34,573 nucleotides of DNA, from the NCBI GenBank assembly GCA_013115145.1, contig JAAPAO010000378.1, forward strand, positions 1 to 34,573. Direction: 5' to 3'. The stretch comes from Perkinsus chesapeaki ATCC PRA-425. Lineage: Eukaryota > Protista > Perkinsozoa. The notes under the pieces were generated by a model that searched no databases, had not been told where the DNA came from, and saw only the letters and a program-made list of their open reading frames with translations. Position 1 is the stretch's first letter; the number at the start of each line of letters is the position of its first letter. Made by a program: the position numbers and the translations under genes. Of this stretch, positions 1 to 34,573 are shown one piece after another.

Positions 1-222
1 AACTACCTTGAGATTCTTAGCACGGTCGAAGAACTCCTCATCGAGCTTGTCACTTCTGACAATGCAAGCATCGACATTCTCAGCAGCCTTGTAAAGCTCT
101 TCTTGAGTTTTGTAACCTTCAATCTTCTCGAAGGTCATACCGTTTTCCTTGCATATATTCTCGATGCCATCAACAGCGACTTCGTTGAAGGGTTTGAATG
201 TGGCCAAAAGGACGGTAGGCAT
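1..222 (-). CDS. serA: D-3-phosphoglycerate dehydrogenase / D-2-hydroxyacid dehydrogenase, N-terminal 74 aa (runs off the window)
   Basis: Hand translation from ATG at 222: MPTVLLATFKPFNEVAVDGIENICKENGMTFEKIEGYKTQEELYKAAENVDACIVRSDKLDEEFFDRAKNLKVV. The KPF...AV.GI and IVRSDK.DEE motifs match the short Entamoeba/Bacteroidetes-type PGDH N-terminus as recalled. Absent from the ORF track because it is truncated. Confidence 0.8.
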   Translation of the reverse strand, partial: MPTVLLATFKPFNEVAVDGIENICKENGMTFEKIEGYKTQEELYKAAENVDACIVRSDKLDEEFFDRAKNLKVV

Positions 223-777
223 ATTTAAGACAAGTTAGGAATATAATACGATTCTGAGGAAATATCAGCAAAATTTATCACGCACACTCTCGTCGCGAGA
301 GTCTCGTGCCACACTTGTACGTCTCATCTGTTGCACGCTTCGTTCTGGAAACTTGTTCTCGAGCTGAAGTGCCACTAGCGGTCGCCACAATGAGGGACAA
401 AATTTGTGTGCAACAGCAGTAGGCCGAAAAATGAGGCCGCCTGCTTTGAGAAATACTGTTTTCTAATTTCTGTAATTCGCTATCATCATAAGCCATGGAC
501 TTATAAGGCAATGTTAGCCTTTGGCGGCACATACCTTTGTGCTAGGCAGCGGCGTCTCGCGCCCTACGACCAAATACCCTAACTATCCGTTAATCGCCGC
601 TACTTGGGGGATATCGAGAGGTTAGAATGTCGAGCATGCGAGACTTCAATAAAAGGATCAAAGTACGAAGTCTGCGAGGTCTTGATGACGATCAGGTACT
701 GCGGCCAAACACCACACGTTGAAATGTGGAAAACCCGATCGATCGAGGAACATAAAAAATCATAGTAAAATAACAGG

Positions 778-849
778 TCCGCGGTAGTATAGAGGTTAGT
801 ATTCCTGCCTGTCACGCAGGAGACCCGGGTTCAATTCCCGGCCGCGGAA
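778..849 (+). tRNA. tRNA-Asp(GTC)
   Basis: Full cloverleaf: acceptor TCCGCGG/CCGCGGA, D-arm GTAT-AGAGGTTA-GTAT, anticodon stem CCTGC/GCAGG with loop CT-GTC-AC, T-arm CCGGG-TTCAATT-CCCGG. Discriminator base 849 is A. Confidence 0.93.
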
Positions 850-3240
850 CTTTACTCCATGGCTAGTGTCATTTCACGGTTTCAGCAAGCGCTAACATAC
901 CATGGTCTTCGTGATAAAGGATATGACAGTGGACTAGTATCCCTCCACTGAAGTCGACTGACCAGAACCTCACTGTTACGCCTTCCTCGCTGAACTTGAA
1001 TCCTCCAATTGTATCGTACCTAATTTCATGACCAATTTGCGGGACATTGAACCAAACCCGCCTCACCAATGCCCGAGATAGAAGCCAGCCTCCTCTCCTT
1101 CATCTTTACTTGCTTCATCACCGAATCTGACTATCTGGACTGGATACGTATGCATATGTACGGGGTGCTTCCAATCCCCCTTCTCATAAATCCATTCGTT
1201 TAAATCCCCGAGATGCATTTGTGTTAGATAATCAGTAGCAGAAGTGAAAGACTTGCCGTTCACGGCGAGCTCTCCTACCTCTAACTGAGCAGCGCGGAAA
1301 TTCGAAGCTGAGAATAGTACACATAGGACTACAGCGGCAAGTAAGATCATAACTGTCGAGTTCTTCTCGGCACCGAAACGGCTTTGTTCCGCCTGCAGCC
1401 GTATGTAGCCGTAACCCCTTGAACAGTGTACCACGAACCATTTCCACAAGGGAACCACGAGTAGGATAGCAAGGACGGCAAAAAGCCAACCTAGAAAGGT
1501 GTGCGATGGGAAAGTCGGATAATAGGGGCCGAATTTGAGATGGAACTGTGGCGCTGTTGGCGAGAGATTTCTTGTGTCCGCCAAATATTTGGCAGTTGGT
1601 GGCTCGTAGCGTGGAAGTGTCGCTGATCCACTCTCTGATGAGCTAGGGATGACGCTTAAGATGTCTCCAGTGTACCAGTAGTTGTCGGGACTCTTGTGGC
1701 TGACACCAATGAACTGCGCGTGCTGATCTGAGCTATTGCACCGGACGGCGACATCGCGACGTGAACCGGGAATGAGAATGAAGGAATTGACCTTTCTTGG
1801 CCCGTCTGTTGAAGGTATACCATCAGCAGCGATGACCTGACAAAAAGACCGTCATCCACATTAGAGCGGTAGACTGTGTTGAGTAGGACGTGGCAACTCA
1901 CGCTCATTTCGCAGGCTCCCTCCGGTACAATTATGATGTTAACATGGGCGGCAACTGGTGGATGAATGAAGCGAAGTACACCCCATTCCTTCAGAGGAAC
2001 GTTAATCGTGGGAGCTGAGATCGAAATAAAACCCTTCTCCGCTGTCAGTTCGTACCGACGAGGCCATTCACGAGGTACTTAGAAAACACCCGCTCTTCAG
2101 ATTCCTTCACAGCGAGCTCCTCTGGTTTCATATAGCTCGGCGGGCCATTGACATCGCCGGCCTCGTGACTATGGAAGAGCCAGTCCACACCTGTCAACAC
2201 GGTCCACACTGAGGAGTTGAGGAGTTCACCTGACTTCAGTTTGTAACAGTGAAAGCATACATGACCCAAAACTAGGTCCTTCTCGAAAGGGAACTCGAGC
2301 TCACCATTCCTGAGGCGAGGGACGCGCGGACACTAGCTAATCCAAACCTGTCTACTTAGGGCCGATAATAAGGGCACCAGCGAGGCCTTGGCCAACTTGG
2401 ATAACTGCGGCCCCGTGGAGATGCGCATGGTACATATACGTGCCTAAAACGATAGTCCGAGATAATCGAGCGGCAGCCGTCCACACCGTGCACGTGGTCC
2501 TGAGGTACATGATAGACGTATGTGAGGTTGTCTCCAGGTTGACAGGATACCAACACGTCATCTTCTTGTGGTGATATGTGAAGACCGTGAACGTGGAGGT
2601 TAGTTGCATTCAACTAGGGCGAGCCAGTAACTCGGTGAATATTCGAGAAAGGTACCCTGCCCAAATGATTGTTCTTCCATGCACCTTGAGGCGGCGAAAG
2701 CCTATTAATGATAGTGATCCGCAGTGTGTCGCCTGGGGAAACTCGGATGGTCGGCCCCACGAGCCTCCCATTATAGACTCGGGGCTGCCAATGGTCTATA
2801 CCAACCTAACAAATACGCTAAAGGCTTGTATAGAATGGAAAGGCTACACTCTCCATCAACTCGGGATCGGCGATATCAAGAAAGAGATCCTGCTCTACTG
2901 TAGCGGCTGTGACGAATACCTGTGAGCATATCGCCGCGAGAATAGGCCATCGACATAAAGAACCGAAGAACCTCGTCAAGAGCATCCGAGATTGAAAGTA
3001 ACTATCATAGTATCATCCACGGGGTATTCCGGTCGGGAATTGGTATCGTCAACGATCGGTGGAATTGGTAAGCAATCCCTTGAACGCACGTGCAAACCCA
3101 GGTGTGCAGCGCAGACCTATACCTTAAAACCATAAGCGTCCTTGTCCATGAAGAACCGTTCTACCCTTCTTTCAACACAACAACGGGGAATGCCGACAAC
3201 TACTTACACGGCAGGGCGTCTCCATCAGTGCATTCATCAC
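833..3240. repeat. Direct segmental duplication, unit 1 (partner about 12417-14830)
   Basis: Aligns by eye from the tRNA T-loop through the whole oxidase gene. Weak residual similarity continues upstream of the start codons (e.g. AACACAACAA..CCGACAACT in both copies). Confidence 0.9.
869..2985 (-). CDS. Three-domain multicopper oxidase, copy 1 (signal peptide; internal predicted transmembrane hairpin), 9 exons, 583 aa
   Basis: ATG at 2985 (MLLTRFFGSLCRWPILAAICSQVFVTAA). GT-AG introns at 2806-2847, 2614-2655, 2444-2486, 2310-2355, 2191-2229, 2015-2055, 1837-1901 and 1020-1066 give a 1752 nt stop-free frame. Motifs: YNGRLVGPTIRVSPGD, TNLHVHG, YMYHAHLHG, VIAADG, HPVHMH, HCHILYHEDHGM. Confidence 0.92.
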
Positions 3241-5740
3241 AGCATCTCCAACGGTGCCCGGTCTCCTGCTTTTCTGAGACGTCGGGAAGGACTCATGAGA
3301 CCTCTGCTCCCTCGAAGTTATGGACCCCGAGGGGGCTCACCCGCACCGTGCGTGCAGGGAGACATCGACCACAGAAGAGGAATATTTACGTGATCGAATT
3401 TGAGAAGTTCTCAAAGGAAACTATCGTTAGTTTTCATCACATCTTACAGAATAACAGCTATGACATACGTGAGTCAATTATCTCTCCGCAAAGGCTTTCA
3501 GCGAGGGCTTGACCATGACCAAGAGTTTATATTCGGTGGGCCAGAGCTAAACCGCTCTTGTGACAGGAGTCCTGTCCCATCGCATGTGTAACCACTAACG
3601 CCCGACAGGTCTCCTTACTAAGGTGGTTCTAATGGAGTTATAGGGACAAGTAAGACAGTCTCGAAAATGCCCTGTACTGCATTGGGTATGCAGCACACCA
3701 TGGCCTACATAGGACACCCTCTATCAGCGGTTGGACATAAGTTGGTTGTGCTTACGTAGAAAGCAATTCTCAGGATTGTATTGTTGAAGCGAAAGAGCTT
3801 CGTTCCGAGAGTCGCTGTGCTAGGGTGGGAGAGTAGAAGACACCCTGATACTCACCGATCGACAGAGCGGTAACTCCATGTTGTAAAGGATTGGCCTGAA
3901 AGGAAGCGCGTGGAAGTCTCCCACTGGAAGATTCTTCCAGGAAGAAGGTTTGCGGTCGAACCCCGAGGATAGGGTTTATGAGGAAGCGCTGAAATCGTCA
4001 GTCGCTTAACAAAGCGCGGTATACCCGAATCGAGCGAGCCGACTCAACCCATTTGGCGGTGAAATAAGAACGGCAGGTGATACCGTGGTCTTCAGGTAAG
4101 AAACTGTCGGCGAGAAGCCACGGCTACCGCTCTCGAATGGATATGCGGCTACTGGTGTCGCCCTATTATAGGACTCATATATACCCTGAATTATTGGGCC
4201 TATGAAATATAAGTGTCATGTACATTGTACATGCCTCTCCTTCATTCTTCCGATATCGTAGCCCTGCGAGTGTCGAAGCGAGAAGCATTATCGGTCAGCG
4301 CGCGCTTCTTCCGGAAGCTATGCCCCATTATTGATCAAATCCGAGAGAGACTGTGCCAACCAACAAACATGGCAGCCATGCTTACATCAGTTCTGGGAAG
4401 CCGAATTTTGCCCAAGACTGACCCAAAATAATTTTGGGCTAGGCTAGTAGTGAAGATAGCAACTGGCAGTTGCCAACTGCGCCAGTTGAACTGCCGTACA
4501 GGCATTTACTTCCAACTGGTGTGAAGTTATAACGATTGTTCTACATGAACCACACCAAAGCGGTTTTGGTGCGGAGCATGCTTCCAGCCTGGAAGCATGT
4601 GCCTGAATGCCACGTGAAGTATTTGGCTTTGCCTATCGTGTTTTGAGTGCTTTGAGCTGGAAGTAGAGTCGTCAGGTCGCTGGCTGTGATACGATATAAG
4701 AAGCAATACAATAGACTACGATATAATAAAACCGCTTCTTTTCCGAGGAGTGTGGGAGAAGATGAGACAAGTGGTGTAAGTCACCGGGTGACGCACCGCT
4801 TGCTCATCATGTGCCAGTGTGCTGCCAGTGTACATCACAATAGTCACAGGACTATACAGGTGTGAATTTGCCATGGCAGGCGACACTGACACCTCCCCGA
4901 AACCGAAACCGAAGCAAAAAAATCAAGCGGATGGCGCCTAAAGATGGCTTACTATCTGTGCCATGTCTTAAGCCATCCGCAGAAGTTAAAGCCAACGACA
5001 TTGCAACTCAGCTTTGCAACACGCCATTCATGAACAATGGGTTGATATCTCGCAGCGCGCTAGGGCGAGCGCTCCACCAAACTCGACAGTGAGTCTGTCC
5101 TAGCCCAGAACACAGTAGCACTCCTCGAATTGTAGTCGCTATTTTACGCTACACACAGTATCTTGTGCTACACAGAAAAAGCGGCGATGTCTGGGAAGGA
5201 ATGCCGCTATTGATGATTGCCATATATCTTTTTGGTGTGTGCCCCAGTGTGGTGTGTGCCCCTCATCAGTTAACCTATAACATAATAGTCTAACTGACTC
5301 GCAGGCCTTTGGAAGCTTTCTCAGGACCGTTTACACGATCCCTTACGGTTGAGCTCTAGCTAGAACGCCTCTTCGATGTTAATGCCGATTCACTTGCAGG
5401 GGTTCTAAGCTATGAATAGCGTGAAACACCTAGCGGACTTCCATTCTCTGTACATACAGACCCGAACTTTGGGAGAGCGAAAGCCTAGACTTATGCGCTT
5501 GATGTTCAACGAGGTGTGACCTGATTCTTGAATGACCGCATTCGTTCCTCAGCGGGCGCGCGGCGCCCTCCGCCGTCTACAACAGCATGGAGTCCATTTA
5601 CTAATTGCTACGTGCCCCGCAGCAAAAAAGTTACTAGACGTGATCAATCCAAGTATGATATGCTCCTTCTCTGCTGCAGGCAACGTGTAGGATAGGGCTA
5701 CAGTATCAAGCCCCCACAAGGTGGTGAAACTTCAGATGGA

Positions 5741-5762
5741 GCCCTAGCCATGACGGCTCAAG
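5741..5762 (+). other. Degenerate spliced-leader-like 22-mer (possible relic SL)
   Basis: GCCCTAGCCATGACGGCTCAAG matches the perkinsid/dinoflagellate SL (NCCGTAGCCATYTTGGCTCAAG, recalled) at 17 of 22 positions against the A-initial, CTT form. It is not followed by a GT donor, so it is not an SL RNA gene. Confidence 0.3.
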
Positions 5763-6056
5763 ATAGTACCGAGGCAAGCCTATCGCCGCAGGACTGGCAA
5801 TAGATGTCCTCTACGTTAAGAGCGGGCTTTTAGCCTGCAGACTATCTAGTTTAGATGTGTTTTCAATATGGCCTGATTCAGGGGTCCTTACTGGCCAGTA
5901 CTCTCGGCAACCCACGCTAGCGCGTATGCGCCGCGCCACTCTGTTGACATTTGGCGAGGCGCCCAAAGGCTGACCACTCTTGTACGCGTGCGTACATGCC
6001 CTCGTAGATGATACACTAATCCAGTATCCAGTGGTTTCCCTTCCTGGAGCGGAGGC

Positions 6057-8706
6057 ATGATCGCAATTCTTTTCCTTGTCTACCTAAACTGGTGTGGAGC
6101 TTCACAGAATTTGACGGAATTCCTGGACAGCCAGGACAGGTCAGAACTACAAACTTCTTACTGGCTTCACTGATAGCTCGGTATGGTCTCCATGATACAA
6201 ATCGCCTATTTGTCAGATACAGCCCTTTGGAGTATCGAAGAAATTTGCCGTCGATTCGCTGGGTTGAGTCATCGTTTCCACAACTTGTCGATCACTTTGA
6301 AGGTAAATCGAAATAGGGTATTTCGACAAGCGCACCTCCAAGAGTTTTGGTCCACTACAGACTGCGGAGCATGTCAACGTAGAGAGGCGTGTTTACACCA
6401 TGCCTACCGCCAAGAAGGAAGTGCATTTGCCCCATTTAAAATTGTTAGCCAGCAGTTGACCAGCAAACGAGATTGCTGGGAAGTTATTCATCGAAACCTT
6501 TCCAAATAAAGCATTGGAAGGGATTCCTTCTAGGTCCTGAAGCCGGACTATTTGCTCAGGAGTACACGCATTCCTTTGACTTTTTTGATAAGAAAAAGCC
6601 GGTAAGCTTGATGAATGTCTCTGTCCAATGAGAGGCCTTCTGTCAGATAATTTTTGTGCGCCTCACAAAATGGAGGCCGAGCGAAACCAAGATATTTGAT
6701 GTGCTCGAGCCGGCGACCAAAGTAAGGGCGGCTATTTACGTGATAGAATTGAGGTGAGAACGGCTTGAACGAGCCTCTACTTTTATAACCGCCCTGTTAA
6801 TGTCCAAAGTCTAGGTATTCTGGAACCAGCTTTCCCACGAATGAATATTCCTACGGGACACTCAAGAAGCTGCTGACAGTCAAACAGATGGTCGAGGATG
6901 TCGTACATTTTGGTACCCATTTAAGGTCAAAGGTACCTGACGTGAAGATAGTTCTCTTCGGCTGCAGCAGGACAGGGGTACAGCTCGGACCGTCCGAGTC
7001 GGACGTCCAAGATACTTAAACTTGATTATCCTTTCAGATGATAGCCGCTCTAGCCCGACAAAGACATCCGAAAATCTTCGCTGGGGCCGTCGCATCTTCA
7101 ACTCCATTCAAGATTACGCCAATCGATGTTAAGTGGGTAAACGAAAAAGCCCCTGAGTTTAAGTGATTCAAACTTCGATTGATCAGTGGCTTTTGAGTTC
7201 TGCTTGATTCACAACTGGTTTGTAATGCAGATGACTCACATGTATGTGGGCCATCTGAATATATTACCGTGGTATTAGCATTCATTCTTTAACTTTGTAT
7301 CAAAAGTGTTCCGATTCCACGGGGCGACGCACAAGGCAACTATCAAAAAGCTTCAAGCTGTATGGTCCATACAGTATGACTTATGCTAATCACGATACGG
7401 ATGTATGATTGTCCTGCCAAGGTACTGGCCTCATGTAGCGAAGGATTTCTCCAACCCACACCTTGGAGGTAGTCCAGCATGCGTAGATGTGGTAAGTTAA
7501 GAAGTATATTATTGAATACCCTGCATCCTATTATTATAGCTCACTGAAGCTCACCAAGAGTATGCGCAGGCCTTAAAAAAGGTCAAAGGTCGCAGGGCAG
7601 TCGAAGAGAAATTCCGATACTGTGACAGGTATCTGGAGGATGTGAACAATCAGATATTCAGGTAAGCAGCACTGTGGCTCTTCGAGCTCTGACTTCTCAG
7701 CGCGATTGGGGGACGTCTCCTCGGAATGAGCCCACAGTATAACGACCCTCATCGTGCGACAGATTACCACAACATAGAGAAGATCTGTGGTAGACTCACA
7801 AACGGGAGGCAAGGAAGGGCTTTATCTGCTGAAGTATCAAAACTATTGGGTTACCTGTTCAGTGAGTCCTCGCTCGATAAACTGGCTGACATCCGCAATA
7901 CGAATGAGCCTATACCACCTGGACGCTGCCGAGGTGCCCCCTTCAGAGCTTTTATCAATTTGTAATCTGCTCTGCTAGTGAATGCGAGAGTTGCACGTCG
8001 CTTGGAGATAATGGTGTTTGTCAGGTTGCGGGATTCGATGAGCAGAGATCCAGATAGACTCGACCTGTTTCACACATGTGACAGTCAGGGACTTTTTGGG
8101 TCATGCGATGGGTCACGGACATGTCCTTTTTATACAAAGACGAATTGGGTCGATTTTTACCTGATGGTATGCAAGGAAGGATTTGGAGTGTCGAAAGACC
8201 AGGTAAGAGTATTAATGGACTTGTTAAGAGCTCTCAGAATTGCCAGTTTCTTCGCAACGTTAAGGATTTACAAGAATATGTTGGAGAGGACTTGCATGGA
8301 GCTAATAATATATTATTGATCAATGGTGACGCGGATCCTTGGTATCCAAGTGGGATCACCAAAGGAAGGCCGGGGCTTCAAGTTATTAACGTAAGATTTC
8401 ATCAACACTATCAAATCAGTTTCTTGCGCAGGTACCAGATGCGTCACATTGCTTTTGGTGCAACATGCAGAATGAGTAGGTGCCGAACCATTTGTAATTT
8501 GCCTTATATATGACTTGCGGTTAATATTTCACCTGAGGTGAATCACCTCAGTGTGAAATTCATACTGTGAATGTTTTTATCATTCGCCGTGCTTTTATCG
8601 TCTTCAGCCGAAGGCTTTTTAGAGTATTGGTCATCACTGCGACAAAGACTTTGTCAGGGATTTAGTACACGAAATTGCCGAAGTTGTGAGCAAGTGGATT
8701 GCCTAG
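6057..8706 (+). CDS. Serine carboxypeptidase family S28 (PRCP/DPP7/thymus-specific serine protease-like), multi-exon, secreted
   Basis: Signal peptide MIAILFLVYLNWCGA at 6057. Spliced exons read FPQLVDHF, FAQEYTHSFDFFDKKKP, IYVIELRYSGTSFP, LLTVKQMVEDV, VLFGCSRTG (nucleophile Ser), RHPKIFAGAVASS, LFHTCDSQG..CPF, NILLINGDADPW (Asp) and VPDASHCFW (His). The last exon (VHEIAEVVSKWIA*, stop 8704-8706) is uncertain; an alternative stop lies near 8479. Confidence 0.8.
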
Positions 8707-9718
8707 CAGTACCAGACATCCCGCAGCAGCTGATGCGGATAAATGCTATGCGAATGCTAATAAGCACTTACCAGTGATAAGTCATCACTTCCGTACCATA
8801 CTATTGCTTCAGGTTGCACAGTCTCCGGTGCTATACACGCCTCGCCGTCCTTATTCGTCGCATAGTTTTCTCCATTACGCATAAGCTCTGCATTAAAACC
8901 CCGATGGTGGTACCAGCTCTTCAGTCCAGCGCCACTTAGACTTAACTCATCATTTACGACTTACCACTTCTAGATTAACTGAACCTATGTGTCGACTGGT
9001 AATGGTGTAGAGTGCTGACGAACGTTCAATAGGCGTTCTTAAGATGAGGTTTTCACTCTCAATTTTTGACTTGAGTTTTGAATTCTACTGCTCCAAGGGT
9101 GATAAGCTGATACTTCCACTGTGTGGACTTGGACACACTGCAAGTAGTTGAAGAGCAGTTAGAGAGGCATGTAGTACATGCCATGTTCTCCGGCCGCTCG
9201 TCGTAGAAAACACCAGAGCTTCCCAGCAAGTTGAGCTTGAAGGACATTTCTCTATGCAACGATTTTTTTGTTAAGCTATAACTCAGAGCCTAATCCGAAT
9301 ATCGCAATGGTTGATGAGGCATTAGAAAGGGCTCACCAAGAGCTTTAAGTTGGTACCTTACCTCACTCGTGACTCTCACGCGCCAACAAAATATGAGGCG
9401 TGGGCGCTTCTTTTCGCATCACTCTGTACAAGAATATGAGTCACCTTAAGCCCCGCGTCGAGGACTTGATTGACGGCAAAAGTTACGTCGAAGGCTGCGT
9501 ACTTGATGAAATGAGCTAGAACCTGATGTCACGCGGGAGTTGTCGTCAGATCAATGTCATGGAGCCTCCATGATGGAAGTATCAGTGATACCTTACCACA
9601 GTAACTTACTTCTTTATCTAGCGGTTTCCATGCCTTGGATACACCCAGCTTAGTCTGAACATCTTTGCTGTTGTAGAAATCCGTCGGCTGGGGGATAACT
9701 CATGAACAACTTGCAAGA
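8703..9718 (-). pseudogene. Serine carboxypeptidase family S10 (carboxypeptidase Y/cathepsin A-like), C-terminal fragment, probably decayed
   Basis: Exons 9610-9718 and 9445-9522 splice cleanly to ..PTDFYNSKDVQTKLGVSKAWKPLDKE|VLAHFIKYAAFDVTFAVNQVLDAGLK, typical of the S10 C-terminal half. The expected GDxD and AGHMVP segments were not found in clean form. An open exon at about 8774-8960 plus LLRDVWYC* may or may not belong to it. Confidence 0.55.
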
Positions 9719-9887
9719 CTGAACATGCTAGCCTACATCTCCGAGAAGGATCCTGTAATATTTCGACTTGTTTCCAGCTTTGACGCGAATGCCGTATCTG
9801 AGGGATTGGCCACCAATTGTCAGTTCACCTTCAAACCGTGCGTTGAACAAAGTTACATCCCATGCGAATATATTCAATTGTTTGAAG

Positions 9888-10262
9888 GAATTTGATTTTT
9901 GCGAAGCCGCTGCGCGAGTTGCGCTTCACGAAGCCAACAACCTTGACTCGAGGACCTGGCCCTCAGGACCAGCGAAGGTGTATGCCATACACTGTATGGC
10001 ATGATGACCACATAAGGACCTTCTTAAACACATTCTCACACACTTCTCCCCGTATTCGCAATCGGCAGAATGGCAGCTGTGTCACATGCACCCTGCGCAG
10101 CGGATCAGGCGGCTGAAGAGTGAACTATGGATCCACACTATAGCTCGCCACCGACCAGGATTCACACCTAGCAGGTGAACTGCTAGGGTTCTCTACCGAT
10201 TAGTTTGCCCTTTCAGATCGGCACTTCATAAGTATGGATGGGAAGAGTATTGGCCCTCTTAG
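9888..10262 (+). pseudogene. Spliced 3' fragment of an unidentified gene
   Basis: Exons 9888-9977, 10017-10174 and 10217-10262 join in frame through GT-AG introns of 39 and 42 nt: EFDFCEAAARVALHEANNLDSRTWPSGPAKDLLKHILTHFSPYSQSAEWQLCHMHPAQRIRRLKSELWIHTIARHRPGFTPSRSALHKYGWEEYWPS*. No 5' half was found. Confidence 0.4.
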
Positions 10263-10425
10263 CTTTTTCAAGTATTGGAACTTTGCTCCTCGTAGTAATT
10301 CCTACTGTTACCCTGTATTCCATGACAAGGATCGGCGTCGCTGAGCGTCGCTGAGCGACGGTTACTCCAATTATGGCCGTTACGACCGCAGTTTGGGGCT
10401 GGCTCTTACCCAATGTGTTGGTATT

Positions 10426-10881
10426 GGCTAAAGCACATCGGTCGTCACACTGTGTGACTCACACAAAGTCTGTCCCGTTGAGGGAGGGCAAGACAGGCTT
10501 GTGTCAGACAATATAGAATACATTGCGCTTAAGCGTAGAAATTCCACGCCGTAGATTAATCGATATTGAGCTACACGCTCAGCCGAGAGAAGCTAACGAT
10601 AGTCAGAGTAAGCCAACGATATAGCATCTGACTCTACGGCAGGGTAGTACTGCTCTCTACCATAGAGTATCTGACTCGTCTAATGGACGAGGGCATGGAA
10701 GACGTTCCGCTTCTCTCGGCTGAGGATGTAGCTCAATATCGACTAATCTACGCTTAAGCGCAATGTCTTGTGTATTGTCTGACACAAGCCTATCTTGTCC
10801 TCCGGGAGGACTAAGTCCCGTTAAGAGAGGACTCCTCTCTTACCGGAACATACTTTGTGTGACGACCGATGTGTTTTAGCC
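10426..10881. mobile_element. Fold-back / MITE-like element with long imperfect inverted arms
   Basis: The left arm (about 10426-10605) is the reverse complement of the right arm (about 10706-10881), e.g. GGCTAAAGCACATCGGTCGTCACAC / GTGTGACGACCGATGTGTTTTAGCC and CAGGCTTGTGTCAGACAAT / ATTGTCTGACACAAGCCT. No ORF and no clear target-site duplication. Confidence 0.7.
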
Positions 10882-11897
10882 TGGCTTAATTTAGCCAACA
10901 TTGGTGACTCTCCGGCTCTACAAATATACTGCCATACTACATTCTACCCTAGAACTATAGGCTCTAGGCTATGGAAGGTCCCTTTGAGGTTCTGGGATCG
11001 AACTCCCTTCCCGAGTCCATTATAGTTCAAATTTGTGAGTTAGACGGTACGTGCTCAGATGACGAGGAGAGCAGACGACTCCAGCAAGTTCCTGGCAGCA
11101 ATAAGTTTCTGGCATGAATTCCTCCATGACATTCAGCATGTACTGCTATTGTACTACAAATATGGATCTTTAGATTACCAGGTGCAATAGATAATGCTTT
11201 GTTTGTCACATCGCATCTCGGCAGATTCTAGAATAAGCGTTCAGGGAGGCCTGCAAACTCTCGAAATAAGCATTATTGCGTTGTGAGACTCAACTGGAAG
11301 CTCATAATTGTGCCAATGCAAAACCAGTGTAGTTTAACTAGATTGCAATACAGCAATACTAGACTGACTTTCGACTTAGAAATCATATCTTATCAATTTT
11401 ACTTCCTGTTGCGATCGTGGGCTCACCCGGGACCCTTGTCGAATTGTATTTAGCGGGGTATTAAACTCATTTTTGGCGTCTTGGCGTCTAAGGAATCGCC
11501 ACTGACGATTATAAATCGCGAAAGGGTTCTTGGGCTAACGCAACTACGTGAGTTTGGTGTCGTTAGTTATGTATGGGGACCCGTGGTGCACATGAGATTT
11601 TAAGATGGCAACTGGGAATTGCCTTGTTTGAAACCAGTTGTTTCTCGGGATTCTGGACAAGTGCGCATTCTATTCAACGGTCGAGTCTCGACCTAAAAGA
11701 ATAGCGGGGCACGGTGATTACACTTTAATACACTTACTAAGTTCGCGACCGTTCAATAGGCTCAACTCAGTGAACGTTTGCGAAACGAGCCACGCTATCT
11801 ACGCGAGTCGCGTAACGCGACGTACCGTCTCACACTGCGGTATTTTGCGGTTGTCTCGCTATGTGACTAATCCACAAGCTGTTACTAATGTTCTGCA

Positions 11898-12085
11898 AGT
11901 GATGTTTTGGTCCGCAGCTCTAACCAGATCTCTATATATGGCGTACTCGAGGCACCACACTGGTCCAATAGTTCGACTTTCGAGCACAGTTACAATATTC
12001 CACGAGTGATACTGGGGCTCAGAACTCTGACCAGATCCTTGTATATATCGTACTCGCGGCGCTACACTGAGTCAATAATTCCACT
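11898..12085. repeat. Degenerate tandem duplication, period about 107 bp
   Basis: CTCTAACCAGATCTCTATATATGGCGTACTCGAGGCACCACACTGGTCCAATA at 11918 versus CTCTGACCAGATCCTTGTATATATCGTACTCGCGGCGCTACACTGAGTCAATA at 12025. Confidence 0.7.
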
Positions 12086-12416
12086 TGTCAGCAGGGAACG
12101 CAGGTATCAATATTGTACAAGTCGTACTAACATCTGGCGACTCACCGGGCGGTGAGTACCTTTGCCTTTTCGCTTAGCTCAATTAGCGCCTCACACTAGG
12201 CGCAAGACGGTAGTACACATAGTACGGGGGGCATCGTCAGCGTAAGCCGGTAAATACTCAACCTCGGCGGGCTCGTGAAATTCGGTTGGGCGAACTTTGA
12301 GGTTTTGTATAATTGTCAACAAAACAATAGAGCGGAAAGAGATAGTTCTAGAGGGAGCTAAATAAAACGACGTGTTGGTTTAGGAGGACAGGCTGTGTTC
12401 AACAGCTCAAAGCCTG

Positions 12417-12435
12417 AATTCCCGGCCGCGTAACT
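12417..12435 (+). pseudogene. 3' remnant of tRNA-Asp marking the start of duplication unit 2
   Basis: AATTCCCGGCCGCGTAACT versus AATTCCCGGCCGCGGAACT at 833-851 (18 of 19 identical), at a near-identical distance from the oxidase stop codon. No tRNA similarity further upstream. Confidence 0.8.
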
Positions 12436-12453
12436 CTGTACTGGCAGCATGTA

Positions 12454-14580
12454 TCATTTCACCGTTTCGGCGACTGCTATCATACCACGGTCTTCGTGAT
12501 AGAGGATGTGGCAGTGTACGAGTATGCCTCCAGTGAAGTCCACTGACCAGAATCTCACAGTCACGCCTTTCTTGCTGAAATTGAATCCTCCAATCGTATC
12601 GTACCTAATTTCATGACCAATTTGCGGGATATTGAACCAAACCCGCCTCACCAATGCCCGAGATAGAAGCCAGCTTCCTCTCCTTCATTTTTACTTGCTT
12701 CATCACCGAATCTGGCTATCTGGACTGGATACGTATGCATATGTACGGGGTGCTTCCAATCCCCCTTCTCATAAATCCATTCGTTTAAATCCCCGAGATG
12801 CATTTGTGTTAGATAATCAGTAGCAGAAGTGAAAGACTTGCCGTTCACGGCGAGCTCTCCTACCTCTAACTGAGCAGCGCGGAAATTCGAAGCTGAGAAT
12901 AGTACACATAGGACTACAGCGGCAAGTAAGATCATAACTGTCGAGTTCTTCTCGGCACCGAAACGGCTCTGTTCCGCCTGCAGCCGTATGTAGCCGTAAC
13001 CCCTTGAACAGTGTACCACGAACCATTTCCACAAAGGAACCCCGAGTAGGATAGCAAGGACGGCAAAAAGCCAACCTAGAAAGGTGTGCGATGGGAAGGT
13101 CGGATAATAGTGGCCGAATTTGAGATGGAACTGTGGCGCTGTTGGCGAGAGATTTCTTGTGTCCGCCAAATATTTGGCAGTTGGTGGCTCGTAGCGTGGA
13201 AGTCTCGCTGATCCACTCTCTGATGAGCTAGGGATGACGCTTAAGATATCTCCAGTGTACCAGTAGTTGTCGGGACTCTTGTGGCTGACACCAATGAACT
13301 GCGCGTGCTGATCTGAGCTATTGCACCGGACGGCGACATCGCGACGTGAACCGGGAATGAGAATGAAGGAATTGACCTTTCTTGGCCCGTCTGTTGAAGG
13401 TATACCATCAGCAGCGATGACCTGACAAAAAGACCGTCATCCACATTAGAGCGGTAGACTGTGTTGAGTAGGACGTGGCAACTCACGCTCATTTCGCAGG
13501 CTCCCTCCGGTACAATTGTGATGTTAACATGGGCGGCAACTGGTGGATGAATGAAGCGAAGTACACCCCATTCCTTCAGAGGAACGTTAATCGTGGGAGC
13601 TGAGATCGAAATAAAACCCTTCTCCGCTGTCAGTTCGTACCGACGAGGCCATTCACGAGGTACTTAGAAAACACCGCCTCTTCAGATTCCTTCACAGCGA
13701 GCTCCTCTGGTTCCATATAGCTCGGCGGGCCGTTGACGTCGCCGGCCTCGTGACTGTAGAACGGCCAGTCCACACCTGTCAATGGAATTCCCCTCGCGAA
13801 AGAGTCGGAGCTCACCTTGGGAGTCGGTGATGGGCTTGGGCTCTAGTTTATAACAATGGAAGCACACATGGCCTAACACTAGCCCCCTCTCGAAAGGGAA
13901 CTCCTGCTCGCCGTTCCTGAGAGAAGTGATGCGAAGTGACTAGTAACTCCGGGCTAGTCTACTTAGGGCCGATAATGAGGGCACCAGCGAGGCCCTGGCC
14001 GACCTGGATAAATGTGCTCCCGTGGAGATGCGCATGGTACATATACGTGCCTAAAACGATAGTCCGAGATAATCGAGCGGCAGCCGTCCACACCGTGCAC
14101 GTGGTCCTGAGGTACATGATAGACGTATGTGAGGTTGTCTCCAGGTTGACAGGATACCAACACGTCATCTTCTTGTGGTGATATGTGAAGACCGTGAACG
14201 TGGAGGTTAGTTGCATTCAACTAGGGCGAGCCAGTAACTCGGTGAATATTCGAGAAAGGTACCCTGCCCAAATGATTGTTCTTCCATGCACCTTGAGGCG
14301 GCGAAAGCCTATTAATGATAGTGATCCGCAGTGTGTCGCCTGGGGAAACTCGGATGGTCGGCCACACGAGCCTCTCATTATAGACTCGGGGCTGCCAATG
14401 GTCTATACCAACCTAACAAATACGCTAAAGGCTTGTATAGAATGGAAAGGCTACACTCTCCATCAACTCGGGATCGGCGATATCAAGAAAGAGATCCTGC
14501 TCTACTGTAGCGGCTGTGACGAATACCTGTGAGCATATCGCCGCGAGAATAGGCCATCGACATAAAGAACCGAAGACCAT
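12454..14580 (-). CDS. Three-domain multicopper oxidase, copy 2 (paralogue of 869-2985)
   Basis: ATG at 14580 (MVFGSLCRWPILAAICSQVFVTAA). The exon layout parallels copy 1. Motifs TNLHVHG, YHAHLHG, HPVHMH and HCHILYHEDRGM are intact, and the hydrophobic hairpin is retained. Confidence 0.9.
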
Positions 14581-15538
14581 CAATAGTCAGCCTGTGGAAG
14601 CAAGACAGACTATCATAGCAGCTTTCACGGGACTTTGTGTGTAATTGATTGATGGGATTTATAGGGATCCTCTTGCACATGCGTGCAAACCCATGCGTGC
14701 TGTGCGCAGTCTGTCAAGAGTTAGCGCTCTCGTTCGTGAGCAAAGCCTTGCATACTTCTGTTAACACAACAATGTGATATACCGACAACTTCCACACATC
14801 TACATGGCGGGATGCCTCCATAATTACATTTATGTGTCGGTTGTTGTCAATCGAAGTTGACACCTTTCTTCGGTAGATAGGTTGACCATGGTGCCCTCCA
14901 CTATGTTGGCCATGTAGGAATCACCTGAATTAAAACTATCCACGAGAAACAGCCCCTAGGCTTCACCTTCGATATCGAACACTGTATTGGGTACGTGACA
15001 TCGCTGAGCTTCAGTTACAATTTCAGCCGCCACTGGGGGCAAGGGCCTCCACTGCCCGGATAAATCTCGCCATTCCCATAGGGCGATCGGCTCTAAACAG
15101 GGTACAATGGAACATGCTTTAGATCAGCTCACTCCCGATCAGAGAAGCTTCCGCGAAATGCCCGTCACCGAAATGCCTGAGATCGAAGGGATTCCACTCG
15201 CGAGGAAACGAACGAGGAGGCTTGCCCGGGCTGCATGGAGTAATCAAGAGGAATCTGAAGAAATGCTAAATAGAAGTTGCGGCAGGCAAAAACTATTACC
15301 GAATTTGCATCATATTGATCATCGCAAGGCTCGTTGATAACCCTAAGAGAGGAGATCCCACCAGCCGTGCTAGGCAGGGGTGACATGGCGTTTCAAAGCT
15401 TCAGGCGACCGCAGCGAATGACTGAGGTAGAGCTTGCCTGAGCTGACGGCTTACCCGCTTCGATCTACAATTGTAACCGGCGTGGGCACTGGACCTGCAC
15501 CATTAACACAGGTGGTGTCCACCAGGAGTCGCAATCTA

Positions 15539-18500
15539 CTAATTACTGGCGAACTCCATATTAGCTGCAGTCTCGGCATAGTTCGATATCACCGTAGTGA
15601 AGTTTCCTTGTAGAGACTGCGCACGCTGTAGGATACTCTGAAGGTCAAGCAAGCACCCAACTTTGATGATATCCGTGCCGCATACCTGCCGAGTTGCCGT
15701 GGTCTCTGGCGTCAAATTCTCAGGATTCAGACTTTCTGGCAGGCCCCTGTATGCCGGGTTTGTTAAGTGATACCTATCGGCGATGTTGAAGCTGGTGGCG
15801 AGGCCGGATTGGGCCGCACTTGTCAGTCCTTCCCCAGAGATACTGAGCTGCGTAGTAGTCCGGTGCGCGTTCGACAGCGCGTCGGAGCGTGGTGTCAGTG
15901 GACTGCTGACACATGAAGGTGCAACATGCGTATCTGAGGTGGCCTGGGGAGCAGCTGTGACCGTTGAAGAGCTTGCCTGAGCACACTTAGCGGCGATAAC
16001 AGGATAATGACGCTAAAGGAGATAAGTGCTCCCATGCCACCATTGAAGCTTCCCAGCTGACTATCGGCGATCGATGGACGTATAAGAATGAGGCCCATGA
16101 CACCTAGGAGCTGTACCCACGAGAAGGGCCTGGTTTAGGTAAGTGGGAGGGCCCACGTACAACTGCTGATGCCTCTATGAGCAGCATCGCCTGCTTGGCT
16201 AACTTGGCGGATTGAGTGTAAGGCCTCTTACACTTGCGCAGTAAAAGATACCTGACAGTAGAATGTAAGTACACTGCCCGTGCCGCAGTATTAATATAAA
16301 TGAGGAGCTTCCATGAAGGTTCAAATGGCTTCAACAATATAGACAACATAAGCGGTAGTAGCAACTGCGAGTCCGAGTCCGAGCGTATGACTCAACAGAG
16401 TAGCTAACTGGATGAAAAAGAACCAGTTCCTTTCAATGGTTCGGATTCCAAACTTTGAAACCTGGTTCTGAACCAGGGTCTAAACGCGGGGGATGGGAAT
16501 ACATACTTGCTGCTCCAGTCCTGAAGTGTAAGACCAAGAGCCACCAATGGTAATATGACGGGCAGAATAGGGGCAAATATTATACCCAGAAAGTAAGACT
16601 TCAAGGCGTAAGCGTATCTGGATGCTCAGCGAAAAGCTTGATCGAAGCTGATGCCGAGAATTGCCTGACAGCCATGTCGATGTTGGAGCCCTCATGGAGC
16701 TTGTTGTATCTGAATTTCGAGCTAATTAGTATGGTAAAGGTGTGGATACTTTTCCTGCTTCAAGCGACTTCTAGCTGGATCGATCTTCTTTACTATGTAT
16801 TTACGAAATAGGCCTCCTAGGTCCAGGAACGCCAAAGCAGGCGGGAAAACCTAATTGAGGGCATATTTTAGTCTTCAGCAGCTCTTTCGAAGAGACTGTA
16901 GAGCCTCCAGCAGCCCCTCTTGAAGAGGAGTGCTACAAAGAATTGATTCACATCTACGCGTCGAGCATAGCGAAACTCATACGGTTGGTTAATCGAACGG
17001 AGAAATGGCGGAAGCATGTAGTGAAAGTTCTTTGCAGCATATAAAAGCAGTTATCCTTAGTTCTTTCTGATTGAAAACTAGGCCAATGACCAGCTGCATC
17101 CCCACCAATGGCCCATAAGTCATGGGGTTGGTTTTATGTCATTTTGCGTCGGTACGCACCGTCAAAAGCCGAATCCACAGTCTAAGGGCAAACGTATACT
17201 GACCAGGTCATCCACTAGCTTCCATCTACAAGAAAGGTTCCAAAGCCATCAATTTCGTTCAATTAACATGTAAAATTACCGAGTTGATGAGAACTGTCAT
17301 GAAGACATCGGGGACCATGCCGCCAGCCCTATACCAGTTCACACTGTCAGCGTTCACAGCATACGTAATAACTGCGGTATTAATTATGTACGCCAGGCTT
17401 AGCTTCATCATTATACTGCCTAAAACCCACATTAGTAAGAGAGGTAGCGGATGCGGTATGGAACCATCTCACTGTCTTTGGCAGAAACAGTAAAGTGACG
17501 TTCATGGATGACACTCTTGTAGGCTAGCTTAGTGATTAACAGGTTAAGCAAAGCTATGGTGAGGGCAGGGAAAACAGACCTGAAAAACGGAAAATATGTG
17601 GGGACAGCTTTTTCAAATGCTATTGTCATACGATAATGAGATAAACAATCGATGCATTTCCTAGTGGTTGTTTCTGATTGAAAAGCAGTAAACCGGCGAA
17701 TGCTCTAGCTGCGAATTGACGATAAGACTGAACCGAAATATCTTCGTCTTACAGGACGGCTGAGCCATCACTTAGCGATTCCTGTGCCTTTTGTAGGCCA
17801 TAGCATGCCACGCCACATACAGCAATCATTATAGCAATAAACACCTACACCAACGACTGTGCTAATGTCAAACTCACAACCCTAACAAGAGTTGTCATCT
17901 TTGCTGCTCTGCGCTGTTTCGCAGTGACGCCAAGATTCTCCCAGTGAAAGTCGGTCGGATTTGGGGCTCTGCTCACCCTTAGACGGCTAAGTCGAGTTAA
18001 CTTGTGAATTGGCGCACTTGCACAGCCCTACCGTCCCCTGAACCTCGGGCGGCCGTCAAGACAGCCGCAATTGAAGCCGATCCTCTCCAGCTGCGCAGAA
18101 AATACCGCACGCCACAGAAATCGCTCGGGCCCACCGAATGCAAGACTCTGTACCACCACCTATTCCACCGCCGAATGCATTCTCGATGATCACTCTGGTA
18201 TCTGAGGTCAGGAATTTCTGCCCGTCAATGTGAATCGTTCGACCTGAAAATCACGACGGCATGACCGGAAGATCGTATCTTAGCTTCCCTATCGGGTGCA
18301 ACGCTCGCCAAGGCTTCCTTCGCTGCTCGAAGCTCAGCCTGAACACGGAAGCGGTTCCGCGGGAGCGGGCGATTGCGAAACCTGGAGGTTGGGGTTGCCG
18401 GGATCTTGGGTGAGATTTAGCTCTGCCTGCTTCTTACGCTTAACTGCGTCGAAAAGATCGGATATATCGAAGCATACTAATGCTTTGACAACCTCACGAG

Positions 18501-20253
18501 AATCGTGCATTCTTCAAGCTAGGATATTCTCACCTCCACTTGTCTACCACGGATAGTATGGTGGGTGAAGAACTGCAGTATCTCGAACTCATCAGTTGCG
18601 TCCTTTGGAAGTCCCGAAACAAAAACCGCATAATCATTCGGGTGATCTAATGGAAGACACTCCCACAGTGCATGATGTAATGGCAGTACTGGTGGCAGCG
18701 TCACACTCTGACTCAAGCACTCTTATTCTCCTAGAGTATTGTACCTTGAATGAGATCGCAGGGGAGTACGGTATGAAAGATCGGCTCACCGAAAAGAACA
18801 GTACGGTCAGAATCATCAGGGCCATGGCCGAGCCACTGAAGAGAGGAAAAAGGAATCACAAAGTAGTCGGGGGAACTGGGAGCATATATTATCTAGTACT
18901 GTTGTCTTCAAGAAGGGGCTATCTACACTATTCGAAGATATTTCGGGACAAGACCCTGCAGATACCTAACCGGGCTTACGAGCTTGAATTGAGGTGAAAA
19001 TCTTTCGTTCCTCGTTCCTCAAAAGCGTATACATTCTGAGGAGTTCCCCTGGGGGGTCTCAACAGAGCCAGGTTACTTGAAAACAGAGGGATACTAGATA
19101 CGCTCGGTCAATGATAGTTCAATGATGGAGAATCCTTCCCGGCAGCGTCAACTGATTCCGCATGAACTATCATCAAGTTGATAATAATTTCTGCGCTATC
19201 ACATACCTAATCAGTTTCCTAATTGACGCTACCAGGAAGAATGCTATTATGTCAACTCTGAATATCAGAATCCGAAGGCGGTTGACGTACAATGCAGTTC
19301 CCTCGTAGCCATGGTAACCATGGTTTCCCGGAGTTAGCCACGAACTTGAGATCTGATACCATCAAATGTTTGTGGAGCAAAGAGCGGTATGGCATCACTT
19401 TACGGTCTCCAAAGGGAATCATTAAATCAATCGAGTCTGCTTTAGAGTTCGCCAGCAACATAATGATTGATATCTATAAGTTGACAACTTAGTCAGGCGC
19501 AGAGAAGGCGAAGGCCTACCACGAATAAAAGCACCATAAGGTTCCTCAGTGACCTAAAATTCAACAGCACGCCGGTAAACCGTGTAGACATGGTGGATAC
19601 TTGATGAAGTCAAAGTATACCGGGAACCCAGCCCCAAGTTCTGCCAAGGCCATGGACGGACACCACAGAGAGAACTGTTCGCATTCGCAGAGGAAGTCGT
19701 TCAACTGAGGCCACACAACGTGGGATGTCTCTCATATCAGTTCTGAGATCATTCATGGGTCTCCAGAAGATTTGTTGGAGCTGCAACTGGAATTAACACT
19801 CATCAGCAGTGTTATGAGAGTGCTGATGTCACCCATTCGGGCAGCCTTGAATACTCGCGAAGATGCGCTTTTCAATTGGTTGTAATGGTATGATGTGATA
19901 CTATAACATAACCCTCCACATAGAGACCGGCACCTTGAACTGGGCAGGGTTGATCTCTCCCGACATGAACTTGCAGTGGAGCTCCTGCATTCGGGCGTTA
20001 ACCTTCCGCACCTAGGGAACCATCTAATGTGCGATCGATAAGTCCGTGGTGACCTTTGTGGCTTCGCCATGTTTTATTGCTTCATGTTTGTCCAATGGCA
20101 TTTCCAAAGTACCCTAAGAAATTGGTCCTCTGATGAACTCTATGAGAGCTCCGTGAGACAGAGTTTTTGTGTGCCGTGTCCCTTTTGCCAATTATTATTC
20201 GGTATTATCTTCCTCACACTTTGCGAAGTGTCTCCCTCCTTTCGTATTGACAT
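15539..20253 (-). CDS. OSCA/TMEM63 (CSC1)-like multi-pass membrane protein, putative mechano/osmosensitive channel; many short introns
   Basis: Exon fragments in the expected order: LAELGAGFPVYFDFIK, DHPNDYAVFVSGLPKDATDEFEILQFF, FPALTIALLNLLITKLAYKSVIHERHFT, YFLGIIFAPILPVILPLVALGLTLQDWSSKY, GMGALISFSVIILLSPL, PDYYAAQYLW..KYHLTNPAY; stop at 15539-15541. The start is uncertain (20253 or 20101). A TMC-like assignment is not excluded. Confidence 0.65.
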
Positions 20254-21395
20254 ACTTCACACAATTCAATTGCGCGTCAAAGCAAAAATGGGGCTAGTCT
20301 ACCAAAAACTTGCCCATTAGAAGTGTCGCTCTTACAAAAGGCGTACTGAAGCCTACAGGCTAAACTTAGTGAAAATCGATTAGTATCCTCATAATATTAG
20401 AAAATTCTCGGTCATCGGGACGGTTATCTTTGTGTTGAGTCCTTCGCTAGCCACGGATAGGACACAGAGAGCGGCACAAATATCTGAAAACGAACGAACA
20501 AGATCTCTCAGCTTTAACAGTAAACTGAAAAGGGAACTTCTGTGGTTTTACAACAGCGGGTTTTGCGAAGGAAGTAGAACACACTGTGCCACGTAAGGAG
20601 ACCAGTTTACGCGAACGCCGAGTGAGGCCTCTTTATGAGCGTAAACCACGGGTTTGAGAATTTTTTACCAAACTTAAACTGACTACAACTCGCGCCAGTT
20701 CGATACACCAGAAAAGACTAGTAGTCATCGTAATAGGATTAAAGTTAATGATAACAGTGGCAATGATATAATTTATAGATTGATATCACTTACATTGGCT
20801 CTTTCGAGATGTATACGGTTAATGCCTGAGGACAATAACCTTCCATTAACCATAACATGGCTTCCTGCGAAAGCACGTCTGTTCGCAAGCCGTTTCATCA
20901 TATTCACCGCGTCCACCTGGGATCGTATCGAACATGTTACCTGTAGTAGGAATGATTAAATATGAGCCATGGCTCATGAAACGGTTGATCGATATCTCCT
21001 TGAGTTCTCCTAGTGAAAGTACATATACGATTCAGTTTGGCATCCCGAAGCGCTCTACGGCGGGAGACAACTAACATTTTGTAACTTGAAAAAGTACGAA
21101 AAATGACAAAAGAGATTTTGTTGAATTAGAGCGGGGCGAGCTCGGTTGATGGGTAACCGGGTATGTAAAATTCTATAAAAAGGGAATTAGCTCGAAATTT
21201 GTGTTACTTTCGATACTTTGGCTCGTTCTGGCATTTCTGGTTGTCGCGTACTGTACCAAATTTGCACCGCTGCAGTGACACCGTGCTTACCCCTGCTGTT
21301 TTCGGTGGTGATGAGGAGGCCGCTTTTCTCAATGATCGTTTGATATGAATCTTCAATGAAGGCCTCTCAACAGGAACCATCTCGACATCACTGTG

Positions 21396-21468
21396 TTCTC
21401 GGTAGCCTCGTAGACAAGGGGGACAGCTCCTAAGGAAAAGGTCCCGAGTTCGAATCCCACAATCAGCA
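21396..21468 (+). pseudogene. Degenerate tRNA-Arg(CCT)-like sequence (pseudo-tRNA or SINE head)
   Basis: A-box-like TAGCCTCGTAGA, anticodon loop CT-CCT-AA and B-box GAGTTCGAATCC are at tRNA spacing, but the acceptor and T stems do not pair. Confidence 0.5.
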
Positions 21469-22279
21469 CTTACCGTGTTGCCGGCCCCTCGGCAGAGTTG
21501 GTAAGAAAACACATATAAAAACTAACAGGCAATACCTCTGCTCAGTAGTGAATGGCCCAATTTAGAAAAGTCCGGTATGACCATATGAGAAACGTTAATG
21601 TTGACAACAATCTTGCACTGGCAGTTGGCCCGCAAGTTCGTTGACCGCGAGATAATCATAATCACGAAGATAGGTTCTGTCAAGGATATAAACTCGACAA
21701 AGCATGGTGTTGCTAAAAAACCAATCGATTTGTCGATCGAAACACTTATGCCAAAACCAACGAGAGGCACCGAAGAGGCCTTCCGCGAAATAATATTATG
21801 TTCCTAAGCAATGTCGTCTTTACTATGCTTGGCAAGCATGCATAAGTAGTATAATTCTAATGGAAGTCAAACGCTAGAGCACCGGTGCTGTTATTTGGCA
21901 ACGCAAATCTTATCAGGTAATGATGAGAGACAGAGAAAATTGTAGCAAATATAACAATGACAACAACCCTACCAAACAACAAGGCATACCCCCGTTTCTA
22001 GGATAGACATCGGAGAGAGCGGTATGAGTAGCCTACATTATGGTTAAACGATAATAGCCTTCCTGGGCTTCAAACTAATGAATGTCCCCTAGTCTATAGC
22101 CACCACCATAATGATAACCAACGTGAAACGACATTTATCTCACATTGTCAACTGAAACTATACCGTCGCTACTAGTGGCACTAATAGTACGAAAAGGCCA
22201 AAGAAGGCAGCGGGCTCGCCTCTACTATGAGAGCTTATTATACAGGTAAACTTTGCCCCACCTCTCCGACAATATCAGC

Positions 22280-22566
22280 AAGAAGGAGGAGGAGGAGGAG
22301 GAGATCAATGGTAATAATAATAATAATCAGCAGTGATGGCAGCCTCTACAATGCCAAAATGCTGAGCTAGAAGAAGGAGGAACGATAAGCGTAATAAATA
22401 GCCATGGACGAGTGGTGATTGATGATGATGATGATGATGTCCAGGCTGCTAATGACGGCCATCTTTAAGTTGGATATGAGCCGTCACCAGCACGTAACCC
22501 GATCACTAGCGGGTCAACTCCTGGAAAATGGATAACAAAATCGCTATAACAACAACAACAACGACG

Positions 22567-22612
<46 letters not shown>

Positions 22613-22722
22613 CCGCGTCCACCAAAAAGTACGAATATGTTGGTGCTCCTAAAGGCCGAGATGATGATGATAAGACTTGTAAAAGTAGGCATTGTGCCAT
22701 CTGTCTTCTTCTTCTTCGCTGG
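22280..22722. repeat. Cluster of trinucleotide microsatellites (GGA, AAT, GAT, AAC, long ATC run, CTT)
   Basis: Directly visible runs, the longest being (ATC)n at about 22569-22610. The poly-D, poly-M and poly-I ORFs in the track are artefacts of these runs. Confidence 0.95.
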
Positions 22723-23670
22723 TAAATAGTAATGTTAGTGGGCGGCCGCTTTAATTAAACGACGTCATCATCGAGGCGCATTCAAAGAGAATACCGCCTT
22801 CGTAAGGTTACCGGAGGATATTCCTCAGTTGAATAGTTGACCTAATATACAGTCTATGCCAATCCAACCTTGAAAATATCTTCACTACCTTCCTGGACCG
22901 TGGGTACCGATATTTAGTACTCTTTTGGAAGTCCACCTGGCCACTACCACCCAGCGAGCTCTTCGGTAGTATAGGTGTGTCATTTCTGATAGAATAACCG
23001 TATTTCCCCATAGCCCCCTCCCGTTTGTACCCTGCGAAACTTCCACTACCATAGTAAGCGCTTCCCCCAGGAGTCGCTGTGGTAGCTGCCGTCCTGCCTG
23101 AATTGCTACCGGGGACCGGTAATGTCGAATATGGTTTGGCCAGCCATGGATACGATCTTGCCAGCGGTATATGAATCTGATACCGCCGCTCTCTCCTATA
23201 ATCATAGCAATAATAACAACAGCTTACGTGGGCCCTTTCAAGATCGTTCTTGTTGACACCGACACATACAAGCTTCCCGCCTCTTTGTACGTGTTTTCCC
23301 GTTAATCTTCGTTTATCGGCAAGACGTGCCATCGATTTGAAAACATCTCGCATTTCTCTGGAGCTCATTCGCATCTAATAATCTCATACCGCTCCTTCCC
23401 CTAATCCTAATATTACCTCTGGATGCGTCCGTGACGTAACCGCTGGTAGGAGGTCCCCTGGTGAAGCCTTCGAACCCGCAGCCCCCCGAGGGTCTTCGGC
23501 CTAATAGGATCGTATCGGCCATCCCCTTATCCCTTATTATTATTACAAGCCTTCGCGGAGAATAGGACTCCGGCAAACCTCTGCCACGTCTCGAGTCGTA
23601 TACTCCCCGAGCCTGCTGCCCTTTGATCTCCGCTGGCCGTGCTTCCCTATGACTCCCACTAGGTTCATTC
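22465..23670 (-). CDS. Hypothetical multi-exon protein (Gly/Ser/Tyr-rich C-terminal part); boundaries uncertain
   Basis: Open exon-like segments with GT-AG borders, including RMSSREMRDVFKSMARLADKRR and TPGGSAYYGSGSF..KSSLGGSGQVDFQKSTKY. The microsatellites fall in presumed introns. The full phase path was not resolved. Confidence 0.35.
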
Positions 23671-24399
23671 TAAGACACACTATAGCCCCGCTTCACCATC
23701 CCGATGCTAGTACCATCTCCGGGGCGGCGGCGCCACCATTTCGACGTGTTCTCGCATGAACGGGCGTATCTATCCGATTGGCCCGAGAGCCTCCTCCGCA
23801 AACTAACGATGTGATCCACGACGTAAATCCACTCTTCCTATTGCCGCTCGTCGCATGCTCACTGAAGGGACGACGATTACGACAGGAACGACGGTTGAGG
23901 AAATATTGTTAAATAATCAAGTGGGCGAATTAGGTAAGCGTCTCCGTGAATTAAAGCCAAACGACACTTTTAAATAGAAGAACTGAGCGTCACTTCGCCA
24001 CGAAATAGGATAAGCCAGATTGGTATATTATATAGAAACATGCGGAGGACTAACGAGCACCTTTCCAGTGCTGAAATGACCAACGGAGAATAAAGGAAAA
24101 TTAACGTCTCCTTTAGAGCTAGCCGTGGAGTTCGTAGAAATAGAGTTCGTGGGCAAGTGATAAACCTACTTTGGTGACCCGTGATGGGGTCTATTGGCCT
24201 TAGGTACTGCCATATGCTTGATAATGAATCCCTGGTGCCTTATATAAGGCGATAGTAGATGAGAGACGCGTTACCCTATGTAGACTAAGACGATTTAGCA
24301 CGCGTAAAAACGTTGCAAACCGGACGGAATTTCACATCGTTCAAACGACGACTCATGATACGCACGAGTGAACTGTGTTAGGAAAGTTGAACGGTGAAT

Positions 24400-24430
24400 T
24401 ATTTATTTTTAATTCCTCGTGCTTCCTTAG
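24400..24430 (+). promoter_or_regulatory. Candidate splice acceptor (likely SL trans-splice site) upstream of SDHA
   Basis: A pyrimidine-rich tract ends in CTTCCTTAG at 24430, 16 nt before the ATG. SL trans-splicing is established for perkinsids. Confidence 0.4.
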
Positions 24431-24446
24431 GCTTTGTTTTTATATT

Positions 24447-26406
24447 ATGTTGAGCAAGCTAGCTACACGCATCACCCGCCCCGGTGTTACTGCCGCCAGA
24501 CACGTCAGTACAACAACCATTGGTGGATATAAGGTCAGCCAAAGCATACTCCACTTTATAACAGACGTATCTTAGGTTCATGATCACTTCTATGACGCTG
24601 TTGTTGTTGGTGCTGGAGGGGCTGGTCTAAGAGCCGCTTCTGGTCTAGTGGCCCATGGCCTCAAGACTGCTTGCATTTCCAAGGTAAAGCCTAACCATAC
24701 TCATATCTCTATTCCCCATTTGTCAGGTTTTTCCAACTCGTTCTCACACTGTTGCAGCTCAAGGAGGCATCAACGCTGCCCTGGGCAACATGACCGAGGA
24801 TGACTGGCGTTGGCATGCCTATGATACCGTTAAGGGCTCTGATTGGCTTGGTGATCAAGACGCTATCGAACACATGTGCCGCCTTGCCCCCCAAGTTGTG
24901 CTAGAGCTCGAGAGCTATGGTCTGCCCTTCTCAAGGACCAAGGAGGGCAAGATCTACCAGAGGGCCTTCGGTGGCCAGAGCCTCAAGTTTGGCAAGGGAG
25001 GCCAAGCCTACAGATGTGCCGCTGCCGCTGACCGCACTGGTCATGCTATCCTTCACACTCTGTACGGTATGTCCCTGAAGTACGATTGTCTGTTCTTCAT
25101 CGAGTACTTTGCCCTCGACCTCATCATGGACAAGGACGGTTCCTGTAAGGGCGTCATCGCTATGAGCATGGAAGATGGTTCCCTCCATCGTTTCGGGGCC
25201 CACCAGACTGTCATCGCCACTGGTGGATACGGTAGAGCCTACCAGAGCTGCACTAGCGCTCATACCTGCACCGGTGACGGCGGCGGTATGGTCTCGAGGG
25301 CTGGCCTGCCCCTACAGGACTTGGAGTTCGTGCAGTTCCATCCGACTGGCATATTTCCCGCCGGTTGTCTAATGACTGAAGGTTGCCGTGGTGAAGGAGG
25401 AATCCTGAGGAACAGCGAGGGTGAGCCCTTCATGGCCCGATACGCCCCGACAGCAAAGGACTTGGCGTCCCGCGATGTGGTGTCCCGGGCGATGACTTTG
25501 GAGATCCGAGAGGGTCGCGGTGTTGGCCCGAACAAGGACCACATCTACCTTCATTTGGACCACCTTCCCGCGGAGACTCTCAGGGAGAGACTTCCCGGCA
25601 TCTCTGAAACGGCCAAGATCTTTGCTGGTGTTGATGTGACCAAGGAGCCTATCCCGGTCTTACCGACAGTCCACTATAATATGGGTGGCATCCCAACCAA
25701 TTGGAAGGCTCAGTGCCTCAACCCGACCCCCTCCGACCCCGCTAAGATCGTCCCTGGTCTGCTGGCTGCTGGTGAGGCAGGCTGCGCATCAGTTCATGGG
25801 GCTAATCGTCTGGGCGCCAACTCTCTGTTGGATCTGGTGGTCTTTGGTCGTACTGCCGCTGACACTGTGGCCGAGCTGGTGAAGCCGAACTCCCCTCAGG
25901 TGGACCTTCCTAAGGACGCTGGTGAGGCCACGATTGATCGGTTCGAGAAGATACGTAACGCCAGCGGCCCTGTGTCCACGGCTGATTTGAGGACCAAGCT
26001 GCAGAAGACAATGCAGACCAGAGCGCCGGTCTACAGGAACGGTGATGATTTGAAGAAGGGCTGTGAGGAGCTAAGAGAGATAATGAAGGAGTTCAAGGAC
26101 GTCGGAATCAAGGACCGTACTCTGGTCTGGAACACCGACCTCATCGAGACCCTCGAGCTTGAGAACCTCATCACTCAGGCGGCCCAGACGGTGATATCTG
26201 GTGAAGCTAGAAAGGAATCGAGAGGGGCGCATGCCAGGGAGGACTACCCGGAGAGAGACGATGGAAAGTGGATGAAGCATTCGCTGTCGTATCAGACCAA
26301 GCGCAACATCGAAGATGCTGACATCGCCTTGAAGTACAGAGCTGTGGTGGACCAGCCCTTGGACTCTGAGATGCATCACGTCCCTCCGGCCAAGCGTGTC
26401 TACTAG
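24447..26406 (+). CDS. SDHA: Mitochondrial succinate dehydrogenase flavoprotein subunit, 3 exons, 624 aa
   Basis: Exons 24447-24533, 24576-24683 and 24727-26406. Features: transit-peptide-like N-terminus, [10 protein letters not shown], the FAD-attachment motif [42 protein letters not shown] and the C-terminal PPAKRVY. Confidence 0.98.
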
Positions 26407-26613
26407 GTTTGCTGGCTTGGAGGTCATTTGCTTATTACATTGTTGGGCAGTTGCAACTCGCCCAGCATCTTTCGTAACTTTTATGGATGGTGACAGCGGT
26501 GGTGGCCCCAGCCGCATGAGGTTCAGTGAGTTTTTGTGGTCAGGATTGTTCCCCAACTGATAAGTGTTGCGTTTGTCATCTGCCCGGGGCAATATCTGAC
26601 AGAAGACTTTTCT

Positions 26614-29600
26614 ATGGGAGTCTTCAGCCTCCCAGCTGGAGTGGTGCGATGGTTAGTGTCTTTGGGAGCCCTCAAGGAGCGAGTTGATCTCGGTGTGGCG
26701 GAACAGGACCAATTGGTGCCACTCAGTCAGAGGGCCAAGCAGCGTCTCATCGATGGGACCCTCGTAGCGGAGGTCATTGCTGCTGTGAGGTGTACAGGCG
26801 GACGCTCCCCGCATACGTACTCTTTTCAGGCCCTCGAGAGGGCTGGAGAGACACCGTCTGTGACGCTGCGGCAAACGGGGAGCAACCGTAGGCCGGTGGA
26901 TCGATGGCGAGCTGTCGCCGAGGCTTTGTCTGAGCACGTTGACGTGGTCCTTGATGAGGACATCTGCCAGGACCTCGCTGCGGCCAGTGACGAGACGCTA
27001 GCTGCGGAGCTATTGGTGGAGGTGGGTGATAGGGAATTGGGTGAATTTAGTGGCGCGTGGTCAGGTTTATACGGTGTTGAGAGCGTATCATCAACAGAAG
27101 AAGAAAAAACGGCCTAATCGGAAGCCAGAGAGGAAGGAGGGGTGAAAAGCGGTTAATAGTGGGAAAGTTGCATTAAATTTCAAACAGGTATGCGGCGACA
27201 TCTCAGCGACGAGATCGCAGTCCGGCTGCCGACTCGCGAGAGGTACTAAGTGTTTGGGAGGTGTGGGGGACATGTCGATCTCAGCGGTCGAGGAGAGAGT
27301 CTCCATCAGGGAGGGAGAAGGCAGGGGCTGCGGGACAAAAAACGCCGAATCTGATTGAAAAACCGAAATCTGTTGCTTCGTCTCCGCGGTCCCGGAAAAC
27401 GTCCCCGCGAGTAGAGGCCGTACCGTCACCGGTGGTCGAGAGCGCGCCGGTGAAGAGACCGATTGTGTCACCGAAGCCAAGTGAAGGAGAGGTCAAAAAA
27501 ATTGACAGTTCTTGGACGGTGCCCACGAGCGCCAAGGCAGTGAGGGAGGACAGAGTCGAGGAGAACGGGACGACAGAAGTGGTGGACCCAGGCAATACGT
27601 TCCTGACGATCGACGAGCCAAGCGCCATAGAGTCGCCAATCCTACCGACGGGCACTGTTGGCGAGGTCGATGCTGAGTCGTCTTTGTTGGCACTGACCGA
27701 TCGTCTGGATACGGCGACTTTGGACCCACCTTGGGCAGTGCTACTGTCCACTGCCCTGGACACGCTCCAGGTTGCTCGGCCTGGAACGCTTGACGAATGC
27801 CAGGTGCAAAGGATGGTCATCGAGGGAGAGATGTATCCATTTACATCATCATCGCTTGTTGAGTGGTACACGTCGGTGTTGCCTCATCACATAGAGGACC
27901 TCCCCCTCTCCATCGTGTGCAAGGTCGCCCTACCGGCCTTGGACTCAACAGTGTACGGAGTAGAGTCCAGTAAGGCGGCTGCTGGCCTACTGTATTTGGC
28001 AGCATCTCGAGGGAAACGGGAGGATAACAGTATTAGTGCGCTCCTGCGGGAGGGGTACATTCACGGGATTGTGGAGGCGATACGAAACACCGATGATGCG
28101 GAAGAAGCTCGCAGTTCCCTCTGCTCGGCCCTTTTCCAAATTTGGCATCGAGACGGCGCCTCTCTGGTGACACTTTTCACCGGCCACCTAGGAAGGAGGC
28201 ATTCGGAAATCATGCCAGTGGCACACGGTCTAGTGGCCACTCTTTCTCAACACGGGGAGCCTTTCATGGCCTTGTCGCCGGTGGTGGACCTTCTCTTGGA
28301 ACAGCTGGTCCGTAAGCGTCGATGTTGTTGTGCTGGGTGTGCCGCCCTCATCGGTGAGCTGTGGAGCTCGGGGCTTCTGGCCACCAAGAGCAACTACACT
28401 CAGCTGGCCGAAGATGTCCTACTGGTTCTTCAAGAGAGGGCTTCAGAGCCCGCAGATGAGGACCAACATCTCCCGTATGTCGCCGCCAGCACCTTAGTGT
28501 CTATACTGGACTATGTATGCCGACAAGAGGACGAGACCATGGCCCCGGCGGTCTGGCGATCTCTGGTCTACTCGGTTATAGTGGCACTAGGTAGCCCACA
28601 GTCACCAGACTTCTCGAGCTTTATCGCTTCCTTGGTCGCCGAGGCCATCTCGAGGCTCCCTTGTCTTCCAGTGTGCATGCTTGCGGAGCCCGTTTGTAAG
28701 CTTGTTCATGAGCGCGATGAAGATACCATGACCGAATCGGAGATGGCATTGCTCCTAGCGGTGGCTCGCCACCCGAGGCTCACGGAGACGGTGGCCGTTG
28801 AGGTAGGTTGGCCCCTCTCCGCGGAGTGGTGACGTATTCCGGTTTAGATGCTTAGTTCGGCCTGCCACCAGATGGTCTCCGGCGCCGCTGGGATTGATAG
28901 TATCGAGAAGAGGATAGTGAAGACACTGGCTGGACGATACGCTAACAACAAAGCCTTTGCTGATGAGGCGCCTGATGGATGCCTCAGACAGGTGAGGGTG
29001 GAGGGCGTCCCAGCGGGTACAGGCGGAGCTATGTACCAGTATGAAGTAGATATTTCCATTGTTCATTGGAACTGACCGACGCTCAAGGCCAACGTGGTCT
29101 TGGTTCTTGGTAAATAAGGGAAAGTGTGCCGGTGGTATCTAAGGTGACGGAGGTTTAATAGCGATTATTACGCATATCACTTGTACCACAAATCATTAGT
29201 CCTCGCATGAAGCTAGGATACGGAGCTGCCGCGTTGGTCCATCCAAGAGTCGAAGATGGTTCCCCTCAGATTCTGGCATCACTACTGAAAGGCCCAGGCT
29301 CAGCAGATGCCGTTGTCTCCATTGTGTGCATCATGGCCAGAGCTGGAGGTCGACGTCTCGGCCCTGATGAAGATCATCTTCGTGCTGCTACTCGTCAGCT
29401 CGTCGCCGACTTGTGCGCCGCGTATCGATCTGTCTACGCCGCGCTCCATCCGAATCTCCTTCGGGCCTCCAGAGCCTTCCCAGAGCTAGAGGAAGCGGCG
29501 GTGCTCACCACGCCGGACCCTCAGACCGATGCCTCAGAGGGCCGGCGGCCGGATCACCTCGTTCCTGTTGCGACGTTGTTGCCATTTGGCAGCGGCCCGA

Positions 29601-32600
29601 CAGGCATGCTGGGCACTGGTCCACTGCAGAGCTTTAGATCGAGGGCTACTGGTCGGATACGGGAGCTGGAGATACAGATGGGGATGATGGTCGAGAAGCA
29701 TAAGGAACGGGAAGGTGGGGGATAGGCACAGTTGGAATGGATGAAGGATTACACAGACGGGGGGATAGATTAAACTAGAGATTTATTACGACAGTTAGTG
29801 TTGCTGCTTACTGTATCTTGATGAGCTTGAGTCACACTTTCACTGTCTTTGACTCTGGGCCTCTATACAGGAGCCCGAATACTGGTCCTGCCATGAGTAG
29901 CTGGGCAATGTTAGATTGCCGCAATGCTTTTGTGGTTCGGTAGATTCTCAGGATAGGCCGATTTCCTCATTCGTAGATTCATTGGAGTCGATAATAAGGG
30001 ATCTAGAGTCCAAGATGGGCACCACTGGGGAGCAAGGGGTTAATAGGGAGTGAGAGAAAGGCGGCAAAGTCTGATAAAACATATCTCACGTTTGCAAGGT
30101 CGCCGACGGTCCCAAAACTGCCGCTGTCCTCCCGAAAGTCGAGCCCGCGGAAGCCGAACGATCATGGCTCATCAGCAGTTGCAGTATCGGCTAGGTGAGC
30201 TCTGGCTACTACCTAAGGGGGGATTAACACTTGGGAGCAGGAGTCCAAGAGCACCGGCTAGTCCACCGCCGAAGGACCGAGGCAAGCATGCCGGTGGGCG
30301 CAGGATACGGAAGATGTCCGGCAGTGAAGGTAGGCATCCTAGATAAGAGAAGGATAAAACGTTTGAAGTTCAGGCGAAGCGAAACAACTGGTGGTACCAC
30401 CACCAAGTAGTGTTCGACAGAAGGGAGTGGTGTTGGTATTGGAGGGCTCGGTGGCGGATGAGTGCTCGAGATTGGTGAAGGCTTTTGCTAAGCCATTAGA
30501 AGTTATCTACTTGCAGTAGGGGGAAAGGGACGCTTGTGGTCTAAGTAGTTTATCCATTCTGATGGTGAATATCCGGGGAACGCTAACGTTTGCTAGGGCA
30601 GTACTTACTGCGCAAATGGGAGCAGTAAACTCACCAGCAGTAGTGAAGATGGAAATACGTAGATAGACGATCCACTGCAACTTAATCTCAAGGGCCTCAG
30701 TGAACAGTAACAACTGTGTGGTTAGGTATTGCAATCAGAAGACACCCTTAGGCAAGGGAGCGCCTCAGAGGAACCCAACGAACCCAAATGGCCGGAGAAG
30801 CCATCGGCCATCACTCCAACAGGTCAGACTGCTCGCCAATAATGGTCAGTTGACCCGTTACCAGGACCACCAGACACCACCCATTCCACTCCTCAATCTC
30901 CTTACCCTACTACGAGACGCCAAGATAATCCCTCATGTCACACCCCGGCCAGTGGCTGGTAGGCATCGAGGAGGCAGTTGAGGGGCGCATCAATCTTCAC
31001 TTCAGAGGAGTTCGTGTCCAGTATGGAGCATCCGATCAGACTGCCACAGACGATTGAAATCTTAGCTCAATGCGCGTTCCACGGCATGGACCCTGCAGAG
31101 TGCCGCCCCTGGTCCCAATGGGTAAGTCGGCTGGTGGTAGCTCCTATGGACCAACGATTGTTCAGGGTGTCTTGGTGCCTCTGCCGGAGCACCAGCAAGG
31201 CAGGCAGCTGCAGTGTATGTTACAGCAACTGATGGAGCAAGCAACGCTGCCCAAGGGTGCACGAGGGACGAGCGATAAGATCAGCATTAGTATCGACGAG
31301 TGGAAGGCAGCGGTGGGCCAATTAATACTGGACCGTGGAGTTAGCGTCCTGATCAGGTCCGGAGCTTGGTTCGGCGGTACGTTCGGTCAGTAGTGGACAA
31401 CTTCTCCCCGCCGACAGATCTTGGTAGCATTGTCCGCATAGTGTCGAATCATTGTCCCTATCAGGAGGATATGACATTCCTCCAGGGTTCACCCTAGCTC
31501 CCGATGGCAAGTCGCTGTATGTAGCTGACAAGTCTTGGGGGAGGGAGGGCCGCACTGCCAAGCAGCAAGCGCGCCGTGAGTCAGAGCCCAAACCTGTAGG
31601 GGGAAGGCGCTCGGGGGCTATAGCGCTTCGCCAGGTCCATACGGCTCTGCTGTATAATGCGAACACCACGACTTCATCCGACGCCAGCCCAGAGGAGTCC
31701 CCTCGGCAAGGCAAGACTCGTCGGCAATCTGGGAGTCGCATGTGAGCAAGATCATCAAGGCTTGGTTGTCAATGTACCTTTAAGGCCCAGCAGCCAGTCC
31801 GGTGGCATTCTCGCTGCACCGCCCCTGACGCTACCGGAGGAGGCCGAGAAGACTCTCCTACTGCACGAAGCAGCAGTGAAGGTCCTGGGGGAGCCATGGT
31901 TTACCAAGGCCATCCAAACCATGCACAAGTGCGCGCCCTCCCCGACCGCCCTTCATCCCGCCGTCTCATCCCTTCAGGCATTTCCTTCAAGTCCAATCTG
32001 GTGCAGTTAGCGCACATGCCGGGCTCCGACTGCCTGCCTTCACCAAGTGTCTCACTGGCTTCCTTAAGTTGCTGCCGGATGTCGGCAATGCCAAGGCCCT
32101 ATTCCGGCGTGTGGTCGGGCCTGGGTCTCAGGAACTAGATGTGGCTGGCCTGGGAAGGGCAGTGCTGGCCTCGGCCAGTGTGATGCCCTATGGCCAGGCT
32201 GCTGTGAAGGGGTGGCCCACAGCGTCCGAGGTAATGACCAGGACATCCTGCCTGAGTCGACTACTATAGTGTTTTCTCCTTAGCTGTTAGCGGCTCGGCC
32301 AGATGTGCTGATTGGTGTGGGCGTCCGCGCCTTATACCAGCGAGACTTCAAGGACATATCGTCGCTGAAGTCCAAGCTGCACCATTTCACCGCTGGGTCC
32401 CTGCCGCCACACACGTCTGAACACACGAAGTAATCATTGCTGCTATCATGGACCGACTTAATTGCTTTTCAGCCGGGATCTGGCAGAGCTGCAAGGTGTG
32501 GTGATACGCTCGGGAGCTGTTCTAGTGGACGGACAAGAAGCTGCTGCCGATGAACACACGGGCACGGTTGAGGAACCTTCGGAGACCAGCGCGAAGGAAA

Positions 32601-33064
32601 GCGATGAGGCACCAACGGTGGTCGATGAGAAACGACCGGAGACTCCAGTGAAGCCAGTCGATGCAGCCGAACCAGGAAGTCAGCGGCAGCCCGAAACGGA
32701 CGTGTAGCAGCTTACGGTTGTTTTTGAAAGTAAAGATGTTCTTAGACTACCCGGCGAGCAAGAAGAGGAAGCGTCCAACGTGCAGAGGTAAGGAGCGAGA
32801 CAACACCTTGAACTATGATACCCATTGTCAGTCCCGACTCGCTGAACCAAGAGCACCAGCAAGTGCCGAAGAATGAAGAGTGAGTTGTATGGCGTTAGCA
32901 AGCGGTATGTATAACCCAGGCCACCTAGCGGTCCTGAAGGAGTCGTTACATCGCCTGAAGAGGTACAGGATGAGCCAGCGAACCCTCTGGCGGCAGGAGA
33001 AGACGGGGCTGGTGAAATTCCAGCTGAGGCGGAAGAGGGCCCTACGGAAAAACTTGAGCCGTAA
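26614..33064 (+). CDS. Large multi-exon hypothetical protein (helical/ARM-like core, Ser/Pro-rich linkers, acidic C-terminus); could be two genes
   Basis: ATG at 26614 (MGVFSLPAGVVRWL). Long open exons include 27261-28832, 28848-29075 and 29207-about 29713. Later exons are linked by short GT-AG introns, ending ..AEAEEGPTEKLEP* at 33064. The N-terminus loosely resembles a calponin-homology-like fold (inference only). Confidence 0.55.
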
Positions 33065-34246
33065 CTCGCTGCTCCCCTGCGAGTTTTGTTAATAAGACTT
33101 CTCAGAGATGCGGCGGCACCGATAGATGAAACATAATTAAATAAATAATTAACACAAGTGATCACTACACGTTTATCTATGTGTTGGTAATAACTTTACA
33201 GGTACCTTACCAAGCCCATTATGATACCATTTATATATCATGTTCATTATGTATAGTAGTCGTACTCAATGGTTGTTGAGTTGTCAGAGTTATCCGAACA
33301 CTTCATTCAACGCGTACAGTCACTCCAAAGCGATCAAACTGTGCCCCAGCGTTGGTAGTCTTTAATCAGTCGGAAAGGCTGAATAACCCTTAAAAAGCTC
33401 GTGACGTTTGCAAACCTCAGCAAGGCTTCTTCTTCTATTCTCTCGGCTGTGGAGAACCTACAGGACGACTTACAGTAGCTTCTTAGATATTGCCAACATC
33501 ATGTTGGCCTCGCGCTGTTGCCAACCTATTTCTCCTATTCTTCTGCTAAGACGGGGCTCAAGTCATCTGGTTGTTCTTACTGTACTGTATACAACTGTAT
33601 ATACTGTCTCTTTCCTCGTGAGATCTCTCTCTTATGTTAATGCTTGGCTGAGAGTAGAGAAAGGAAAATTGCGAGTTGACGGGAAATGCCTGAATGGCGA
33701 ATATTGACCGACAAAAGCCCTTTTGTGTGTCCTTTGTGCTGGAAGCGCCACTTTAAGTGTATGCTAAGGGTTGGGTAATGCATATTGATGTTCTTGCCGT
33801 CTTGAGTTGGCAGACTATTTCCTGCGAGAGGGCTCGTCTCGTAGCGCCCGTTCGGCTTGTTAGAGCTGTAACTGGTCGAAAGTAAACCAGCTTCATGCTC
33901 CGCGTTTGCCTTGAACTTGTAGGTTGGTTTCGAAAACACTGGAGGTATCACAAACGCAACAGATAGAGTACGATAGGGATGACTGACCCAGAAAACGATT
34001 TCCGTTAACAAAACGCCAATTTTGGCTCACTCAAGCCTATATGGTCTTAGTAAATAGACTTGTTCGTTATATCACTGTGTTGGGTTTTATGGCCATACTA
34101 GAAAAACTGAGCAAGAGGAGTTTAAACTCTAAAGCCCTGAGGGGCACTTGCACGGAGCAAGAATATCATTCCGAGCTTGTAGTTGTACTATCAAATGCTG
34201 ATGGTATCAGCTAGGAATATCATATCAATAACCCGTGGGACAAAAG

Positions 34247-34573
34247 CTACAAGGGGCATCCCGAATCTGTATACTTGGCGATACCTTTGCCTTCTGGCAG
34301 TTTGGTAGTAAGAACCCCCTTACCAAAGTCGATATCAAAAGTTAGGAAGTTATCATCAAGCTGACCTTCAGATTCTTGGATCATCTTCCTACACTGTATA
34401 CCACCTAGCTTAACCTCCAGACCACCTGACGCTATAGTCGTCGTAGAATCGCAAGTGTAGAGAATCTTCGGAGATATTTCATCCTTCTGTCTAACAAACT
34501 GAGCTCGCCTCTCTGTGACTATGATGCTGTAAATATAGTCAACAAAGCGTCCATCAGTCGACAGGTAACACGT
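34247..34573 (-). CDS. C-terminal 108 aa of an unidentified protein (starts beyond the window)
   Basis: Stop-free frame from the window edge: TCYLSTDGRFVDYIYSIIVTERR..FDIDFGKGVLTTKLPEGKGIAKYTDSGCPL*; stop at 34247-34249. Not in the ORF track. Confidence 0.6.
   Translation of the reverse strand, partial: TCYLSTDGRFVDYIYSIIVTERRAQFVRQKDEISPKILYTCDSTTTIASGGLEVKLGGIQCRKMIQESEGQLDDNFLTFDIDFGKGVLTTKLPEGKGIAKYTDSGCPL

What the first reader, a model, noticed from the sequence alone, without database searches (positions are those of the whole stretch)
1303..1497. Multicopper oxidase with a transmembrane hairpin inserted inside the enzyme
Seen: between the domain 2/3 linker (..LSPTAPQFHLKF) and the domain 3 AVNGKSF motif, exon 8 encodes FLGWLFAVLAILLVVPLWKWFVV, a ~24 aa polar loop, and TVMILLAAVVLCVLFSAS. 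Copy 2 keeps both helices (about 12888-13082). Established: this is where CueO-type enzymes carry the Met-rich insert, and Fet3/hephaestin-type oxidases are anchored by a single C-terminal helix. Inference: a signal peptide plus an even number of helices keeps domains 1 and 3 on the same luminal/extracellular side, so the T2/T3 cluster can still form. This would be an unusual mid-chain anchoring mode with the membrane close to the T1 substrate site. A ferroxidase/cuprous oxidase role in a parasite is plausible but untested. I do not know of a description of this architecture, but could not search.
Basis: partly seen in the sequence, partly recalled or inferred. Interest (0 to 1): 0.8.

Follow-up and report, generated by a model that had tools for sequence, protein, structure and literature searches.

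The report
Copper oxidase anchored by internal membrane hairpin
A clam parasite (Perkinsus chesapeaki) and several uncultured marine microbes make a copper-containing oxidase held in the membrane by two helices inserted in the middle of the enzyme, next to its substrate site, an anchoring design I found described nowhere.

Summary
Window 869-2985 (minus strand) is a nine-exon, 583-aa three-domain multicopper oxidase (MCO) of Perkinsus chesapeaki with all copper ligands. Exon 8 encodes, at 1303-1497, two strongly hydrophobic helices joined by a 24-aa basic loop. The segment is not an intron. Spliced cDNA contigs run unspliced into it from both sides. P. olseni and P. marinus keep the exon without any indel, and the insert evolves at dN/dS about 0.10-0.15. 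AlphaFold2 builds a hairpin of two long helices (28 and 30 residues).

The design is a family trait. About ten relatives at 28-35% identity, from Perkinsus and from uncultured marine organisms (the one contig with an informative neighbour gene is eukaryotic), carry a hairpin at the same junction. All have a hydrophobic N-terminus, a K/R-rich loop and no C-terminal tail. Most sister proteins in the same well-supported clade lack the hairpin and carry a Fet3-like C-terminal helix instead.

The insert lies where E. coli CueO has its Met-rich insert. I found no solved structure, large Atlas cluster or paper with this architecture.

The proposed in-frame splice switch (scan note s1-226100, same stretch) is not supported. 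Substrate, topology and location remain untested. Verdict: a real new variant of a known enzyme kind, of moderate interest.

The parts
869..2985 (-). MCO gene copy 1: nine exons, 583 aa. Exons 2848-2985, 2656-2805, 2487-2613, 2356-2443, 2230-2309, 2056-2190, 1902-2014, 1067-1836, 869-1019 (stop codon included).
   Evidence: Six introns are seen as joints in spliced RNA contigs. The 39-nt intron 2191-2229 is supported by loose ends of copy-2 transcripts and by the public model P0001. Intron 2806-2847 and the ATG at 2985 are predicted only.
2911..2985 (-). Predicted signal-peptide-like N-terminus (MLLTRFFGSLCRWPILAAICSQVFV...).
   Evidence: Hydrophobic stretch with a 12-residue KD maximum of 2.09. 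The open frame with an ATG is conserved in copy 2 and in P. olseni P0039. There is no RNA coverage here, and the public model P0001 uses a different first exon.
1067..1836 (-). Exon 8: end of domain 2, linker, hairpin insert, start of domain 3.
   Evidence: RNA contigs spliced at 1837-1901 and 1020-1066 continue through 1472-1834 and 1065-1408. The same 256-codon exon, without indels, occurs in P. olseni (L009:7574-8341) and P. marinus (L010:5626-6390).
1531..1545 (-). Last strand before the insert (FHLKF). It aligns with CueO ...LQLSMD.
   Evidence: Alignment A3.
1429..1497 (-). Transmembrane helix 1 (aa 391-413).
   Evidence: KD19 2.44. AF2 helix 376-403 in P0001 numbering, which runs 13 below the 583-aa numbering. 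dN/dS 0.15.
1357..1428 (-). Basic connecting loop (aa 414-437), predicted cytosolic.
   Evidence: The charge-delimited stretch between the two hydrophobic runs (aa 409-436, 28 aa) holds 5 K/R. Each 15-aa outer flank holds 1. dN/dS 0.09-0.24.
1303..1356 (-). Transmembrane helix 2 (aa 438-455).
   Evidence: KD19 2.46. AF2 helix 422-451 in P0001 numbering. dN/dS 0.05-0.14.
1246..1266 (-). AVNGKSF motif, first strand of domain 3. The Pfam Cu-oxidase_2 match starts just before it.
2578..2595 (-). Copper motif 1, HVHGLH (HxH).
   Evidence: Invariant in alignments A1 and A3.
2415..2429 (-). Copper motif 2, HAHLH (HxH).
1150..1167 (-). Copper motif 3, HPVHMH (T1 His plus two T3 His).
896..931 (-). Copper motif 4, HCHILYHEDHGM (T1 Cys and His, axial Met, T3 His). 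The protein ends 20 residues after the start of HCH, so there is no C-terminal anchor.
12454..14580 (-). MCO gene copy 2: intact, nine exons, 586 aa.
   Evidence: RNA contigs of run X1 carry copy-2 letters.
12888..13082 (-). Hairpin insert of copy 2.
   Evidence: Coordinate map from the copy alignment. It has three base differences from copy 1.

Best explanation
The segment encodes a genuine, translated, selectively maintained helical hairpin: two membrane-spanning helices joined by a short basic cytosolic loop. It is inserted at the domain 2/domain 3 junction of a secretory three-domain multicopper oxidase and serves as the enzyme's membrane anchor.

Proposed biogenesis (inferred):
- An N-terminal signal peptide brings domains 1-2 into the ER lumen.
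- Helix 1 stops transfer, and the K/R-rich loop stays in the cytosol.
- Helix 2 re-initiates translocation, so domain 3 follows into the lumen.
- The trinuclear copper cluster then forms between domains 1 and 3.

The hairpin leaves the fold where CueO carries the Met-rich lid over its T1 site. The substrate-oxidising face should therefore lie against the membrane surface (inferred).

Within one protist clade of bacterial-type MCOs, this hairpin and a Fet3-like C-terminal helix look like alternative solutions to the same tethering need.

The substrate is unknown. My best guess, about 50%, is a metal ion (Fe(II) or Cu(I)) handled at the parasite surface or in an endomembrane compartment.
For: Shown:
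- All copper ligands are intact and Pfam finds Cu-oxidase_3 and Cu-oxidase_2.
- The AF2 model has mean pLDDT 86.5. Its closest structures are Thermus laccase, CueO and Campylobacter McoC (Foldseek E 1e-33 to 1e-29).
- cDNA contigs with neighbouring introns removed stay unspliced across 1065-1408 and 1472-1834.
- The exon has identical length in P. olseni and P. marinus. In the insert, 33 of 50 synonymous sites differ against 21 of 145 non-synonymous sites, giving dN/dS 0.10-0.15.
- Hydropathy reaches 2.44 and 2.46 over 19 residues.
- AF2 builds helices 376-403 and 422-451. It builds 395-419 and 428-456 in the 29%-identical relative P0090, whose model has pLDDT 91.
- Eleven hairpin-bearing proteins were examined: P. 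chesapeaki, P0039, P0040, P0041, P0090-92, P0018/42, P0010 and P0004. All show a hydrophobic N-terminus. The nine whose loop and C-terminus the script could score (all but P0010 and the truncated P0040) have 4-10 K/R in the loop against 0-3 in each flank, and end 20 residues after HCH; read by eye, P0010 fits too.
- The hairpin proteins sit in a 17-member clade with SH-aLRT 100. Seven of its ten non-hairpin members have a C-terminal hydrophobic helix.
- The CueO Met-rich insert aligns to the same gap.
Against: - No membrane-topology or signal-peptide predictor and no experiment was available. Hydropathy and AF2 helices do not prove insertion.
- The 5' end of the mRNA is not covered by reads. 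The public annotation (P0001) uses another first exon that lacks the hydrophobic N-terminus.
- 63 nt of the insert (1409-1471) have no RNA coverage.
- I could not read model coordinates, so the position of the hairpin relative to the T1 site rests on the sequence alignment with CueO plus textbook CueO structure.
- No FTR1-type permease was seen among the ten large ORFs scanned in the window.
- Known Fe(II)- or Cu(I)-binding signatures are not recognisably present: no Met-rich stretch, and no LPR1 NxTx[DE]xHP motif.
- The tree does not resolve whether the hairpin arose once.
Confidence: 0.78

Rival explanations
1. The segment is an unrecognised in-frame intron or an annotation artefact. The mature protein would then be an ordinary soluble MCO.
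For: The 195-nt stretch is an exact multiple of three. Short introns are common in this gene: eight of 39-65 nt.
Against: Contigs that have spliced out the neighbouring introns retain 1303-1408 and 1472-1497. There are no indels across three species, and dN/dS is 0.10-0.15 with saturated synonymous sites. Hydrophobic hairpins occur at the same junction in intron-less genes from distant relatives (L001-L005). Only frame-shifting GT..AG pairs exist in the uncovered 63 nt.
Confidence: 0.02
2. The hairpin is a regulated cassette. In-frame GT (1490) ... AG (1308) sites would let the parasite switch between a membrane-bound and a soluble isoform. This is scan note s1-226100, and it would be analogous to secreted versus GPI-anchored ceruloplasmin.
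For: A GT at 1490/1489 and a YAG at 1310-1308 bracket 183 nt (61 codons) in both copies. Ceruloplasmin isoforms do arise by alternative splicing (PMC11817551).
Against: No such joint appears in either RNA run, and contigs run 18 nt and 85-100 nt into the putative intron. The donor GTTGGC has T at +3, whereas all eight real donors have A or G. The length of 183 nt is three to four times that of the gene's introns. P. olseni and P. marinus have GGC instead of GGT at the donor, and TCG-G or TCC-A at the acceptor, so the sites are not conserved. The RNA data are small contig sets that drop rare variants, so a minor isoform cannot be excluded.
Confidence: 0.05
3. The two hydrophobic helices do not cross the bilayer. 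They would act as a monotopic or re-entrant wedge, or as a hydrophobic lid over the T1 site, taking the place of the CueO Met-rich lid, for example to bind a lipophilic substrate.
For: The insertion point is the same as the CueO lid. Hydropathy alone cannot distinguish a transmembrane hairpin from an interfacial one.
Against: Each hydrophobic run is 18-30 residues across the family. AF2 gives 25-30-residue helices, long enough to span a bilayer. The connecting loop is polar, 11-60 aa long and consistently K/R-rich, as expected for a cytosolic loop. It often carries Cys next to the helix ends. The hairpin alternates with a C-terminal TM anchor in sister proteins.
Confidence: 0.1
4. There is no signal peptide. 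The catalytic domains would be cytosolic and only the short loop luminal.
For: The public model P0001 lacks a hydrophobic N-terminus. No reads cover the 5' end.
Against: An in-exon ATG followed by a hydrophobic stretch is conserved in copy 1, copy 2 and P. olseni. All environmental hairpin relatives start with a hydrophobic helix. The K/R-rich loop argues for a cytosolic loop. By textbook knowledge, not tested here, eukaryotic MCOs are copper-loaded in the secretory pathway.
Confidence: 0.05

Closest known systems
E. coli CueO (periplasmic cuprous oxidase) and Thermus thermophilus laccase Tth-MCO (PDB 1kv7, 2xu9)
   Same: Closest solved structures by sequence and fold (phmmer E 5e-27; Foldseek E 1e-33 to 1e-29). 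Both have a three-cupredoxin layout, the same four copper motifs and an axial Met. CueO carries a lineage-specific insert in exactly the same gap between the last domain-2/linker strand and the xINGxxF strand.
   Different: The CueO insert is Met-rich, soluble and copper-binding. The insert here has at most two Met and consists of two hydrophobic helices plus a basic loop. CueO and Tth-MCO are soluble bacterial proteins. This one is eukaryotic, intron-containing and predicted to be membrane-integral.
Fet3p, hephaestin and zyklopen membrane ferroxidases
   Same: Multicopper oxidases tethered to a membrane with the catalytic domains on the extracytosolic side (PMC11817551). Sister proteins in the same protist clade use the same single C-terminal helix.
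   Different: These are anchored by one C-terminal TM helix plus a cytoplasmic tail. The Perkinsus protein ends 20 residues after the start of HCH and is anchored mid-chain by two helices. It belongs to the bacterial-type branch, not the fungal Fet3/laccase branch. Ferroxidase residues were not demonstrated.
GPI-anchored versus secreted ceruloplasmin
   Same: An MCO whose membrane attachment could in principle be toggled by splicing (PMC11817551).
   Different: No evidence for such a switch here. The candidate splice sites are weak, not conserved and unused in the available RNA.
Arabidopsis LPR1 and bacterial CotA-type ferroxidases
   Same: Examples of bacterial-type MCOs living in eukaryotes (PMC9168544).
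   Different: The LPR1 signature NxTx[DEG]xHP is not matched, since the sequence here reads EKGDWKHP. LPR1 has no membrane hairpin.

Membership tests
Three-domain multicopper oxidase (Pfam Cu-oxidase_3 PF07732 / Cu-oxidase_2 PF07731) | Four copper-binding motifs: HxH, HxH, HxxHxH, HCHxxxHxxxxM | tested here: met
   HVHGLH, HAHLH, HPVHMH and HCHILYHEDHGM are present. The ligand His and Cys are invariant in alignments A1 and A3.
Three-domain multicopper oxidase (Pfam Cu-oxidase_3 PF07732 / Cu-oxidase_2 PF07731) | Profile matches to the N- and C-terminal cupredoxin domains | tested here: met
   Exon pieces hit PF07732 (23.9 bits, cutoff 21) and PF07731 (25.2 bits, cutoff 20.4). The whole protein carries both precomputed domains.
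Three-domain multicopper oxidase (Pfam Cu-oxidase_3 PF07732 / Cu-oxidase_2 PF07731) | Three-cupredoxin fold | tested here: met
   AF2 pLDDT 86.5, pTM 0.86. Foldseek against PDB gives Tth laccase E 7e-33 with TM by target 0.78, and CueO E 2e-29.
Three-domain multicopper oxidase (Pfam Cu-oxidase_3 PF07732 / Cu-oxidase_2 PF07731) | Copper-dependent oxidase activity with O2 reduction to water | not testable with these tools
   Needs purified protein and assays.
Helical-hairpin integral membrane anchor | Two hydrophobic segments of membrane-spanning length separated by a short polar loop | tested here: met
   23 and 18 residues with KD19 2.44 and 2.46. AF2 helices of 28 and 30 residues. The same holds in ten relatives.
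Helical-hairpin integral membrane anchor | Positive-inside charge bias of the loop | tested here: met
   The stretch between the two charge-free hydrophobic runs holds 5 K/R, against 1 and 1 in the 15-aa outer flanks. Across the family the figures are 4-10 against 0-3.
Helical-hairpin integral membrane anchor | Demonstrated membrane integration and topology | not testable with these tools
   No TM or signal-peptide predictor and no experiment was available.
Fet3/hephaestin-type membrane ferroxidase | Single C-terminal transmembrane helix after domain 3 | tested here: not met
   The protein ends 20 residues after the start of HCH, with no hydrophobic tail.
Fet3/hephaestin-type membrane ferroxidase | Acidic Fe(II)-binding residues near T1 (Fet3p E185, D283, D409) | not tested
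   No Fet3 sequence was available for alignment. An Asp three residues before the T1 His (GDWKHP) is conserved only within Perkinsus.
Fet3/hephaestin-type membrane ferroxidase | Partner FTR1-type permease | tested here: inconclusive
   None among the ten ORFs of 108 aa or more scanned in the window. The rest of the genome could not be searched.
CueO-type cuprous oxidase | Met-rich copper-binding insert at the domain 2/3 junction | tested here: not met
   The insertion point is the same, but the insert has one Met in P. chesapeaki and is hydrophobic and basic, not Met/His-rich.
LPR1-type bacterial ferroxidase | Third acidic-triad motif NxTx[DEG]xHP before the T1 His | tested here: not met
   The motif is taken from PMC9168544. 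The sequence here reads EKGDWKHP.

The most novel reading that the evidence does not exclude
The hairpin is more than a tether. Because it emerges at the T1 substrate site, the two helices, perhaps as an oligomer or together with a partner permease, could form part of a membrane path. That path would take the oxidised metal (Fe3+ or Cu2+) straight from the catalytic site across or into the bilayer, or let the enzyme oxidise a membrane-soluble substrate. This would be an oxidase-permease coupling built into one polypeptide, an alternative to the two-protein Fet3-Ftr1 system.
Probability: 0.08. Interest if true: 0.85.

Novelty: new variant of a known kind. Interest (0 to 1): 0.55.

Why it matters
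Multicopper oxidases are among the best-studied redox enzymes. Their known membrane attachments are a C-terminal helix (Fet3, hephaestin, zyklopen) and a GPI anchor (PMC11817551); from memory, a bacterial lipid anchor (MmcO) also exists. A conserved two-helix hairpin threaded through the middle of the fold is a different topological solution. It requires half the enzyme to be translocated, then a stop, then a restart, before the copper cluster can assemble across domains 1 and 3. If the alignment-based inference is right, it also turns the substrate site toward the membrane rather than away from it. This bears on how metal oxidation is coupled to transport in protists that lack a described Fet3/Ftr1 system.

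The same clade holds both hairpin and C-terminal-helix versions, which offers a natural experiment on anchor exchange. For Perkinsus, a commercially important pathogen of oysters and clams, it marks a surface-exposed, parasite-specific metallo-enzyme pair whose role in iron or copper handling can now be tested. It does not change what is known about MCO chemistry.

Tried and rejected
- In-frame intron or artefact: rejected on RNA contigs, lack of indels and dN/dS.
- Alternative-splice cassette (note s1-226100): the sites are real in P. chesapeaki but weak, not conserved and unused.
- A permease partner in the window: Pfam scan of ten large ORFs gave only SDHA and a weak peptidase S28 hit.
- Taxonomic naming of the environmental homologues: cluster look-ups gave no names. 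Contigs come from TARA metagenomes, JGI samples 3300017486 and 3300018846, and one Logan run. Only L005 could be shown to be eukaryotic, through a neighbouring RPN2 gene. L001 neighbours had no Pfam hits. No dinoflagellate spliced leader was obvious at the 5' ends of L006 and L007.
- Profile search with alignment A1 returned mostly bacterial MCOs without the hairpin.
- ESM Atlas feature and shape searches and AFDB clusters gave only ordinary MCOs. No hit aligned more than 475 of the 570 residues in the Atlas.
- Six literature searches and reads of four papers found no MCO with an internal TM hairpin and nothing on Perkinsus MCOs or iron uptake.
- Single origin of the hairpin: the quick tree leaves the backbone of the 17-member clade unresolved. 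It needs 3 changes, and 1 is not excluded.
- Geometry of the hairpin relative to T1 could not be measured, because model coordinates are not exposed to scripts.
Full report
**What is there.** The window comes from Perkinsus chesapeaki. The gene's public protein model is FOL47_006677, P0001.

On the minus strand, 869-2985 encodes a multicopper oxidase (MCO). Two small public cDNA-type runs gave contigs that join 1019^1067, 1836^1902, 2014^2056, 2309^2356, 2443^2487 and 2613^2656, all with GT..AG on the minus strand. Loose ends of copy-2-type contigs also support a 39-40-nt intron at 2191-2229. With one further predicted intron (2806-2847) and the ATG at 2985, the model has nine exons and 583 aa.

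The protein carries HVHGLH, HAHLH, HPVHMH and HCHILYHEDHGM, which is every T1 and T2/T3 ligand plus the axial Met. It also hits Pfam Cu-oxidase_3 and Cu-oxidase_2.

**The observation.** Exon 8 (1067-1836) reads ...PQFHLKFGPYYPTFPSHT, then the following:
- helix 1, FLGWLFAVLAILLVVPLWKWFVV (1429-1497);
- the loop, HCSRGYGYIRLQAEQSRFGAEKNS (1357-1428);
- helix 2, TVMILLAAVVLCVLFSAS (1303-1356);
- then NFRAAQLEVGELAVNGKSF....

Both hydrophobic stretches reach Kyte-Doolittle means of 2.44 and 2.46 over 19 residues. Nothing else inside the protein exceeds 1.51.

Copy 2 is an intact 586-aa gene at 12454-14580. It has the same insert at 12888-13082 with three base changes, one of them Val to Gly.

**Is it coding?** Three independent lines say yes.

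- *RNA.* Contigs that have already lost the flanking introns run unspliced over 1065-1393, 1147-1408 and 1472-1834. No joint and no loose end occurs at 1303, 1497, 1308 or 1490. The letters of run X1 match copy 2 and those of X2 match copy 1, so both copies are transcribed.
- *The coverage gap.* A 63-nt stretch (1409-1471) has no coverage. It contains the two copy-specific variants at 1450 and 1457, so a break in the assembly graph is a plausible cause. The only GT..AG pairs inside it are 38 and 41 nt, would shift the frame, and end in AAG.
- *Comparative sequence.* P. olseni (L009:7574-8341) and P. marinus (L010:5626-6390) have the same 256-codon exon with no indel. In the insert, 33 of 50 synonymous sites differ between P. 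chesapeaki and P. olseni, against 21 of 145 non-synonymous sites. dN/dS is 0.10-0.15, close to the flanking enzyme domains.
- *Distant relatives.* Some relatives encoded by intron-less genes carry the same kind of insert (see below).

**Structure.** AlphaFold2 on a 58-sequence alignment gives mean pLDDT 86.5 and pTM 0.86. It builds three cupredoxin domains and, at the insert, helices 376-403, 406-415 and 422-451 in P0001 numbering. In that numbering, block-mean pLDDT is about 76-86 over residues 371-400 and 421-450, and falls to 63 and 52 over 401-420, the end of helix 1 and the loop.

A second model of the 29%-identical environmental relative P0090 has pLDDT 91.1. It gives an N-terminal helix (3-14) and hairpin helices 395-419 and 428-456.

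The nearest solved structures are Thermus thermophilus laccase, E. coli CueO and Campylobacter McoC.

I fetched E. coli cueO (L008) and aligned it with the family. Its Met-rich insert fills the same gap, between the strand aligned with FHLKF and the xINGxxF strand.

**A family trait.** An exhaustive HMMER search of 1.84 billion cluster representatives with exon 8 found only 38 hits at E up to 0.001. The few that align across the insert all have two hydrophobic helices there. With further searches, the hairpin set is:
- P. chesapeaki, two copies;
- P. olseni, P0039 and P0040;
- P. marinus, fragment P0043;
- environmental proteins P0041/P0003, P0090, P0091, P0092, P0018/P0042, P0010 and P0004.

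P0004 lies on TARA Oceans metagenome scaffolds. P0010 is an intron-less gene next to a proteasome RPN2 gene, so it is eukaryotic. The taxa of the environmental sequences could not be named.

The sequence of the insert is not conserved between subfamilies, but its character is. Hydrophobic runs are 15-38 residues (18-30 in most). The loop is 11-60 residues with 4-10 K/R, against 0-3 in each 15-residue outer flank, and Cys residues often sit at the helix-loop borders. Every member has a hydrophobic N-terminus. The chain ends 20 residues after the start of HCH wherever the C-terminus was scored.

**Anchor alternation.** I built a tree that excluded the insert columns. The hairpin proteins fall in a 17-member clade with SH-aLRT 100, nested among bacterial MCOs. 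Of the ten other members of that clade, seven have a hydrophobic helix after the HCH motif, as Fet3 does: P0005, P0006, P0017, P0021, P0030, P0034 and P0035. No hairpin protein has one.

These are related sequences, so this is a pattern, not a statistical test. The backbone of the clade is unresolved, so one origin of the hairpin is neither shown nor excluded.

**How it most likely works.** *Shown:* the protein is an intact MCO with a translated, conserved pair of membrane-length helices and a basic loop at the domain 2/3 junction.

*Inferred:*
- The signal peptide brings domains 1-2 into the lumen. Helix 1 stops transfer and the loop stays cytosolic, following the positive-inside rule. Helix 2 restarts translocation, so domain 3 joins domain 1 to form the trinuclear cluster.
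- The hairpin is the membrane anchor, replacing the C-terminal helix of sister proteins.
- Because the insertion point is that of the CueO lid over T1, the substrate site faces the membrane.

*Guess:* the substrate is a metal ion. Fe(II)- and Cu(I)-binding signatures of Fet3, CueO and LPR1 are not recognisable, and no permease gene lies in the window.

**Rivals.**
- *Intron or artefact:* essentially excluded.
- *Splice-controlled cassette (note s1-226100, same stretch):* the GT at 1490 and the AG at 1308 exist in both copies. However, the donor is atypical (GTTGGC). The 183-nt length is three to four times that of the gene's introns. Both sites are lost in P. olseni and P. marinus. No such junction is seen in RNA. 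A rare isoform cannot be excluded with these small data sets.
- *Non-spanning wedge or lid, or a cytosolic orientation:* both remain possible at low probability.

**Novelty.** No solved structure, AFDB cluster representative or large ESM Atlas cluster matched the hairpin region. Six full-text searches found no description of an MCO with an internal transmembrane hairpin. A 2025 review lists only C-terminal-helix and GPI anchoring for eukaryotic ferroxidases (PMC11817551).

I rate this a new variant of a known kind. It is real, conserved and undescribed as far as I could search, but its biochemical meaning is still open.

Noticed in passing
window 833-2969 versus 12417-14576: The two MCO copies diverge in a mosaic pattern. 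The hairpin exon differs at 10 of 770 nt and exon 3 at 0 of 127 nt, whereas 2198-2306 and 878-1010 differ by roughly 15-25%. Copy 2 has a 21-nt in-frame extra (EPKPITDSQ), which P. olseni also has. The pattern suggests gene conversion, or strong homogenisation of the hairpin exon.
   Followed up: partly
window 778-850 (+) and 12417-12436: A tRNA-Asp(GTC) gene lies 18 nt beyond the stop codon of copy 1. A remnant of about 20 nt of its 3' end (GAATTCCCGGCCGCGTAAC) lies at the matching place beside copy 2. The duplication breakpoint therefore falls inside a tRNA gene.
   Followed up: partly
window 2848-3160 (-): The public protein model FOL47_006677 (P0001) starts in an upstream exon (MDKDAYGFKV) and skips the hydrophobic N-terminus. 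An in-exon ATG (2985 in copy 1, 14580 in copy 2) gives a signal-peptide-like start, as in P. olseni and the environmental relatives. No reads cover the 5' end.
   Followed up: partly
proteins P0005, P0030, P0034 (alignment A3): The C-terminally anchored sister proteins read HCHxxxHEDxGCM. That places a Cys at the position where the T1 axial Met is expected, followed by a Met.
   Followed up: no
window 24790-26406 (+): A single 538-aa ORF matches the succinate dehydrogenase/fumarate reductase flavoprotein (PF00890 E 2e-95, PF02910 E 3e-43).
   Followed up: no
P0045 (P. olseni) and window about 14850-15050 (-): One P. olseni annotation fuses an RSN1_7TM/OSCA-like membrane protein to the MCO N-terminus, probably a merge of neighbouring genes. 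Similar sequence lies upstream of copy 2, which suggests copy 2 occupies the ancestral, syntenic position.
   Followed up: partly
L001 (TARA/ENA contig k119_456011, 9.5 kb): The contig carrying the hairpin homologue P0004 has about seven other called genes, none with a Pfam hit on record. Three that I rescanned also had none. Its organism is unknown.
   Followed up: partly
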